61,251 nt of DNA from a virus. Of this stretch, positions 1-61,251 are shown piece by piece. The first letter of the stretch is position 1. The number at the start of each line of letters is the position of its first letter. The stretch lies in the IMG/VR virus record IMGVR_UViG_3300029951_000031. One strand, given 5' to 3'. The notes beneath the pieces are model-generated. The model ran no database searches and was not told the origin of the DNA. It saw only the letters and a program-made list of their open reading frames with translations. The translations under genes and the position numbers were made by a program.

Positions 1-127
1 CGGAGTCTGTCGTGGTCTGCCGCTGAAATCACCACCATTTCCTTGCGCTCGGCGCGCGGAGTGTTGTCTTGCGTGTAGCAAACATTCTCACCCGGCCCCT
101 CCAAGATTTCGGGCACCCACCCGGTGC
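1..127. repeat. Terminal direct repeat copy 1 (circular-closure overlap)
   Basis: nt 1..127 are identical by eye to 61125..61251, and an ORF reads through the junction. Confidence 0.95.
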
Positions 128-329
128 TGGTCGCCTGCTCGCTGCTCGCATCTACCGGCGCAGCGACGGGCACAGCCCCCTCGCTCTTGTGGGCGAGAGC
201 GGCTTGCCACCCTTCCCATGCAGATTGAACGCAAGGATTCGAGTAATCGCCGGTTTCGTCACGCGACAATTCCGATGCCGCTTCGATTTTTTCAAACGCC
301 TCGCGGCTATCGCTAAGTTCGTTGCTCAT
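1..329 (-). CDS. Hypothetical protein, N-terminal part of an ORF that wraps the junction (about 224 aa in total; continues at 60779..61251)
   Basis: ATG at 329 is in frame with the 60779..61240 ORF once the 61124-nt offset is applied. The tool start at 61240 is an internal GTG. Confidence 0.7.
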   Translation of the reverse strand, partial: MSNELSDSREAFEKIEAASELSRDETGDYSNPCVQSAWEGWQAALAHKSEGAVPVAAPVDASSEQATSTGWVPEILEGPGENVCYTQDNTPRAERKEMVVISAADHDRL

Positions 330-341
330 GATTGTTCCTTT

Positions 342-524
342 TTATGGACAGCACAGATGCGAGCCGCCGCACAGTTCTTCGGTGGCCCAGGCATCGCCGT
401 TTTCTAAAGCTTTCTTGGTGACCATTTCGTCTTTGCCACAGCCGATGCAATGCAAGTACAGAACGTCTTCTTCTGTGGTCTCTGTCGTTATCGGCTGGCG
501 CAACCAAGCATCAAAGTTCAGCAT
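342..524 (-). CDS. Hypothetical small Cys-containing protein (60 aa)
   Basis: ORF track. A GGAGG Shine-Dalgarno lies 6 nt upstream of the ATG, and the gene is tightly packed with its neighbours. Confidence 0.6.
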   Translation of the reverse strand: MLNFDAWLRQPITTETTEEDVLYLHCIGCGKDEMVTKKALENGDAWATEELCGGSHLCCP

Positions 525-525
525 C

Positions 526-1107
526 TCAATCCTCCAGTGCGCGTTTAATCTGCTTCGCGTCTAGACCGGCTTCTCGGCACCCGGCCTCAGTCGCGTGAAA
601 GAACGTCATGCTGCCGTCACGCTGGGCCGCCACAACCAGACCGAGGCGCTCCATCCGGCACATCGATTCGTATGCCTCGCCAACAATCCCTGACGCGTAG
701 TGGTTTCGATAACCCCAGTTCCGCATCGGTCTATCAGGACCAGCACCGAGCATGTGCCATAGCCTTCGCAGGTCCGATACGGTCAGAACTTCTTCGCTCA
801 TCCATCCCAACCCCTTCGCAGCCTTAATGGCAGCGTCGATCACGTCATGCAGTCTGTCGGGCTCGTTGCAGCACTGGGGCTCCATATCGAAACCATCTGC
901 CCTTGGGCACTCGCAGCAAATTTGCGTGTCCGGAATATTCTGGCGAACTCGCTCAAGCGCTGCTAGTAGTGCTGCATGCGAGGCGGCGAGGGCGGCAATA
1001 TCATGCTTCGCATCCTTAAAGGCAAAGCAGATCGCAGCGGTGGACATTTCGCTCATGACATCGGGTGAGCATTTTGCCCAACGCTCGATAGATCGAGTCA
1101 GTTTCAT
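526..1107 (-). CDS. Hypothetical protein (193 aa)
   Basis: ORF track. ATG at 1107 is preceded by AAGGGAGG and overlaps the upstream stop (TGATG). Confidence 0.7.
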   Translation of the reverse strand: MKLTRSIERWAKCSPDVMSEMSTAAICFAFKDAKHDIAALAASHAALLAALERVRQNIPDTQICCECPRADGFDMEPQCCNEPDRLHDVIDAAIKAAKGLGWMSEEVLTVSDLRRLWHMLGAGPDRPMRNWGYRNHYASGIVGEAYESMCRMERLGLVVAAQRDGSMTFFHATEAGCREAGLDAKQIKRALED

Positions 1108-1484
1108 CACGCACCTCCCTTAGCCGCCGACTGAGCGAGCAATCTTGCTCTCTTGATCAGGACCTCTCGCCGATATGCGCCGAACAACAGCCCCGGTCCT
1201 TCGTGCGCATATTCGCGAGCCGTTTCGATAACGTCGCTTCTCATGCTGTGGTGTTGCCAGCACATGCATGGCACATGCGCCTCTACAAAGTCGCGCAACG
1301 CCAAGCATCGCGAGCAAGTTCGATAGGTGCCCCACGCGCCATCAAAGAACGATCCAACGCGCTCGTATTGCTCGCCCGCCAGGATCGGCGTGCTGCACTC
1401 GCTGCACTTATGCTGCTTGCGCGCAATAATGCGTTTTGCAACATAAACGGCCGCATATTCGTCGTAATCACAAGAGCAACTCAC
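1107..1484 (-). CDS. Hypothetical Cys-rich protein (125 aa)
   Basis: ORF track. GTG start with a GTGA overlap on the upstream stop, and a GGGGAGAGG SD. Confidence 0.6.
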   Translation of the reverse strand: MSCSCDYDEYAAVYVAKRIIARKQHKCSECSTPILAGEQYERVGSFFDGAWGTYRTCSRCLALRDFVEAHVPCMCWQHHSMRSDVIETAREYAHEGPGLLFGAYRREVLIKRARLLAQSAAKGGA

Positions 1485-1687
1485 TTAACCTCTCCCCGTA
1501 CCAAATCTTCCATAGAATCCCCGCTCGCTACCGGATGCATTGCCTTCCTCGCTACAAATTCCTCGTGCGCGTCGCCAGCCTGTATCAAGTCCCATCGCGG
1601 ATGTTTAAGCGCTTGTTTGATTGCATAGATGACGACTGCGGCAGCTAGGAGGCAGAAAGTGAGGGCGATGTAGTGGGCGAGATCCAT
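1481..1687 (-). CDS. Small membrane protein (68 aa)
   Basis: N-terminal hydrophobic helix IALTFCLLAAAVVIYAI; coupled to the downstream gene. Confidence 0.6.
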   Translation of the reverse strand: MDLAHYIALTFCLLAAAVVIYAIKQALKHPRWDLIQAGDAHEEFVARKAMHPVASGDSMEDLVRGEVK

Positions 1688-1730
1688 TTTCTTCTCTCAA
1701 TAAGAGGCGCCACACTGCGCGCCGAAGGGG

Positions 1731-2516
1731 TTAGGCGTGTTCGGCTTCGAGGTGGGCGGTGTCTTGAAACGTCAGTCGCTTGTATGCGGCGCGAGCCATG
1801 CGCACGTCGTTTGCGCAGTACTCGGCCACTTCGGCGATACGGCCGGCAGCGACCATATCCCATACCTTGGAGCCGCCCACACCGTCAGTCTTGCCGGGAA
1901 TGCCCAGCGCGTCGCAGAGCCGGTCAAGCCCCACTGATCCCTTGAACCCGGCCCATCGCGTCATGGTGTCGAAAACGTAATCGTCCCAGGGGCGTGCGTG
2001 AAACGGGATGATTGACGGCGGTTTGATGCCCAGCACGACCGCACGCTGGAAGATGAAGCGCAGATCAAATTCGGTCACATAATGGCCGATAAACACCGGG
2101 CGACGGTCGGAACTTGGCGTGTACACATCCTTGATCGCGTCGAATGCGGATCGCAGCACCTTGGCTTCGTCATGCGCCCAGTCTTCGGAATAGAATGTGA
2201 CCGGCTCGGCGTCGTCCAGTGCAATGCCGATCACGGCGATTTGACCGGATCCGCCATCGAATGAGGTCTTGCGCCACTGTTCTTGCGCGGACTCCTCGAG
2301 CTTTTCATCGCGGAAGCGTTCCACCCACATTGCAATCGCGCTGTCTTTCGACGTGTACTTGATCTTGTCCGCGTCAGTCATGCCGAGGTCAGCGCAAGCC
2401 TTTTCCTTCGTCAGCGTGGACGGGGCCTTGAAGTTCTCGCGCAGATCGGCGCGAATGGCTTCGAGCACGGCGGGGTTGGTCGAGGGTATGGTCTCGATGT
2501 CCAGAGTCACATTCAT
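1731..2516 (-). CDS. 3'-5' exonuclease, PolB-exonuclease-like (DnaQ fold)
   Basis: 261 aa from the ATG at 2516 (AAGGAGG SD). N-terminal TLDIETIP (DxE exo I motif) and overall similarity to phage PolB_exo2-type exonucleases. Confidence 0.75.
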   Translation of the reverse strand: MNVTLDIETIPSTNPAVLEAIRADLRENFKAPSTLTKEKACADLGMTDADKIKYTSKDSAIAMWVERFRDEKLEESAQEQWRKTSFDGGSGQIAVIGIALDDAEPVTFYSEDWAHDEAKVLRSAFDAIKDVYTPSSDRRPVFIGHYVTEFDLRFIFQRAVVLGIKPPSIIPFHARPWDDYVFDTMTRWAGFKGSVGLDRLCDALGIPGKTDGVGGSKVWDMVAAGRIAEVAEYCANDVRMARAAYKRLTFQDTAHLEAEHA

Positions 2517-2526
2517 TATCGCCTCC

Positions 2527-3198
2527 TTAAATGATTGACCAGGCTGCGCGCGCGTAAGCCGGGGCGAATGGCACGTCATCATTGAAGCCTGCGTCTGCTG
2601 GCGGATCGCCGTAGTCGTAATCTTGATGGGATGCCGCAGCGGGACGTTTCTTCATCGGGCGGTCAGCGAGCTGCGCAACCCGCAATGCAAGCGCCTCAGG
2701 CTTCGTCTTGCCGTTCAGGATTTCGGCCGCCACCAGTTCCGTGCCAGCCTCAAACACGCCGACGAGTTTCGCGGTCCATGCCGTCTGACCTTGATTTTTG
2801 CGGCTTTCCTCTTCGGTCTTCTGAAGCAGGAAGCCGATTGGCTTGTTGGCCAGCTCAGGAAACACCTGGCCCTGCTCGGTGTATTCCTGCTTCGTATCCT
2901 TGTTCCAGCGCTTCACCGGCCCCGGAACAGGCTTGATGCCGCGCAGCTTCAGGCACGTCATGAGAGCCATCAGCAGGTCATAGCCAGACAGCTTTTCGCC
3001 GTCCTTCTTCATCGTATAGACGTACTGGCGAGTCTCCCGGCCATCGTTGGCTTGCAGGTTAAGGACAATGCCGCGCGTCCCCGTCTGTGCCTCGATATCC
3101 TCTGCATAGAGAATCTTGCCGATGTACTTGCCAGTTTCGTTGAGCCACTTGCCGGTGGAGTCGGCATTCATCGCGGCTTGCTTGTCGAGTTGATACAT
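2527..3198 (-). CDS. DUF669-like phage ssDNA-binding protein
   Basis: 223 aa. Sits between the AAA_24 ATPase and the exonuclease (a typical trio). Acidic DYDYGDPPADAGFNDDVPF SSB-tail-like motif near the C-terminus. Confidence 0.6.
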   Translation of the reverse strand: MYQLDKQAAMNADSTGKWLNETGKYIGKILYAEDIEAQTGTRGIVLNLQANDGRETRQYVYTMKKDGEKLSGYDLLMALMTCLKLRGIKPVPGPVKRWNKDTKQEYTEQGQVFPELANKPIGFLLQKTEEESRKNQGQTAWTAKLVGVFEAGTELVAAEILNGKTKPEALALRVAQLADRPMKKRPAAASHQDYDYGDPPADAGFNDDVPFAPAYARAAWSII

Positions 3199-3210
3199 GT
3201 CTGATTTCCT

Positions 3211-3873
3211 TTAGGCTGCTTGCTTGAGGTCGTAATAAGCCGTGATGGCTGCATCCACCATCGCGAGGTCATTCTCGATATGGTCGGATTCGAAAAGGCC
3301 CAGCGGACTCTTTACTGTGTCCTGGCCGTTGTTCCTGGTGCTGAACGTGTACTCGCCGTTCGTCACGCCAGTGCGTAGAACGATAGTGACAAGTCCCTCC
3401 ATGACGATCTTCTCGTCCAGAAGCTTGCCAATCGTCTTGATCTTGGTCTTTCCGAAGTCGTCGGTGCTGGTATGACTGAGGATGTACACGCGCTTGTGAT
3501 CCGGCAACGAGCTCGCCGCCATGAGGATGTCCCAGGCATGGCGGGCGATTTCGTTGTACTTGGCGAACGCACCATTACCCGTCTCAACGTCCGTCACACG
3601 CCGCATAAATTCGTTGGCGAGGCAGTATTGAAAATCATCAAGCACAATGATTTCCTTTTCGGTGCGCTGCATGGCGGCCACGATGTTTGCGCTGTTATCC
3701 GTCACGTAGACAGAACCACCCTTACCCTTGACGATTGGCTTCCATGCGCCAGATCGGAATGGCAGCGGCTTTTTCACCGCCTGAATCAAAAGGGTCTGGC
3801 TCGGGTCCAGATTGCGCAAGCTGGTCGTCTTGCCGGTCCCGCTCTCGCCGATGATTAAGGTTGCGATGCTCAT
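3211..3873 (-). CDS. AAA_24 / Sak4-like recombination ATPase
   Basis: 220 aa. Walker A GESGTGKT at residues 9-16, Walker B-like IIVLDD, and the expected gene context. Confidence 0.8.
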   Translation of the reverse strand: MSIATLIIGESGTGKTTSLRNLDPSQTLLIQAVKKPLPFRSGAWKPIVKGKGGSVYVTDNSANIVAAMQRTEKEIIVLDDFQYCLANEFMRRVTDVETGNGAFAKYNEIARHAWDILMAASSLPDHKRVYILSHTSTDDFGKTKIKTIGKLLDEKIVMEGLVTIVLRTGVTNGEYTFSTRNNGQDTVKSPLGLFESDHIENDLAMVDAAITAYYDLKQAA

Positions 3874-3961
3874 TTTCTGATTCCTTGTTTGATTGAAATT
3901 GCTCGTCTAGCTCTTCCTGTTGCCGCCAATCTGCTCCATTGCCCGTGTCCATAAGAACCTC

Positions 3962-4081
3962 CTACAGCGGTGCGCCGACCAACTCCTCTCCGACACTGAC
4001 AAGCTTCTCGAACAGAAAGCTTTGCAGCTCGCGGGTCAAGTCTTCCCAGCCATGGCGCAAGTGGATGTATTCCTCGATCAC
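3962..4081 (-). CDS. Possible small protein (39 aa, GTG start)
   Basis: Hand-translated VIEEYIHLRHGWEDLTRELQSFLFEKLVSVGEELVGAPL. A GGAG lies upstream, and the ORF fills the gap between the KTSC and ATPase genes. Confidence 0.35.
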   Translation of the reverse strand: MIEEYIHLRHGWEDLTRELQSFLFEKLVSVGEELVGAPL

Positions 4082-4095
4082 AATAAACTCCGGCC

Positions 4096-4368
4096 CTAAT
4101 CTTCTTTGCTTTCATCGATCTTCCTGAAAGGGTATTTTTCTTTGTTCGGTTTTATTGCGCGATAGAAATGCGATCCGATCGACTCGGCACTCTTGAACTG
4201 GCTGAGATCGTCGGTCGTGAAATTGCGGTAGTGATACAAGCCCGCTGGCGCACCGTCCTTGTTCTTGAAACGGATGGCTAGCGTCTGCGTTTCTGCATCG
4301 TGGCCGATGCTGTGGATTTGCGACGACTTGACGGCATCCATTGCGATTTGCGGCGTAGTGGTGCTCAT
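4096..4368 (-). CDS. KTSC domain protein
   Basis: 90 aa from the ATG at 4368 (ATGA overlap with the upstream stop). SSQIHSIGHDAETQTLAIRFKN...YHYRNF...ESIGSHFYRAIK matches the KTSC pattern. Confidence 0.7.
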   Translation of the reverse strand: MSTTTPQIAMDAVKSSQIHSIGHDAETQTLAIRFKNKDGAPAGLYHYRNFTTDDLSQFKSAESIGSHFYRAIKPNKEKYPFRKIDESKED

Positions 4369-4670
4369 GCTGCCACCCCGCTTGCGTCGAACGTCAGACA
4401 TTTCAATTTCGACAGCGCATCGTCGATCTTGGCGGCGGATGCCTCGAATTCCTTAACCAGTTTGTCGCGCTTGGCAAGCAAGCATTGCACTTGTCCTTCG
4501 ACAATATCGACATCGGGCGCATCGACTTCGATGGTGTGCTGGCACAGCGGCACATAGCCTTCCGAGACCCAAAACTTTGTTTCCGTGCCGCTCCAGAAAC
4601 TGATCTGCGGCTCGTCCGGGTTAAATATGTTCGGCTGTGCATACAGCCATCCGCGAATGACTATCTTCAT
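4365..4670 (-). CDS. Hypothetical protein (101 aa)
   Basis: ORF track; GGAGAAGGAA SD directly upstream of the ATG at 4670. Confidence 0.65.
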   Translation of the reverse strand: MKIVIRGWLYAQPNIFNPDEPQISFWSGTETKFWVSEGYVPLCQHTIEVDAPDVDIVEGQVQCLLAKRDKLVKEFEASAAKIDDALSKLKCLTFDASGVAA

Positions 4671-4680
4671 TTCCTTCTCC

Positions 4681-5047
4681 TATCGTTGTTTGGGTGATGC
4701 TTTCAGGGCTGCGTCCTGCGGCCTGTCATGTCCGCAGGATTTAAAGCGCTTCTCAGATCGGATCAGTTATCCAGCGACGCACCCCGGATTTTTCGCGCTG
4801 ACCCTAAGCTCCACGCTGCGCAGCCCTGAAAGTCCCGGAGGATCAGCGCTCCGGGCCGCTCTCAGTCCATGCTAAAGCGGCATGTCGCTTTCTTGCTTTT
4901 CGTGGCGCTGTAGATATCACTACAGCGCGCCTTTACAAGGCCATTCAGGCCGCCGATGCAGGCTCAGATATTCAAAAGTTTGGACGGTTGCATTCGCATG
5001 TCGATCCCCTAAGTTGTTAGTGAGATGTCCGGTCGACTCACATTCAC
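4681..5047. other. Roughly 370-430-nt ORF-free, hairpin-dense intergenic region (candidate ncRNA or cis element)
   Basis: No plausible ORF on either strand. A 14-bp perfect long-range stem pairs 4700..4713 with 4819..4832, and nested and flanking hairpins are present. Confidence 0.5.
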
Positions 5048-5109
5048 CTACTGAAAAATCCACCAAGCCAGCACTACAATCCAAAGCGCCGATAGAAGCA
5101 GAACGGCTT

Positions 5110-5265
5110 TCAATGCTGCACGTATTTCTTCAAAATTAGGATCAAGAAGCAGGCGACAATGCCCATGCCGATGGAGGTTTTCGGGTGCTTATCGCACCAA
5201 GCGTTGAAGCGGTAAATCAAGCTCGGGCGGATACGTTTCAGATCGACGTTAGGAGAGAGATTCAT
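5110..5265 (-). CDS. Small membrane protein (51 aa)
   Basis: Hand-translated MNLSPNVDLKRIRPSLIYRFNAWCDKHPKTSIGMGIVACFLILILKKYVQH. ATGA overlap with the upstream stop and a C-terminal TM helix. Confidence 0.5.
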   Translation of the reverse strand: MNLSPNVDLKRIRPSLIYRFNAWCDKHPKTSIGMGIVACFLILILKKYVQH

Positions 5266-5531
5266 GCGTTCACCTCATTGAATTGATTCGTCAATATTGA
5301 CGCGCGAGCAATTGCCTCAGTCAAAAATCCCGTATGCTCACGACCTTTGATCGCGACAATGGCCTTCCGGCAGGCGCTGATCAGATCAGCATTGCTCGTG
5401 CGCAGCCGCTCGATTTCATCTGCTGCTCGACGCGATTCAATCTCCCGCCGCTTTATTGCCGTCATGTGCTGCTCTAGTGGATGCAACGGGATTGGCTCAC
5501 GAAGCAAGGCGGCATCGAAAATATCGCTCAC
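5262..5531 (-). CDS. Hypothetical protein (89 aa)
   Basis: ORF track; overlapping stop/start junctions on both sides. Confidence 0.6.
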   Translation of the reverse strand: MSDIFDAALLREPIPLHPLEQHMTAIKRREIESRRAADEIERLRTSNADLISACRKAIVAIKGREHTGFLTEAIARASILTNQFNEVNA

Positions 5532-5830
5532 AATGACACCCCATGCGCAATCGCCCGGACCTGATCATCCCAAGGCACAATCTGATCGATCAGGCGATCA
5601 AATCTAGACGGCAGCGGCTCGCGCAAATGATGCGGCTCGACAGCAAACATGCGCCCATCGCATGATTCAATGCCGTAGCCGAGCCACGTAAATTCCTCGC
5701 CCGTACTTTGATGAATCTTTTTATGTACGCCATAGCCGATCACGATCTTGCATTGCGTGCCGTTATACGCCGCTTGCGCTGTTTTGCCGCGCTGCAAGAT
5801 GGCGATTGTTCCGACTGGAAATTTTTTCAT
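5528..5830 (-). CDS. Hypothetical protein (100 aa)
   Basis: ORF track; coupled junctions. Confidence 0.6.
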   Translation of the reverse strand: MKKFPVGTIAILQRGKTAQAAYNGTQCKIVIGYGVHKKIHQSTGEEFTWLGYGIESCDGRMFAVEPHHLREPLPSRFDRLIDQIVPWDDQVRAIAHGVSL

Positions 5831-6168
5831 GTCAACCTCGCATCCATAATTGCCGTTGCTTTCGCGTCAGCCATTTTTTGAAACGAAATCTTGAACATCT
5901 CACCAACCGGCATCACAAGCGTGCCGATGTCGTGACCGAAGCTCGTATAACCTGCATGAAACACGATGGCCTCGGTCAGGCCCCAGCACTCCATCGCGAT
6001 CTGCAAGTCCTGGACTGTAGGCGCTGACATCAGCCGAAAGAATTCAGCCCTGACAAGTCGGTCATGTTCTGTGTCATAAGCTTCAATCAACGCATTCGTG
6101 CGCTCGGCGGCAGCGAAAATTGCCTCGCTGGCGTAGTCAGCGGCTGATTCGGTTTGGGCGAGGTTCAT
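5827..6168 (-). CDS. Hypothetical protein (113 aa)
   Basis: ORF track; TAGGAGG SD upstream of the ATG at 6168. Confidence 0.65.
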   Translation of the reverse strand: MNLAQTESAADYASEAIFAAAERTNALIEAYDTEHDRLVRAEFFRLMSAPTVQDLQIAMECWGLTEAIVFHAGYTSFGHDIGTLVMPVGEMFKISFQKMADAKATAIMDARLT

Positions 6169-6177
6169 TTGATCCTC

Positions 6178-6261
6178 CTACGATAGTTCACCGCGATGGT
6201 CGGCGATGGAGAAGAGAAGGATTTCGCCGTCGGCAAGCGGAGGCGGTTGAATCTGTTGCAT
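6178..6261 (-). CDS. Possible mini-ORF (27 aa)
   Basis: Hand-translated MQQIQPPPLADGEILLFSIADHRGELS. AAGGAG SD, and its stop lies inside the SD of the next gene. Confidence 0.3.
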   Translation of the reverse strand: MQQIQPPPLADGEILLFSIADHRGELS

Positions 6262-6312
6262 GACTACTCCTTATGGTTGTTAAATCAGCACCAGACCAGA
6301 CGGTCGTTTTCT

Positions 6313-6978
6313 TTAAGTGCTGCGCTTGGTTTCGACAGGTTTAAGCAAATCGCTCTCAGCCCACCCACGACGCAACCGGCTTCGCACGGCCCCCACATGT
6401 ATTCCAGCCAAAGCGGCGGCGTCCGTCAGAACCATCACGCCCCATGGCGTATTTATGAAACGATTTCTGCGGTTGTTTCTTGCCTGCTGTGCCCTAGTAG
6501 CCCACCTGCAGTTCGCTTTGCAGTAACCAAGATCATTGTCGATTCGGTCTATTGAATAATCGCCGGAAGGCCTCGGCCCCATGTCTGCAATGAACTGCTC
6601 GAAACTAGCCCATTCGGCACATACATCTATTCCTCTGGCGCCATAATCCTTATAGGCCGGGTCACTTTGGTTTCGGCATCGAGCAAACATTGATGCCCAC
6701 ACCGAGTATTCTTTGACCTTTCTTCCACCGGCAGTGGCGCCGTGCGTTGTGTTCATGGCCGAGGCAGCTTCTCGCTGCAGACACCCGCACGACCTCGATC
6801 TCCCGCCGGTCAAAGTCGCTCCGCGCATCACCACCGACTTCCCGCATTCACATTCGCATAACCAACGCGCGTTCTGCTTTTCATCAATTCGATCAAACCC
6901 GACAACCAAGAGGCGGCCGAATTTTTGCCCCGCTAGATCCTTGACTCGCACTCTCATTTCGATCTCGATTAAGTTCAT
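6313..6978 (-). CDS. Nuclease-like DNA-binding protein with CxC/SCGC repeats and a degenerate HNH_3/AP2-like C-terminus (paralog of 54608..55639)
   Basis: 221 aa. Contains GQKFGRLLVVG...WLCECECG...SCGC and YSIDRIDNDLGYCKANCRWATRAQQARNNR; the same module is repeated in the 54608 gene. Confidence 0.6.
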   Translation of the reverse strand: MNLIEIEMRVRVKDLAGQKFGRLLVVGFDRIDEKQNARWLCECECGKSVVMRGATLTGGRSRSCGCLQREAASAMNTTHGATAGGRKVKEYSVWASMFARCRNQSDPAYKDYGARGIDVCAEWASFEQFIADMGPRPSGDYSIDRIDNDLGYCKANCRWATRAQQARNNRRNRFINTPWGVMVLTDAAALAGIHVGAVRSRLRRGWAESDLLKPVETKRST

Positions 6979-6999
6979 CCTTATGCAGCTACTGGAAAT

Positions 7000-7146
7000 T
7001 CAACACCACACGATTTGTTCGTACGAAACACTTCTTCGGTAAATCGAAGGCTGCTCATATCGCCCGAGCCGCTCGCTCCAAACTTGATGCGGCCATGTGA
7101 CGTATTCCATGTACGCATGCGATAGCAGAATCAGAATGGTGCGCAT
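7000..7146 (-). CDS. Possible small protein (48 aa)
   Basis: Hand-translated MRTILILLSHAYMEYVTWPHQVWSERLGRYEQPSIYRRSVSYEQIVWC; GGGAG SD. Confidence 0.3.
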   Translation of the reverse strand: MRTILILLSHAYMEYVTWPHQVWSERLGRYEQPSIYRRSVSYEQIVWC

Positions 7147-7147
7147 T

Positions 7148-7384
7148 TCAGGCTCCCGTTATTAGGATGACTAACCGCATCCCACTCAAATAGAATGGAA
7201 TCTGGTGAATCAGCGCAGCGTCCTGGCGACACCCGAATTGAATCGGCTCCGGGTCCGCTGCGCTCTTCGTTGGGCGGCGATGCATCTGCTCAGTAGCCAA
7301 AATTCGGCCTAGCGTGAGGTGCATCTCCCAACTAACGACCTGATAAGGCCGGCAGGGCGAGTCCCTCTCGGGAGGCCGCTGCAT
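7148..7384 (-). CDS. Doubtful ORF (78 aa)
   Basis: ORF track only. No SD, composition is ambiguous, and the region is also hairpin-rich. Confidence 0.2.
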   Translation of the reverse strand: MQRPPERDSPCRPYQVVSWEMHLTLGRILATEQMHRRPTKSAADPEPIQFGCRQDAALIHQIPFYLSGMRLVILITGA

Positions 7385-7501
7385 AATCGATTGTTAAAGA
7401 CCGTTCGCAATTCCGCCTCTGGCGGGTGCGGGTACTACTAAATCGCTTTAGTCAGCAACCTCGTTGAAGTCGCTGAGTACTGCGATTGCCTTGTCTACGT
7501 C

Positions 7502-8350
7502 TTAGCCGAAAAACGGCTTGCCGAAAAAGAACGGGTTGCCGGTCTTTTCCTTAATCAGGTCGATTACGGTAATGGCGGCCGCTTCGAGCACTTTGTCCTG
7601 GCGGATAAGCTCAAACCAGAACGCGAGCTTGCCGTCTCGAACGCGATAACGCAGGCGTGCATCGATCTGGTACGCATCGCCGCCCCAAAAAACCGGTATG
7701 CCGATCGCGAACCGCTCGAACACCTGCATTTTCTGCAGCGTCTGAGCGTCATCGTCTTGCACGAATTGGAGATTCAAGCCGCCGTTCTGCAGGCGGATCG
7801 TGCTCTTGAAGCGCATGTCTTGGTTGGCTTCGAACGACATTGCCATTTCCAGCATCGCGGAGCCGGCTGGGAAGCCGCTATCATCGGGCGATGCGATATC
7901 TTTGAGGTTTTCCTCAATGAACGCGGCAAATTCGGCTTGCGTGAACGGATGCTTATTCTTGCCGATCCAGCGGCGCCACTCTTCACTGAACTCGGGCGAG
8001 AAAAATGCTTTGTGATCGCGCCACGCTGCTTTTTCCGGGTCTTCGCCGTTATCGTTGATGATCGCGGTGAAGTCGACCTTGCCGTTCGTGTAGTCGGCGG
8101 TACACCAAACCGTGCTGTCAGTCAGCGAGCCGTGGCGCTTCACGTAGCTGATAAAGCTGTCGCTGTCGCGCAGGGAGACGACGGCCTTTTTGCGCAACGG
8201 CGCAGGCTGCAATGCGGCGTCGTCAAACTCTTTGATCAACCAGTTCGGCGGCAGCGCAACGCGCCGCTGCGTCTGATTGCTGACTAGCTCTGTCGGCGCC
8301 TTCATTTCTTGGGCGAGCGTTTGAGCTAAGTTTTCTTGTTCGTGGTCCAT
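7502..8350 (-). CDS. DUF2303 (YfdQ-like) protein
   Basis: 282 aa. Overall similarity by eye to YfdQ/DUF2303 prophage proteins, and an early-operon position. Confidence 0.6.
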   Translation of the reverse strand: MDHEQENLAQTLAQEMKAPTELVSNQTQRRVALPPNWLIKEFDDAALQPAPLRKKAVVSLRDSDSFISYVKRHGSLTDSTVWCTADYTNGKVDFTAIINDNGEDPEKAAWRDHKAFFSPEFSEEWRRWIGKNKHPFTQAEFAAFIEENLKDIASPDDSGFPAGSAMLEMAMSFEANQDMRFKSTIRLQNGGLNLQFVQDDDAQTLQKMQVFERFAIGIPVFWGGDAYQIDARLRYRVRDGKLAFWFELIRQDKVLEAAAITVIDLIKEKTGNPFFFGKPFFG

Positions 8351-8379
8351 GGGTGGTCAGTCCTAGTGTCTGTAAAAAG

Positions 8380-8724
8380 TTATGCCGTTTTCAGGGCGGA
8401 CGGCGCTGCATCGGAAGCGCCTTCGACGCGCTTCAAATCGAGCTTGGATTGGCGCGGATCGTCAGCGATCAGGTTGCCTTCGGGCGTGGCGAACAACATG
8501 ACTTCGAAGGGCTCTTCGGCCGGCTTTTTCAGCGTGACCTTGCCAGTGATGTGCATGGCGCCACCGCGCGTAGCTTTTTTGACCAGCACTTCAAGCGTGA
8601 GCTTTCCGGCTTTGCCGCTGGCATCAACAGCCGAAACCAACTCGTTCATCTTGTCGCTGGCTGTATCGATGAACACGCCACCGCCGATATGGCGCAGGGT
8701 GTCCGTGATGGGTCTTATGGTCAT
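8380..8724 (-). CDS. Hypothetical protein (114 aa)
   Basis: ORF track; protein-like composition. Confidence 0.6.
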   Translation of the reverse strand: MTIRPITDTLRHIGGGVFIDTASDKMNELVSAVDASGKAGKLTLEVLVKKATRGGAMHITGKVTLKKPAEEPFEVMLFATPEGNLIADDPRQSKLDLKRVEGASDAAPSALKTA

Positions 8725-8760
8725 TCCTATCCCCTAGTTAGCGGCACCATGCCGCAATTA

Positions 8761-8850
8761 TCAAAACTTCAACCCACGCACCATCTCGACCAGCATCAAA
8801 GCAAAAACGAGTGCTGCGAGGATTCCGTCTATTTGGTCGATAAGGGTCAT
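8761..8850 (-). CDS. Possible hydrophobic mini-protein (29 aa)
   Basis: Hand-translated MTLIDQIDGILAALVFALMLVEMVRGLKF; fills the gap between two genes. Confidence 0.3.
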   Translation of the reverse strand: MTLIDQIDGILAALVFALMLVEMVRGLKF

Positions 8851-8857
8851 GGCGGAC

Positions 8858-9052
8858 TCAGGCAGTCTTGCGCCGAATCACGCAACCCGGGTAATTCGTT
8901 TCCAGATGCGACTTCATGGCACGCATGTCCGACTCTTTGTCGAACTTCACGAAGTCAACCAACTTGCTTCCCTCGAATGCGCCGAGCACGATGCGGCCGG
9001 CGGCAAATGCTTTAGCGGCTTCTTCGATGTTGTTGGTGACAGTGGCTTGCAT
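8858..9052 (-). CDS. Hypothetical protein, first gene of the early-left operon (64 aa)
   Basis: ORF track; immediately downstream of the OL-like operator cluster. Confidence 0.6.
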   Translation of the reverse strand: MQATVTNNIEEAAKAFAAGRIVLGAFEGSKLVDFVKFDKESDMRAMKSHLETNYPGCVIRRKTA

Positions 9053-9102
9053 TCTTCACTCCATCTGGATGCAGCGATGTGTGCTGCTGATGGAAATAAT
9101 AT

Positions 9103-9174
9103 TACCCCACGGGTAGCAATTCCGATAGCCCCTTAGGGTAATAAAGTCGATGAATTATTTCTACTGCCAGGGTA
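9103..9174 (-). promoter_or_regulatory. OL-like operator cluster (three TACCC-N3-GGGTA-type sites)
   Basis: 9103..9115 TACCCCACGGGTA (perfect palindrome), 9128..9140 GCCCCTTAGGGTA, 9162..9174 TACTGCCAGGGTA. The same motif family occurs at 10746..10806. Confidence 0.65.
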
Positions 9175-9186
9175 GTAGCGATAGAT

Positions 9187-9211
9187 AAAAAAATACCCGC
9201 GGTCGGCGGGT
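9187..9211 (-). terminator. Rho-independent terminator (minus strand)
   Basis: A-run then ACCCGC-ggtcg-GCGGGT on the plus strand, which is a hairpin plus U-tract on the minus strand. Confidence 0.6.
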
Positions 9212-9227
9212 CTGCTGGAATTGGCGT

Positions 9228-9250
9228 AAAAAAGCCCGCTCGGGGCGGGC
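9228..9250 (-). terminator. Rho-independent terminator after doc (minus strand)
   Basis: AAAAAA then GCCCGC-tcggg-GCGGGC on the plus strand. Confidence 0.65.
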
Positions 9251-9287
9251 TAGGTGTTGCGGGTTGGCTCTCGCCGTAGTTACCGGC

Positions 9288-9659
9288 CTACAAAGCTATC
9301 TCCGCAAGGATATTCGCGAACGTCTGAACGTCTAGCGCGCCTTCTGCGACCTCAACCATTAAATCCTCAAGGCCCTCGTTTCGCTCAACATTGATGTCCT
9401 GGAGCTTGAGGTAGGTGAGGGCGGCTACGAGGCCGGTGCGCTTGTTGGCGTCATTGAAAATGTGCCCTCGCGATATGGCGACCGCGTATATTGATGCGAC
9501 CCCGAAGACGTCTGTGAGGTCGGCATAGGTGGCCCAGTTATCCACACGCAGCAAAGCACTCTCTAGACCAGCAAATCCCGGCCCAGCGAAACCTTTGAGC
9601 CCTGGTTCGTCGCGCAATATTTCGTCGTGGATTTGCAGGACAAAATCCGCGTCTAACAT
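9288..9659 (-). CDS. doc: Doc (Fic-fold) toxin
   Basis: 123 aa with the Fic/Doc signature HIFNDANKRTG. Confidence 0.85.
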   Translation of the reverse strand: MLDADFVLQIHDEILRDEPGLKGFAGPGFAGLESALLRVDNWATYADLTDVFGVASIYAVAISRGHIFNDANKRTGLVAALTYLKLQDINVERNEGLEDLMVEVAEGALDVQTFANILAEIAL

Positions 9660-9662
9660 GCG

Positions 9663-9836
9663 CTAGCGCTTCGCGAGTGCCTTGATTACGTCGTGATGCT
9701 CTTTGATGACGGCGCGGGCCGCAGTGACGACCATGCGGCGATCGGACTCGCTTGCGACGCGCACGATGTTTTTGGGGGTGATCATCGGACGAGCAGAATC
9801 ACCGACGAAAGTCCTCTTCGCGTTTTTGGTGTTCAT
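9663..9836 (-). CDS. Putative Phd-like antitoxin (57 aa)
   Basis: Hand-translated MNTKNAKRTFVGDSARPMITPKNIVRVASESDRRMVVTAARAVIKEHHDVIKALAKR. Its stop lies 3 nt before the doc ATG. Confidence 0.6.
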   Translation of the reverse strand: MNTKNAKRTFVGDSARPMITPKNIVRVASESDRRMVVTAARAVIKEHHDVIKALAKR

Positions 9837-9960
9837 ATGGCTCTCCGGTTAGTGTAGGTGTTGCGTATATTCACCATGATACACAACTTTTTATAGTGAT
9901 GTGACGTGTTCCTACACCACTTCCTGGCGAGACACAACTGGCTTAGTTGGTTGCGCAGCC

Positions 9961-10725
9961 TCAACGCCTCCGATACTTCCGATGCTCGACCATTGTGCCG
10001 ATGATATGCATTTTGTCACGCTCACTCTGCAGGGTGGCGAAGTCCTCGTTTAACGGCACCAGCTCGAATACCTGGTCTCCGTGCTCATTGGATCCGCGCG
10101 GGCGGTATTTCTTAAAAGTGGCCTCTTCATGGCCGTTCTTGGCCGCCACGAAGTCGCCGGGTAGGGGCGCCACCGCAGGGTCAATAATGACCTTATCGCC
10201 CTCGCGGAACTCTGGTTCCATCGATAGCCCCTTGATAACGAGCGCGAATGCTCCCTCCGAAACGTCCGCGTCCGTCATGATTTTTTCGAACCCGTCGCCC
10301 AAGGCGTAAGGGTCAACAACTTCGGTCATCATCCCCGCCTGTATATAGCTTATGACCGGTACTTCGCGTTTACCCAGCGGCGCCGGGTCTACGTTTTTGT
10401 CGAACTTTTTTCGTTCGTGTTTATCTAGCGTATCCCCGGGCGAATTAAGCGCTTCTTTAATTATGCCGTGGTTACGCCCTATGTTTGGCGGATCGAATTT
10501 CCCTGAACTATGGTCAGAGTCCATCCAGAAGTCAGGCAGCCCAAAAGCTTTCTCGATTTTCCTTGCTGACGCCGTGCTGATCGCCTTGCGCCCAGCTATC
10601 CAGTGATTCACAAGGGTCGGCCGGTCGTACCCGAGCTTGTCAGACGCGGCAGTTTGGCTGTTTTCGTAGCGCTCTCGGATCACCTTTTGCAGGTTTTCGC
10701 GGCGCACCTCTTCATTTGATTTCAT
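9961..10725 (-). CDS. cI-like repressor (N-terminal HTH plus C-terminal S24 LexA-like peptidase)
   Basis: 254 aa from the first ATG (10725). GLSMEPEFREGDKVIIDP and FKKY match the S24 Ser/Lys pattern. Divergent from the Cro-like gene. Confidence 0.85.
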   Translation of the reverse strand: MKSNEEVRRENLQKVIRERYENSQTAASDKLGYDRPTLVNHWIAGRKAISTASARKIEKAFGLPDFWMDSDHSSGKFDPPNIGRNHGIIKEALNSPGDTLDKHERKKFDKNVDPAPLGKREVPVISYIQAGMMTEVVDPYALGDGFEKIMTDADVSEGAFALVIKGLSMEPEFREGDKVIIDPAVAPLPGDFVAAKNGHEEATFKKYRPRGSNEHGDQVFELVPLNEDFATLQSERDKMHIIGTMVEHRKYRRR

Positions 10726-10745
10726 GTCGATATTAGGCCATTTGT

Positions 10746-10815
10746 TACCCAATAGGTAAATTGCCCAGCAGGGTAGTAAAATCCGCTTGCAACTACCGTA
10801 CGGGTAATATATATT
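10746..10815. promoter_or_regulatory. OR-like operator and promoter region (three operators, PR -35/-10)
   Basis: 10746..10758 TACCCAATAGGTA, 10763..10775 GCCCAGCAGGGTA, 10794..10806 TACCGTACGGGTA. TTGCAA (10787..10792), a 17-nt spacer, then TATATT (10810..10815). Confidence 0.6.
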
Positions 10816-10821
10816 TTGGTC

Positions 10822-11160
10822 ATGAGACCGACCGAACCCGCCAATTTCAAGAGCTTTTACCGCTCACTAGACGCCTCCGCCAAGAAACCCTTTGCCGAGG
10901 CGGCCAAAACTACTGTTCGGTATATCGAAACGCATCTGGTCTACGCCAGAAAAATTCCTAGCCCGACGAGAATGGAGTGGTTGCACCAGGCCTGCCTTCA
11001 GTTCGGCGCGCAGTTTAGCAAAGCTGACTTGATAGCTTTCTTTTACGAGCCAAACAAGGATCGTGAAATCAAAGGGAAGGACGCTGTAGATAGCGCGATC
11101 GCCTCGGATGACGCACAGCCGCCCACCGCTGGCGAAATCGACGAAGACACCCCTAAGTAG
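10822..11160 (+). CDS. Putative Cro-like early regulator (112 aa)
   Basis: First rightward gene, divergent from cI. The ATG lies about 7 nt after the predicted -10, so it is probably leaderless. Confidence 0.45.
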   Translation: MRPTEPANFKSFYRSLDASAKKPFAEAAKTTVRYIETHLVYARKIPSPTRMEWLHQACLQFGAQFSKADLIAFFYEPNKDREIKGKDAVDSAIASDDAQPPTAGEIDEDTPK

Positions 11161-11217
11161 TACTAATTTCATAATTCCCACCGGTTTTGCTTAAAAGCTG
11201 ACACGAGGACCGCCACG

Positions 11218-11499
11218 ATGATTCAAGTAAAGGACATGAGCAAGGACGTTACCCGCCAATCCATCGGTGGATTCGGCGCTTTGGTCCCCGACGTAGCGCG
11301 AGAGGTCGGCGAGGCTCGCCCAGCGAAGCCACTCGCGGACTGGGCGCTGATCGCTGGCTTCGTCGCGGTGCTCGGGGCCATCTTCTGGAGCGCGCTCTTC
11401 TATGCAGTGGATCTGGAAACGTTCGCCGAGCTGGTCGTTTTGTTTGCCCTGGTTGCCTCGATGTTTCCGGCTGATGCTGTTTGGCGGTTGGTGGGGTAA
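11218..11499 (+). CDS. Membrane protein (93 aa)
   Basis: Two hydrophobic helices (WALIAGFVAVLGAIFWSALFY and LVVLFALVASMF). Confidence 0.6.
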   Translation: MIQVKDMSKDVTRQSIGGFGALVPDVAREVGEARPAKPLADWALIAGFVAVLGAIFWSALFYAVDLETFAELVVLFALVASMFPADAVWRLVG

Positions 11500-11518
11500 G
11501 TAGGGCATTAAGTTTTCT

Positions 11519-11548
11519 GAGGGGCTGGTTATTCGGCCCCTTTATTTG
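11519..11548 (+). terminator. Rho-independent terminator (tR1-like position)
   Basis: GGGGC-10 nt-GCCCC followed by TTTATTT. Confidence 0.6.
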
Positions 11549-11597
11549 GCTCCTAGCCCAACAGGTAATTCAACAGGTAATTCGATTGGATTTTTAT

Positions 11598-11969
11598 ATG
11601 AGCCCCAGTAACGACGAGCTTCACATGATGGGCGGAATGATGCGCTCCCCGGCCTTCCTGCCGGACGCACAGATCAAGGAATGCGTGACGTTCCGTGATG
11701 CGGTGCGCCTTGCGTGGCGCCATCGCCGCATCAAGGCCATGACGAAAGCGACCTTTGCCGAGCGCTGCGGGCTGTACGCCTCGCACGTCACGGACTATTT
11801 CAGCCCAACCGATACGCACGCCGACGGTCGCGCGCGCCGCTCACTTCCGGCCGAGAAAATCGCGGTCAGCGAGGGCGAGCTCGGCAACCGCGCGATCACG
11901 CAATTTCTGGTGCGCCAAGTCGAACTGACGCTGATGGAAGAGGTTCTCGACGCCAGGAAAAGCGCATGA
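11598..11969 (+). CDS. HTH DNA-binding protein (cII-like position)
   Basis: 123 aa from the ATG at 11598; MTKATFAERCGLYASHVTDYF looks like a helix-turn-helix. Confidence 0.5.
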   Translation: MSPSNDELHMMGGMMRSPAFLPDAQIKECVTFRDAVRLAWRHRRIKAMTKATFAERCGLYASHVTDYFSPTDTHADGRARRSLPAEKIAVSEGELGNRAITQFLVRQVELTLMEEVLDARKSA

Positions 11970-12133
11970 ACTATGCCGAGGCCAAGCGCATTTGCGCTGA
12001 AGCTTTCGCGCGCGCGGCCAAGCCGGGTCGGTCGCCGGATGACGTTCGGCAAGAGGTCGCGCTCGCCGCGGCTGTTGATAAAACGCTGATGAGCGCGTTA
12101 CTTATTGTTGCGTCGAAAGGGATGGATTCATGA
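11966..12133 (+). CDS. Hypothetical protein (55 aa)
   Basis: ATGA overlaps at both ends; hand-translated MNYAEAKRICAEAF... Confidence 0.45.
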   Translation: MNYAEAKRICAEAFARAAKPGRSPDDVRQEVALAAAVDKTLMSALLIVASKGMDS

Positions 12134-13566
12134 GCGATTGGCTCGACAAATGTCACTTCGGCGATTGCCGCGACACGATGCGCCGCATGATCGCTGATGG
12201 CGTGAAGGTGCAAACGATCGTTACGTCGCCGCCGTATTGGGGCCTTCGGGATTACGGCGTTGACGGGCAGATCGGCATGGAGCCGACGTTGCGCGAGTTC
12301 ATCGCCGGCATGGTCGAGGTTTTCAGGCTCTGTCGCGAAGTGCTCGCCGACGACGGAACGATGTGGGTCAACATGGGCGATTCGTATTTGGAAAACAAGC
12401 AGTTGGCGGTTCAGCCTCACCGGCTCGCGATTGCCCTGCAGGAGCCCTACTACGCCGGCAAGATCAAGAGGGAAGCCGACCGCGCGTGGTTGGGCGCGAT
12501 GATCGACGGGGAAGGCTGCTTTTTCATTCACAAGCGAAAGGCTGGATCCAGCGCACATTCTCGGTTCACCCGCGCCGATGGCACGGAAGCGAACTATGTT
12601 CGCAAGGTTGACACCTACGGGGTTGGGTTGGAGATATGCAACACACAGAAAGCGATCATCGATCGCGTTCAGGAGATTGCAGGGTTCGGCACCATGACCA
12701 CACAAAGCCCCGCGCAAAACAATCGGCGCAAGCAGACCATTTATCGGTGGAGGCTCGCCCCGAACGAGGTGAAGATTCTGGCTCGCGAGGTCTATCCGCA
12801 TCTGGTTGGGAAGCGCCAGCAAGCTCGGCTCATCTATAACTGCCCGTCAAGCGGAGAGGCTGGGGCGACTGCGCATCAAGCCATGATGGACTTGCACAAC
12901 GGCATTGCGACAGATGTGGACTACCCTGCGCCGCCCACTCTTTTTGAGCCCGGTTTCTACCTGCGGCAAGACATCGTATGGGCGAAAAAAAACCCGATGC
13001 CGGAGTCCATCAAGGACCGCTGCACGAAGTCGCACGAGTACTTGTTCTTCCTGAGCAAGCGGGAACAGTACTTCTCCAATTTTGAGGCTATTAGAGAGCC
13101 AGCATCATTCGGCGCGACACCATCGGGCGTCGGCTTTGGGCATGGATTTGATAGCCCCGAGCGGATCCAACAGCGCGGCCGCAGCAAGCGCGATAGTTTC
13201 AAGCGCGATAATAGCAAGCGAGCTTCCGCTATTCCCGGCCAATCTGTCGGCACACATCGGCCCGACCGAGTGGAAAGCGATTGGGACGTGCTGACACGCA
13301 ATAAGCGCAGTGTCTGGACGATACCTACTCAAGCATACGCTGCGGCGCACTTCGCCACATTCCCAGAAACCCTGGTCGAGCCGTGCGTAATGGCCGGCAG
13401 TCGGCCCGGCGACATCGTATTTGACCCCTTCTTTGGCAGCGGCACTACCGGATCAGTTGCGCAACGGCTCGGGCGCCACTGGATTGGTTGCGAGCTGAAT
13501 TCTGCTTACGAGCCGCTGCAGCGCGACAGATTGCGCCAGCCCGGCCTTGCATTGGAGATCGCATGA
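12130..13566 (+). CDS. N6-adenine/N4-cytosine DNA methyltransferase (beta class) with an inserted LAGLIDADG-like domain
   Basis: 478 aa. Motif IV TSPPYW, DIVWAKKNPMPES, and motif I DPFFGSGTTG. An insert of about 170 aa contains WLGAMIDGEGCFFI. Confidence 0.8.
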   Translation: MSDWLDKCHFGDCRDTMRRMIADGVKVQTIVTSPPYWGLRDYGVDGQIGMEPTLREFIAGMVEVFRLCREVLADDGTMWVNMGDSYLENKQLAVQPHRLAIALQEPYYAGKIKREADRAWLGAMIDGEGCFFIHKRKAGSSAHSRFTRADGTEANYVRKVDTYGVGLEICNTQKAIIDRVQEIAGFGTMTTQSPAQNNRRKQTIYRWRLAPNEVKILAREVYPHLVGKRQQARLIYNCPSSGEAGATAHQAMMDLHNGIATDVDYPAPPTLFEPGFYLRQDIVWAKKNPMPESIKDRCTKSHEYLFFLSKREQYFSNFEAIREPASFGATPSGVGFGHGFDSPERIQQRGRSKRDSFKRDNSKRASAIPGQSVGTHRPDRVESDWDVLTRNKRSVWTIPTQAYAAAHFATFPETLVEPCVMAGSRPGDIVFDPFFGSGTTGSVAQRLGRHWIGCELNSAYEPLQRDRLRQPGLALEIA

Positions 13567-13724
13567 ACGATCGTACGCCAGACCTTTTTAAACAGCGCTC
13601 TCTTGAAGACGCCAATCTTGATCGCATGGCCGAGAACATCGGGCGGCTCCGCGACAAAAAAGCTAAACGGCAGCAAGCGCATCTTCTTTGCCAAGCGCTG
13701 ATTCGTATGATCAAGAGCAAATGA
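13563..13724 (+). CDS. Hypothetical protein (53 aa)
   Basis: ATGA overlap with the methyltransferase stop. Confidence 0.45.
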   Translation: MNDRTPDLFKQRSLEDANLDRMAENIGRLRDKKAKRQQAHLLCQALIRMIKSK

Positions 13725-13737
13725 GCCAAGGCGCGCC

Positions 13738-14571
13738 GTGCAAGATGCTTCCCCGCAACTCGAAGACGGATATACCCGGATCGCTAACGAGCTTTTCGAG
13801 GCGGTTTTGGGTTATGGATTCACGCAACGACAGATTTTGGTTTTGTTGACCGTGCTTCGCAAGACGTACGGGTATGGAAAAAAAGAGGACGACATGTCAG
13901 CGGCACAAATAGGGCAGATCTGCAACACGGGTCGCAATCACGTTACCGAGGTGATTGGGCAGCTTGTTGCATTGAATGTGCTCACCCGTGCGCCAGGGAT
14001 ATTCGGACTCACACTCGGTATCAACAAAAACCATAAAAGCTGGGCAAAGGTAGTCCCAAAAAAGGACACCCTGTCCCGAATCGGTACTACCAAGGATAGT
14101 GTTGACCCTGTCGTTTTACCCAAGGAGTTGAGTAGTCCTAAATCGGGACTAGTCCCAGATCAGGACAAAGATAGTCCCAACTTAGGACAGGTCGGTAGTC
14201 CCAACTTAGGACACACAAAAGAAAACCTTTCAAAAGAAACTCAAAAGAAAGTTCGCGTCGCTCGGACCGAGGCTTTATTTGTCGACTGGGTTGCTTCCTG
14301 CAAAGCGGCTGGCGAGGACTTGGTTCGTGAAGACGATCCGATCTTCGACTATGCCGAAAAGCAAAAACTTCCGATGAGTTTTGTTCGGTATGCATGGCTT
14401 GAGTTCAGGCGAAAAAGCATCGAGGGCGGAAAGAAGCAAAAAGACTGGCGCGCTCACTTTCGCAATGCTGTCCGCGAAAACTGGTATCGCCTTTGGTTTG
14501 AAAAAGACGATGGCTTTTCCCTCACCACCCGAGGAATTCAGGTGCAACGTGAACATCAGGACGCAGCATGA
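13738..14571 (+). CDS. Lambda O-like replication initiator
   Basis: 277 aa (GTG start). N-terminal YTRIANELFEAVL...FTQRQILVLLTVLRKTYGYGKK matches the Phage_rep_O pattern, and iterons lie inside the gene. Confidence 0.8.
   Translation: MQDASPQLEDGYTRIANELFEAVLGYGFTQRQILVLLTVLRKTYGYGKKEDDMSAAQIGQICNTGRNHVTEVIGQLVALNVLTRAPGIFGLTLGINKNHKSWAKVVPKKDTLSRIGTTKDSVDPVVLPKELSSPKSGLVPDQDKDSPNLGQVGSPNLGHTKENLSKETQKKVRVARTEALFVDWVASCKAAGEDLVREDDPIFDYAEKQKLPMSFVRYAWLEFRRKSIEGGKKQKDWRAHFRNAVRENWYRLWFEKDDGFSLTTRGIQVQREHQDAA
14051..14250. repeat. Origin-like iteron array plus A-rich tract
   Basis: TAGTCCYA-N6-GGACA at 14051, 14133, 14150, 14172 and 14196 (the last two are identical 18-mers), then an A-rich tract at 14213..14250. 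Confidence 0.8.
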
Positions 14572-15935
14572 GCGCAAGAGACAACCTACGCACCGTACCG
14601 CACAGCGCCGAAGCCGAGCAATCGGTACTCGGGGCACTGCTGATGGACAACGATTCGATCGACCGTATCGGCGACCTGAAAGCGGATCATTTTTTCCGCT
14701 TCGATCACCGCACCATTTTTGCCGAGCTGCTTGAAATGATCGTCGGTGGCATTGGTGCCGATCCGATCACGCTGCTTGAGCGCTTGGCGGCCAAGGGCAA
14801 AGCCGATGATATGGGCGGCTTGCAATACCTGCACAGCTTGGCGCACAACACGCCGAGTTCGGCAAATATCGCACGTTATGCATCGATCGTGATTGATAGG
14901 GCGCAGAAGCGCTGGCTGCTCACAGCGGCTTCTGAGATTGAGGATTCGGTCGGCTCCTCGGCTGATTCGGCCGAAGACCTTGTGGACCGTGCCGCGGCAA
15001 AAATCGAAGCGCTCACACAGGTCAAGACAAAATCCGAACCCCGCCGCGCGTCGGTCGGTCTGTCCGAGCACCTGAATTTGCTCGAACGCCGGTCTAACCG
15101 GTCGGAGCGCCTCATCTCTACCGGCTTGGAAAATCTCGACAAAGCATTGAACGGCGGCCTGCGTCCTGGCTGGGTGGTCGTGCTGGCAGCTCGGCCAGCG
15201 ATGGGTAAAACGGCCCTCGCGCTGAACATTGCCGACCACGTGGCGATCGATCACAGTTCACTATTCCTGTCGATGGAAATGCCGGAATCTGAGTTGCACG
15301 ATCGCAACATCGCATCGCTCGGCAAAGTTGCACTCGACAAGGTAATGCAAGCCCCAGAGGGCGACACCGAGTTTTGGGAGCGCGTCACCAAGGCGTGCGG
15401 CTCCATCAAAGACCTGAATCTGTTTATTGATGACCAATCGGGCCTACGCCTGTTGGATGTGCGATCCAAGGCGCGCCTCGTCAAACGCAAGAGCGGGCTT
15501 GACTTGCTGGTGATCGACTACATCCAACTTATGTCCGGCGACGGTGCGAATCGGAATACCGAGATCGAAGGCATTTCACGCGGGCTCAAGACGCTCGCCA
15601 AAGAGCTGGGTATCGCCATCCTGGTGCTGGCCCAGCTCAACCGCAAAGCCGAGGATCGCCCGGGCCTGCCGAAGCTATCCGACCTTCGCGACTCAGGCGC
15701 GATCGAGCAGGATGCCGATGTGGTGATGTTCTTGCACCGCGAGGAAATTGCTAACCCCGAGTGCGGCGACCAGTTCCGAGGATTTGCCAAACTGCGCATC
15801 GCCAAATTCCGGCATGGCCGAACAACCGATGTTGGCCTGACTTATGCCGGCGAGTTCGTGCGCTTCGGTGATCACGTCGGTTACTGGCCTGAAGCGCCGC
15901 AGCAAAAACAGTCTCGCGGAGGGTTCAAGGCATGA
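14568..15935 (+). CDS. dnaB: Replicative DNA helicase DnaB
   Basis: 455 aa. PHSAEAEQSVLGALL N-terminus, Walker A ARPAMGKTALALN, and LRDSGAIEQDADVV. Confidence 0.9.
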   Translation: MSARDNLRTVPHSAEAEQSVLGALLMDNDSIDRIGDLKADHFFRFDHRTIFAELLEMIVGGIGADPITLLERLAAKGKADDMGGLQYLHSLAHNTPSSANIARYASIVIDRAQKRWLLTAASEIEDSVGSSADSAEDLVDRAAAKIEALTQVKTKSEPRRASVGLSEHLNLLERRSNRSERLISTGLENLDKALNGGLRPGWVVVLAARPAMGKTALALNIADHVAIDHSSLFLSMEMPESELHDRNIASLGKVALDKVMQAPEGDTEFWERVTKACGSIKDLNLFIDDQSGLRLLDVRSKARLVKRKSGLDLLVIDYIQLMSGDGANRNTEIEGISRGLKTLAKELGIAILVLAQLNRKAEDRPGLPKLSDLRDSGAIEQDADVVMFLHREEIANPECGDQFRGFAKLRIAKFRHGRTTDVGLTYAGEFVRFGDHVGYWPEAPQQKQSRGGFKA

Positions 15936-16204
15936 CCACCAACCCCACCCCCAATCAAACCGTCAAAGGAGACGCAATGGAAATGACCGATTGGTTCCCG
16001 CCGGACATCAAGCCAGTTCATTCTGGCGTCTACCAAACCGAGTTCGCTGCCGGTCGCGGTGATCTCGGTTATTCGCGCTGGGACGGAGTGCATTGGAGGT
16101 ATCAGTACCTTTCCAAGGCTATAGCCGCCGGAAGTGAGGGTATTGGCTCGCAAAACAAACGCTGGCGCGGGCTGGCGACTAAGCCGGAGGTGAATCATGG
16201 GTAA
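15932..16204 (+). CDS. Hypothetical W-rich protein (WFPPDIKP family)
   Basis: 90 aa. Shares WFPP(D/E)IKP...G(V/L)Y...RYWRGLA with the next gene. Confidence 0.6.
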   Translation: MTTNPTPNQTVKGDAMEMTDWFPPDIKPVHSGVYQTEFAAGRGDLGYSRWDGVHWRYQYLSKAIAAGSEGIGSQNKRWRGLATKPEVNHG

Positions 16205-16397
16205 GTTGACGGGGTGGTTCCCGCCGGAGATCAAGCCGGCCAGGATCGGGCTATACGAATGCAAATGGAGTGACCTTAATTGGTATTGGAACGGCTCCGC
16301 CTGGAGAAATGCCGGAAATAGCTTCGACTGCACTTTGCAAAACCGCTATTGGCGCGGCCTCGCATCCGATCCTGCAAAGGGAGCAAATCATGATTAA
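16197..16397 (+). CDS. Hypothetical W-rich protein (tandem paralog)
   Basis: 66 aa; the same motifs as 15932..16204. Confidence 0.6.
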   Translation: MGKLTGWFPPEIKPARIGLYECKWSDLNWYWNGSAWRNAGNSFDCTLQNRYWRGLASDPAKGANHD

Positions 16398-16881
16398 GCC
16401 GCAGCTACCTTGGTTGGTCAGCGAAGAAAAAATACTGCGCGAGCGGTGGGAAGCCGGCGACCAGATGATCGACATCGCCGCAAAGATCCCGCGCCATTCG
16501 CTCGATGCAATCAGGAAGCATCGCGAGAAACTTGGGGTGAGTAGACCTTCTTGGTTCGTGCCATATCGCGAGTGCAAGTCTTGGACTGCGATACACCGTG
16601 CTTTAACGGCTAAGCCCGGCATGTCGATTTACGACCTAGTGGCGGAGACCGGATGCGCGAAGGCAACTTGCACACGCCTGATCGACTTGCACCACGGCCA
16701 CGGCGTGTATGTGAAGGGCTGGCGCGTTACCGCACGCAAACCGGCCGCTCTTTGGGCGCTTGGGCACTTGGCTGACGTGAAGTATGTCCCGGTCCGAGCG
16801 ATCTCGCGTCGTCCAGTGATTGAGCCGTCGCATCGATTTGCCGCCCTGGTCAACCAACTCACGATGGGAGTCGCAGCATGA
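16390..16881 (+). CDS. Myb/SANT-like HTH protein
   Basis: 163 aa from the ATG at 16390; WLVSEEKILRERWEAGDQMIDIAAKIPRHSLDAIRKHREKLGV resembles a GcrA/Myb-type N-domain. Confidence 0.5.
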   Translation: MIKPQLPWLVSEEKILRERWEAGDQMIDIAAKIPRHSLDAIRKHREKLGVSRPSWFVPYRECKSWTAIHRALTAKPGMSIYDLVAETGCAKATCTRLIDLHHGHGVYVKGWRVTARKPAALWALGHLADVKYVPVRAISRRPVIEPSHRFAALVNQLTMGVAA

Positions 16882-17210
16882 ACGCTGATCTATCCGCAGG
16901 CAGCCTAGTCGAGCGTATGACGCGCGGCAAGTCGTACACGACGACCGAGCTCGGGAAGCTTTTCGGCACAAACGCCAAGGGCGTTACACCGACGCTCACG
17001 GCAGCCATGCAGACAAAGCAGATCGTCGGCGTGAAGATCGGCGACGGCTACAAGATTTCGACGCGATATTACGTGGCGGGAACTGAGCCGAAAAAGGTCG
17101 AGGAAAAAGCGCCGCAAGTGCATCGCTGGCAGGTTGGCGAGTTGACGGGGTATGACCGCCGCAATCGGGAGTTTCAGGAGTTGGCGCGGCTTGGGCGGGG
17201 TGCGCGATGA
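16878..17210 (+). CDS. Hypothetical protein (110 aa)
   Basis: ORF track; coupled junctions. Confidence 0.6.
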   Translation: MNADLSAGSLVERMTRGKSYTTTELGKLFGTNAKGVTPTLTAAMQTKQIVGVKIGDGYKISTRYYVAGTEPKKVEEKAPQVHRWQVGELTGYDRRNREFQELARLGRGAR

Positions 17211-17665
17211 GCGCCGCTGAACGGTTGATCGCACGCGTAACGCGCCGGGAGCCGGATTTCATCATTGGCGGTGCGGAGAATCCGTACCTGCTGCGCTGGT
17301 GGATCATCCCGCGCAATCGGTTCTTCAACGTCTACTTGCATTGCTTCAAACGCAGCGACGACGACCGGGCCCGGCATACGCATCCTTGGCTCTTCAATCT
17401 GAGCTGGCTGCTACGTAGCCGGTATCGCGAATGGTTCGGTGACGGCGCGGCCGACTTTGTTGATCGTAACGCGGGCGACGTCAAATTCCGGTGGGGCGCT
17501 GCGGCGCACCGCGTCGAGCTCACTGACGGCGACTGCTGGACTCTATTCGTAACTGGGCCGCGCGTGCGCGAGTGGGGATTCCTCTGTCCGACCGGTTTTA
17601 TCCACTGGAAGAAATTCACGGCTGCCGGTGATCCCGGGCAAGTCGGGCGAGGATGCGATCAATGA
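17207..17665 (+). CDS. Hypothetical protein (152 aa)
   Basis: ORF track; coupled junctions. Confidence 0.6.
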   Translation: MSAAERLIARVTRREPDFIIGGAENPYLLRWWIIPRNRFFNVYLHCFKRSDDDRARHTHPWLFNLSWLLRSRYREWFGDGAADFVDRNAGDVKFRWGAAAHRVELTDGDCWTLFVTGPRVREWGFLCPTGFIHWKKFTAAGDPGQVGRGCDQ

Positions 17666-17850
17666 CCAACCCCCAAAACACAGACGGCTGGATCCCTTGG
17701 AGTGGCGGGGAATGTCCGATTGCGGATGGCATCGAGCACCAAGTGCAGTTTCGCGACGGCAGCTTCGGCCAAGATTACGAGGCGTCGACCTGGCACTGGC
17801 ACCACGCCAACCATTCGAGCGACATCGTTGCGTACAGGGTGATCGAATGA
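17662..17850 (+). CDS. Hypothetical acidic W-rich protein (62 aa)
   Basis: ATGA overlap at 17662; GWIPWSGGECP motif. Confidence 0.5.
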   Translation: MTNPQNTDGWIPWSGGECPIADGIEHQVQFRDGSFGQDYEASTWHWHHANHSSDIVAYRVIE

Positions 17851-18056
17851 GCTTCGGGAATCGTCTTCGCGTTGCGATCACGCAGCATCATGAAATCTCG
17901 CTGAGCGAATTCGCGCGGCGGACGGGATTTTCGCTACCGAACCTTTCTCACATCCTGACCGGCCAGCGCAAGCCAGGTCTCGACACGCTGATCGTGATTA
18001 TCAATGCGCTGCCGGGCACGAACATCGGTTGGTTGATTACCGGAGAGCCGAAATGA
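17847..18056 (+). CDS. XRE-type HTH protein (69 aa)
   Basis: ISLSEFARRTGFSLPNLSHILTGQRKP helix-turn-helix; ATGA overlap. Confidence 0.65.
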   Translation: MSFGNRLRVAITQHHEISLSEFARRTGFSLPNLSHILTGQRKPGLDTLIVIINALPGTNIGWLITGEPK

Positions 18057-18523
18057 GCGAAATCCAGACAGCATTTCAAGGTGAGTTGCAGCTCGCGGGC
18101 TGGAGCGAGACGCACAACGGCGGCTGCAAGGTCACGTTCTGGCTGCCCGACGCCGCCGAGCTCGAAGCCTTCCGCGCGCTGACTGTGCGCAAAGGAAATA
18201 CTGCTGGCCATCGCTTTATGGCGGCACTCGTCGAGATCGGTGATGACGAACTTCCGGTGCAACCCGAGCAACCGGAAGACAAACAGAAGGGCGGTGCACT
18301 TGCGGAGCTGACCGGCCTGTGGCGCAACGATCCGAAGTTTTGGGAATGGTGCCGTTGCGAGTGCGAGGAAGACGCCGTTAGGATTATCCGCACAGTTTGC
18401 GGTGTCGTATCGTGCGCAGAACTCGACCACAACCCGGAAGCGGCACAGATTTTCCACGATAAGTTCCGCATCCCATTTTCGAAGTGGTTGCAGTTTGGGC
18501 AGAAGGCGGGAGGTTCGCAATGA
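18053..18523 (+). CDS. Hypothetical protein (156 aa)
   Basis: ORF track frame; ATG at 18053 overlaps the upstream stop. Confidence 0.55.
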   Translation: MSEIQTAFQGELQLAGWSETHNGGCKVTFWLPDAAELEAFRALTVRKGNTAGHRFMAALVEIGDDELPVQPEQPEDKQKGGALAELTGLWRNDPKFWEWCRCECEEDAVRIIRTVCGVVSCAELDHNPEAAQIFHDKFRIPFSKWLQFGQKAGGSQ

Positions 18524-18732
18524 CCCCCAAAAAGCCCCTAGCAGTGCGCATCGCCGAAATCGCCGAGACCTATCAAGACGATGGGTTGATGCGTTGTGCG
18601 ATCGAGGTTATCGATATGCATGATGAGCTGCGGCGCACCCGTTGGGACCGGGCGCGTGAATGGACGCTTCTTGTCTTCGTCAGTGCGTACATTCTGCGCA
18701 CCGTATGGATCGAGGTCGCGAAATGCCTCTGA
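18520..18732 (+). CDS. Hypothetical protein with a C-terminal TM helix (70 aa)
   Basis: ATGA overlap; WTLLVFVSAYILRTVWI. Confidence 0.5.
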   Translation: MTPKKPLAVRIAEIAETYQDDGLMRCAIEVIDMHDELRRTRWDRAREWTLLVFVSAYILRTVWIEVAKCL

Positions 18733-19322
18733 CTCGCAAAAGCGACCTAAAGCCCCGCGCATGTCGCGTGTGCAAAAGCAATTTCGTCCCGGCGCGGTCG
18801 ATGCAGTCCGCGTGCTCCGTTCCGTGCGCCGTAGCCTGGGCCAAAAAGCTCGCAGCGCAAAAGGCGGCGAGAGCGAACCGCGCCGAGCGAAAATCACTCC
18901 GCGAGGCGCTGGAGAAGGCGAAGACACGCGGCGCGCATTTGAAGGAGTTGCAGGCGGCGTTCAATGGTTGGGTGCGCGCAAGAGACGCGGGGCAGCCTTG
19001 CATCTCGTGTGGCCGGTTTGGCCAGGATATGCAAGCCGGGCATTACCGATCGGTTGGGTCGAGTGCCGCCACCCGCTTCATGCCAAATAATTGCTGGCTC
19101 CAATGTCGGCAATGCAATCTGTACCAGCATGGCTCGCCGATTTCTTATCGCATCAACCTCATCAAGCGAATCGGTTTGGAGGCGGTCGAGGAATTGGAGA
19201 AAGACCATCCGCCGCTGAAACTCACCTTGGCGGAGATATTGGAAATGAAAGCTTTTTACCGAGCAAAGGTTCGGGAGCTCAAGAAGGCGGCAATCAATCA
19301 ACCTGAGATGGAGGTCGCATGA
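18723..19322 (+). CDS. ninG: NinG-like recombination protein
   Basis: 199 aa. CRVCKSNFVP...SACSVPCA and CISCGR...AGHYRS...NCWLQCRQCN match the lambda NinG pattern. Confidence 0.75.
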   Translation: MPLTRKSDLKPRACRVCKSNFVPARSMQSACSVPCAVAWAKKLAAQKAARANRAERKSLREALEKAKTRGAHLKELQAAFNGWVRARDAGQPCISCGRFGQDMQAGHYRSVGSSAATRFMPNNCWLQCRQCNLYQHGSPISYRINLIKRIGLEAVEELEKDHPPLKLTLAEILEMKAFYRAKVRELKKAAINQPEMEVA

Positions 19323-19600
19323 AGAAAATCTTTAAGTACCGCATTCCGTTTATGGAAGTCTCGACTATTGATTTGCCATGCGGAGCGGAAATTATCCGTA
19401 TCGATGGCCTCGATGGAGCGCTTTGGGCGTGGGCGATTGTCGAGACGACGGCCCCGACTGAGGATCGCACGTTCTACCTGTTCAAGACCGGCGCAGAGAT
19501 GCCTATCGACATCTTGCAGGAATATCGCTATCTGGGCTGTGGCGCCATTTTCGTGCAGATGGAACTGATGATGTACGTGTTCGAAAGGGCGCGGCCATGA
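19319..19600 (+). CDS. Hypothetical protein (93 aa)
   Basis: ORF track; coupled. Confidence 0.6.
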   Translation: MKKIFKYRIPFMEVSTIDLPCGAEIIRIDGLDGALWAWAIVETTAPTEDRTFYLFKTGAEMPIDILQEYRYLGCGAIFVQMELMMYVFERARP

Positions 19601-20205
19601 TCGCGGGTAACGCGCCGGATGTTATGGGCAGAGTCGTTATTGAGCCGCCGGAGATGTTGTTCGTGCAGTACATGCCGGTTCGCATGCCGGGGTCAGATAT
19701 TCGCTTGCCGCCTAACCTGAAGTGCTTCTATCCCATGGTTGAGGTCGCATGCATGTTTGCGCATCCAGACGAACATGTTTATCTAACGGCCAAGCACCTT
19801 CATGTTGACCGCGACAGGTGCTTTAATCGACCCGGCTGGCATGCGGACGGTTTTGGCACCGACGATATTAACTATGTCTGGTGCGACCGCGCGCCTACGG
19901 AATTCTGCGTGCAGCCATTCGAATTGAGCGACGACTGCGACGAATCGATGGCACAGATGGAGGCGCAGGCCAAGTCAGAGAATATCTGTACCTACGGCGA
20001 ACACACGTTGCTGCGACTGGACGGCACCGTTGTCCACCGGCCCCCGGCCCAGATCGAACCGGGTATGCGCACTTTCGCAAAGGTGTCGATATCGCGGAGT
20101 CGTTACAACCTACAGGGCAATGCACACAACTATCTATTCGACTACGAGTGGCTAATGGTGCCGCGCGCCGAGTCCCGCAACCATCCATCTATGGAGGCAG
20201 CATGA
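19597..20205 (+). CDS. Hypothetical protein with an HxD...H arrangement (202 aa)
   Basis: ORF track. GWHADG and VVHRPP...RTFAKVS could form a 2-His-1-carboxylate facial triad (speculative). Confidence 0.6.
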   Translation: MIAGNAPDVMGRVVIEPPEMLFVQYMPVRMPGSDIRLPPNLKCFYPMVEVACMFAHPDEHVYLTAKHLHVDRDRCFNRPGWHADGFGTDDINYVWCDRAPTEFCVQPFELSDDCDESMAQMEAQAKSENICTYGEHTLLRLDGTVVHRPPAQIEPGMRTFAKVSISRSRYNLQGNAHNYLFDYEWLMVPRAESRNHPSMEAA

Positions 20206-20378
20206 CATTCCACTGGCCACAAATCACACTCATCATCCTCTGCTCGATCGGGCTTGGAATCGCCGCCGCAAGACACGGTAAGCCGCGCGGCCTGCATAGC
20301 GCCTGGTTTAAATGCTTCGATATCGCCGTGCTCGCGTGGCTGCTTTATGATGGCGGATTCTTTGGGGTGGTGGCATGA
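20202..20378 (+). CDS. Small membrane protein (58 aa)
   Basis: Two hydrophobic helices; GGAGG SD upstream. Confidence 0.5.
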   Translation: MTFHWPQITLIILCSIGLGIAAARHGKPRGLHSAWFKCFDIAVLAWLLYDGGFFGVVA

Positions 20379-20560
20379 AAACCTGCGGCGATTGCGAATA
20401 CTTCGACAGCTTCAACGACGATTGCCTGAATCGCAGCAGTCCGCGATTCCAGACGACTGGCGGCGATGAGGCTTGTGCGGCGTTCCATCCGGACACGACC
20501 AAGGTTCGGCAGTGTCTCGCGTGTGGTGCGCCGGCCGACTCCAACCATTGCGGGAGTTGA
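20375..20560 (+). CDS. Cys-rich small protein (61 aa)
   Basis: ORF track; CGDC...C and CLAC...HC pairs. Confidence 0.5.
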   Translation: MKTCGDCEYFDSFNDDCLNRSSPRFQTTGGDEACAAFHPDTTKVRQCLACGAPADSNHCGS

Positions 20561-20561
20561 G

Positions 20562-20876
20562 ATGAAAGGAGTCATTCGCCTGACACCGATTATCCCCGGC
20601 GAAATGCAGCCGGTCGTGTTCGTCGACGGAAAGATTCGCGAGGGATTCATCGGGGGAGGCGCGGCCGAGGGTCGTGGCTTTCCACAGTGGGCCAAGAAGA
20701 TCTTCGCTGGGGACAAGGTTCACTGGTTCGGCGATGAGTATGCAGGGATGCGGCAGTCATTGTGCACCCGCGTACTAGCGACGGAAGCCGCGCTCTTCCT
20801 GCCTGGTAATTACCCGCGCTGCAAGTCGTGTGAGAAGGCGCTGGCGACGCAACGAAAACTTGGAGTGCGCACTTGA
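20562..20876 (+). CDS. Hypothetical protein (104 aa)
   Basis: ATG at 20562 just after the upstream stop; C-terminal CKSCEK. Confidence 0.55.
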   Translation: MKGVIRLTPIIPGEMQPVVFVDGKIREGFIGGGAAEGRGFPQWAKKIFAGDKVHWFGDEYAGMRQSLCTRVLATEAALFLPGNYPRCKSCEKALATQRKLGVRT

Positions 20877-21121
20877 CTTTCAACCGCCGCGATGACTGGG
20901 GTAACCGCGAATGGGAGCGCAGCCAATCAGCCGAAAGCGTAGCGATTCGCCGGCAAGAGGAAGAAATGTCGGCACGCGGAAGAACATGCATCGGTTGCGC
21001 AAGCTATATCGAGCGACGCGTGGCGGATATCTGCTACACGACTTGCAAGCTCGATGAGAAGAAATATTGGCTTGAGGATCATCGGTCAAGGCGCTGTGAT
21101 TTGTATTCGGAAAGGGGATAG
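20873..21121 (+). CDS. Cys-rich small protein (start uncertain: TTG 20873 or ATG 20966)
   Basis: ORF track; the internal ATG is preceded by GAGGAAGAA. Confidence 0.45.
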   Translation: MTFNRRDDWGNREWERSQSAESVAIRRQEEEMSARGRTCIGCASYIERRVADICYTTCKLDEKKYWLEDHRSRRCDLYSERG

Positions 21122-21123
21122 CA

Positions 21124-21510
21124 ATGGAAAAGCCGCGCAATTGGTTGGATCACGTAATTTACAACTGGGTGCGCTGGTGCCGATCTGGGCCGGCGCCGGG
21201 GCCGCTGCCGCCTCAGTGCGGTTCGCTGGAGAGTGACTATATCCCGGAAGGGCTATGGGCCACGGACCCGGACGATAGGCCGCCCCCGCCGATCCACATC
21301 GACGACGCGCTCAAGGTGCAGCGCATCTATACGACGCTTTCCATCGTCGAGCGCCGCGTGGTGAAGGCCGAATACGTGGCCACCTACGAATCGAAGCGCT
21401 GGACACCCAACGGCCTGTGTTGCGCCGCCAGTTACGCCAATGTGACCGTGCAGGCATACGAAAGCATGATCTACCGCGCCCGCCAGCGCATCGCCTCGGA
21501 GTTCGAATGA
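21124..21510 (+). CDS. Possible late-gene regulator (Q/DUF1133-like)
   Basis: 128 aa. NWVRWCRSG N-terminus and an HTH-like C-terminus; among the last genes before the moron and late region. Many intra-operon terminators suggest antitermination is needed. Confidence 0.3.
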   Translation: MEKPRNWLDHVIYNWVRWCRSGPAPGPLPPQCGSLESDYIPEGLWATDPDDRPPPPIHIDDALKVQRIYTTLSIVERRVVKAEYVATYESKRWTPNGLCCAASYANVTVQAYESMIYRARQRIASEFE

Positions 21511-21803
21511 AATTTGCTCGTGAGATTATAGAGTTGATGGCGCCGTACCCTGGCCGCGATTTCAAGATGCGTGAAATCATCCGCTACGTTGCACCGCAAG
21601 CATTGGGCCGCGAGCGGGCCGCAGTCAAAAAGAGCGTTCAGCGAGCAATCGCCGCCCTAGTTGACTGCGGCTCGGTGAAGCGCTGGCCGCCGCACGCGGT
21701 CAACGGTGCATCAACCTTGTATCAATGGCGCGAGGTGGTAGCAAATCAACCCGCCCCACCGGTGCCACAAAAAGCGGGACATGAACTTTCAGAAATATCG
21801 TGA
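21507..21803 (+). CDS. Winged-helix-like protein (98 aa)
   Basis: ATGA overlap; ORF track frame. Confidence 0.5.
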   Translation: MKFAREIIELMAPYPGRDFKMREIIRYVAPQALGRERAAVKKSVQRAIAALVDCGSVKRWPPHAVNGASTLYQWREVVANQPAPPVPQKAGHELSEIS

Positions 21804-21953
21804 AAACCGGGACGGAAACCGGTACATTTTGGGGGTAGCCAAGTTGCGCCCGCGAATAACGTGAGCGCGATATGGATGAAAAACCGACCGCAATATTGAG
21901 CGGATGCACGAGTCTCGTAACGTTGCCGTGAATGCCTTGAGTGAATAGTAAAG

Positions 21954-22439
21954 ATGCGCGAAATACCTCTTACCCAAGGCAAATTTGCGCTAATCGACGA
22001 CGAAGACTTCAATATATTGTCGGTGTGGAAATGGCACCTCAATAACGGATACGCGAGCAGCACCGCGTCCGCAGCGGAGCAGCGATCGGCAGGATCCGGA
22101 AAAGTAATTCGGATTTCGATGCATCGTGTTTTAGCTGGGCTATCGTACGACGATGTTCGTGTTGTTGATCATATCGATGGCAATAAGCTCAACAATCAAC
22201 GCGCGAACCTCCGAGTCTGCTCGAACTCTCAGAACTTACAGAACCGCGGGGCGCAAGCCAATAATTCTTCCGGGTTTAAGGGTGTGACTTGGAATAAGCG
22301 CGATAGAAGGTGGCACGCGCGCATAAGTGTTGGGCCAAAGAATAAACACCTTGGCACATTCAGATCTGCGGCTGAAGCTGGCGAAGCATATCGAGCGGCA
22401 GCATTGCTGTTTCACGGCGAGTTCGCTTACCAACGCTAG
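21954..22439 (+). CDS. HNH endonuclease with an AP2 domain
   Basis: 161 aa. VVDHIDGNKLNNQRANLRV (HNH_3) plus GFKGVTWNKRDRRWHARI...FRSAAEAGEAYRAAA (AP2). Confidence 0.85.
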   Translation: MREIPLTQGKFALIDDEDFNILSVWKWHLNNGYASSTASAAEQRSAGSGKVIRISMHRVLAGLSYDDVRVVDHIDGNKLNNQRANLRVCSNSQNLQNRGAQANNSSGFKGVTWNKRDRRWHARISVGPKNKHLGTFRSAAEAGEAYRAAALLFHGEFAYQR

Positions 22440-22456
22440 ATCATATGTTGAATATC

Positions 22457-22494
22457 AAGCCCCGCAGGTTCGCCGCGCGGGGCTTTGTTCGTTT
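22457..22494 (+). terminator. Rho-independent terminator
   Basis: AAGCCCCGC-loop-GCGGGGCTT followed by TGTTCGTTT. Confidence 0.6.
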
Positions 22495-22508
22495 ACCGGT
22501 CATGATCC

Positions 22509-22697
22509 ATGCCTACAGCCAGAGAAGAAAAGCTGCATGCATGGACGCACAGCGTCTTTGACTGGGCGGTAGATCGAGGCTACATCACACCACCATGGAG
22601 TCCATGCGATGTGATTCTGGTCCGCATGGAGGCCTATTTTAAAGCCGATATCGACCCGATCGATGCCGCCGACGCGGTGTTTGGGCCGAAGCATTAG
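22509..22697 (+). CDS. Hypothetical protein (62 aa)
   Basis: ORF track; protein-like composition. Confidence 0.5.
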   Translation: MPTAREEKLHAWTHSVFDWAVDRGYITPPWSPCDVILVRMEAYFKADIDPIDAADAVFGPKH

Positions 22698-22740
22698 CGA
22701 TTTGCCGCCGGTAGCGGCAGCCTTCACGCATGATTCTGCT

Positions 22741-23037
22741 TACTGAGCCTCAAGAACCTCTTGGGGGTGATGGTGGAAGCGGGGTTAGTCGTGAGAGCGA
22801 CAGCGCCACGGATTGACCCGTCAGCACATTGCCAAACGGCCTCTGTGCGTGGTGAGGCTTCACCTGCAACGGAACCACCGTAGTCCGCCCCGTCAAGCGC
22901 ATCAGCCATATAACGGCGGCGATAGGGGATTCTCTCTTCAACACCGCGATCAAGGTGCCCGTAAAGTCGGGTGTGTAATTAATTGGTGCTCGCGTAGCGC
23001 TGCGCGGCCGGCCCCTCACGAAACGAGGGCTTTCCGC
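22741..23037 (+). other. ORF-free, GC-rich structured segment upstream of the tRNA (candidate ncRNA or tRNA remnant)
   Basis: No credible ORF. Hairpins include 22851..22864 GGTGA-GGCT-TCACC. 22760..22775 resembles the tRNA 5' end at 23037..23050. Confidence 0.4.
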
Positions 23038-23109
23038 TTGGGGTTGTGGCAACGGTAGCCGGCCGGTCTCCAAAACCGTGCAGTGCTGGTTCGAATCCAG
23101 CACCCCATG
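23038..23109 (+). tRNA. tRNA-Trp (anticodon CCA)
   Basis: Hand-folded cloverleaf: acceptor TTGGGGT/ACCCCAT, D stem TGGC/GCCG, anticodon arm CCGGT-CTCCAAA-ACCGT, T arm GCTGG-TTCGAAT-CCAGC. U:U at 1:72 and C:U at 27:43. Confidence 0.8.
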
Positions 23110-23234
23110 CCGAGGGCTTTCAAGGAAGCGCACAGTACTTGCGCCGACGACTTTGTGCGCAGTCGCATGTCGGCGCGTTTCCTTGAGAGCCGGCAACGAG
23201 GCAAAAGAATATGCCGGAATCCGCTAGATAGCTC

Positions 23235-23621
23235 ATGTACCGAGAAAAAATCCGTGGTGCCGGAATGATGACTTTGAGAAAGTCGCTCTGCGTCCATCGA
23301 GCATCAAAGCGCTATTTTCAGCGGATGCTGAAGAAGTGGATGGGCAATAATCGTTGTCCAGGACGCTTGAATGAAGCCGATTCAGACGTGACTAGCTGTA
23401 ATCGCATCGCAGAAACGCTAAGAATGGCACATTCTGCGGAAGTTGAAAAGATTTACGAACGGCTGGCTCAAAATTCATGCATGGCATCGGGGAAAACTTT
23501 TGGTACTGAGCGGAATTTTGCGTCAGTCGAAGCCGATGCCAGCCATGAATTTGAATCAAGTGAGTGGATCAGCGAGGGCAATTCTAATTCCCTCGCTGAG
23601 ATTGCCGTTTCCGCGCTTTAG
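23235..23621 (+). CDS. Doubtful ORF in an AT-richer patch (128 aa)
   Basis: ORF track only. Overlaps the 3' end of the convergent gene by 66 nt and has no clear SD. Confidence 0.3.
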   Translation: MYREKIRGAGMMTLRKSLCVHRASKRYFQRMLKKWMGNNRCPGRLNEADSDVTSCNRIAETLRMAHSAEVEKIYERLAQNSCMASGKTFGTERNFASVEADASHEFESSEWISEGNSNSLAEIAVSAL

Positions 23622-23900
23622 CGCTTTAGCGACGCTAGCGGCATCAAGATAGACATTCACACGCTTTCCCCCCGTCATTTCTGGGGGGCGTCCGAGTGAC
23701 GGCGGCGTTTCGCGGCGATCACGTGCCTCGCCGGGTCTTTCCCACTCGCCGCCCACTTTTTGGCGTGCGATGTATATCCAACGGGCATAATCAATCTTAT
23801 TGAGCGCTTTTTCGGCGGCAGCTGCGGTGCGATGCGTGCTGATGATGTCGCCGAACGCATCCGAGTTAGGGTCGAAGGTCACTACGGCAAATTTAGACAT
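23556..23900 (-). CDS. MSKFAV-family protein with an RHH-like C-terminus (unit A regulator)
   Basis: 114 aa. Paralog of 24491..24877. C-terminal KRVNVYLDAASVAKALKRGNGNLSEGIRIAL looks like a ribbon-helix-helix. GAGG SD. Confidence 0.65.
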   Translation of the reverse strand: MSKFAVVTFDPNSDAFGDIISTHRTAAAAEKALNKIDYARWIYIARQKVGGEWERPGEARDRRETPPSLGRPPEMTGGKRVNVYLDAASVAKALKRGNGNLSEGIRIALADPLT

Positions 23901-23909
23901 TTTTATGCC

Positions 23910-24122
23910 TCAGATGCTTTTTATGGCGTGAATTGCTTCTTCAACCGCGTCGAAGACATCCTCCCAGCTATTCACTTCGCCGTCTTCTCCCACAAACGAG
24001 ACTACATACCCACCTTCTTGTCTGGTGATTGCGGTATCGCCTGGACTGCATTGATTGGAAATAGTTTGGTCTTCATCCACGACAACGATTTCATGGCCTG
24101 CGTGTGCGATGCGAATGGTCAT
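23910..24122 (-). CDS. Hypothetical acidic protein (70 aa)
   Basis: ORF track; GGGGA SD; member of unit A. Confidence 0.55.
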   Translation of the reverse strand: MTIRIAHAGHEIVVVDEDQTISNQCSPGDTAITRQEGGYVVSFVGEDGEVNSWEDVFDAVEEAIHAIKSI

Positions 24123-24157
24123 TTTGATTCCCCAGTGGGAGTCCCGGAGGGCCGGTG

Positions 24158-24397
24158 TTATTCGTCGTTTTGATGGTCTGCGGCGATGCGGGTGGGTGCG
24201 CCGTACATGGCTTCTACGAACTTCGGCTTGGTCTTTTCCGCGGCGAGGCGAGTCAAGCGGCTACGAAGAAAACCAAAGCTTTGCTCAGATAGTGCCTCGA
24301 CTGCTGCTTCAGGAGTGGTGCTGCTGGTGAATTCAGCGCATTCGGTGAAGACCGCGAGCATCGGAAATTCGGCGGTAAGGGCTTGAAGTTTGGTCAT
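24158..24397 (-). CDS. Hypothetical protein (79 aa from the ATG at 24397)
   Basis: CCGGAGA SD. First gene after promoter PA. Confidence 0.55.
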   Translation of the reverse strand: MTKLQALTAEFPMLAVFTECAEFTSSTTPEAAVEALSEQSFGFLRSRLTRLAAEKTKPKFVEAMYGAPTRIAADHQNDE

Positions 24398-24442
24398 TTC
24401 GTCTCTCCGGTTTGTTGTGGACCTCGCTGCATCCATGACTCT

Positions 24443-24486
24443 ATTATATACACACAAAACAAGAATGCAAGATATTTGTGTGTATA
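24443..24486 (-). promoter_or_regulatory. Promoter PA with a 12-bp inverted-repeat operator
   Basis: Minus strand TTGCAT (24465..24470), a 16-nt spacer, then TATAAT (24443..24448). TATACACACAAA (24447..24458) pairs with TTTGTGTGTATA (24475..24486). Confidence 0.6.
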
Positions 24487-24490
24487 AATA

Positions 24491-24877
24491 TTAAAAATAT
24501 TTGCTTGCTGCTTCGAGCAGCGCGCGCGCAATGACCGCAGTAGCGCTAGCTGCATAGCCGGATCGCTGCAGAGTATCGAGTGCTGCGGCGGCGTCGGGTT
24601 GCAGTGAGCCGCCCGGAAGCCGGCGACCGCCACGCTCACGCAGAGCAGATTCGGATTTTCGGACGCGTTGAGCGGCAGTGAAAGCGGGTGGAGTTTCGCG
24701 GCGATCACGAGCATCAAGATAGCGCTCCCACTCACCATCCGGCTTGCGGTGGGCGACATAAGCGCCCGGCGCGTCAGGTTGTGCTTTGATGGCTGCGCCC
24801 TCGCTGCGATGCGTGCTCACAATGTAGCCGAGCTCGCTGCTGTTAAGGTCGGCGATGATGACGGCAAATTTGGACAT
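24491..24877 (-). CDS. MSKFAV-family protein with an RHH-like C-terminus (unit B regulator)
   Basis: 128 aa. Shares MSKFAV..D.NS...STHR...GEWER...ARDRRETPP with 23556..23900. AGGAGG SD. Confidence 0.65.
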   Translation of the reverse strand: MSKFAVIIADLNSSELGYIVSTHRSEGAAIKAQPDAPGAYVAHRKPDGEWERYLDARDRRETPPAFTAAQRVRKSESALRERGGRRLPGGSLQPDAAAALDTLQRSGYAASATAVIARALLEAASKYF

Positions 24878-24898
24878 GGTGCTTCCTCCTTAATAAGG

Positions 24899-25123
24899 TC
24901 AATCGCCGATTTCGTGAGAAATTTCCAACCATTCGCCGTCACGCAACTGGGATGCGGCATCCTGCGCAGCGTGAACGTCGCGCGCGTTCAGATCGGCGCG
25001 GTTCAGTCTTGTATATTCAGCATAGTCATCGGCATCGAATGCCTGACCAGCCTCAACATAAAACTTGAAACCGCTGAAATCGGGAGTAGTCGTGACAGTG
25101 GTGTTGATCGAGACGTTGTTCAT
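24899..25123 (-). CDS. Hypothetical acidic protein (74 aa)
   Basis: ORF track; CCGGAGA SD; first gene after promoter PB. Confidence 0.55.
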   Translation of the reverse strand: MNNVSINTTVTTTPDFSGFKFYVEAGQAFDADDYAEYTRLNRADLNARDVHAAQDAASQLRDGEWLEISHEIGD

Positions 25124-25167
25124 TTTAATCTCCGGTTGGTTGCGGGTTTTGCTGAACCCATGAATCT

Positions 25168-25195
25168 ATTATATACGTTACGCGCGTAACGTCAA
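25168..25195 (-). promoter_or_regulatory. Promoter PB with an 18-bp perfect palindrome operator
   Basis: Minus strand TTGACG (25190..25195), a 16-nt spacer, then TATAAT (25168..25173). ACGTTACGCGCGTAACGT (25175..25192) fills the spacer. Confidence 0.65.
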
Positions 25196-25219
25196 GATGT
25201 TTTTGCATTTAGAGGGCGC

Positions 25220-25477
25220 ATGATCAAATCACTTCCCGGCATGGTGCTTCCCGCCGCCGACATTGATTACACCGACCTGAAAAAATTCGGGCGCGTGACC
25301 ATCGATTACACGGCTAAGGGCGTTGAGATCGCCGTAGAGGGGTTTGAGTTCGCTGACGGCGGTAGTTGCCGGATTGTTTGCACAAAAGGCATGGCATGGG
25401 CGCGTGATGTGCTCGCTGCGGTCGTAGAGGCGGACCGCTTGATCCCCGGCGGTCACATGCGCGCCTCTGTAGATTAA
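25220..25477 (+). CDS. Hypothetical protein (85 aa)
   Basis: ORF track. GAGGG SD. Divergent from PB. Confidence 0.55.
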   Translation: MIKSLPGMVLPAADIDYTDLKKFGRVTIDYTAKGVEIAVEGFEFADGGSCRIVCTKGMAWARDVLAAVVEADRLIPGGHMRASVD

Positions 25478-25504
25478 GAAACCAAATCTCCTCCAGTTGG
25501 CGAG

Positions 25505-25539
25505 AGCCGCCGGATTGCCTGCCTAGAGCGGGCTTTTTT
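25505..25539 (+). terminator. Probable terminator
   Basis: Imperfect AGCCGC...GCGGGCT stem followed by TTTTTT. Confidence 0.45.
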
Positions 25540-25764
25540 ACAAGCGCAGCACCGGCGCATTTCAGCCGCTCCGCCCGCCTGGGCATAGGCTAATCATTGC
25601 GCCCGCTGCCCAGGCAAGCGCTGAGTGCCTGAAACAACCGGCGCAGCGCATCACGTGGCGCTCCTGGGGCCTCCCCAGGGAATGGCGGCGGGGATGCGCA
25701 GTTTCTGAGTAGATTTCTCCAACGTCGCCCGAGCCACAAGAAAATAATCACTCAAAGGCAAGCA

Positions 25765-26385
25765 ATGGCGCAGCCAGATAAAGCGGCGCCGGACTGGGAG
25801 CGGATCGAAGCCGACTACCGGGTCGGCATCTTATCCATACGCGAGATCGCCGCATCGCAAGGCATTACCGATACCGCAATCCGCAAGCGTGCCAAGCGTG
25901 ACGGATGGGTTCGAGACCTTGCCGCAAAGGTACAGGCCAAGGCAGACGCACTGGTTCGCACCGCAGAGGTTCGCAGCAAGGTTCGCACAGAAGGTGCGAT
26001 CCCGGAGCGCGAACTGATCGACGCGGGGGCCGAGACTGTTGCGACGGTCAAACTCACCCAGCGCAAAGATATCGCCCGTGCCAGAACGCTTGCGATGTCG
26101 CTGCTTGCCGAGTTGGAAGCTGAAACGGGAAGCATTGACTTGTTCCACGAACTGGGCGAAATGCTCAGGGCCGAGGATGACAAGGGACAAGACAAGCGCA
26201 ACGACCTGTATCAGAAGGTCATTTCCAGTGCTGGCCGAATCGACAGCATGAAGAAGATGGCCGACACGATTAAGGTGCTGGTCGCTCTCGAACGTGAGGC
26301 ATACGGCATCGCTGAGGCGGCGGCGCAGCCTGTCAAAGACAACGCGCAACTTCTAAAGGAGATTGCGGCTCACCTCCCCGACTGA
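25765..26385 (+). CDS. terS: Terminase small subunit
   Basis: 206 aa. N-terminal HTH-like ILSIREIAASQGITDTAIRKRAKRDGW. Immediately upstream of TerL. Confidence 0.7.
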   Translation: MAQPDKAAPDWERIEADYRVGILSIREIAASQGITDTAIRKRAKRDGWVRDLAAKVQAKADALVRTAEVRSKVRTEGAIPERELIDAGAETVATVKLTQRKDIARARTLAMSLLAELEAETGSIDLFHELGEMLRAEDDKGQDKRNDLYQKVISSAGRIDSMKKMADTIKVLVALEREAYGIAEAAAQPVKDNAQLLKEIAAHLPD

Positions 26386-27716
26386 TGGCACTCAACCTGC
26401 AAACACAGCGTGAATTGGCCCGCTGGTACAAGTTGATTGACCATCCGGTGCAGACGGAACTGATTCATGCCGTAGAGAACGGCGTTCGCTTCCCGGTTGT
26501 TCCTGCTGGCCGGCGATCAGGCAAAACTGAACGAGCCAAGCGCTTCGTTGCCAAGATGGCGATGAAGAATGCCGGCGAGATGTACTTCATTGCCGCGCCT
26601 ACCAGAGATCAGGTAAAAAAGATCTACTGGGCGGACATGAAGAAGCTGTGCCTGACGAGCCTATGTTCCAAGGCGCCGTCCGAGACAGAGCTCACGATCT
26701 ATCTGGACAACGGCACGCAGGTTCAACTGATCGGCCTGGATCGTCCGGAGCGCATCGAAGGCGTGTTCTGGTCGGGTGGCGTGATTGACGAAATCGCCGA
26801 CGTGAAAGCTGAAGCGTGGGAGGCGAACATCCGTCCTGCGTTGGACACGTTCAATCCTACTCGCCCTGAATACAAGGCATGGTGCTGGCTCATCGGCGTT
26901 CCTGACGGGCTGAATCACTATTACGACATGGCGCAGTACGCCGAGTCGGGCAACGATCCGGACTGGAAGCTATTCCACTGGAAGAGTGCGGAAATCCTGC
27001 CGGCTGACACGATCGCCGCGGCAAAGCGCCAGATGTCGGCCAAGCAGTACAAACAGGAATACGAGGCTAGCTTTGAGGGTGCAACGGGCCGCATCTACGA
27101 GGATTACGACCGCACAAACCACACGGACGCGCGCATTCAGCCGCACGAACAGTTGCTGTGGATGCATGACCAGAACTTTACGCCGCTGTCCTCCGCGATT
27201 GGCGTGCGGCGCGACAACGGGCTTTATCTGCTCGATGAAATCGTTTTGACGAGCGCCATTTCCAAGCAATCGGCCATGGAGTTTGTCGAGAAGTTTGTCA
27301 ATCACCAGAATCGCGAAGTGCTGATCTATGGCGATCCTGCTGGGCGAGCTGGTGAGAAACACGGTCACGCATCGGATTACACCGATATCGAAGGCGTGCT
27401 GAAGGCGCATAACTGGCGGTTCGTGCGCAAGGTCAAGCCTGCTGCGCCGGCCATCAAGGATCGGCAGAACGCGGTGCGCACGAAGATTCGCACCGCAGAC
27501 GGCATGCGCAGCCTGTTCGTCAATCCGACGACCGCTAAGTGGTGCGACAAAGGTCTGGCAACGGTCCAGTTGCAGGAAGGATCGACGTTTCAGGAAGACC
27601 AAAAGAACAAGTACCAGCACATTACGACCGCCATCGGGTATTGCGTGGACGTCGAATGGCCGAGCATTAAGGGTATTGCGACGCATGGTGCCCACGTTCC
27701 ACACATGATTCGATAA
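26385..27716 (+). CDS. terL: Terminase large subunit
   Basis: 443 aa. Walker A-like PAGRRSGKTE, plus size and position. Confidence 0.8.
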   Translation: MALNLQTQRELARWYKLIDHPVQTELIHAVENGVRFPVVPAGRRSGKTERAKRFVAKMAMKNAGEMYFIAAPTRDQVKKIYWADMKKLCLTSLCSKAPSETELTIYLDNGTQVQLIGLDRPERIEGVFWSGGVIDEIADVKAEAWEANIRPALDTFNPTRPEYKAWCWLIGVPDGLNHYYDMAQYAESGNDPDWKLFHWKSAEILPADTIAAAKRQMSAKQYKQEYEASFEGATGRIYEDYDRTNHTDARIQPHEQLLWMHDQNFTPLSSAIGVRRDNGLYLLDEIVLTSAISKQSAMEFVEKFVNHQNREVLIYGDPAGRAGEKHGHASDYTDIEGVLKAHNWRFVRKVKPAAPAIKDRQNAVRTKIRTADGMRSLFVNPTTAKWCDKGLATVQLQEGSTFQEDQKNKYQHITTAIGYCVDVEWPSIKGIATHGAHVPHMIR

Positions 27717-27743
27717 CGGCCGTGCGCGGCTTCCGACACGCCA

Positions 27744-29204
27744 ATGTTCAAGACCCTCCAAAAAACGTTCAATCAGGACAAGGATTTCCCGGAGCGCGCA
27801 TTCCGAATCCAGGTCCTTCAGCGCGTCCTGGCAGGCACGCTGTACGACGAACTCCAGCACGCATTCGGCAAAGAGAAGAACGACGCCGAGGAATACATCC
27901 CTCTACGTGAGCGCCGGCCGAGCGTCCGCTCGAATCTGTGCCGCACGGTAGTTGACGATTCGGTCTCGCTGCTGTTCTCCGAAGCGCATTTCCCTTCGGT
28001 TGAGCTCAAGGACGAGGGTCAGAAGAAAGCGCTTCAGAAGCTGATCAAAGAGTCTGCGTTGAATCAGGTGATGATTGATGCAGCCACGCACGGAAGCGTG
28101 GGCAGCGCGGCCATCCTGTTCAAGGTACTGAGCAAGCGCGTGTTCTTCGAGGTGATGGATACATCGTATCTCACGCCGACATGGAACCCGAAGGCACCTG
28201 ACACGCTGCAAGCCGTCACGGAACTGTACAAGGTCTCAGGCGCAAGCCTCCGAGCGACCGGTTACACGATTGCCGACGATGATCTGAAGGCCGATTTCTG
28301 GTTCCAGCGCGTGTGGGATCAGGCTGCTGAAACATGGTTCACGCCATGGAAGGTGGCTGAGGCCAAACTGAAGCCGGTTGTTCCCAAGCCTGACAAGAAG
28401 CGCACGGTCAAGCATGACTTAGGCTTCGTGCCGGTCGTATGGATCAAGAATCTGCCAGGCGGCGACGCCATCGATGGACTTCCGACGTTCCCGAACGAAG
28501 CGATCGAGACGCAGATCGAGATCGACTATCAGCTGTCGCAAGCTGGGCGAGGACTGAAGTACACGTCCGACCCGACGCTGCTCATCAAAGAGCCTTTGTT
28601 TGGCAACAAAGGCGCGACCGTGAAGGGTGCTGCCAATGCGCTGATCGTCAGCGAGCAAGGCGATGCCAAGCTGCTGGAGATCAACGGCACAGGCGCTGCT
28701 GCCGTCCTCGAATACGTCAAGCATCTGCGCGAGATAGCGCTAGAAACGATGCACGGCAATCAGACGAGCCCCGAAAAGATGGCCACGGCTCAGTCCGGCC
28801 GCGCGATGGAGATCATGCAGGGAGCGCTGATCAATCTCGCTGACCGGTTGCGCATCAGCTACGGCGAGGGCGCGCTGCTCGAACTCATTTGCATGATCGC
28901 CAAAGCGTCTCAGGCTTTCGCGCTCGTGTTCAAGGATGGCGAGAAGGTCGGCAAGATCGATCACAAACAGGGCATTTCATTGCGCTGGCCCGAGTGGTTC
29001 CCGCCAACGATGTCGGACATGCAGATGGAGGCGAATACGCTTCATCAACTCTGCAATGCCGGCCTGTTGAGCCGCGAAACGGCGATCAAGGTTCTGGCTG
29101 CGAAATACGACATTGAGAACCCCGCCGCTGAGAAGCTGCTTGCAGATGCGGACATGGCCGAGCGGAATGCAGCCGCGCAGGTCCAGGCGAAGATCGCCGA
29201 GTAA
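27744..29204 (+). CDS. Portal protein
   Basis: 486 aa directly after TerL and before the scaffold gene. Confidence 0.7.
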   Translation: MFKTLQKTFNQDKDFPERAFRIQVLQRVLAGTLYDELQHAFGKEKNDAEEYIPLRERRPSVRSNLCRTVVDDSVSLLFSEAHFPSVELKDEGQKKALQKLIKESALNQVMIDAATHGSVGSAAILFKVLSKRVFFEVMDTSYLTPTWNPKAPDTLQAVTELYKVSGASLRATGYTIADDDLKADFWFQRVWDQAAETWFTPWKVAEAKLKPVVPKPDKKRTVKHDLGFVPVVWIKNLPGGDAIDGLPTFPNEAIETQIEIDYQLSQAGRGLKYTSDPTLLIKEPLFGNKGATVKGAANALIVSEQGDAKLLEINGTGAAAVLEYVKHLREIALETMHGNQTSPEKMATAQSGRAMEIMQGALINLADRLRISYGEGALLELICMIAKASQAFALVFKDGEKVGKIDHKQGISLRWPEWFPPTMSDMQMEANTLHQLCNAGLLSRETAIKVLAAKYDIENPAAEKLLADADMAERNAAAQVQAKIAE

Positions 29205-29247
29205 ATAATTCCCGCATTACCCCGGCTCGATGCCGGATATCAACTAC

Positions 29248-29274
29248 AGCCGCTCGATGCGGCTATTTCTATTT
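29248..29274 (+). terminator. Terminator-like hairpin after the portal gene
   Basis: AGCCGC-TCGAT-GCGGCT followed by ATTTCTATTT. It is preceded by CCGGC-TCGAT-GCCGG (29222..29236). Confidence 0.5.
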
Positions 29275-29285
29275 GTGAGGGCTAG

Positions 29286-29903
29286 ATGCCTACCCTGTTG
29301 CGCCAAATGATGATGCAGAACCGCTTGATGTCGCCAGAAGGCGACGATGCCACGCACGTGGCGCCGACAGCGCCTGTGGTTCCGGTTCAAGGCAAGGAAA
29401 CGTTCTCCCGCGAATACGTGCAGGAATTGCGGCAAGAAAACGCCACATACCGCACGCGCGCCAACGAAGCCGAGAAGAAGGCTCAGGAAGCCGTCGACAA
29501 AGCGACGCTCGCGCAGACCGAAGCCGAAGCCCGTGCGACGAAAGCCGCAACGGATGCAGATGCCAAGGTCAAGGAAACGCACACGGCCGCCGAGCAACGC
29601 ATCATTCGGGCCGAACTCAAGGCCGAAGCCATCAAGGCTGGCATGGTTGATCTGGACGGGCTGAAACTGGCCGATCTGTCGACCGTGAAGCTTGACGAGA
29701 AGGGCGAAGTGGTGGGTGCCGAAGACATGCTCAAGGCACTGAAAGAAGCCAAGCCGTATCTCTTCAAGGAAGCATCGAGCAGCAGCAGCATCGATCCGGT
29801 CCCTCCCAAGGAAAAGCCGAAGCCATTCGACGCCAAGACCGCAACGGATGCCGAACTTCAGGCAAAAGCGCGCGAACTCGGCGTGAAGATCAAAACGCAT
29901 TAA
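29286..29903 (+). CDS. Scaffolding protein
   Basis: 205 aa, Ala/Glu/Lys-rich with coiled-coil character, lying between the portal and capsid genes. Confidence 0.65.
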   Translation: MPTLLRQMMMQNRLMSPEGDDATHVAPTAPVVPVQGKETFSREYVQELRQENATYRTRANEAEKKAQEAVDKATLAQTEAEARATKAATDADAKVKETHTAAEQRIIRAELKAEAIKAGMVDLDGLKLADLSTVKLDEKGEVVGAEDMLKALKEAKPYLFKEASSSSSIDPVPPKEKPKPFDAKTATDAELQAKARELGVKIKTH

Positions 29904-29922
29904 GCCGTACCCGCACTACCCC

Positions 29923-29989
29923 GTGAGTCCTGACGACGAGGGGAAAGCAATCGATTCCCCCCTTCATTCCTCGTTTTAACAGGACTCAC
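29923..29989 (+). promoter_or_regulatory. Long hairpin sequestering the capsid-gene SD
   Basis: GTGAGTCCTG (29923..29932) pairs perfectly with CAGGACTCAC (29980..29989). The 3' arm contains AGGA and ends 3 nt before the ATG. Confidence 0.5.
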
Positions 29990-29992
29990 GCT

Positions 29993-31354
29993 ATGTCTAT
30001 CAATAACCTCCCGGCCGCGCTGCAAAGCGTGATCCAAACGGGCCTGCTTGAACATCAGTTCAACCTGCCGCTCAAAGCCAAACTCGGCTTCCGTGACATC
30101 GCCGATCGCGAGCCGTTCACGGCCAACATCGGTGAAACCATCACCAAGACCCGCACGGGCTTGCTGCCGGCGAACACCACGCCGATGTCGCCCGCTGCCA
30201 ATAGCGACATCACCAGTGGACTGACCCCGCAGAACTACTCGGTCGAGCAGTATGTGCTGGCGATCGCGCAGTACGCAGCGAACATGCAGATCAACATCGT
30301 GACCCAAAAGGTTGCGATTGCCGATCTGTATCTGCGCAACGCGTACACGCTTGGCGAACAAGCATTCCGCTCGGTCGATACGCTCGCGCAGCAAACGCTG
30401 TTCAACACGTATCTCGGCGGCAACACGCGCGTTCGTGTGACGCTGGGCTCGACGGGGCCGACGATCTCGGTCGATGACATCCGCGGTTTCCAGAACACGT
30501 TCAACACGCTCGGCCAGGTGGTGCCGGTGTCGAGCTCGTTCCCGGTAAACGTGACGGTGGGCAGCGACATTTACTCGCTGACCGGTTCATCTGCTGACGG
30601 CTCGAACGTGTCGACATCGCCTGGCGGTGTGTCGGGCACGCTGACGTTCTCGACGAACGTCACGGTGGCAGACGGTACGCTGGCTCAGCCGGTCGTGTCT
30701 GCGGTCGCGCCGTACGTACTGCGTCCCAGCACGTCGAGTGGCAATGTGATGGCTGCAACCACGGCCGCCATCTCGTCGTCCAGCGACATCAACAACGGCA
30801 AGTTGACGATGAACATGATCCTGAACGCGAAGGCCACGATGTCGGCCAACGGCGTTCCGGTGGGCAACAGCTCGGGCATGTACAACCTGTACATCGATCC
30901 GATTCAGGCGACCGGATTGTATAGCGACCCGGCGTTCCAGCAATTCTTCCGCGGTCAGGTGACGACTGAAGAGTATCGGCGCGGCATCATCGCCGAAATG
31001 CTCGGCGTGCGCTTGCAGGAAACGAATCTAAACCCGGTTCAGACTTTGTCTGGTGTGGGTACGGTTCGCCGCGCGTTGCTGTGCGGTCAAGGCGCGCTGG
31101 TCGAGGGCGAGTTCACCAACACGGCATACGCCGAAGCGCTGGCGACGGTGGACAAAGACGAACTGATCACCATCGTGGAAGGCATCGCGCACGTGACGCG
31201 CGAACCGCTGGATGCGCTCAAGCAGGTGGTGACGCAGACGTGGTCGTACATCGGCGGCTTTGTTGTGCCCAGCGATATCACCACCACCGCAGCGACCGTG
31301 CCGACGGCCAACAGTTCCGCTTTCAAACGGGGCATACTCTTAGAGTCTTTGTAA
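29993..31354 (+). CDS. Major capsid protein (by position)
   Basis: 453 aa following the scaffold gene. I recognise no protease or decoration motifs. Confidence 0.6.
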   Translation: MSINNLPAALQSVIQTGLLEHQFNLPLKAKLGFRDIADREPFTANIGETITKTRTGLLPANTTPMSPAANSDITSGLTPQNYSVEQYVLAIAQYAANMQINIVTQKVAIADLYLRNAYTLGEQAFRSVDTLAQQTLFNTYLGGNTRVRVTLGSTGPTISVDDIRGFQNTFNTLGQVVPVSSSFPVNVTVGSDIYSLTGSSADGSNVSTSPGGVSGTLTFSTNVTVADGTLAQPVVSAVAPYVLRPSTSSGNVMAATTAAISSSSDINNGKLTMNMILNAKATMSANGVPVGNSSGMYNLYIDPIQATGLYSDPAFQQFFRGQVTTEEYRRGIIAEMLGVRLQETNLNPVQTLSGVGTVRRALLCGQGALVEGEFTNTAYAEALATVDKDELITIVEGIAHVTREPLDALKQVVTQTWSYIGGFVVPSDITTTAATVPTANSSAFKRGILLESL

Positions 31355-31460
31355 TCTGATTTAGGGTTACAATTAAAGGGCTTGGATAGGGGGCACCCGA
31401 CAAGCTGGTTTGACCGCCAGTTTCCAAGCACTTCAACGGTCTCCTCTAGTCAAGGAAAGC

Positions 31461-32219
31461 ATGAAAACCATCACACTTGAACCGTGTGCCGAAGAAAAAC
31501 GGTGCCCGCGTTGCGAACAAACCAAGATTGCCGCGGGGAATTTCTACAAGACCAAGAATCGCGCTGGAAAACCTGTGTGGGCTGGGTATTGCATTCCGTG
31601 CACGAAAGAAAAAGTCATTGCGTGGCAAAAGGCTAATCCAGAAAAGAAAGCCGCGCAGGATCGCAAGCAGGGTCTAAAGCCCGAAGCAAAAGCCAAACAT
31701 GCCGTCCGCTCCAAGGAGCGCCACGCTGCGGACCCATCGATAGCCGCCCGGCGCATGCGGAAATGGGCGGAAGCCAACCGGGAGCACGCCAATGCATATT
31801 GGAAAAGTTGGCGTCAGGCGAACCCGGAAAAACATAAGGCGCATCAGCAGAAGCATTACTGGACAAAGCCCGGGCGCCGAGAACGCTGCATGGATCACTC
31901 GCGCCTTTACCACGCGTTCACAAAAGATCGCGCGATCTATGACGATGATGGCCACAAGCTAGGCCACGACGCATGGGAAGCTATTCTCCATGTCTTCGGT
32001 CACAAGTGCTGCTACTGCGGTGAGCCCGGCCGAATGACCATTGAGCACATCACGCCATTTGCGCGAGGCGGCAGAAACAAGGCTGGAAACATTGCGCCAG
32101 CATGCTTGAAGTGCAATCTGAAAAAGAAGCACAAGACTGCAGAAGAATTCTCACCCGACAGGGCGGCAGAGATTCATCGATTGGCGATGATTCCGTTCGC
32201 GTTGCCGAAGGCAGCTTAA
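31461..32219 (+). CDS. HNH homing-type endonuclease
   Basis: 252 aa from the ATG at 31461. N-terminal CPRC...C..C zinc ribbon, W..ANPEK repeats, and C-terminal CCYCGE...IEHITP...N...CLKCN (HNH). Confidence 0.85.
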   Translation: MKTITLEPCAEEKRCPRCEQTKIAAGNFYKTKNRAGKPVWAGYCIPCTKEKVIAWQKANPEKKAAQDRKQGLKPEAKAKHAVRSKERHAADPSIAARRMRKWAEANREHANAYWKSWRQANPEKHKAHQQKHYWTKPGRRERCMDHSRLYHAFTKDRAIYDDDGHKLGHDAWEAILHVFGHKCCYCGEPGRMTIEHITPFARGGRNKAGNIAPACLKCNLKKKHKTAEEFSPDRAAEIHRLAMIPFALPKAA

Positions 32220-32240
32220 GCCGTAACCGAATATTTTGAG

Positions 32241-32268
32241 AGCCGCCCACTAAGGCGGCTTTTTTATT
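32241..32268 (+). terminator. Rho-independent terminator
   Basis: AGCCGCC-cactaa-GGCGGCT followed by TTTTTTATT. Confidence 0.75.
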
Positions 32269-32289
32269 GCCCAAATTCAGGAGGCCCGA

Positions 32290-32487
32290 ATGGCCGAGTC
32301 AAAGAAAGCAGCGCCAGCCGAGCAGCCAGAATTCCGCAATGTCGTCGTGTTGGTGAAGAACCACGGTATCACCAAGCATGGCCGCTCACACGCGTTCTAT
32401 GCCGCCGGAACCGAGTTTGACCCGGTCAAAGATGCCGCAATCGTCTTCGCTCTGGCGCAATCCGGTGCAATTATTGAGCATCAGTAA
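32290..32487 (+). CDS. Hypothetical head-module protein (65 aa)
   Basis: ORF track; GGAGG SD. Confidence 0.6.
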   Translation: MAESKKAAPAEQPEFRNVVVLVKNHGITKHGRSHAFYAAGTEFDPVKDAAIVFALAQSGAIIEHQ

Positions 32488-32882
32488 TGGCGTTCGTTCC
32501 GTACGTTTTCACTGACGCGCAGTTGACCGATGTCCGGCGCTTTTGCGGCTACCCGGCGATGGGAGACGGAAATGTCGTGTTCCCGTTTCCGTGGATCATG
32601 CGTCAATACCTCGCGCTTGAATATCGTCTGCAGCACATGAGCGCCAATGAGGGCGCCGTAGTCGCGAATACGTATCTAACGAACCTGTACACGCTGGAGT
32701 CTGCGATCCCAGGGACAAGCGCGAACCTCGATACATCCGTCGCTGCGGTATGGACTCACAACCCCCGCGAGCAAGAAGACCGTGATCGCCTATTCGACTC
32801 ATGGCGCCGCCGGCTGTGCAACTTCCTCGGCGTTCCTCCCGGCCCGAACTTCGGCGGTCCTTCAAATTCATTGGTGGTTTGA
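32487..32882 (+). CDS. Hypothetical head/neck-module protein (131 aa)
   Basis: ORF track; coupled junctions. Confidence 0.6.
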   Translation: MAFVPYVFTDAQLTDVRRFCGYPAMGDGNVVFPFPWIMRQYLALEYRLQHMSANEGAVVANTYLTNLYTLESAIPGTSANLDTSVAAVWTHNPREQEDRDRLFDSWRRRLCNFLGVPPGPNFGGPSNSLVV

Positions 32883-33310
32883 TGACGGTCATCTGTTTTG
32901 ACGGAAAGACCTTGGCTGCCGATCGGCAATGCGAAATGAATGGCGGCAAGTTCGCCATGAAGAAAATCGGAGCGCTCCCTGACGGGACCCTCATCGGCAC
33001 CGCAGGCGACACGAATCGTGCGCTCGTTATGTACGCATGGGCTGCAAATGGCTTCGTGCCGGGTGATCTTCCTGCAGTTATTGGCGACGAATTTGCGCGG
33101 ATGCTTGTCGTGCGCCCAGATGGTATTCCGTTTGTGTATGCGAACAGCGACCAAGGCATTCTGTTCGCTGGGAAGCATGTAGCGATCGGCAGTGGGCAAG
33201 ACTATGCAATGACTGCGATGCACCTCGGCCTCGATGCTTACGCTGCTTGTCAGGTGGCTTGCGATTTGTGTTCGTCGTGTGGCATGGGCATCGACGCTAT
33301 GGAGCTGTGA
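32882..33310 (+). CDS. HslV/proteasome-beta-like Ntn peptidase
   Basis: 142 aa starting MTVICFDGKTLAADRQ (Thr2). Also AMKKIG, GTAGDT and AIGSGQDYAMTA, which parallel HslV TTIV..AGDGQ, KKVRRL, GFAGGT and AIGSGGPYA. Confidence 0.6.
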   Translation: MTVICFDGKTLAADRQCEMNGGKFAMKKIGALPDGTLIGTAGDTNRALVMYAWAANGFVPGDLPAVIGDEFARMLVVRPDGIPFVYANSDQGILFAGKHVAIGSGQDYAMTAMHLGLDAYAACQVACDLCSSCGMGIDAMEL

Positions 33311-33311
33311 T

Positions 33312-33953
33312 ATGAATGGCGAGTTCCTGCAGTCGAAAATCTATTACGGCTACGCTAAATCGGCCCAATACATCGGCACCGCGTTCAACCAGTTCCGCCC
33401 GACCACGCCGATAAACCCGTTCGCATCCGGCCCGATAGCCACGCTCCTTGCCAGCTTCAACGCGCAGGACATGAAGTACAGCAAGCCCAATCCGTACGCC
33501 AAGCCGCTGTGGTATGCGCTGGTGGACGGCACGCAGACGGCTGTCGGCGACTATCTGCAAAGCGCAGATCAGATGTTTTTCATCGCAGCAATGCAGCCCC
33601 TGCTGCCGATCCTGGCGGTGCAGTGCACGAACACGCTGAATATCTATCGGCCGCAGCAGCAGACGTTGCCGGGCGCCAATCCTTACGGTGGCACGGTCGA
33701 CGAAAACCAGACCGAGTTGATGACGGCGTGGCCGGCTTCTGTTCTGCAGGGTGCGAAGGGCGAGAAGGATGGCGCGGTGCTGCCCGGCGACGTTCGGCTG
33801 CCATGGTGGGCGATCCTGTTGCCGGCGTTCCCCGGTGTCACGTTGCGCAGCGCTGACATCATCACCGACGATATCGATCGGCGGTTCATCATCAGCAGCG
33901 CGGAAAAAACTGACCTCGGGTGGAGAATCACCGCGATGCAGGCCGAGACATGA
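33312..33953 (+). CDS. Hypothetical structural protein (213 aa)
   Basis: ORF track frame; ATG at 33312. Confidence 0.6.
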   Translation: MNGEFLQSKIYYGYAKSAQYIGTAFNQFRPTTPINPFASGPIATLLASFNAQDMKYSKPNPYAKPLWYALVDGTQTAVGDYLQSADQMFFIAAMQPLLPILAVQCTNTLNIYRPQQQTLPGANPYGGTVDENQTELMTAWPASVLQGAKGEKDGAVLPGDVRLPWWAILLPAFPGVTLRSADIITDDIDRRFIISSAEKTDLGWRITAMQAET

Positions 33954-34792
33954 GCGATATTTCCGACGTCCTCAATGTTCTCACCGCGCAATGCAGCGCC
34001 TTCGTCTATCCCAATGGCACGAGCCAGCCGTCCGTGTGCGGCTCGATGGTCAAGGTCTATCCCGGCTGGCCGACGGCATCCTCGCTCGACCAGGATCTGC
34101 AGGCGGGCACGGTCAACGTGAGTATTTTCCCGGCCGGGCAGGAGCGCAATACGACGCGGTATCGACCCAAGCAAAGCGTGATGTCGGTTGCAGCAGCAAC
34201 GATAACCCTCGTGTCCGCCGGCTCGACGCTCACGGTCGGCGGCGCAATGCCTTCACCCTTCACGCTGCATAACGTCGCCGCGCTGATCGCGGGGCAGGCT
34301 TTCATCTACCCGGTGCAGGCGAGCGACACGCTGACCTCGATCGCGACCGGCCTCAGCGCACTGATCGCCGCGAAGTATCCCGGCACGGTCAATTCTGGCA
34401 CAGTGATCACGCTGCCTGCCGGTGTCCGCGTAACAGCCGCACGCGTGGGCACGTCAGGCCAGATCTCCACCGAATGGGAGCGGCAAGACCAGCGTATCCA
34501 GATCACCGTCTGGGCGCCGGACCCGACCACGCGCACCGCAGTATCGGCCGCGATCAAGACCGCTTTCGCGCAGATATCGAATCTCACGATGCCAGATGGC
34601 TACGGTTCGAACATCAAGCCGGCCGGAAGCCTGCTGTCAGACGTGCTGGAGAAGGCCAAAACGTATCGGCGCGATCTGTTCTACCTCGTCGAATACGCCA
34701 CCACCGTGACGCAGCAGATTGCCACCGTGGTTGCTGCAGAACTCATTTTTGAAGACATGCAGGGCGATCCGCTCGCCTCGCGAACCTATTAG
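33950..34792 (+). CDS. Hypothetical structural protein (280 aa)
   Basis: ATGA overlap at 33950. Confidence 0.6.
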   Translation: MSDISDVLNVLTAQCSAFVYPNGTSQPSVCGSMVKVYPGWPTASSLDQDLQAGTVNVSIFPAGQERNTTRYRPKQSVMSVAAATITLVSAGSTLTVGGAMPSPFTLHNVAALIAGQAFIYPVQASDTLTSIATGLSALIAAKYPGTVNSGTVITLPAGVRVTAARVGTSGQISTEWERQDQRIQITVWAPDPTTRTAVSAAIKTAFAQISNLTMPDGYGSNIKPAGSLLSDVLEKAKTYRRDLFYLVEYATTVTQQIATVVAAELIFEDMQGDPLASRTY

Positions 34793-34800
34793 GAGCCGAC

Positions 34801-34977
34801 ATGGCTGAAGAAACTGTTGTGACGGCCCCGAAAGTGGCAAAGCCCGATTTCATGCTCGTCGTGGTGCATCCGTTTGGCGAGTATCGCCGCGGCGATCCGA
34901 TTTCGGATGCTGGCGAGATTCAAGCTGTCATGGATGGCGAAAACAAACATCACGTGCATCGCGTAGCTCCGCAGTAA
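34801..34977 (+). CDS. Hypothetical small protein (58 aa)
   Basis: Hand-translated MAEETVVTAPKVAKPDFMLVVVHPFGEYRRGDPISDAGEIQAVMDGENKHHVHRVAPQ; AGGAG SD. Confidence 0.5.
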   Translation: MAEETVVTAPKVAKPDFMLVVVHPFGEYRRGDPISDAGEIQAVMDGENKHHVHRVAPQ

Positions 34978-35000
34978 TTCCCCCTTATTCCAGTTTGCCT

Positions 35001-35027
35001 AGCCACCTTCGGGTGGCTTTTTCGTTT
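35001..35027 (+). terminator. Rho-independent terminator
   Basis: AGCCACC-TTCG-GGTGGCT followed by TTTTCGTTT. Confidence 0.75.
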
Positions 35028-35038
35028 GGAGTTACGCA

Positions 35039-37030
35039 ATGCCGATTTACCAATCAGGCAGTTTGAATCTCGCCGGCCAATTGCCGCCGGGCGCATATGT
35101 CCAGGTGGTCGCACCGCCTGCCGTCGTTCAAGGTGTCGCCAGCAATGGCCTCGGCGAGGTCGGTGTCGCTTCGTGGGGTCCGGTCAATAGCGCCTATGGC
35201 GTGGGTTCGCCGCAGATCGCCGGTCTCATGCTCGGTCCCGTGAACGCCCGCAAGTACGACCTCGCGACCGCGATGGCGATCAACTTCATGCTCGGCCAGA
35301 CGAACAACACGGCTGTGCGCGTGACTGACGGAACAGACACCGCAGCGACATCCGCGCTGAAAGATGGCTCAGCCGCGACCGGCGCGACGCTTACGGGCTT
35401 CTATACCGGCGTGGTCGGTAACACGCTCACCGCGACGCTCGCCAACGGAACGAAGCCGGCGACGTTCAAATGCACGGTTGCATTGCCCGGTTTCCTGTCG
35501 GAGATTTACGACAACCTTGGCGTGGGCGTGATCCTCGGCACCGTCGTTCCGGGCACAGGCTACACCTCGGTTCCGGCTGTCGCGACGAGCGCACCGCAAA
35601 CCGCGGGCGGCGTTCAGGCGATCGTTCAGGCTACCTTGAAAGTCCTGTCCGCGAATATCACGGGCGGCGGTGGATCGGGCGGCAGCGGCTATGTGACCGC
35701 TGACACGATCACGCTGGCCAATGGCGTCGTGCTGACGGTCACGGCAGCCTCCGGCATCATCACCGCTCTGACGGTCACGAATGCCGGCTCACTCGGCGGC
35801 GGTACAGCGCCCGTGGCCGGCAACACCCAAATCCAGACGTCCGGTGTCGGTGTTGGCGCCATCATCAACCTCGTGTGGGGCCTCGGCACGCCGCTCGTGG
35901 TGCAGCCGGGCTCTGGCTACACCACGGCCACCGCGACGCTCACAGGTGGCGGCGCAGGCACTCCGGGCACGATCGCTCTCGGCGTGGGCTGCTGGACGAA
36001 TCTCGTCAGTGCCATCAACAACGGTCAATCTGGCGTTCGTGGTCCGTCGCAAATCGTGGTGGCGACCGTCGGCACGTCCGCGGCAGCCCCGGCGCTCGCG
36101 ACCTACGCCTTCTCAGGCGGCACCGATGGCGCGGCAGGCGTGGTCGACGCAACGCTGGTTGGCACCAACGCAACGCCGCCGACCGGCATGTACGCGCTGC
36201 AAAACGCGAACGTGCTGACGATGAACCTGATCGACCACTCGACGCCGTCGCAGTGGAGCACGATGGCGCAGTTCGGCATCACCTACGGCATCTTCGGCGC
36301 GGGTCAAGCCGCGGTCGGCTCGTCAGTGGCTAGCACCGCTTCACTGCTCGCATCAGCAGGCGTCGACAACTACAGCTTCAAGGATCTGGTCGGCGATTGG
36401 GTGTACTGGCAGGACACCGTCAACAACGTGCAGCGCCTGCTTGGACCGGCAACCTTCTGGGCGGCGATGCGCGCGAACCTCGCACCGAACCAGTCGACGC
36501 TCAATAAACCCGTCAACGGCATCATCGGCACGCAACGTTCCGTCCAGAACCTGCTATATGCCGACTCCGAAGCGCTGGCCGCCGTTCAAGGGCGCCTCGA
36601 CTATCTGGCGAACCCGGCACCGGGCGGCAACTACTTCGCCTTCCAGACGGATATGAACTGCTCGACGTACGCGGCGACGAATTCGGAAGCCTACACGTCG
36701 ATGACGAACTTCCTAGCGCTGACACTCGCGTCGAACTTCGGCTGGGTGGTGGGTAATCCGCAGACGACCGACTTGCGCGGCGATGTGAATGACGCCATCA
36801 CCGGGTTCCTCATGAACCTCTGGCTGAACCTAGGGTACATCGGCAACGTGAATGCGCCGACGCAGGTTCCGTTCTCGGTCCAGACGAACGCCGCGAACAA
36901 CCCGAGCAGCCAGGTCGCACTCGGCTTGATGCAGACGCTCGTCAAGGTCACATACCTGTCGATCGTGCGCGTGTTCGTGATCTCGCTGCAAGGCGGCGGC
37001 ACCGTGAACGTGACGGTCCAGCCCGGTTAA
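35039..37030 (+). CDS. Tail sheath protein
   Basis: 663 aa. Sheath-like N-terminus (LPPGAYVQVV) and a position upstream of tube, chaperone and tape measure. Carries an internal Gly/Thr-rich repeat insertion. Confidence 0.75.
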   Translation: MPIYQSGSLNLAGQLPPGAYVQVVAPPAVVQGVASNGLGEVGVASWGPVNSAYGVGSPQIAGLMLGPVNARKYDLATAMAINFMLGQTNNTAVRVTDGTDTAATSALKDGSAATGATLTGFYTGVVGNTLTATLANGTKPATFKCTVALPGFLSEIYDNLGVGVILGTVVPGTGYTSVPAVATSAPQTAGGVQAIVQATLKVLSANITGGGGSGGSGYVTADTITLANGVVLTVTAASGIITALTVTNAGSLGGGTAPVAGNTQIQTSGVGVGAIINLVWGLGTPLVVQPGSGYTTATATLTGGGAGTPGTIALGVGCWTNLVSAINNGQSGVRGPSQIVVATVGTSAAAPALATYAFSGGTDGAAGVVDATLVGTNATPPTGMYALQNANVLTMNLIDHSTPSQWSTMAQFGITYGIFGAGQAAVGSSVASTASLLASAGVDNYSFKDLVGDWVYWQDTVNNVQRLLGPATFWAAMRANLAPNQSTLNKPVNGIIGTQRSVQNLLYADSEALAAVQGRLDYLANPAPGGNYFAFQTDMNCSTYAATNSEAYTSMTNFLALTLASNFGWVVGNPQTTDLRGDVNDAITGFLMNLWLNLGYIGNVNAPTQVPFSVQTNAANNPSSQVALGLMQTLVKVTYLSIVRVFVISLQGGGTVNVTVQPG

Positions 37031-37051
37031 TCGATCCCTTCTGTATCCCTA

Positions 37052-37081
37052 AGCCCGCCGCGCGCGGGCTTTTCCTTTTTT
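37052..37081 (+). terminator. Rho-independent terminator
   Basis: AGCCCGC-loop-GCGGGCT followed by TTTCCTTTTTT. Confidence 0.7.
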
Positions 37082-37094
37082 GGAGCCGCACATC

Positions 37095-37541
37095 GTGGGC
37101 GATAACAGTTTTAACATCGGCCGTGACGGATCACAGATTACGATCTTCGATTCCGTCGCAGGGCAAGTCAATTTCAACGGCACGATTTCCTTCGACGCGA
37201 AGGCGCGCACGAAAGAACTCGAAAGCGAAACGATCACCGGCAACACGATCTTTCGCAATGTGCCCAATGGTCACGAAGGCACCTTCGAGTTCGACCGGCA
37301 GGATTCGAGCGTGGAAGCCTATTTCACGCAGGCCGAAGCGAACTTTTACGCTGGCCTCCCGCCTCCGACCGCCGCCATCACGCAGACCATCAACGAATTG
37401 GATGGGTCGATCACGCAGTTCCAATATACCGGCGTGCAATTGAAGTTGACCGACGCCGGCACGTGGAAAGGGCTGGACAAGATCAACCCCAAAGTCGGCT
37501 GGCGCGCATCGAAGAAGATCCCGCTGACGATCGGAGTCTGA
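37095..37541 (+). CDS. Tail tube protein
   Basis: 148 aa from the GTG at 37095 (GGAG SD). The tool's TTG start at 37080 lies in the terminator U-tract. Called by its position after the sheath gene. Confidence 0.6.
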   Translation: MGDNSFNIGRDGSQITIFDSVAGQVNFNGTISFDAKARTKELESETITGNTIFRNVPNGHEGTFEFDRQDSSVEAYFTQAEANFYAGLPPPTAAITQTINELDGSITQFQYTGVQLKLTDAGTWKGLDKINPKVGWRASKKIPLTIGV

Positions 37542-37545
37542 TTCG

Positions 37546-37923
37546 ATGACGAAAGTTACCGTAAATCGGACTCAGACCCCGACCGAGCAACTGATCGCGC
37601 GGGCCACCCAGGAAGCGGAGGTCGTCGACGCAAACGGCCGCAAGATCGTGCTGCGCAAGCCGGGCGCGCTGGCTCAGTTTCGGCTCGCCGAAGCGGTCGG
37701 CAACTCGTCAACGAATCAGGGTTATATGGCTATGGTCATGCCGCTGATCTTCGTCGCATCGATCGACGGCATCATCGTGCCTCCGCTGGAGCAGAAGAAA
37801 CATGTGGAAGCGCTGATCGTTCGGCTGGACGATGAAGGCGTCGCGGCAGTGCACAAAGGCGTGTACGAACACTTCGGCGAATCCACGGCGGAGGCCGACC
37901 GCGAAGAACTAAAAAAATCGTAA
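37546..37923 (+). CDS. Tail assembly chaperone (short form)
   Basis: 125 aa ending at the A-run slippery site. Confidence 0.65.
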   Translation: MTKVTVNRTQTPTEQLIARATQEAEVVDANGRKIVLRKPGALAQFRLAEAVGNSSTNQGYMAMVMPLIFVASIDGIIVPPLEQKKHVEALIVRLDDEGVAAVHKGVYEHFGESTAEADREELKKS

Positions 37924-38090
37924 CGTCGGCGCCGATTCGCGAGGCGTTATGGCTTGTCTCGCACGGCGTTGACCTCGATTTGGCATTCAGTTTGGACGAT
38001 GTAACCCGGGCCGCTTACTCAATCATCTTTTCCGAGATCGAAGGGCAGAAGTTTGATTTCGAGACGATGAGTTTCAGGAAGCAAGAATGA
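37546..38090 (+). CDS. Tail assembly chaperone, -1 frameshift extended form (about 181 aa)
   Basis: Slip at A_AAA_AAA (37911..37917) opens a clean 57-codon extension, IVTSAPIREALWLVSHGVDLDLAFSLDDVTRAAYSIIFSEIEGQKFDFETMSFRKQE. Confidence 0.65.
37911..37917 (+). promoter_or_regulatory. Programmed -1 frameshift slippery heptamer AAAAAAA
   Basis: It is in the X_XXY_YYZ register relative to the chaperone frame, 4 nt before its stop. Confidence 0.6.
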
Positions 38091-38584
38091 AAGAATTCGG
38101 GAGTATGGCCAAGTTCGCCGAGCATCTGGTGATGCTGTCGGCTGGCGGATTTGTGTTGGCGATGCACAGTGGCATGAGTGCCGTTGGCGCGCTCGTTGAA
38201 GCGCGTGCGAAAGAAGAGATCGGCGAATACCAGCCGGCAGTTGGTCCGTTTCAGGCGTGGCCGGAGTTGGCGCAAGCCACGAAAGACGACCGGGTGCGTC
38301 AAGGTTATTCGGAAAACGATCCGTTGCTACGTACGGGCGAGTTGCGCGACTCAATCAGCCATGAATCGGCGGGTTTGGAAGTCGCAATCGGCTCGACAAG
38401 CGACGTGATGGTCTATCACGAGTTCGGTACCAGCAAGATGCCAGCGCGGCCGGTTCTCGGCACGGCTGCATTCAGCAGCAAGGACAAGATCATGGAGATC
38501 TTGGGGAGGGCGGCGGTGATAGGGCTGGCAGGCGGGCATGTGTTGCCTGACCAGATCCGTGTGTCCCACATCACGAACCCGTGA
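38087..38584 (+). CDS. HK97 gp10-like virion morphogenesis protein
   Basis: 165 aa; YHEFGTSKMPARPVLG is the characteristic gp10-family motif. Confidence 0.65.
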   Translation: MKEFGSMAKFAEHLVMLSAGGFVLAMHSGMSAVGALVEARAKEEIGEYQPAVGPFQAWPELAQATKDDRVRQGYSENDPLLRTGELRDSISHESAGLEVAIGSTSDVMVYHEFGTSKMPARPVLGTAAFSSKDKIMEILGRAAVIGLAGGHVLPDQIRVSHITNP

Positions 38585-38804
38585 TGAAGTGCCAGAAGAA
38601 CAGGCCCATGAAGATCAGCAGTGCGCCTGACACAGCCATCACGACGACGCCGAACCAGATCAGCCAGAGTCCTTCCCAGAGCTTTAGCTGGTTCGGTCCT
38701 CGATCGGCCACGGTTCTAGGCTTTATCCGCCGGACGCGCGGGTATTGAACGAACGAAACCCGGTCTGCCAACCATTCTTGAGCGCGGGAAAAGGAATTTT
38801 GCAT
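38571..38804 (-). CDS. Antisense-oriented membrane protein (77 aa)
   Basis: C-terminal LWEGLWLIWFGVVVMAVSGALLIFMGLFFWHFI (two TM helices). Its start codon shares CATG with the GIY-YIG start. Confidence 0.5.
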   Translation of the reverse strand: MQNSFSRAQEWLADRVSFVQYPRVRRIKPRTVADRGPNQLKLWEGLWLIWFGVVVMAVSGALLIFMGLFFWHFITGS

Positions 38805-39483
38805 GGCTAATAGGCCTCCTTACGTCGGCGGCATCTATGCCATTAGAAACCTAGTCGACGGGAAATTATACGTCGGCTCCGCAAGTTGCATTGAAAGGCG
38901 CAGAAAAGATCACTTTAGGATGCTGCGAGGCGGCTACCACGTCAATAAGCACCTTCAGTCGGGATGGCTTAAACATGGCGGCGAAGCTTTCGCATTCGAG
39001 ATACTTGAGGTGGTTGAGGATCCGAGCCGTTTGATTGAAAGAGAGCAGCACTACATCGATTACTTCGCCGCGTGCGACCCGGCGAATGGCTACAACCGGC
39101 GCGCTATCGCTCATAGCAACTTAGGGATGAAGTTTTGCCCCGAAGCTGTCGAGCGCATAAGGCAGAGTCAGTTAGGCAAAAGCCTTTCAGAAGCGCATAA
39201 GCAGGCGATCGGTGATTCGCAAAGAGGAAAGGCCAAATCCCCTGACGCTGGGCCGAAAATCAGTGCCGCGAAGCGTGGGATAAAGCGCCCAGGTGAATGG
39301 TCTGGGCGCATGGCTATATCGCTTCGGAAGTTCAGCGAAGAAGAAATTGGGCGCATGCACGAAATGCGAAATGCAGGGCTCAGTTATGAGCGGATCGCAA
39401 AAGAGTTCGGTTGCGTGGTTTCGACGGCGCACCGTGTAATCACGAAGCGCGGACTTGCATATAGGCAACAAAATGGCATTTGA
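38803..39483 (+). CDS. GIY-YIG homing-type endonuclease
   Basis: 226 aa. GIYAIRNLVDGKLYVGSA...RR...H...L...EILE...E..YI...NGYN, followed by NUMOD3-like repeats and a C-terminal HTH. Confidence 0.85.
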   Translation: MANRPPYVGGIYAIRNLVDGKLYVGSASCIERRRKDHFRMLRGGYHVNKHLQSGWLKHGGEAFAFEILEVVEDPSRLIEREQHYIDYFAACDPANGYNRRAIAHSNLGMKFCPEAVERIRQSQLGKSLSEAHKQAIGDSQRGKAKSPDAGPKISAAKRGIKRPGEWSGRMAISLRKFSEEEIGRMHEMRNAGLSYERIAKEFGCVVSTAHRVITKRGLAYRQQNGI

Positions 39484-41401
39484 GGCCTATCGTGTCGCGG
39501 TAAAACTTTCGCTGGTCGAAACCGTGTCTGCGGGCCTGCTCGGGCTCTCGCGCCACTTCATGGCAGCGAACAAAAACGCGCAGCAACTCCAGCGCAGTAT
39601 AGGCCAAATCCAGAAGCTCATGATGGCCGGGGGCGCCATGGTGGGCGTGGGCGTTTTCGGGCTGAAGGCACTGCAGGCGCCGCTTGACGAAGCGAAGCGG
39701 TTCCAGACCGAACTCGCCAAATTCTCGCTCTATGGACTGGGCGAAAAGACGAACAACGAAGCGGCGCAATTCGCGAAAGCGATGAACGTCATGGGCTCGT
39801 CGGCGACTGAGAACATGAAGCTGATGACGGAGGCTCAGGGCGTCTTCCGGGAATCAGGATTGGGCGGATCGGCCGCACTTGAGGGCGCCAAGCTGGCGGC
39901 TCCGGTGCTCGCCAAGATCGCGTTCGCCACGTCTTCTATGGACGAGGACTCGAAGGCCAAATACCGCACGTCCTCGATGGACATGCTGCGCTTCATTGAA
40001 ATGCGCGGTGGACTCAAATCACCGACCGACTTCAACCGGATCGCGGACGAAGGCTGGAAAGCCATGCGCTCGTCGGGCGGCAACGTCGACTGGTCGCAAT
40101 ATCGCCAGTTCATGGCGCGCGGCGGCGTCGCGGCACAGGGCCTATCAGACGAAGCGCTGTTCGGCAAGCTTGAGCCGGTCATCGGTGAGATGAAGGGCAG
40201 CACAGCAGGCTTCTCGCTGCGCACCGCCTATAACCGACTGAACGGCATCATCCGTTTGCCGAATCAGGTCGCGCACGAACTCGCAAATTCGGGTGTGTGG
40301 GATAACAAACAGATCGATTGGAATAGCCAGGGCGGCATCAAGTCGTTCAAGGGCAATCCTCTCGTCAACCAGGCGCAGTTCGCGAGCGATCCGGTCGAGT
40401 TCTACGAGAAAACGATCAAGCCCATGTACGCGAAGCTCGGCATCGCCAGCCAAGCGCAGATCTCGCGCGAAAACGCGATGATCTTCGGCAGTACAGGTGG
40501 CGCGATGTTCTCGCTGATCGACCGGCAGTTGCCGAATATCCACGCTTCCGTGGAAGCTCAGCGCAAGACGCTCGGGATCGATGCGTCGGTGAAAGCCGCA
40601 GGCGGCACGCTGGACGGAAAGGAAGTGGATCTGCATGCGAAGTGGGCAAACCTGATGCTGCAGTTGGGTGACTCCGTTTTGCCGCTCGCAATCCGTGGTA
40701 TCACAGCACTGATCAGCACGATCAAGGGCATCACGCAGTTCGCCAAGGACAACCCCGGCCTGACAAAGTTTCTCGTACAAGGTCTCGCGATCTTTTCGGT
40801 GTTGTCGATCGCGGCTGGCGGCATTCTGCTGTTCCGCGGCGCGTTGCTCGCGATGTCGGTCGCCATGAGATTCACGGCCCCACTGTATTGGCTGGGCTTC
40901 ACCTTCGGACGCGTCGCCGGCATCGCGGTTGGCGCGTTCCGGATGCTCGCTCCTGCGATCATGTGGGTGGGCCGCGCGCTGCTGATGAACCCGATTGGCC
41001 TCACGCTGACGGCGATCGCTGGCGCTGCGTATTTGATCTATCGCAACTGGGATGTGATTGGACCGAAGGTGAAAGCTGTGTGGTCCGGTATCCAAACTGC
41101 ATTTGGCGCCTTGGTCGACTGGTTCTCGTCCAAGTGGGCGTGGTTCCGTAGCCTGCTGCCGGGCGGCGGAACCACCCAGGATCCTAGCGCCGCCCCGAGA
41201 GGGAATGGCCCGCTAGGAGGTGCACCCGCATTCGCAACCAAAGGCAAAAACGACGGGCTCGTCCATACCACGATCAACATCGACGGCAAGAAAGTAGCCC
41301 AAGCCGTGACTCCGTACATCGCGCAACAAACTGGACTCTCCACTAGCACGGGCGGCGTCGACACTGGCGTAAGTCTGCCGATGCCGGGACTGAAATACTG
41401 A
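39473..41401 (+). CDS. Tape measure protein
   Basis: 642 aa from the ATG at 39473. Helical and Gly/Ala-rich with hydrophobic central segments. Position before gpU/gpD-like genes. Confidence 0.8.
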   Translation: MAFEAYRVAVKLSLVETVSAGLLGLSRHFMAANKNAQQLQRSIGQIQKLMMAGGAMVGVGVFGLKALQAPLDEAKRFQTELAKFSLYGLGEKTNNEAAQFAKAMNVMGSSATENMKLMTEAQGVFRESGLGGSAALEGAKLAAPVLAKIAFATSSMDEDSKAKYRTSSMDMLRFIEMRGGLKSPTDFNRIADEGWKAMRSSGGNVDWSQYRQFMARGGVAAQGLSDEALFGKLEPVIGEMKGSTAGFSLRTAYNRLNGIIRLPNQVAHELANSGVWDNKQIDWNSQGGIKSFKGNPLVNQAQFASDPVEFYEKTIKPMYAKLGIASQAQISRENAMIFGSTGGAMFSLIDRQLPNIHASVEAQRKTLGIDASVKAAGGTLDGKEVDLHAKWANLMLQLGDSVLPLAIRGITALISTIKGITQFAKDNPGLTKFLVQGLAIFSVLSIAAGGILLFRGALLAMSVAMRFTAPLYWLGFTFGRVAGIAVGAFRMLAPAIMWVGRALLMNPIGLTLTAIAGAAYLIYRNWDVIGPKVKAVWSGIQTAFGALVDWFSSKWAWFRSLLPGGGTTQDPSAAPRGNGPLGGAPAFATKGKNDGLVHTTINIDGKKVAQAVTPYIAQQTGLSTSTGGVDTGVSLPMPGLKY

Positions 41402-41402
41402 T

Positions 41403-42365
41403 ATGACGACACTCACGCTGGGCGATTTCGTCTTTCAGGACATGGAGGTCCCCGAGTCCATCGGGTTCGGTGGCGATCAGCGGCTCGCGATCAAGAAGAT
41501 GATCGGCGGGGTGCGCGACATTCAGGCATTGGGACCGGATCCCCGTCCACTCGAATGGTCGGGGATCTTTTTCCCGACGCAAGATGGCCAATCGGCGCTT
41601 GATCGCGCGCTGACGCTCGAAGGCATGAAGAACGCGGCGCAGCCTATCGCGCTGTCGTGGGATGAGCTGTATCTGATGGTCTACATCAGGACGTTCGAGC
41701 CGGATTACCGGTTCGGCCGCATCCCGTACAAGATCGTTTGCGAGGTGCTGCAGGATCTCACGGCGCCCGTGTATGGGGATGCCGGCCCCGATGCGGACGA
41801 TCTAATCAATGGCGATCTGAATTCGGCGAATTCGCTGACGTCGAGCATTGGCGACAGCACGTTGTCCGGCCTCATGGGTACCGTATCGAGCGCGGTCGGT
41901 TCGGTGTCCACCTTTGTTGGCGCGTCGCTGAGCACGGTCGCGTCCGTCCTGCAGCCGATCAACGCTGCGGCCCAGCGCGTGAGCGCGCTCATCACGTCGA
42001 CCGATGCAACGCTCGCGAGCGTCGGCGTGCCGGCCGGTGTGTTGCCTTCGGTGCCGATCCTGGCGAACGTCGCGGTCTTCACGTCGCAACTCAACGCGTC
42101 CGGGTTGCAGCCGCAATTGCTTCAAGTGAGCGGGCTGCTCGGGCGCATGTCGACCAACCTCGGCCAGATCAATTCGAGCGGCCGGACAATCACGGTCGGC
42201 GGCGGCAACCTGTTCGATATCGCGGCGAAACAGTATGGCGACCCGAGCGCATGGACGCAGATTGCGCAGGCGAACAACCTGAGCGATCCGACGCTTGCCG
42301 GTATCTCGACGCTTATCATCCCGCCGTATAACAACGGCACCAGTGGCGGCATCCTCAGTTCCTAA
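41403..42365 (+). CDS. gpU-like tail protein fused to a LysM (gpX-like) domain
   Basis: 320 aa. N-terminal LGDFVFQ...VPESIGF...QALGPDPRPLEWSGIFFP (P2 GpU pattern). C-terminal ITVGGGNLFDIAAKQYGDPSAWTQIAQANNL (LysM). Confidence 0.65.
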   Translation: MTTLTLGDFVFQDMEVPESIGFGGDQRLAIKKMIGGVRDIQALGPDPRPLEWSGIFFPTQDGQSALDRALTLEGMKNAAQPIALSWDELYLMVYIRTFEPDYRFGRIPYKIVCEVLQDLTAPVYGDAGPDADDLINGDLNSANSLTSSIGDSTLSGLMGTVSSAVGSVSTFVGASLSTVASVLQPINAAAQRVSALITSTDATLASVGVPAGVLPSVPILANVAVFTSQLNASGLQPQLLQVSGLLGRMSTNLGQINSSGRTITVGGGNLFDIAAKQYGDPSAWTQIAQANNLSDPTLAGISTLIIPPYNNGTSGGILSS

Positions 42366-42371
42366 AGCGCT

Positions 42372-43490
42372 ATGACTGCATTTCTGACTCCGACCGGGCG
42401 GCAACCGCGCGGGGCGGTGAAGGTCAATGGCGAGCTGATTACGGGGTGGATCGATTTCGAGCTCGATAACAACAGCTTCTACTCGGCCGACACCTTTCGC
42501 TGCAGGTTTGCTGGCGGGCTGCTGCCGACCGACCGTAATGCGGCATGGTTCTCGCAGCAGCAAGACATGTTTGTCGAGTTGTTCATCGGCTTCCCGTCTG
42601 ACCCGTCGAATTACAGCGCGTCCGATCTTCAAAGCTGGATTTACGGACAGGTCGACCACATCGAGATTGACCCGGTCACGTACACGATCGAAGTCGACGG
42701 GCGAGACCTGACGCGCGTGTTTATTGACGCGAAGACCACGCAGAAGTGGCCGAATCAGACGTCGAGCCAGATTGCGACCGCGCTTGCGCAAAAGCACAGC
42801 CTGACGCCGGTCGTCACCGCGACCACGACCATGGTCGGCAAGTATTACGAGATCGACCACGTCAACATGGCCGATGAGCGCTCGGAGTGGGACATCCTGA
42901 ACTACCTGGCAGACCTCGAAGGATTCAAGGTCTGGGTGCGCGGCCAGTCGCTCTATTTTCAGCCGGCGCCAGTTCCCGCCAACACGACGCCTTATCAAAT
43001 TGTCTATCAGGTTGCCACGACGAGCAGCGGGCCGAAGGCCAACTTCGAAAACCTGAAGATGCAGCGCGCGCTCACAGTCTCGCGCGGCATTCAGGTCAAG
43101 GTTCGCTCGTGGAACAAGAAGTTTGCGAAGGGCTTCACGGTCGCGTATCCGACGAGCGCCAAAACGATCAAGGTCGGATCGTCCTCGATTGGAGCCGGCG
43201 GCCAAGTCTATTCGAAGACCGTCGCCAACCTGACGCAGGACCAGGCGCTGCAAGCGGCGCAGAACTGGTACAAGCAGCTCGTCGCGCATGAGATGAAGCT
43301 TGAAGGGCTCACGATGCCGGGCGACAACGATCTGGACATCACCTCGATCATCCAGTTCGGCGGCACCGGCACGGCGTTCGATCAGCAATATTTCCCCGAC
43401 AACATCAATCGTTCCATGAGCTTCGATGGCGGCTACTCAATGACGGTCACCGCCAAGAACCATGCGCCCGACTCGCAGGTGGTCGTATGA
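42372..43490 (+). CDS. gpD-like late control/baseplate hub protein
   Basis: 372 aa; SEWDILNYLADLEGFKVWVRG and the overall P2 gpD / Mu gp44 pattern. Confidence 0.7.
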   Translation: MTAFLTPTGRQPRGAVKVNGELITGWIDFELDNNSFYSADTFRCRFAGGLLPTDRNAAWFSQQQDMFVELFIGFPSDPSNYSASDLQSWIYGQVDHIEIDPVTYTIEVDGRDLTRVFIDAKTTQKWPNQTSSQIATALAQKHSLTPVVTATTTMVGKYYEIDHVNMADERSEWDILNYLADLEGFKVWVRGQSLYFQPAPVPANTTPYQIVYQVATTSSGPKANFENLKMQRALTVSRGIQVKVRSWNKKFAKGFTVAYPTSAKTIKVGSSSIGAGGQVYSKTVANLTQDQALQAAQNWYKQLVAHEMKLEGLTMPGDNDLDITSIIQFGGTGTAFDQQYFPDNINRSMSFDGGYSMTVTAKNHAPDSQVVV

Positions 43491-44188
43491 GGGGCGCACA
43501 CGCACTATCGAATGCGATCCGCCAGCAGGCGCGCATGTCGACGAACGACTACTCGCTGCCGCGGCTCGCGACCATCACCAGTTACGACGCATCGAATCAC
43601 GCGGTCAAGGTGCAGTTGCAGCCGGTTGACCCTGAACTTGGCCCGCAGGAATCGAACTGGATGCCGCTGGGCGCGATCGGGATTGGTGGTGGCTGGGGCG
43701 TCGCGGTCGGCCCGCAGATCAACGATCAGGTGCTGGTCGTCTACGAAAACGGAGACTTCAGTTCCGGTTGCATCGTCGGGCGTTATTTTTCCGTCGCGCA
43801 GCAGGCCATCGCGGTGCCGAGCGGCGAGATTTGGGCGGTTCACCAGACGGGCAGCTTCGTGAAGCTTGTCACGAATGGCGATATCGACGTGAACACCGCC
43901 GGCAACCTGAATGCGACGGTGACCGGAAACATGACGGCGAATGTGACGGGGAATTCAAGCACGACGGCCACGAATGCCAGTGTGACGGCTTCTGGCACAG
44001 CGACCATCACGGCGCCAGCAATCAAGATGGGCGCAACCGGTCAAACGCTTCTTCAGTTCGTTACCTCGGCGATGGTTGCCTTCTTCAATAGCCATACGCA
44101 CACGTCTGAAACACCGGGCACGCCGACGAGCATTCCGAACCAGACAATGGGCAGTGGGCAGCTTACCTCTACCGTATCAGGCGGCTAG
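43487..44188 (+). CDS. Baseplate spike protein (gpV-like)
   Basis: 233 aa. OB-like N-domain, beta-helix repeats NATVTGNMTANVTGNSSTTATNASVTASG, and HTHTS near the tip. Confidence 0.7.
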   Translation: MRGAHALSNAIRQQARMSTNDYSLPRLATITSYDASNHAVKVQLQPVDPELGPQESNWMPLGAIGIGGGWGVAVGPQINDQVLVVYENGDFSSGCIVGRYFSVAQQAIAVPSGEIWAVHQTGSFVKLVTNGDIDVNTAGNLNATVTGNMTANVTGNSSTTATNASVTASGTATITAPAIKMGATGQTLLQFVTSAMVAFFNSHTHTSETPGTPTSIPNQTMGSGQLTSTVSGG

Positions 44189-44286
44189 TACGCAATCCGA
44201 AGTAACTGAGCTAAAATAGCGGAAGCCGGCAGTGCTACCAACACGTGCCGGCTCCCTGACCAACCACCGTTCTCGGAGAACGACAG

Positions 44287-45017
44287 ATGGCTGATGACGA
44301 TCATATCACGCGTGTTTGTAAGGATTGTGGCGAAGAAAAGCCGCTGAACGGCTTCTATACGTACAAGTCCGGGCGTAACACCGGGAAGCCTTACAGTAAC
44401 TGCAAGGTATGTCGCAATGCAAAAGGCGCGGCGTGGCGCAAAGAAAATCCCGAAAAGTCTCTCGCATACACACAAAAGTGGATAGAGAAGAACCGAGATG
44501 CCGTCGACGCCTATAAGCGCGAATATATGGCGCGGTACCGCGTCGATAAGCATGAGGTATGCGCGAATGGATGAGGGAGAATAGACCCCGCCTAAGGGAA
44601 TATGACAGGGAGTATAGGCGCAAGAATCTTGAGATTGAGCGCGTGCGAGATAGGATGCGCTATGCAAAGCGCAAAGAACATTTCGCTGCGACTGCCCGCG
44701 AATGGCGCAAGAATAATAAAGAGCGTCACGCCCTGAACCAACGAGTGAATGGGCATAAGCGCAGAGCAAGAATGCGCAATGTGCCGGGTGTCATTACTGC
44801 CGCAGATATCAAGTTCCTAATCGGAAAGCAGCGAGGGAAGTGCCCTGTATGCCGAAAGAAATTGGGCAAAAAATACCACCTAGACCATATTGTTCCTCTG
44901 GTAAAAGGTGGCACGAATGAATTAACAAACGCTCAGTTGCTGCACCCAATATGCAACTGTAGCAAGCAAGCCAGAGATCCAATCGAATTCATGCAGTCGC
45001 GAGGTTTCCTCTTATAG
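44287..45017 (+). pseudogene. HNH endonuclease split by a frameshift (ORFs 44287..44574 and 44559..45017)
   Basis: ORF1 has the CKDC...CKVC zinc ribbon and W..ENPEK repeat. ORF2 has further repeats plus CPVC...LDHIVP...N...HPICN (HNH). Together they mirror the 31461 gene. The 16-nt overlap has no slippery motif. Confidence 0.6.
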
Positions 45018-45037
45018 GAAGCCCCCTCACACAATCA

Positions 45038-45062
45038 AGCCCGCCATGCGCGGGCTTTTTTA
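45038..45062 (+). terminator. Rho-independent terminator
   Basis: AGCCCGC-catgc-GCGGGCT followed by TTTTTTATT. Confidence 0.75.
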
Positions 45063-45076
45063 TTGCCATCGAATTT

Positions 45077-45478
45077 ATGCCAGACGTTATGCATTGGTAC
45101 GGCGGCGACCTTTCGGCGTCCGCTTCGGGCGACCTATTGCTCGCCGATCAGCCTACGACTGGAACGCAGCGCGTCTATCGCCGCCTGCTGACCAATCCGG
45201 CACTTTCGGATTCGGCCGGCAACCCAGTCGCATCGCCCGATTACACCTGGCATCCGACCTACGGCGCGGGCGTGCCGCGCAAGGTGGGCTCGCCAGGCAA
45301 CGTGCCGGTGACGCGCGCCCTGATTCGCGGGCAGATGTTGCTTGAATCAGCCGTTGCTCGACAGCCAGCGCCGTCGATCACGCTCACGCAGGTACAAGGC
45401 GCGGTGAGTTCGTACATCCAGTACACGGACGCCAACACGGCGACGCCTCAATTTGTTGAATTCGACGTGTCCAACTAA
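45077..45478 (+). CDS. Baseplate wedge protein (gpW/gp25-like)
   Basis: 133 aa, lying between the spike and gpJ-like genes. Confidence 0.55.
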   Translation: MPDVMHWYGGDLSASASGDLLLADQPTTGTQRVYRRLLTNPALSDSAGNPVASPDYTWHPTYGAGVPRKVGSPGNVPVTRALIRGQMLLESAVARQPAPSITLTQVQGAVSSYIQYTDANTATPQFVEFDVSN

Positions 45479-46590
45479 TGGCAAACCTCAATACCCAATC
45501 GTTCTCGGCGATCGTCTCGAACTTCGCGACAGCAGTCCAAGGCGCGGCTTCGAGCCTGATTGATTTTACGATTGGCTCGGTGCTGCGCGCGATTAGTGAG
45601 GCCGTCGCGGGAGTGTGCCTCTGGATTCAAGGTTTGATCCTGCAATTGCTGGCGACGACACGCCTGTCAACGTCCAGTGGAACCGATGTAGACACGTTCG
45701 TTGCTGATTTCGGTTTGACCCGTGAGGCGGCCGTATCAGCCATCGGGCAAGTCACGTTCTCGCGCTTCACGCCGACCAATGCGGCCACGATCCCGCTGGG
45801 CGCGCTGGTGCAGACAGCAGATGGCACACAGCCTTTCGCGGTAGTGGCAGACCCGACGCAAGCCTACTGGAATGCAACGGCGAATGCCTATGTGATACCC
45901 GCGACCATTTCGAGCGGCTTGGTCACTGTGCAAGCTCAAAATTCCGGAGCGCAAGGTAATGTCAGCGCTGGCGCGATATCTGTGCTCGGCACCGCTATTC
46001 CCGGTATTGACTATGTCAGTAATGCCAACGCATTTTCCAGTGGCGTCAATGCGGAATCGGACACGGCCCTGAAGGCGCGCTTTGCGCTCTACATTCAGGG
46101 TTTGCGCGAGGGCACCAAGAGCGCAGTTGCTGCCGCCATTGCCGGATTGCAGCAGGGCATTCAGTACACGCTCACCGAGAACCAGACACTGGCCGGCGCC
46201 ACGCAACTCGGCTTTTTCTATGTCGTGATTTCGCCATTTACGACGCCGCTACAAACGGCTGTCTACGCGGCAATTGATGCGATCCGCCCGCTGAGCGTGA
46301 CTTTCGCGGTTTATGCCGCATCGAACCTGACGGCCAACGTCACGGCGACGGTAACCGTCCAGTCTGGCTACACGCATGCCACCGTCGCGGCTGCCATCCA
46401 ATCTGCCATTCAGGCGTTCATCGCCACTATCCAGATTGGGCAGACGCTCTATTGGTCGCAACTATACGCCGTCGCATATGGCGTGGCCGGCGTGCAGGAG
46501 GCCACTGCGCTCCAGATCAATGGCGCCACATCTGACCTCGTAGCGACTTCGCAGCAGGCAATTGTGGTGGGGACGGTGGTGATTTCATGA
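45478..46590 (+). CDS. Baseplate J-like protein
   Basis: 370 aa; called on size, position and the general gpJ pattern. Confidence 0.65.
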   Translation: MANLNTQSFSAIVSNFATAVQGAASSLIDFTIGSVLRAISEAVAGVCLWIQGLILQLLATTRLSTSSGTDVDTFVADFGLTREAAVSAIGQVTFSRFTPTNAATIPLGALVQTADGTQPFAVVADPTQAYWNATANAYVIPATISSGLVTVQAQNSGAQGNVSAGAISVLGTAIPGIDYVSNANAFSSGVNAESDTALKARFALYIQGLREGTKSAVAAAIAGLQQGIQYTLTENQTLAGATQLGFFYVVISPFTTPLQTAVYAAIDAIRPLSVTFAVYAASNLTANVTATVTVQSGYTHATVAAAIQSAIQAFIATIQIGQTLYWSQLYAVAYGVAGVQEATALQINGATSDLVATSQQAIVVGTVVIS

Positions 46591-47252
46591 CGGGTGATCA
46601 GAACGATATCGTTTCGCGCCTGCAGTCTTACCTGCCTCGCGGCTGGTTTGGCGATCTCACTCAGGCACCCAACCTCAACGCGGTCCTGCAGGGGGCGGCA
46701 TGGGGGCTTTCCAGCCAGTATGCGTTGCTGACCTTCGCGGGCTTGCAGACGCGAATTAAGACGGCCACCGGCGGCTGGCTCGACCTCATCTCGAATGACT
46801 TTTTCGGGACAGGCCTGCCGCGACTGCCGAACGAGACAGATGGCGCATTTCAGGCGCGCATTCTCGCCAACCTGTTTATCAAGGGGCCGACAAGAGCCAA
46901 CATGTCGGCGGTCCTGACCCTGATCACAGGGCGCGCTCCGACCATCTTCGAGCCCAGCAATACGACCGACTCGGGCGGGTGGGACGCGCAATTCTATTGG
47001 GATACAGGCGTCGGGCGGTGGGGCGACCCACTGCCTTACCAATCGCTTATCACCGCGTATCGGCCTACTGGTGGGCTGCAATCGCTGATGGAATGGGACA
47101 CTTATCGGATGGCTTTCGACGCCTACGGATACTGGTCTGATTCACAAGCGACCAGCGTTACCGACGCCGCAATCATCGCTGCCGTCGAATCTACACGGGC
47201 AGTTGGCACCGTAGTCTGGCTCCGGATAGCGAACAACCCCATCACGCCGTAA
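46587..47252 (+). CDS. Baseplate/tail protein (gpI / Mu gp48-like)
   Basis: 221 aa; follows gpJ with an overlapping junction. Confidence 0.55.
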   Translation: MTGDQNDIVSRLQSYLPRGWFGDLTQAPNLNAVLQGAAWGLSSQYALLTFAGLQTRIKTATGGWLDLISNDFFGTGLPRLPNETDGAFQARILANLFIKGPTRANMSAVLTLITGRAPTIFEPSNTTDSGGWDAQFYWDTGVGRWGDPLPYQSLITAYRPTGGLQSLMEWDTYRMAFDAYGYWSDSQATSVTDAAIIAAVESTRAVGTVVWLRIANNPITP

Positions 47253-47271
47253 TCCCCGCACACATTGATCC

Positions 47272-47300
47272 AGCCGCCTTCGGGCGGCTTTTCTCATTTA
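47272..47300 (+). terminator. Rho-independent terminator
   Basis: AGCCGCC-TTCG-GGCGGCT followed by TTTTCTCATTT. Confidence 0.7.
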
Positions 47301-47310
47301 CAGGACCGAA

Positions 47311-49350
47311 ATGGACCGCCCAATTATTTACACGCAGGAACAAGGCCGCAGCACCGACTTCCTGTTCGGCATGCGCTCGGCCATGATCGGGCTGGCGAAA
47401 CTATCGAGCGCGGTGTTGGGCGCTAATACGCTCGCTCACGGCTTCGCCTGTACGCCCAATTCGCCTGCCGCGCTGAATGTCTTGGTAGGCTTGGGAGAGA
47501 TCTACTCGCTGGCGGAGGTTGACAGCACGGCATATGGCGTATTGCCTCCCGATACCTCTGACGTTGTCCTGAAACAAGGGATTCAGCTCAGCACGACGAC
47601 GCTCTCTTGCCCGGCACCTACGACGAGCGGATTTTCGGTCAATTTTCTGATCGAAGCGACCTATCAAGATAGTGATACGACCCAAGTCGTGCTGCCGTAC
47701 TTCAACAGCGCCAACGTATCGCAGCCGCTCAACGGCCCCGGCGGTCTGGGCGGCTCGAATGCTACGGAGCGCCAGGGTATCGTCGTCCTGCAGGCCAAAG
47801 CCGGCACCCCAGCAACCACCGGCACGCAAACGACGCCCGCACCTGACTCGGGGTATGTCGGCCTGTGGGTAGTGACCGTCGCGTTTGGCGCAACCACGAT
47901 CACGTCCGGCAACATATCCCAATATTCGAGCGCGCCGTTTATCACGAACATCCTGCAAATGTTGCAGACGGGCTCCGCGATCTATGCAGTGGATACGAGC
48001 GCTGCAGCTAACACTGTCACGCTCGCGCTTACGCCTCCCGTCACCACCTATACCGACGGTCAGCCGATCCGTTTCAAAGTCGCGAACTCCAACACGGGGG
48101 CGGTCACTCTTAATGCGGGTGGCGGCAACATCTCGCTCACTGGCGCGGTCGGCGCGCTCCAGGGCGGAGAGTTGATCGCGCTCAAGCAATATGAGGCGAT
48201 CTACAGCACGGCTACGGGCACCGCTATTCTCATCGGTCAATCTGCTGGCGCCCTTCAAGTCGCCCCCGCTACCGCCAGCCAGCATGCAGCACAGATGGGC
48301 CAGGTTCAAACTGGATCCGGCACTGCCGGCGTAGATACCGGTGCCGCAAACGCCTATGTGGCCGCATTGGCACCCGCAATCACCACGCCGACGCCAGGCG
48401 CCCCGATCTGGATCAAGATCGCGCACACGAATACCGGCGCATCCACTCTCAATCTAACCGGTACCGCCTTCCCGATTTTGGGGTCGGCCCATGCAGCACT
48501 GCAAGGCGGCGAGTTGTTTGCAACCGGCTGGGCGCTGTTTGTCTGGAACGCGACCCTGACGAGTTGGGTGCTGATCGAGTGTACCGGCGCGCCGGTCCAG
48601 GTCTCCGTGGCAGCGCAAAGTGAGCAAGCCGTTCAACTCGGTCAATTAGCGGCGGGAACAAACTTGACCACTGTTGCCGCACTTGACAACAGCACGAAAA
48701 TGGCAACGACAGGTTTTGTTAAAGCCAATGGCGTATCATTTTCAACGATCACACTAATTGGAGCATCCCGCACTTTAACTGCCGCTGATTTGGGGGCGAA
48801 ATTAATATTTAATAGCAGCAGCACGCTGACGATTCCCACGCCGACAAGTATTGGAGCACGTGTCGGCGATGCCGTACTCATATCTAATTTCGGTGCAAAT
48901 GTCGCAAATGTCGCATTTTCTGGGTCGACTTACACGTACAGCACATCCGGTCAAAGTGCATCGATTTCTCCGCTTGCCGGGGAGAGTTTGCTGTTGATCG
49001 CAGAATCGACCACCGCTTGGGAAGTAGGCTCATCTACCGCCGGTATGTCCAATCTTGGTTCGTTTAACGCGTCGATCTCCACAAATGGTTATTTCAAACT
49101 GCCAAGCGGGGTGATCATTCAAAATTTCCAGGCGACCACGGGGACTGGGGGGAGTGTTAGTAGTACGTTTCCTATTGCATTCCCCACAGCTGTATATGCA
49201 ATTTATGCCACTAGTCTAACAGTTGGCGCACAAGCATGCGTGTCCGCAGAAGGCTTAACGGTTTCGACATTCGAAGTTTTCGCAGTCAATCCGAGTACCG
49301 GCGGCGGTCTATCAGGTCAAAGCATTGGTCTTTTGGCAATTGGAAAATAA
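47311..49350 (+). CDS. Tail fibre protein
   Basis: 679 aa. Gly/Thr/Ala-rich repeats, and an LDNSTKMATTGFV junction motif at about 48681..48720 followed by an AT-richer distal domain. Confidence 0.75.
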   Translation: MDRPIIYTQEQGRSTDFLFGMRSAMIGLAKLSSAVLGANTLAHGFACTPNSPAALNVLVGLGEIYSLAEVDSTAYGVLPPDTSDVVLKQGIQLSTTTLSCPAPTTSGFSVNFLIEATYQDSDTTQVVLPYFNSANVSQPLNGPGGLGGSNATERQGIVVLQAKAGTPATTGTQTTPAPDSGYVGLWVVTVAFGATTITSGNISQYSSAPFITNILQMLQTGSAIYAVDTSAAANTVTLALTPPVTTYTDGQPIRFKVANSNTGAVTLNAGGGNISLTGAVGALQGGELIALKQYEAIYSTATGTAILIGQSAGALQVAPATASQHAAQMGQVQTGSGTAGVDTGAANAYVAALAPAITTPTPGAPIWIKIAHTNTGASTLNLTGTAFPILGSAHAALQGGELFATGWALFVWNATLTSWVLIECTGAPVQVSVAAQSEQAVQLGQLAAGTNLTTVAALDNSTKMATTGFVKANGVSFSTITLIGASRTLTAADLGAKLIFNSSSTLTIPTPTSIGARVGDAVLISNFGANVANVAFSGSTYTYSTSGQSASISPLAGESLLLIAESTTAWEVGSSTAGMSNLGSFNASISTNGYFKLPSGVIIQNFQATTGTGGSVSSTFPIAFPTAVYAIYATSLTVGAQACVSAEGLTVSTFEVFAVNPSTGGGLSGQSIGLLAIGK

Positions 49351-49359
49351 AGAGGGCTC

Positions 49360-49791
49360 ATGATGGGACAAAAATTTGCAGCATATAACGCATCAGGAGT
49401 TGTTGTTGGCTACTACGATGACGTGGATAGTCCGGTACCATCCGGCGTGAGCGCGATTGCTATCAGCGATGCCGAATGGCAATCGGCTTATGCCGCACAA
49501 CCCCCCTACACAGTCAGCAATGGGGTTTTGCAATCCCCGAGCAGCGGCGATATCGCCGCTCACACAAACGCATTGGCCGTTGCCGCAATGCAGCAATCTG
49601 CTATTTCTGCATTGTTTGATACACGGGTAACATTAGAGCGAATCAACGAAGGTGTGTCACTCGGCACTTGCAGTTTCACGAACGCCGATGTGATTACATT
49701 CATGACGTATCGCAAAGCATTGCGCGAACTGTGCACTAATTCTACACTAACCACTTTGCCCATCAAACCACCATTCCCCGCTGGCACATAA
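49360..49791 (+). CDS. Tail fibre assembly chaperone
   Basis: 143 aa directly after the fibre gene. Confidence 0.55.
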   Translation: MMGQKFAAYNASGVVVGYYDDVDSPVPSGVSAIAISDAEWQSAYAAQPPYTVSNGVLQSPSSGDIAAHTNALAVAAMQQSAISALFDTRVTLERINEGVSLGTCSFTNADVITFMTYRKALRELCTNSTLTTLPIKPPFPAGT

Positions 49792-49792
49792 T

Positions 49793-51220
49793 ATGACGAC
49801 CGATCAAGCTTCCACAATCGAAACCGCGATGTCAACGGCGATATCGACGGGTGCCAATTCATATTCTCTCACTGCTCAAAATTCAGTAAGCAAATTGACC
49901 ATTCCTCAAGGTATCAATCATCTTATCTGTGACACTGTGTTGTTGGGCCAATCAACATCGTCACAAAATTCAATATTAGAAGTCCTCAATATTACGGAAT
50001 TAAAAACGGACGGGAAAAATATTATTTCCGGCGGCTATGTGACAAATTATGGTAGCGGTTTGAAAATTTGGGCAAACACTGCAGGAGGATGTTCGCTTTT
50101 AGATATCGAAGGTGTTGATGTTATCGGCGCGCCTATCGGGATAGATATCGGGGATATCTCGCAGCCCGACGCGTTAGTCAGTGAGCTTAATGTTTCCGGC
50201 ACATCGACGCATGGCTGCCCCAATCCGTTACGCGCGACCGGTACCCAAACAGTAGCTCACATTGCTGACTCAAATCTCATTGCCAGTTACGGGGAGGGAA
50301 CGGGTGCGTGGCTTAACGCGCCGCTGATCGGCATTTTGAGTGTGGGCGCTAATGTGACTATGCAGAACGGCGAACTACTGCAAACCTCATCGACTGCCAC
50401 AACGTCGTATGGTGCGATGCTTGAGCCGATTCAAAGCGAAGCCACGCCTCCATATCCAAATCGATATGGGACGCTGACATTAACGGGCGTCACGATGGAA
50501 ATTGCATCCACATTTATCGCCACGAGTAACCCGAGCAATGTGTCAAATCCCGTAGGCGGTGCGATTATCATGCAAGGTTGCACCGGCATTCACACGCAAA
50601 ATTTGGTTCCGCTGATTGTCACCGACCCTGATTTCAGCGGAGATATTCGGATTGACGCGAGCAACAACATCTATTCGACGGTGCCGCGCACAGTGCCGAC
50701 GATCAATGCTCAGGGTCCGTGCAATATTTATGTCGCTGATGGAGCATTTGGAGCCAATTTTCCTTCGATGTTGGCTGGGATCACCGGTGCTGGTCATGTG
50801 CATTTTTCGCATCGCCTCATTCTGGATGTTTCGAATCTTGAGGGACAAGCACTCCCCAACGGGGAAGCCACCGTTTTGAAATACCAAAACCAAAATACCA
50901 CTGGGGATCTTGCATATTTTGCTGCCGGTTGGAATGCATCACAGGGTACATTTACGATAATCGCGCCAGGCGGGGTAAAAGGTGCTGAAATCGCCGCCAA
51001 ACTTGATAGTGGGAATGTGACCGACGGTCAGATGTACATATCGGTGAATGGCACGCCGCTGGGCTTTGGCCCCGTAGATTTGATGGGATCGCCAACACTT
51101 GGCTTAGGCGACCTTAATTTTGGGGATATTGTAAGCGCGACCTTGATCAATATTGCAAGTGGCCCATGTGTTGCAGGCAGTACGGCGGCAGATTATATAA
51201 AAATATGGGCCTCAGCCTGA
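49793..51220 (+). CDS. Second fibre or tailspike-like protein (possible beta-helix)
   Basis: 475 aa, AT-richer, with Gly/Asn/Thr-rich repetitive strands. Confidence 0.5.
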   Translation: MTTDQASTIETAMSTAISTGANSYSLTAQNSVSKLTIPQGINHLICDTVLLGQSTSSQNSILEVLNITELKTDGKNIISGGYVTNYGSGLKIWANTAGGCSLLDIEGVDVIGAPIGIDIGDISQPDALVSELNVSGTSTHGCPNPLRATGTQTVAHIADSNLIASYGEGTGAWLNAPLIGILSVGANVTMQNGELLQTSSTATTSYGAMLEPIQSEATPPYPNRYGTLTLTGVTMEIASTFIATSNPSNVSNPVGGAIIMQGCTGIHTQNLVPLIVTDPDFSGDIRIDASNNIYSTVPRTVPTINAQGPCNIYVADGAFGANFPSMLAGITGAGHVHFSHRLILDVSNLEGQALPNGEATVLKYQNQNTTGDLAYFAAGWNASQGTFTIIAPGGVKGAEIAAKLDSGNVTDGQMYISVNGTPLGFGPVDLMGSPTLGLGDLNFGDIVSATLINIASGPCVAGSTAADYIKIWASA

Positions 51221-51292
51221 TTCAAAGGTTTCTCTTGCAAATTATCTGTTTTTTGATATCGTGTGCTCGATAATATTGGGTACGGCACGATA

Positions 51293-52462
51293 ATGAAAAA
51301 AATAGATTCCCTGACTTCTCTACGGTTTTTTGCCGCGCTGTGTGTCGCACTGGGGCATACAAAAGGGGGTTTCGCCGCTACGGCCTGGATGCCGTGGTTC
51401 CCATATGGCTACGGCGTGATCTGTTTTTTCGTTTTATCGGGATTTATTCTGAGCTACGTCTATCCAGATTTTCGAGCGATGCATGACGTGAAAGCATTCT
51501 ATGTCGCCAGAATCGCGCGCATCTGGCCGCTGCACCTTGTCACCTTCGCCATTTTTCTGCTGCTCACACCGTCTGCGCAGTGGTTTATCACTCAGGCAAC
51601 CGATCATCGGCTTCGAGTGACTATCGCCAATTTATTTCTAGTCCAGGCGTGGATACCGAAGTACGGTTACATGCTATCGTTTAATCCGGTTTCATACACT
51701 TTATCAATGGAGTTGTTTTTCTATATCATGTTCCCGTTCCTTTTTTATAAGTGGCGCTCGACATGGCACTGGAAAACACTACTCGTGCTAATTTTCAGCG
51801 CATCGATATTGACGATCGCGACAGCCAGAGGCGTACCGAATTACACATATGATCATTCAATGACGGTCTCAGCGTTCGGGTTAGGTGCTGCATCTCCGTT
51901 TGTCGGCATTGTGAATTTCATGCTTGGGATGCTCGGGGCGTCGATCTTTAAATGGCTGAACTCTAAAAAATTGCCGGATGGGATTGTTCTGTGGACGATC
52001 ATCGAAGTTGCGGCGCTTTATTCTCTCTTCGTTTTGCACCGTTTTGGTGACTTCCCGAGCCGCGCCGTTGGGCATGTTTTGACCGGCTCGCCATGGTTGT
52101 ATTTTTCAGATTCAGCGATTTCAGCACCATCATTCATGGTCATCATTATCGTGATCGGTCTCAATCGCGGGGCGATTTCTAAGATGCTGACAACTAAACC
52201 GCTGATATTGCTTGGCGAGACAAGTTTTGCCTTGTATCTGATTCACTTGCTGTTTTTTATGTGGCTGACTGCGAATCGTGCATCGCTGACCGAAATTCCT
52301 GATTGGGTTCAGTGCTTTTCGTATTGGACAGCATGTTTTGCATCGGCGTTCGCCCTGTGGGCATTGGTAGAAAAACCTTGCCGAATCAAATTGAAAGAAT
52401 GGATTTTGACTCCTAAGAGAAAACGCGATACTAGTTTTTCAGCAATAAAAACCGTTGCGTAG
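51293..52462 (+). CDS. Acyltransferase family 3 membrane protein (O-antigen/LPS acetylase-like)
   Basis: 389 aa from the ATG at 51293. IDSLTSLRFFAALCVALGH N-terminus and about 10 TM helices, typical of OafA/Oac-type enzymes. Confidence 0.8.
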   Translation: MKKIDSLTSLRFFAALCVALGHTKGGFAATAWMPWFPYGYGVICFFVLSGFILSYVYPDFRAMHDVKAFYVARIARIWPLHLVTFAIFLLLTPSAQWFITQATDHRLRVTIANLFLVQAWIPKYGYMLSFNPVSYTLSMELFFYIMFPFLFYKWRSTWHWKTLLVLIFSASILTIATARGVPNYTYDHSMTVSAFGLGAASPFVGIVNFMLGMLGASIFKWLNSKKLPDGIVLWTIIEVAALYSLFVLHRFGDFPSRAVGHVLTGSPWLYFSDSAISAPSFMVIIIVIGLNRGAISKMLTTKPLILLGETSFALYLIHLLFFMWLTANRASLTEIPDWVQCFSYWTACFASAFALWALVEKPCRIKLKEWILTPKRKRDTSFSAIKTVA

Positions 52463-52480
52463 TCGAATCATTCAACCATC

Positions 52481-52508
52481 AAAGCCGCTTTCGAGCGGCT
52501 TTTTTTAT
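52481..52508 (+). terminator. Rho-independent terminator
   Basis: AAAGCCGC-tttcga-GCGGCTTT followed by TTTTTAT. Confidence 0.8.
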
Positions 52509-52524
52509 GTCTCGGAGCAGATGA

Positions 52525-52929
52525 ATGAACGACCAAGACGCGATCAACGAGTTGCGGGACCGAATGGGGCGCGCAGAGAATGCGCTATCGCACGGCGACC
52601 AGAAATTCGTGGATGTCATGGATGGGCTGACAAAGGTAACGGCCCACTTGCAGCGCCAGGACGCCGCGACTCTTGAGCTTGGCAGAAAGATTGATCTGCA
52701 AGGCGAGCGCACTGCAGCGATCGTTGATATGTGGGATGGCGGCGTAAATGCCACGCGGTTCTTTTGTCGACTTGCGCGCGGCTGGGAGTGGGGTGTTAGG
52801 CAGATTTTCTCCAAGCGCTTTGTGGCGCTCGTGATTGGATATCTCGTTTTTCATTACATCTTTTTCCATTCGTTGCCCGAGTGGACGAAGTGGATCGTGG
52901 CCGCATACAAGATTTACGAGGGCAATTGA
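52525..52929 (+). CDS. Membrane-anchored coiled-coil protein (possible holin or lysis regulator)
   Basis: 134 aa. Hydrophobic FVALVIGYLVFHYIFF near the C-terminus. Immediately upstream of the endolysin. Confidence 0.4.
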   Translation: MNDQDAINELRDRMGRAENALSHGDQKFVDVMDGLTKVTAHLQRQDAATLELGRKIDLQGERTAAIVDMWDGGVNATRFFCRLARGWEWGVRQIFSKRFVALVIGYLVFHYIFFHSLPEWTKWIVAAYKIYEGN

Positions 52930-52930
52930 A

Positions 52931-53542
52931 ATGATGCCATCAGTCATTCAAGTCGGCTGCGGCGCGACATCGATCAGCGCCGAAGCCTGGGCACCGCCGA
53001 TCCAAGCGGCCTGCGATCGCTTCCAAATCAATACACCACTGCGCCAAGCCGCTTTCCTGGCCCAGATCGGGCATGAGAGCGCGGGTCTAACCGCTCTGGT
53101 CGAGAACCTGAACTACGGAGCCGCCGGGCTGATGGCTACCTGGCCGACACATTTCGATGCGCCCGAGGCCAATCAGTACGCACGGCAGCCGGAGGCTATC
53201 GCGAACTACGTCTACGCCGGCCGGAATGGTAACGGCGATCAGGCGAGCGGTGACGGATGGCTCTACCGCGGTCGAGGCTGCATTCAGATCACCGGCCGCA
53301 CGAATTACACGTTGGCGGCGGTGGGGCTCGGCCTTGATTTGGTAGCCCACCCGGAATTACTCGAACAACCGGTCAATGCAGCGCTATCGGCGGCTTGGTG
53401 GTGGGCGAATCACGGCCTCAACGAACTCGCGGACGCGCAGAATTTTAGCCAGATCACGAAGGTGATAAATGGCGGACTCACGGGATATCCGCATCGCTTG
53501 GCGCTTTATGGGGCCGCGAAGGTCGCATTGGGAATTGCATGA
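52931..53542 (+). CDS. Endolysin, glycoside hydrolase family 19 (chitinase-like)
   Basis: 203 aa. AAFLAQIGHESAGL...YRGRGCIQITGRTNY...INGGLTG is the GH19 phage lysin signature. Confidence 0.85.
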   Translation: MMPSVIQVGCGATSISAEAWAPPIQAACDRFQINTPLRQAAFLAQIGHESAGLTALVENLNYGAAGLMATWPTHFDAPEANQYARQPEAIANYVYAGRNGNGDQASGDGWLYRGRGCIQITGRTNYTLAAVGLGLDLVAHPELLEQPVNAALSAAWWWANHGLNELADAQNFSQITKVINGGLTGYPHRLALYGAAKVALGIA

Positions 53543-53832
53543 AATTCCACGAACAGATGCATCACACCGGTGAGCGGGCAATGCTTTTCGAGTGTCCTGG
53601 GTGCGAATTCTTGCACGTAATTCGAATCACCGGAGGCGGTCATCCTTGCTGGTCGTTCAACGGGGATCTTGATAAGCCGACCGTTTCACCAAGCATATTG
53701 GTCACGTCGCAATGGAAGGGCGCTGACACGGTGTGTCACTCGTTCATCGCCGATGGAATGATCCAGTTTCTGGATGACTGCACGCACAAGTTCGCAGGCC
53801 AGACAGTACCAATTCCCGATTGGGAAGACTGA
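53539..53832 (+). CDS. Hypothetical Cys-rich protein (97 aa)
   Basis: ORF track; CPGC...C...C pattern. Confidence 0.55.
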   Translation: MKFHEQMHHTGERAMLFECPGCEFLHVIRITGGGHPCWSFNGDLDKPTVSPSILVTSQWKGADTVCHSFIADGMIQFLDDCTHKFAGQTVPIPDWED

Positions 53833-53853
53833 TCCGCTTCAACTTATTCACTG

Positions 53854-53880
53854 ACCCGGCCCCGCGCCGGGTTTTTTATT
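53854..53880 (+). terminator. Rho-independent terminator
   Basis: ACCCGGC-cccgc-GCCGGGT followed by TTTTTATTT. Confidence 0.8.
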
Positions 53881-53888
53881 TCTAGACT

Positions 53889-54029
53889 ATGACAACCAGA
53901 TGCAGCCACAAAGTGCCGCTTGAGTCTCCGTGCGCGCAATGCACGGCAGAGGGGATGATGGCTGAAGAGCTTGGTGCGCCCTTGCAGGCCCATCCTTCCG
54001 ATACGGAGCCAGTAAAGAGAAATCCATGA
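53889..54029 (+). CDS. Possible Cys-containing mini-protein (46 aa)
   Basis: Hand-translated MTTRCSHKVPLESPCAQCTAEG...; ATGA overlap with the next gene. Confidence 0.35.
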   Translation: MTTRCSHKVPLESPCAQCTAEGMMAEELGAPLQAHPSDTEPVKRNP

Positions 54030-54532
54030 CCAAAGAACACGAGCAATCTGAACGCCTGACTCAAGACGTGGTTTACCCGGCGCACGAAGATCGTACCGAG
54101 TCCTCAGAGTTTCGCAAAAACAAGAGGCTGCTGGTCAAGCAGCTTGATGTGCCGTGCTGGATTTGCGGATCGCGCGAAAACCGGGAGGTTCATCACCTTT
54201 TCGAGTGGAGCCTGTTTCCAGCGCTAGATACGGACAAGATGCTGGATACGCTGCATGTCTTCGATCCGTACGGCTACACCCACAAGATGGGCGAGCAGCC
54301 GATTGAGTCACCGGACGATATCCGAAACCTCGTCGTTCTGTGCGGTCATCATGAGGTTGGGGGTGTCGCCGTTCCCGGCGGTCACCATCGCGGTGTCAAT
54401 CTCGGAGTCCACGAAATCACCCTGCCGATATGGCTATCGCTGCGCGCCGTGAAGCCTGGGATTGAAATCACGAAAGCAGTAAGCCACGCGCAGAACGAAG
54501 ACAAAAAGCTTCGTGGCACGAAACAGCCATAG
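54026..54532 (+). CDS. HNH-like endonuclease
   Basis: 168 aa; CWICGSRENREVHHLFEW and NLVVLCGHHE motifs. Confidence 0.65.
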   Translation: MTKEHEQSERLTQDVVYPAHEDRTESSEFRKNKRLLVKQLDVPCWICGSRENREVHHLFEWSLFPALDTDKMLDTLHVFDPYGYTHKMGEQPIESPDDIRNLVVLCGHHEVGGVAVPGGHHRGVNLGVHEITLPIWLSLRAVKPGIEITKAVSHAQNEDKKLRGTKQP

Positions 54533-54607
54533 TATAATGACAAGGCCCACTCGGTGCGTCAACACCTTGTGGGCCTCTAACCTCCATCTAATCTCGGAGA
54601 TTAAACG

Positions 54608-55639
54608 ATGGCTGCGTCAGATTTTACTCTAATTGGCTCGCGGTTCTCCCGGCTCGTTGTCACAAGCCCATTTTGGGCCGATAAGTTCCATATCCGCAGA
54701 GTGCGATGCATTTGCGATTGCGGGTCTGAAACTGAGGCCAGTTGCCAACAACTGGTCAAGGGCATCAAGAAATCCTGTGGCTGCCTCAGGCGGGATGCAG
54801 CCCAAGCGTATGCTCTGAGGATGGCCGATGAAGGAAAGATCGCCTCGGTTTCCGCCGGATCCGTTTTTGGTCGATTGACGATCAAAACTGGAAAGGTGAT
54901 TGGCAGTGGCGCGCGCCGTAAAGTTTTATGCGCGTGCGTATGCGGAGCGGATAAGGTTGCCGCCATCGCAGACCTCCGCGCAGGCAAGACGACGTCATGC
55001 GGGTGCTACCAGAAGGAAAGAGTGCAGGAAACCTTTCCTTTGCCTATCGGCCAGAGATTCGGAAAGCTGGTGATTGTGAGGGGCGCAGGTTATCAGGCGC
55101 GCGGTAGGATGGTTGAGGCTCAATGCGACTGCGGCAACCTGACTGTTGCGAATATCGATAACATTCGCAATGGACATACTGCTTCGTGCGGATGTCAAAA
55201 GGTAATCGCCGCCCAGTCAAGGGCGAAACATGGCCACTCGCGGAAAAGCGCATTTAACCGTACGTATTCGATCTATCGCGACATGCGCACGCGATGCGAG
55301 AACCCGAAGTATCGCGAGTTTCACCTATATGGTGGGCGCGGTATCGCCGTTTGCGAGCGGTGGCGAAGCGGTTACGAATTCTTCCTGCAAGATATGGGGG
55401 AGCGGCCGCCGGGCCTGACACTGGAGAGAGAGCGTGTGAATGAAGGATATTCGCCGGAAAACTGTAAATGGGCGACCAATGAAGAGCAGGCGAACAACAA
55501 ACGCAACAACGTTTTCATTGAGCACCAAGGTAAACGACTAACGATTGCGCAGTGGTCGCGCGAACTTGGGTTGAAAGCTGGAACGCTATATTTCCGGCAT
55601 AGCAGAGGATGGCCGCCCGAACGAATACTGTCCGCTTAA
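54608..55639 (+). CDS. Nuclease-like DNA-binding protein, expanded paralog of 6313..6978
   Basis: 343 aa. Four FGRL.V/W.C.C.CG/SCGC-type repeats and a C-terminal LERERVNEGYSPENCKWATNEEQANNKRNN plus HTH-like tail. Confidence 0.6.
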   Translation: MAASDFTLIGSRFSRLVVTSPFWADKFHIRRVRCICDCGSETEASCQQLVKGIKKSCGCLRRDAAQAYALRMADEGKIASVSAGSVFGRLTIKTGKVIGSGARRKVLCACVCGADKVAAIADLRAGKTTSCGCYQKERVQETFPLPIGQRFGKLVIVRGAGYQARGRMVEAQCDCGNLTVANIDNIRNGHTASCGCQKVIAAQSRAKHGHSRKSAFNRTYSIYRDMRTRCENPKYREFHLYGGRGIAVCERWRSGYEFFLQDMGERPPGLTLERERVNEGYSPENCKWATNEEQANNKRNNVFIEHQGKRLTIAQWSRELGLKAGTLYFRHSRGWPPERILSA

Positions 55640-55649
55640 TCCATCACAA

Positions 55650-55673
55650 ACCCGCTTCGGCGGGTATTTTTTT
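55650..55673 (+). terminator. Rho-independent terminator
   Basis: ACCCGC-TTCG-GCGGGT followed by ATTTTTTT. Confidence 0.8.
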
Positions 55674-55719
55674 GCCTGAAGTTACCCGTATCGACTCACC
55701 AACCCGCATAGGAGCATCA

Positions 55720-55947
55720 ATGAATAACGCACTTGTCACCGGCGGCGTAGCCGTCACCTCGGGCTCGGTTGCTGGCTTGATTCAGTGGATTTTCACGGGA
55801 TTCGGCCATCCGGTGCCGGCCGATGTTATGCCGCTTCTGGTCGGTGGTGCAGTGGCCGCCGGGCACGTCGCTCAGATGGCGATCAAAGCCAAGTTCGGCG
55901 CCGTCGTCGCTGCTCCGATTGCCGTCCCAGCCGCACCCGCAGCATGA
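55720..55947 (+). CDS. Putative holin (75 aa, two TM helices)
   Basis: ALVTGGVAVTSGSVAGLIQWIF and VMPLLVGGAVAAGHVAQMAI; GGAG SD. Confidence 0.45.
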   Translation: MNNALVTGGVAVTSGSVAGLIQWIFTGFGHPVPADVMPLLVGGAVAAGHVAQMAIKAKFGAVVAAPIAVPAAPAA

Positions 55948-56249
55948 TTCGCGCTCTGTTGGTCTTGGCGCTCGCTGGCCTATCCGGATGCTCGACCTAT
56001 ATCGTTCGCCCGTTCTACAGCGCCGATCTCAAGAAAATGGTCTGCTGCGAAGCGCTAGTGCAAGACGGCCGAGATTTAACGTCACTCAGTCTCGATGCGA
56101 CCGAGAACAACGGCAACTACGCTATCCATTTTCAAGAGGCTGGTGTCAGCGCCTCTGCCCCGATTGCGGCCGGTGCAGCAGGTGCCAGTGCTGTAGCCGG
56201 TGCGGTCACAAGCGCCGTTGGTGCCGCCGCAAAAATCTCTCTACCTTAG
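55944..56249 (+). CDS. Lipoprotein with a C-terminal hydrophobic segment (u-spanin candidate)
   Basis: 101 aa. Lipobox LSGC at residues 13-16, and a C-terminal APIAAGAAGASAVAGAVTSAVGAAA. Confidence 0.5.
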   Translation: MIRALLVLALAGLSGCSTYIVRPFYSADLKKMVCCEALVQDGRDLTSLSLDATENNGNYAIHFQEAGVSASAPIAAGAAGASAVAGAVTSAVGAAAKISLP

Positions 56250-56256
56250 GAAAATC

Positions 56257-56691
56257 ATGAAATCGATCTTTATCGCGGCCTTGGCCGCTGTTTGTGTTGC
56301 ATTCGCCGGCTGCACCTCGGCTCCCGTGTCCATCCCCACGCCGCAGCAACTTGTGACGGATTTTTGCCCGATTGTGAATGCTGACTTGGCCGTGTTATCG
56401 GTCTCGCCGCTCCTGACCGCGAGCCAGCAATCGCTGCTGACAAATACGATCATCCCGGATAATAAGGCCGTTTGCGCGGCCGGCGCGGTTATCAATGTGG
56501 CGAGCCTCCAGACGTTGCAAGCCACGGCCTTCCCGGCGCTGATTACGCTTGTCGGCTCGCTGCCGGACCTGCCGAATCAGCCAGCTATTCTGCTTGGTTT
56601 GACGCTAGCTCAGCCGATTCTGACGCAGATTATCAATGCGTTGCCCGTTACGACTGCTCCAACCGCTGCATCAACACCTGAGGTGCAATGA
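56257..56691 (+). CDS. Lipoprotein (144 aa)
   Basis: Signal peptide with lipobox FAGC. Confidence 0.6.
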   Translation: MKSIFIAALAAVCVAFAGCTSAPVSIPTPQQLVTDFCPIVNADLAVLSVSPLLTASQQSLLTNTIIPDNKAVCAAGAVINVASLQTLQATAFPALITLVGSLPDLPNQPAILLGLTLAQPILTQIINALPVTTAPTAASTPEVQ

Positions 56692-56987
56692 TGAAGACGC
56701 TTGCTGCCGCGATTTTTGCCATCGCACTGACAAACGCTCAGGCCGCCACACTTCAAGACACAGCAACCCGCTGCGTGTTAGACGGTGTAAATCAGAATCT
56801 AAATGCGGTTCGAGCGCCATCCAATTTTAATGCGTTGGGAATGGGGGAAATTTCCTGGAGCGATGTTAATGAGGCATTGTACTGCCCGCACATCATTGAC
56901 CGAGCTAATGCTGAGGTTGCTCGTCAGGCAACTGATGCAAAGGCGCGATTCCAGGCTGATCTTATGCGATACAGCACGCCGCAATGA
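56688..56987 (+). CDS. Secreted protein (99 aa)
   Basis: Sec-type signal peptide MMKTLAAAIFAIALTNAQA. Confidence 0.6.
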   Translation: MMKTLAAAIFAIALTNAQAATLQDTATRCVLDGVNQNLNAVRAPSNFNALGMGEISWSDVNEALYCPHIIDRANAEVARQATDAKARFQADLMRYSTPQ

Positions 56988-57583
56988 TTCCTCTCGATTA
57001 TGCGTTTCTGGCGCAGGAGGCCTATGCCGCAGCGCCCGATATCGGCATAGCAGATAGCGCCTCTCGGGCGATAGTGCGACAGACTCCGGCGGGTCTTGTT
57101 GTGGCGTTCCGCGGCTCCGACGATATCGATGCGTGGCTGCATGACTTTGATGCACTGACCACCGATGTGATGGGCGTCGGTCCCGTACATGCGGGTTTTT
57201 GGGATGCGTGGCAGTCTATCGCCACGGATGTCCTGGCGGCGATCAATGGCCAGCCGGTTACGCTCGTCGGCCACTCTCTCGGTGCCGCTATCGCTTTGTG
57301 CGCAGCTACCGAGATGACTCTCTCTGGCATCATGCCTATTGCTGTCTACGGATTCGAGTCGCCCCGCATCAGCCCCACGTCCTGCGTTGCCGATCTGCTC
57401 AAGTCGATCAACCCGTGGCTATGCCGCAATGGAAGCGATCCGGTTCCTGATGTGCCACCACTATGGCGTGCCGGCGGGGTAGTGCGTCAGGTTGGAAAAC
57501 CCGCGGGGCTGGTGCCGGATGTAGATGATCATTTGATGGATCGGGTGATCGCGTCTCTTGCTGTTAATCACGCCATCCATTAG
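56984..57583 (+). CDS. Class 3 lipase-like alpha/beta hydrolase
   Basis: 199 aa. Nucleophile elbow GHSLGAA, SDPVPDVP (Asp) and DDHLM (His). No signal peptide is visible. Confidence 0.7.
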   Translation: MIPLDYAFLAQEAYAAAPDIGIADSASRAIVRQTPAGLVVAFRGSDDIDAWLHDFDALTTDVMGVGPVHAGFWDAWQSIATDVLAAINGQPVTLVGHSLGAAIALCAATEMTLSGIMPIAVYGFESPRISPTSCVADLLKSINPWLCRNGSDPVPDVPPLWRAGGVVRQVGKPAGLVPDVDDHLMDRVIASLAVNHAIH

Positions 57584-57833
57584 AGGCATTTATGGCATCG
57601 CGGATGTGGTTTTCGCGGGGCTTGCTGTCATCCGCTGGCGCGGTAGTTTCGTCGCCGCTCGTCGGGCCGCGCCATTCCCATAGGCGGATCGTCAATCGAT
57701 TGCGATAGAGGGCGTCCGGCTCTGTATTATTGCGCGGCAGATCAATGCCTTTCATCGCGCCAATCGCATCCAGACCGTACCCCGATTCGAGATGCACGGT
57801 TTGGCGAGGATCGATCCAACTAAGATTCAGCAT
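57564..57833 (-). CDS. Hypothetical protein (89 aa)
   Basis: ORF track frame; first ATG at 57833. Confidence 0.45.
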   Translation of the reverse strand: MLNLSWIDPRQTVHLESGYGLDAIGAMKGIDLPRNNTEPDALYRNRLTIRLWEWRGPTSGDETTAPADDSKPRENHIRDAINASNGWRD

Positions 57834-58155
57834 CGCCGTATCCCTGCGCACGCAGCAGCGCCGAAAACTCGGGCGTTAGCGTGAACGTCGCCTTGCGGTC
57901 GGCGTCGACCGATACCGATTGCACATAATCCATGACCGGTGCGGGCGGCAAAGCTTTCATCAAGTCGACGAGCATCGCGTCTCGGGTCTCGGCATTGAGC
58001 GGCTTCCCGGCATAGCCGGATACCACTTGGGTGACTAACGAATGCTGATCCTTGTGAGCTTTGGCGAACTGACGCCGGTATGACCGCAGGCCGCGCGTGT
58101 TTAGGCGATTGGCGCGGGCCATTCTTTCGCATAGACGGCGCAGCTTGAGATTCAT
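57820..58155 (-). CDS. Hypothetical basic protein (111 aa)
   Basis: ORF track; TAATG junction with the upstream gene. Confidence 0.55.
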   Translation of the reverse strand: MNLKLRRLCERMARANRLNTRGLRSYRRQFAKAHKDQHSLVTQVVSGYAGKPLNAETRDAMLVDLMKALPPAPVMDYVQSVSVDADRKATFTLTPEFSALLRAQGYGDAES

Positions 58156-58358
58156 TATCCATTTCTCCCGGTGGTTCGCGTTATGGCAATATCAATCAGC
58201 TTGCCTCGAATATTTTTGATAGCCTTCGCATATCGCAGGGCCGCTGCCCGAGAAAAGTTGACCGCCACGAATTTCGTGCCCGTCTTATCGTTGGCCGCTA
58301 AGCGCATCAATTTCTCAAGACTGCCGAGTTCGTCAAACATATAACGTTTTCTGCCCAT
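58155..58358 (-). CDS. Hypothetical protein (67 aa)
   Basis: ORF track; GGAG SD. Confidence 0.55.
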   Translation of the reverse strand: MGRKRYMFDELGSLEKLMRLAANDKTGTKFVAVNFSRAAALRYAKAIKNIRGKLIDIAITRTTGRNG

Positions 58359-58385
58359 CCCATCTCCTCTCGCCAGTGGCGACGA

Positions 58386-58925
58386 TCAATCCAGCCTTCC
58401 ATCGCGGAACAGCTCAAGCGTCATCTCGCAATAGCGGCGTAAGAGGTCTATTTCCTCGTAGCTATCGATGTCGAAGATCGCCCTGATTTGCTCTCCATGA
58501 CTATCGGGAGTGGTTGTTATGCAGAATCCCAGGGCCGGTAAATCTGGCTGCCCCTCAACCCCATTTTCTGAGGCAACAATAGATACTTCGACATCATCCG
58601 CTCGAAACCTTCGCGGCTCAGGGTTTGAATTGTCGAATCTTAGAATCAGAAGCTCACTGGAAGTCAATTTTATAGCCGACATCCTTTTCTCCCGCGCTCT
58701 TAGCGCATCAATTGCCCGAATACGTACCACCACATCCGCGTAAATATACGCTCGCTCGACATTGCCGGCGGCCCGGGCAGTTTTTCGCATGGAATTGAAA
58801 GTCTCGGCAGCTTTATCCGCCCAAGCCATCCCAATCCCCCGCGCAATCTCCGGCGTCAGCGGATCGCCCCAGCTCACACCTTCGGGGAGTGCTGCGGTGG
58901 CAGATTCGAAGTCTTCTTTGGTCAT
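58386..58925 (-). CDS. Hypothetical protein (179 aa)
   Basis: ORF track frame. The first ATG is at 58925, and the tool start at 58967 is a TTG. Confidence 0.55.
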   Translation of the reverse strand: MTKEDFESATAALPEGVSWGDPLTPEIARGIGMAWADKAAETFNSMRKTARAAGNVERAYIYADVVVRIRAIDALRAREKRMSAIKLTSSELLILRFDNSNPEPRRFRADDVEVSIVASENGVEGQPDLPALGFCITTTPDSHGEQIRAIFDIDSYEEIDLLRRYCEMTLELFRDGRLD

Positions 58926-58936
58926 GATGGCAAATC

Positions 58937-59164
58937 CTATTTTGCGTTTGGATTGGCCGGCAGACAATGCGAAATCGACAGGCAGCCGGATTTCTCATTT
59001 ACCCATACGACCGCCGTGTGCCCGCTCAATACTTCGGCAGGCGCTCGGGTGGTGTACCGCTTCGGGTCACCCTCCCCAAGAATTTCCCAGTAGTCAATCG
59101 GATCGCCAACCCCCATAATTGCATTGAACGCGTCTACTTCTATCTGTGGGTTTTTTCGCTTCAT
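58937..59164 (-). CDS. Hypothetical protein (75 aa)
   Basis: ATG at 59164 with a GGAG SD. First gene of the att-proximal operon. Confidence 0.5.
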   Translation of the reverse strand: MKRKNPQIEVDAFNAIMGVGDPIDYWEILGEGDPKRYTTRAPAEVLSGHTAVVWVNEKSGCLSISHCLPANPNAK

Positions 59165-59180
59165 TTTTGACTCCAAAAAC

Positions 59181-59253
59181 TGTTCATAATTCCGATCAGT
59201 ACGTAGTAAATATAAGGATGTTTGGGCTATATTTTTAAGGTGAATTATGAACA
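59181..59253. repeat. 12-bp perfect inverted repeat in the AT-rich att arm
   Basis: TGTTCATAATTC (59181..59192) and GAATTATGAACA (59242..59253), 49 bp apart. Confidence 0.8.
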
Positions 59254-59314
59254 ATCACCATTTAAAATTTCCTTGAGCACCTTATAAATACTGGATTTTC
59301 TCGATACCAGACTG

Positions 59315-59362
59315 CATGCATGGGGTCCAGGTGGTCGGAGGTTCAAATCCTCTCGCCCCGAC
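59315..59362 (+). other. attP core: 3' portion of a tRNA-Pro-like gene
   Basis: GGTCGGAGGTTCAAATCCTCTCGCCCCGACA is a T arm plus acceptor 3' strand typical of tRNA-Pro. No matching 5' half lies upstream. It sits next to the integrase. Confidence 0.7.
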
Positions 59363-59423
59363 ATTAAACCCTTGATTTATATAGTACTCGTAAGGCCGTA
59401 TGGTGATCGGTGTTCATAACCGA

Positions 59424-60434
59424 TCATAATGCGGCCTTTACTTTTGTCACTGTTCGCGCCTTGCGATAGTGCGCGGTCATACCTTCTGTGGCGTGTCCGG
59501 CCAGTGCCTGAGCCTCCTTCGCGTGCTCCATGTCCGTCAGTGCTTTAGCTCGCAAATCGTGGATGTGCGCGTTGTGCAATTTGGCACGATCGCGAGCTCG
59601 GCGCCACGCCGTTTGTAGGCCGCTGTAGGTGAATGGCTTGCCGTCCTGGCGGTGAATCACCGGCCCAAGTTTAGCGCGGCCGCACCGGTCCAAAATCTCG
59701 CTGAGGATCGGACTCATCTCGATCAGCAGCCGAACCCCGGTGCTGTTCACGGTCTTGGCGGGGTGGAAATAAATCCCGGCATCACTCACGTCAGACCAGT
59801 CGAGCGCCAGCAGGTCGCCCACACGTTGCGCGGTCGCCAATGCCAAGTCTATGAATGCGCACACCATCGGGCCGCTGACGTTATCCCGCTCATCCTTGCC
59901 GGTCAGTGCGCCGTGCTTGATCTTGATAATCTCGCTGTCGGTCAGGTATCGATCGCGTTTCGGTGCGGGCTTGAACGTCAAAGACTGTCGCGCAGGGTTA
60001 TCATTCGGCCAGCCGGTGCTTGCGCCGTAGGTGAATAGCATGGCCATCAGAGAGCGGTACGAATTTGCGCTGCGTGGCTTATCTTTCCACTGGCTACAAA
60101 ACGCGTACACGTCGGCCGGCGTGACCTGGGCCACATTGAATTCGCTAAAGGCCGTGGCGATGCCGTCCAACATGCGCCCGTAATCGTCACGGGTCTTCTC
60201 GGCGTAGGCGGGCAATTTGTCCTTGCGCCATTCCTCGATCAAACACTGCATCGCGTCTTTGCCGGTCGGCGCCACGCGCAACGTGTATTGCTGCATGGCA
60301 GTGGCAAATTCGCGGCCCAGGTGAATAAATCGCGTGTCCGGCTTGGCCAGATAATAGGCGCCGTGCCGAAAATGCATCTTCGGCGGCAACAGATTGCCGA
60401 GCGGGTCGCGCAGCTTTTTGCGTGGACGGCTCAT
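59424..60434 (-). CDS. int: Tyrosine integrase
   Basis: 336 aa from the ATG at 60434; C-terminal HDLRAKA...LAGHATEGMTAHY (R-H-R-Y catalytic pattern). Confidence 0.9.
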   Translation of the reverse strand: MSRPRKKLRDPLGNLLPPKMHFRHGAYYLAKPDTRFIHLGREFATAMQQYTLRVAPTGKDAMQCLIEEWRKDKLPAYAEKTRDDYGRMLDGIATAFSEFNVAQVTPADVYAFCSQWKDKPRSANSYRSLMAMLFTYGASTGWPNDNPARQSLTFKPAPKRDRYLTDSEIIKIKHGALTGKDERDNVSGPMVCAFIDLALATAQRVGDLLALDWSDVSDAGIYFHPAKTVNSTGVRLLIEMSPILSEILDRCGRAKLGPVIHRQDGKPFTYSGLQTAWRRARDRAKLHNAHIHDLRAKALTDMEHAKEAQALAGHATEGMTAHYRKARTVTKVKAAL

Positions 60435-60616
60435 TTTGCCAACCTCAGTTGCGGGCGTGGCGCGATCACGGGCGCCTCGATATCCTTGACGAACACCACG
60501 CACTGATTCGCGGCGTTGATCGTCGCCTTGATGCCATGCTGCGCGAACCAACGGGCCTGGCGCTTGGCTTGGTGCAAGCCCGTGATATTCACCACCTCTT
60601 CCGGTTTCAGTATCAT
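60431..60616 (-). CDS. Excisionase-like DUF4224 protein
   Basis: 61 aa from the ATG at 60616. MILKPEEVVNITGLHQAKRQARWF pattern. ATGA overlap with int. Confidence 0.6.
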   Translation of the reverse strand: MILKPEEVVNITGLHQAKRQARWFAQHGIKATINAANQCVVFVKDIEAPVIAPRPQLRLAK

Positions 60617-60668
60617 TCTAAACCCCAAAATCTGCGAGTCGTCGCAAGTAAGTCGTTCATCGCTTCAC

Positions 60669-60782
60669 TCATTCCCCCATCTCCCCACACCAATCACAAT
60701 CCCCACCCAGCCCAATACCATGCTGGCAAGTGCGGTGCTCGTCGTGGTATTCGGGCTCGGCCCAGTCGTCGGGGTCGGTCAT
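60669..60782 (-). CDS. Possible Cys/His mini-protein (37 aa)
   Basis: Hand-translated MTDPDDWAEPEYHDEHRTCQHGIGLGGDCDWCGEMGE; ATGA overlaps at both ends. Confidence 0.35.
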   Translation of the reverse strand: MTDPDDWAEPEYHDEHRTCQHGIGLGGDCDWCGEMGE

Positions 60783-61251
60783 CTCTGCTCCGCTGGGTAG
60801 ATAAAATTCGGATCAGTCGCCCACATCTTGTGCTGCTGCTCGGCGTCACCGGCATCGATCTTTGCCTTCAACCGCTGGGCCGCGTCGCAGAGCCGGTTAT
60901 AGGCTTCGACGGTCCCCATCTGCGTTTCCAAATCGCGCACTGTACCGAGCAGACCGTATTCGCAGGGGCGCATGATGCGGCGGGGCGCAGGGTCGATCGC
61001 CCTTTTTGCTGCCCTTAAATCTTTCCGCAATTTCCGCAGTTGACCGATAAGGACTGTCGGCGATATCGAGCTGAGTAACTTGGTTTCCTCGGCGTAAGAA
61101 AATTCGTCGATCGACGCGAAATAGCGGAGTCTGTCGTGGTCTGCCGCTGAAATCACCACCATTTCCTTGCGCTCGGCGCGCGGAGTGTTGTCTTGCGTGT
61201 AGCAAACATTCTCACCCGGCCCCTCCAAGATTTCGGGCACCCACCCGGTGC
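60779..61251 (-). CDS. Hypothetical protein, C-terminal part of the junction-spanning ORF
   Basis: ORF track 60779..61240. The frame stays open to the window end and continues at 128..329. Confidence 0.7.
   Translation of the reverse strand, partial: TGWVPEILEGPGENVCYTQDNTPRAERKEMVVISAADHDRLRYFASIDEFSYAEETKLLSSISPTVLIGQLRKLRKDLRAAKRAIDPAPRRIMRPCEYGLLGTVRDLETQMGTVEAYNRLCDAAQRLKAKIDAGDAEQQHKMWATDPNFIYPAEQR
61125..61251. repeat. Terminal direct repeat copy 2
   Basis: Identical to nt 1..127. Confidence 0.95.

What the first reader, a model, noticed from the sequence alone, without database searches (positions are those of the whole stretch)
23556..25195. Two paralogous mini-operons have duplicated promoter/5'UTR, orthogonal palindromic operators and MSKFAV/RHH-like terminal genes
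Both units are on the minus strand. Unit A (24397 down to 23556) has ORFs of 79, 70 and 114 aa. Unit B (25123 down to 24491) has ORFs of 74 and 128 aa. The terminal genes are paralogs (MSKFAV-x-x-x-D-x-NS...STHR...GEWER...ARDRRETPP), and their C-termini look like ribbon-helix-helix DNA binders. The -10 element plus about 50 nt of 5'UTR and the SD are duplicated at roughly 75-80% identity (24398..24448 against 25124..25173). The operators, however, differ completely. Unit B has a perfect 18-bp palindrome ACGTTACGCGCGTAACGT filling the -35/-10 spacer. Unit A has a 12-bp perfect inverted repeat (TATACACACAAA and TTTGTGTGTATA) bracketing the -35. The upstream small acidic ORFs are unrelated to each other and to anything I recognise. 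The units have tight autoregulation and small partner proteins, run in reverse orientation, and sit in the moron slot between the late regulator and the terminase genes. Together this suggests a diversifying family of TA-like, exclusion or anti-defence cassettes with matched regulator-operator pairs.
Basis: partly seen in the sequence, partly recalled or inferred. Interest (0 to 1): 0.7.

Follow-up and report, generated by a model that had tools for sequence, protein, structure and literature searches.

The report
Tandem anti-CRISPR operons with RHH autorepressors
A temperate phage carries two back-to-back, self-regulated anti-defence operons, one encoding an AcrIF7-type anti-CRISPR, and each is controlled by a previously undescribed ribbon-helix-helix-type repressor tail matched to its own palindromic operator and fused to a shared small domain of unknown function.

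Summary
In detail: five minus-strand ORFs in two units, a duplicated -10/5'UTR/SD core (81% over 48 nt), and two unrelated perfect palindromes in the promoters.

The interpretation needs sharpening.
- The terminal proteins are paralogous only in their N-terminal ~65 aa ("MSKFAV" domain, 54% identity). Their C-terminal DNA-binding tails belong to two different families.
- Each tail family travels with its own operator in other phages. DNA-only scans recover the cognate protein and protein-only scans recover the operator. Within the A family, β-strand variants KRxN[VI]Y and KKVNTY co-vary with CACA and CGCA operator arms (18:0 and 9:0).
- The 74-aa first gene of unit B is a clear AcrIF7 homolog (E 3e-14; TM 0.80-0.88, 46% identity). 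A second B-type operon elsewhere carries an AcrIF9-like gene.

These are therefore acr-aca-type anti-defence operons, not toxin-antitoxin modules. No toxin domain is present, the cargo is acidic, and it is swapped freely (about 27 cargo families).

Neither tail is detectably related to the recently described RHH regulator Aca14. The MSKFAV domain is rare, mostly standalone and fused to several different DNA-binding tails, so it may itself be an effector.

Verdict: new variant of a known kind. Functions are inferred, not tested.

The parts
25168..25195 (-). Unit B promoter: -35 TTGACG (25195-25190), perfect 18-bp palindromic operator ACGTTACGCGCGTAACGT (25192-25175), -10 TATAAT (25173-25168)
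   Evidence: The same TTGACGTTACGCGCGTAACGT promoter precedes an operon ending in a homologous standalone B-type protein in L023/L131. A degenerate version sits in the same position in L127.
25124..25167 (-). Unit B 5'UTR with the conserved AGATTCATGG start-site core and SD GGAG (25133-25130); 81% identical to the unit A UTR
   Evidence: (D1). No conserved RNA structure was found.
24899..25123 (-). acrIF7-family gene (74 aa, pI 4.3, net charge -9)
   Evidence: AF2 model pLDDT 92. Foldseek against AcrIF7 7jzx_J: E 3.9e-6, TM 0.80/0.88, rmsd 1.2 A, 46% identity. phmmer against PDB AcrIF7: E 3e-14, full length. tblastn hits acrIF7 of Pseudomonas phages H70, Ab31 and MPK9. Also matches phrog_26918.
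24680..24877 (-). Unit B regulator, N-terminal MSKFAV domain (residues 1-66)
   Evidence: The family has about 35 representatives among 1.84 billion proteins and most are standalone.
24491..24679 (-). Unit B regulator, C-terminal B-type DNA-binding tail (RHH-like, inferred), including the stop codon
   Evidence: 60% identity, E 1e-21, to the standalone 72-aa last gene of L023, and 68% to the 76-aa last gene of L127. No Pfam hit. The fold was not modelled.
24443..24486 (-). Unit A promoter: left operator arm TATACACACAAA (24486-24475), -35 TTGCAT (24470-24465), right arm TTTGTGTGTATA (24458-24447) overlapping -10 TATAAT (24448-24443). It begins 4 nt after the unit B stop codon.
   Evidence: (I12). 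The same operator architecture is found in L001, L004, L006, L041 and in 13 loci recovered by DNA pattern alone.
24398..24442 (-). Unit A 5'UTR with the AGAGTCATGG core and SD GGAG (24408-24405)
24158..24397 (-). Cargo gene, 79 aa (pI 5.1), lineage-restricted; candidate anti-defence protein
   Evidence: Found only in this phage and L001. 6 synonymous vs 2 non-synonymous codon differences against L001. No Pfam, PHROG or PDB hit.
23910..24122 (-). Cargo gene, 70 aa (pI 4.2, net charge -11); candidate anti-defence protein
   Evidence: Homologs in L001 (96%) and, at 54% identity and E 3e-24, in L127 under a B-type regulator. No Pfam or PDB hit.
23703..23900 (-). Unit A regulator, N-terminal MSKFAV domain
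   Evidence: AF2 pLDDT 90, topology beta-beta-alpha-beta-(beta)-alpha. No significant PDB or BFVD fold match with a known function.
23556..23672 (-). Unit A regulator, A-type ribbon-helix-helix module (GGKRVNVYLDA...GNLSEGIRIALA), including the stop codon
   Evidence: The AF2 model shows an extended segment plus two helices. Family members give weak CcdA/RHH_1 hits. At least 80 viral loci encode the module. Its beta-strand co-varies with the operator arms.
23471..23552 (.). Inverted repeat with 20-nt arms and a 42-nt loop immediately downstream of unit A; possible transcript end or processing hairpin (uncertain)
   Evidence: (I1). There is no clear U-tract and it was not called by the terminator scan.

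Best explanation
The region holds two adjacent, independently autoregulated anti-defence operons of the acr-aca type in a temperate lambdoid phage.

Each operon starts at a near-consensus sigma-70 promoter, which host RNA polymerase can use as soon as the DNA enters the cell (inferred). It first encodes small acidic effector proteins:
- Unit B: an AcrIF7-family protein. Its homologs block type I-F CRISPR-Cas by binding Cas8f as a DNA mimic.
- Unit A: two uncharacterised proteins of 79 and 70 aa.

The last gene of each operon encodes the regulator. Its C-terminal tail is RHH-like, modelled for A and inferred for B. The tail is proposed to dimerise and bind the inverted repeat in its own promoter, shutting the operon down once enough protein has accumulated (inferred from the operator positions and by analogy with Aca1, Aca2 and Aca14):
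- Unit A: arms flanking the -35 and overlapping the -10.
- Unit B: an 18-bp palindrome filling the -35/-10 spacer.

Because the two tails belong to different families with unrelated operators, the two circuits should be insulated from each other even though they share the promoter core, the 5'UTR and the N-terminal domain.

The shared MSKFAV N-domain is most likely a cargo-like effector domain that has been fused to the repressor, as in the bifunctional Acr-Aca proteins AcrIIA1, AcrIF24 and AcrIF25. It is less likely to be part of the DNA-binding machinery, because minimal RHH-only proteins use the same operators.

Shown here: the gene and promoter anatomy, the AcrIF7 homology, the regulator-operator co-occurrence and covariation, and the cargo and domain shuffling.
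Inferred: DNA binding, autorepression, early expression, anti-CRISPR activity, and any function of the 79-aa and 70-aa proteins and the MSKFAV domain.
For: 1. Unit B ORF1 is an AcrIF7 homolog.
- Foldseek: E 3.9e-6, TM 0.80/0.88, rmsd 1.2 A, 46% identity; the next non-Acr hit has E 2.
- phmmer: E 3e-14.
- tblastn hits phage acrIF7 genes.
- Y32, shown to be functionally important in AcrIF7 (PMC10155984), is conserved, as are D13 and D28 (alignment).

2. A-type tail and operator pairing.
- All 5 loci found by protein carry the TATACACA-TTGCA-TGTGTATA promoter despite different N-domains and cargo: window, L001, L004, L006, L041.
- Of 13 viral loci found by operator DNA alone, 9 encode the A-type module within 1.3 kb downstream (HMM E 1e-15 to 1e-24), and 2 encode HicB-RHH.
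- Among 80 loci found by protein alone, 27 unique loci have the operator upstream. Beta-strand class KRxN[VI]Y pairs with CACA arms 18:0 and KKVNTY with CGCA arms 9:0, Fisher p 2e-7.

3. B-type tail and operator pairing.
- L023 has the identical TTGACGTTACGCGCGTAACGT promoter and a standalone homologous last gene (60% identity, E 1e-21).
- L127 has a degenerate palindrome in the same spacer and a 68%-identical standalone tail.
- L023 also carries an AcrIF9-like gene, E 6e-4.

4. The natural hybrid L001 combines a B-like N-domain and UTR with an A-type tail, and it has the A operator. The operator therefore follows the tail.

5. Cargo.
- About 27 cargo families lie behind one regulator family. 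None has a Pfam hit and none has a toxin domain.
- The 70-aa cargo also occurs under a B-type regulator.

6. The AF2 model of the unit A regulator (pLDDT 90) shows an extended segment plus two helices at the C-terminus.

7. Literature.
- RHH-type Aca (Aca14) with an inverted repeat over the -10 and demonstrated autorepression; AcrIF25 with a dispensable RHH swapped for an HTH in a homolog (bioRxiv 10.64898/2026.07.27.740549).
- acrIF7 subclusters 2, 4 and 5 lack any Aca1-like neighbour (PMC10155984).
Against: - No experiment exists: DNA binding, repression and anti-CRISPR activity are all inferred.
- Unit A contains no homolog of any validated anti-defence protein. Its assignment rests on architecture and on its adjacency to unit B.
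- The window's AcrIF7 homolog is divergent. E18 is replaced by K and the central helix differs. According to PMC10155984, Janthinobacterium AcrIF7 homologs did not inhibit the Pseudomonas system.
- The B-type tail has no Pfam hit and was not modelled.
- About half of the A-type loci showed no recognisable operator with my patterns.
- 3 of 5 B-type protein loci showed no palindrome.
- Several B-palindrome promoters from metagenomes had no B-type gene on the short contigs available.
- The same A-type promoter-operator drives bona fide HicAB pairs, so the regulatory module is not specific to anti-defence cargo.
- The covariation count is not corrected for phylogenetic relatedness.
Confidence: 0.72

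Rival explanations
1. The units are type II toxin-antitoxin modules, HicAB-like with the toxin first. The small upstream proteins would be toxins, and the terminal protein an antitoxin whose N-domain neutralises the toxin while its RHH tail autoregulates.
For: - The identical A-type promoter-operator drives canonical HicA+HicB(RHH) pairs in L015/L017 (Pfam E 1e-24 and 5e-33).
- The gene order (effector first, DNA-binding partner last) and the two-domain regulator resemble HicB.
- Some A-type family members give weak CcdA hits.
Against: - None of the five window proteins or the 27 cargo representatives has a HicA or any other toxin domain.
- The cargo is strongly acidic, pI 4.2-5.1.
- The 74-aa protein is an AcrIF7 homolog.
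- The MSKFAV domain occurs with unrelated cargo (window A, window B, L041), and alone as the first gene in L002. It does not behave like a cognate neutralising domain.
- The 70-aa protein shows no significant similarity to HicB (BLAST E 0.12; no Pfam hit).
Confidence: 0.06
2. The units are lysogenic-conversion or superinfection-exclusion morons expressed from the prophage. They would benefit the host or exclude other phages rather than counter host defence during infection.
For: - The phage is temperate: integrase, CI-like S24 repressor.
- The cassettes are reverse-oriented, carry their own sigma-70 promoters, and sit in an accessory slot between the replication/Nin region and the terminase.
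- Related cassettes occupy equivalent slots or prophage ends.
Against: - AcrIF7 homology and an AcrIF9-like gene in a sister operon point to counter-defence.
- Tight autorepression matches the burst-then-shut-off logic described for acr operons.
- The two readings are not mutually exclusive, since Acrs are also expressed from prophages.
Confidence: 0.1
3. The architecture is acr-aca-like, but the MSKFAV N-domain is an integral regulatory part of the repressor, acting in tetramerisation or as a ligand or partner sensor, and not an independent effector.
For: - It is always N-terminal to a DNA-binding tail in the window, and it is conserved (54%) between two regulators that otherwise differ.
- Some RHH regulators carry accessory oligomerisation or sensor domains (general knowledge, for example NikR and Mnt).
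- Operator A has two arms with centres 28 bp apart, which could need bridging.
Against: - Minimal RHH-only proteins of 55-66 aa use the same two-arm operator.
- About two thirds of family members are standalone proteins of 57-87 aa with no DNA-binding tail.
- The domain is fused to at least four different tail types, including an HTH.
- The A-type tail is fused to at least 10 unrelated N-domains. This is the pattern of variable cargo, not of a conserved regulatory partner.
Confidence: 0.3

Closest known systems
acrIF7-aca1 operons of Pseudomonas aeruginosa phages (e.g. H70 g2-g9, JBD-type acr loci)
   Same: - An AcrIF7-family gene comes first and a small DNA-binding autorepressor gene last.
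- The operon has a strong promoter with inverted-repeat operators overlapping the -35/-10.
- It occupies an accessory position in a temperate phage.
   Different: - The regulator here is not an HTH/lambda-repressor-like Aca1. It is an RHH-like tail fused to an extra N-terminal domain.
- The Acr is only 46-48% identical to the Pseudomonas proteins.
- Two such operons sit in tandem with different operators.
Aca14, the RHH-type anti-CRISPR-associated repressor of Pasteurella multocida (bioRxiv 10.64898/2026.07.27.740549)
   Same: - An RHH-class regulator in the aca position.
- An AT-rich inverted repeat overlapping the -10.
- Highly variable anti-defence cargo.
- Its half-sites contain TGTATA/TATACA, as do the A-type arms (possibly coincidence).
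   Different: - No detectable sequence or profile similarity to either window tail (BLAST not significant; hhalign prob <=1%).
- Aca14 matches Pfam RHH_1 and the window tails do not.
- Aca14's operator is one contiguous 20-bp palindrome. Unit A has two arms 16 bp apart around the -35, and unit B has a GC-rich 18-bp palindrome.
- Aca14 has no N-terminal extra domain.
Bifunctional Acr-Aca fusion proteins (AcrIIA1, AcrIF24, AcrIF25)
   Same: A small effector domain is fused to a DNA-binding autoregulatory domain that differs between homologs (RHH in AcrIF25, HTH in a relative). The MSKFAV domain is likewise found alone or fused to A-type RHH, B-type tail, other RHH-like tails or an HTH.
   Different: - No anti-defence activity is known for the MSKFAV domain.
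- It has no sequence or fold similarity to those proteins.
- Here the fusion protein sits downstream of separate Acr-like genes rather than being the only effector.
HicAB type II toxin-antitoxin modules with an RHH-type HicB
   Same: - The same TATACACA/TTGCA/TGTGTATA promoter-operator in L015/L017.
- An RHH beta-strand of similar pattern (ERINITL vs KRVNVYL).
- The regulator is the last gene, with an N-terminal partner domain plus a C-terminal RHH.
   Different: - No HicA and no HicB_lk_antitox domain in the window.
- The cargo is acidic and includes an Acr homolog.
- The profile comparison of the RHH modules is not significant.

Membership tests
AcrIF7 anti-CRISPR family (unit B, 74-aa protein) | Significant full-length sequence similarity to validated AcrIF7 | tested here: met
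   phmmer against PDB 6m3n/7jzx: E 3e-14 and 6e-14 over residues 6-71. tblastn against acrIF7 of phages H70, Ab31 and MPK9: 48% identity.
AcrIF7 anti-CRISPR family (unit B, 74-aa protein) | AcrIF7 fold | tested here: met
   AF2 model pLDDT 92. Foldseek TM 0.80/0.88, rmsd 1.2 A to 7jzx_J. No other fold scores better than E 2.
AcrIF7 anti-CRISPR family (unit B, 74-aa protein) | Conservation of functionally important residues (Y32; acidic Cas8f-binding surface; E18, V40, V45 per PMC10155984) | tested here: inconclusive
   Y32, D13 and D28 equivalents are conserved and the net charge is -9. E18 is replaced by K, and the helix holding V40 and V45 is divergent.
AcrIF7 anti-CRISPR family (unit B, 74-aa protein) | Inhibition of a type I-F CRISPR-Cas system | not testable with these tools
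   Needs plaque or transformation assays against the natural host's I-F system.
acr-aca operon | An Acr homolog and a downstream DNA-binding protein gene in one operon | tested here: met
   Unit B: acrIF7-like gene, 21-nt gap, then the regulator gene on the same strand with a single promoter. The DNA-binding nature of the tail is inferred from its conserved pairing with the operator.
acr-aca operon | Inverted-repeat operator within the operon promoter, conserved with the regulator across elements | tested here: met
acr-aca operon | Autorepression by the Aca protein | not testable with these tools
   Needs EMSA and reporter assays.
Aca14 (RHH Aca) family | Sequence or profile homology to Aca14 (WP_005725436.1) | tested here: not met
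   BLASTP E 5-17. hhalign of the A-type profile against Aca14: prob 0.9%, E 0.06. Pfam RHH_1 matches Aca14 (6e-5) but neither window tail.
Aca14 (RHH Aca) family | Cognate operator of type TGTATATG-N4-CATATACA over the -10 | tested here: not met
   The window operators are TATACACACAAA-N16-TTTGTGTGTATA and ACGTTACGCGCGTAACGT.
Ribbon-helix-helix superfamily (unit A tail) | Beta-strand, helix, helix topology with a G-x-S/T/N helix-2 cap | tested here: met
   The AF2 monomer has an extended segment at 80-86 and helices at 87-96 and 101-110, pLDDT >90. The GN(V/L)SEG motif is conserved. Family members give weak CcdA/RHH_1 hits. The dimeric sheet was not modelled.
Ribbon-helix-helix superfamily (unit B tail) | Beta-strand, helix, helix topology | not tested
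The only support is a sequence pattern (RRLPGGSL / PDAAAALDTLQRSG / YAASATAVIARALLEAA) and an in-register but non-significant hhalign match.
HicAB toxin-antitoxin | HicA toxin domain (PF07927) in the partner gene | tested here: not met
   No Pfam hit for any of the five ORFs at E<=1. The positive control, L015 HicA, scores E 1.7e-24.
HicAB toxin-antitoxin | HicB_lk_antitox N-domain in the regulator or in the 70-aa protein | tested here: not met
   No Pfam hit. BLAST of the 70-aa protein against L015 HicB: E 0.12. The fold of the 70-aa protein was not modelled.

The most novel reading that the evidence does not exclude
The A-type (GGKRVNVYLDA...GNVSEGIRIAL) and B-type (RRLPGG...AAAALxxLQxxGYAxS) tails are two new, widespread families of Aca-like autorepressors with readable protein-DNA specificity codes (KRxN[VI]Y with CACA, KKVNTY with CGCA). 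The MSKFAV domain, and the other ten or more unrelated N-domains fused to the A-type tail, are new anti-defence effectors built into their own repressors. Under this reading, the operators and tails would serve as guilt-by-association handles, exposing dozens of uncharacterised anti-defence proteins in phages of Beta- and Gammaproteobacteria. These include the 79-aa and 70-aa proteins here and about 27 cargo families elsewhere.
Probability: 0.4. Interest if true: 0.75.

Novelty: new variant of a known kind. Interest (0 to 1): 0.6.

Why it matters
- Anti-CRISPR and other anti-defence genes are mostly found by association with their conserved regulators. Almost all known Aca proteins are helix-turn-helix proteins, and an RHH-type Aca (Aca14) was described only in 2026.
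- This locus adds two further regulator families unrelated in sequence to Aca14. Each has a defined operator, and one is present in at least 80 viral contigs with very diverse, unannotated cargo.
- It fills a stated gap: AcrIF7 homologs outside the main Pseudomonas clusters had no identifiable Aca.
- The covariation between β-strand and operator gives a natural specificity-switch series for RHH-DNA recognition.
- The tandem arrangement, with a shared promoter core and effector domain but swapped operator and tail, is a clean natural example of how orthogonal autoregulatory circuits arise by module exchange.
- The same promoter-operator-RHH module also drives HicAB toxin-antitoxin pairs, which links antitoxin and Aca regulators evolutionarily.

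Tried and rejected
1. DNA similarity of the 2.2-kb region to 50,697 phage records: no match.
2. Pfam and PHROGs on the five ORFs: only phrog_26918 (unknown function) for the 74-aa protein.
3. A conserved RNA structure in the duplicated 5'UTR, by analogy with Aca2-type RNA control. Single-sequence folds give z-scores near 0 (the fifth sequence in that call was mistyped and is disregarded). RNAalifold on 12 related UTRs predicts no pairs. Rejected.
4. MSKFAV domain as AcrIF9-like. AcrIF9 was the top Foldseek hit, but at E 0.58. hhalign against the AcrIF9-like L023 protein gives prob 0.09, and a profile search of PDB sequences found nothing. Rejected as unsupported.
5. The 70-aa protein as a HicB N-domain, an impression from reading the sequence. 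No Pfam hit, and BLAST E 0.12. Unsupported; the fold was not modelled.
6. Membership of either tail in the Aca14 family: not met.
7. Genome-contig scan for the MSKFAV domain: the single hit was a false positive inside an aminotransferase gene.
8. Metagenome scan for the B promoter. It returned 5 loci: one duplicate of L023, three short contigs with the palindrome in a promoter-like position but no B-type gene in the sequence available, and one non-phage-like context. Inconclusive.
9. Additional copies of either operator elsewhere in the window, which would indicate regulation of a neighbouring operon: none.
10. Known Acrs or known families among the cargo and N-domains of related loci. PDB sequence searches on concatenated proteins gave only an AcrIF25-RHH-like stretch (L020) and AcrIF9-like (L023). 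The Pfam batch search gave nothing.
11. Window-scale chance estimate for the palindromes: not individually rare. The argument therefore rests on position and conservation.

Full report
**1. Observation.**

Reading the minus strand of 23300-25500 and listing ORFs confirms the two units exactly as described:
- Unit B: 25123-24899 (74 aa) and 24877-24491 (128 aa).
- Unit A: 24397-24158 (79 aa), 24122-23910 (70 aa) and 23900-23556 (114 aa).

An independent gene caller on 24 public contigs of the same ~61-kb phage makes the same five calls.

The duplicated segment is 24404-24451 vs 25129-25176, 81% identical over 48 nt. It runs from the -10 through a conserved TCATGG start-site core to the SD.

- Unit B's promoter is TTGACG-16-TATAAT, 11/12 to consensus. 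The perfect 18-bp palindrome ACGTTACGCGCGTAACGT lies at 25192-25175.
- Unit A has a perfect 12-nt inverted repeat, 24486-24475 / 24458-24447. It brackets TTGCAT and runs into TATAAT.

Simulations show that such palindromes are not individually rare in 61 kb (67/200 and 31/200). However, each occurs once in the window, and exactly in one of the two homologous promoters.

**2. The terminal proteins are chimeras.**

- They share only the N-terminal ~65 residues (54% identity, E 6e-20).
- A search of 5.8 billion proteins found nine clusters.
- Their alignment shows that unit A's C-terminal module, GRPxEMxGGKRVNVYLDAxSLxxAxxLGNGNVSEGIRIALA, is fused to unrelated N-termini in other proteins. Unit B's C-terminus is different.
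- An exhaustive profile search for the N-domain found about 35 representatives among 1.84 billion proteins. Most are standalone proteins of 57-87 aa.
- Some are fused to the A-type module, to other RHH-like tails or to an HTH.
- AlphaFold2 on the unit A protein (pLDDT 90) gives a β-β-α-β-(β)-α N-domain, a linker, and then an extended segment plus two helices, which is the RHH topology in a monomer.
- Neither PDB nor BFVD has a significant characterised fold match for the N-domain. It is absent from Pfam and PHROGs.

**3. Each tail travels with its operator.**

A-type:
- L001 is a natural hybrid, with a B-like N-domain and UTR, an A-type tail and the same 79/70-aa cargo. It carries the A operator.
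- L004 (a Chitinilyticum prophage), L006 and L041 have unrelated N-domains or cargo, and again the TATACACA-TTGCA-TGTGTATA(TAAT) promoter.
- A blind scan of IMG/VR for the operator DNA alone gave 13 loci. Nine encode the A-type module as the last gene within 1.3 kb, and two encode HicA plus an RHH-type HicB.
In 27 unique loci an operator was recognised upstream.
- Proteins with β-strand KRxN[VI]Y have CACA/TGTG arms (18:0). Those with KKVNTY have CGCA/TGCG arms (9:0). Fisher p is 2e-7, uncorrected for relatedness.
- A concerted change in both arms together with the DNA-reading strand is strong comparative evidence for direct, cognate binding.

B-type:
- The exact palindrome with its -35 recurs in L023. 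There a multi-gene operon ends in a standalone 72-aa protein that is 60% identical to unit B's tail (E 1e-21).
- L127 has a 68%-identical standalone tail. A degenerate palindrome lies in the same spacer, followed by unit A's AGAGTCATGGATGCAGC core.
- The support for B is thinner. Three high-GC loci with related tails showed no palindrome, and the metagenome hits were on short contigs.

**4. What the cargo is.**

- The 74-aa family has 19 clusters, none of them named.
- Its model (pLDDT 92) matches AcrIF7 at TM 0.80/0.88, rmsd 1.2 Å and 46% identity, with nothing else better than E 2.
- Sequence searches agree: E 3e-14 against PDB AcrIF7, and tblastn hits on acrIF7 genes of Pseudomonas phages.
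- Y32 and the acidic character are conserved. E18 and the central helix are not, so the target specificity is open.
- Figueroa et al. (PMC10155984) report that AcrIF7 subclusters 2, 4 and 5 (subcluster 5 is the Janthinobacterium-associated one) have no Aca1-like neighbour. Unit B's terminal gene is a candidate for that missing regulator class.
- L023's B-type operon contains an AcrIF9-like gene (E 6e-4, the only PDB hit).
- Unit A's 79-aa and 70-aa proteins have no known relatives.
- The 79-aa ORF shows 6 synonymous to 2 non-synonymous codon differences against L001.
- The 70-aa protein has a 54%-identical homolog in L127 under a B-type regulator.
- Across the related loci, about 27 cargo families sit behind the A-type regulator. 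None has a Pfam hit and none has a toxin domain.
- The A-type tail itself is fused to at least 10 unrelated N-domains, none with a Pfam or PDB sequence match.

**5. Mechanism proposed.**

The phage is temperate. It has an integrase, a CI-like S24 repressor, DnaB and NinG. The cassettes lie reverse-oriented between the Nin/HNH/tRNA-Trp region and TerS/TerL/portal.

The most likely reading is two acr-aca-type operons:
- Strong host-type promoters fire on entry.
- Small acidic effectors are made first.
- The last protein's RHH-type tail then binds the inverted repeat over the -35/-10 and shuts the promoter.

This logic has been demonstrated for Aca1 and Aca2, and for the RHH protein Aca14 (bioRxiv 10.64898/2026.07.27.740549).

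Because the tails and operators differ, the two circuits should not cross-talk. Unit B's stop codon is only 4 nt from unit A's left arm, with no terminator between them. Read-through from P_B into unit A, possibly blocked by operator-bound regulator A, is therefore plausible but untested.

The MSKFAV domain behaves like cargo. It is mostly standalone, it is fused to several tail types, it does not co-vary with cargo, and RHH-only proteins use the same operators without it. I therefore favour a built-in effector, as described for AcrIF25, AcrIIA1 and AcrIF24, over a regulatory accessory domain. No function can be assigned.

**6. Comparison and membership.**

- The 74-aa protein is an AcrIF7-family member by sequence and fold. 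Its activity is untested.
- The operons meet the computable criteria for acr-aca loci.
- Neither tail is an Aca14 family member. BLAST and hhalign are not significant, Pfam RHH_1 hits Aca14 but not the window tails, and the operators differ.
- A-type, B-type and HicB RHH modules are not significantly similar to one another at profile level. The best local alignments do fall in register on the β-strand and helix 1.
- The TA reading fails on its defining features.

**7. Verdict.**

The main new points are:
- the AcrIF7 identity of unit B's cargo;
- the recognition that the orthogonal operators are explained by non-homologous tails grafted onto a shared N-domain and promoter core;
- the existence of two widespread, undescribed Aca-like regulator families with a visible specificity code.

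All functional statements remain inferences until binding, repression and anti-defence assays are done.

Noticed in passing
window 23038-23111 (+) and 21954-22439 (+): A tRNA-Trp (CCA) gene and an HNH_3+AP2 homing-endonuclease-like ORF lie just upstream of the cassettes. The HNH gene was not among the genes called on the public contig L042 of the same phage.
   Followed up: partly
window 23471-23490 / 23533-23552: An inverted repeat with 20-nt arms (90% complementary, 42-nt loop) begins 4 nt after the unit A stop codon. It has no clear U-tract and overlaps an uncalled + strand ORF (23235-23621). It may mark a transcript end or a processing site.
   Followed up: no
window 25220-25477 (+): An 85-aa ORF starts 25 nt from unit B's -35 and runs divergently. 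An independent gene caller also calls it, and it has no family or PDB match. The B operator could in principle also affect its expression.
   Followed up: partly
window 49543-49560: A second perfect 18-bp palindrome, AGCGGCGATATCGCCGCT, lies inside ORF 49360-49791 in the tail-gene region.
   Followed up: no
L015 and L017 (IMG/VR contigs), operator at about 6707 and 10120 on the minus strand: Canonical HicA (60 aa) and HicB (137 aa, RHH tail ERINITLP) toxin-antitoxin pairs are driven by the same TATACACA/TTGCA/TGTGTATA promoter-operator used by the A-type anti-defence-like operons.
   Followed up: partly
L002 5900-6410: A standalone MSKFAV-domain gene (64 aa) is the first gene of an operon with a 44-aa gene and a DUF932 gene. 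The genes are separated by a duplicated intergenic segment (AATCAATTTAATTTCACTCACTCACTC...CCAAAAGGAAAAATCATG). The operon sits beside NUMOD4/HNH and terminase genes, as in the window.
   Followed up: no
window 12130-13566 (+): An orphan N6/N4 DNA methylase (Pfam E 6e-47) lies in the early region. It is another possible counter-restriction function of this phage.
   Followed up: no
L023/L131 (B-type operon) and L020 (A-type operon): L023's 93-aa cargo has an AcrIF9-like motif (E 6e-4). L020's 148-aa cargo has an N-terminus resembling the RHH part of AcrIF25 (E 3e-4), followed by a weak ArsR/HlyU-like stretch.
   Followed up: partly
L055, L056, L060, L063, L064, L067-L069, L077, L081, L088: A sub-family of A-type tails with β-strand KKVNTY uses operators in which both arms carry CGCA/TGCG instead of CACA/TGTG. 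This is a natural specificity switch.
   Followed up: yes
L027 378-1097: An AcrIF7-family homolog (P0054) sits next to a Lar restriction-alleviation gene. In L029-31 and L001 the family is the first gene of an operon divergent from a small HTH gene. The family is therefore regulated in several different ways.
   Followed up: no
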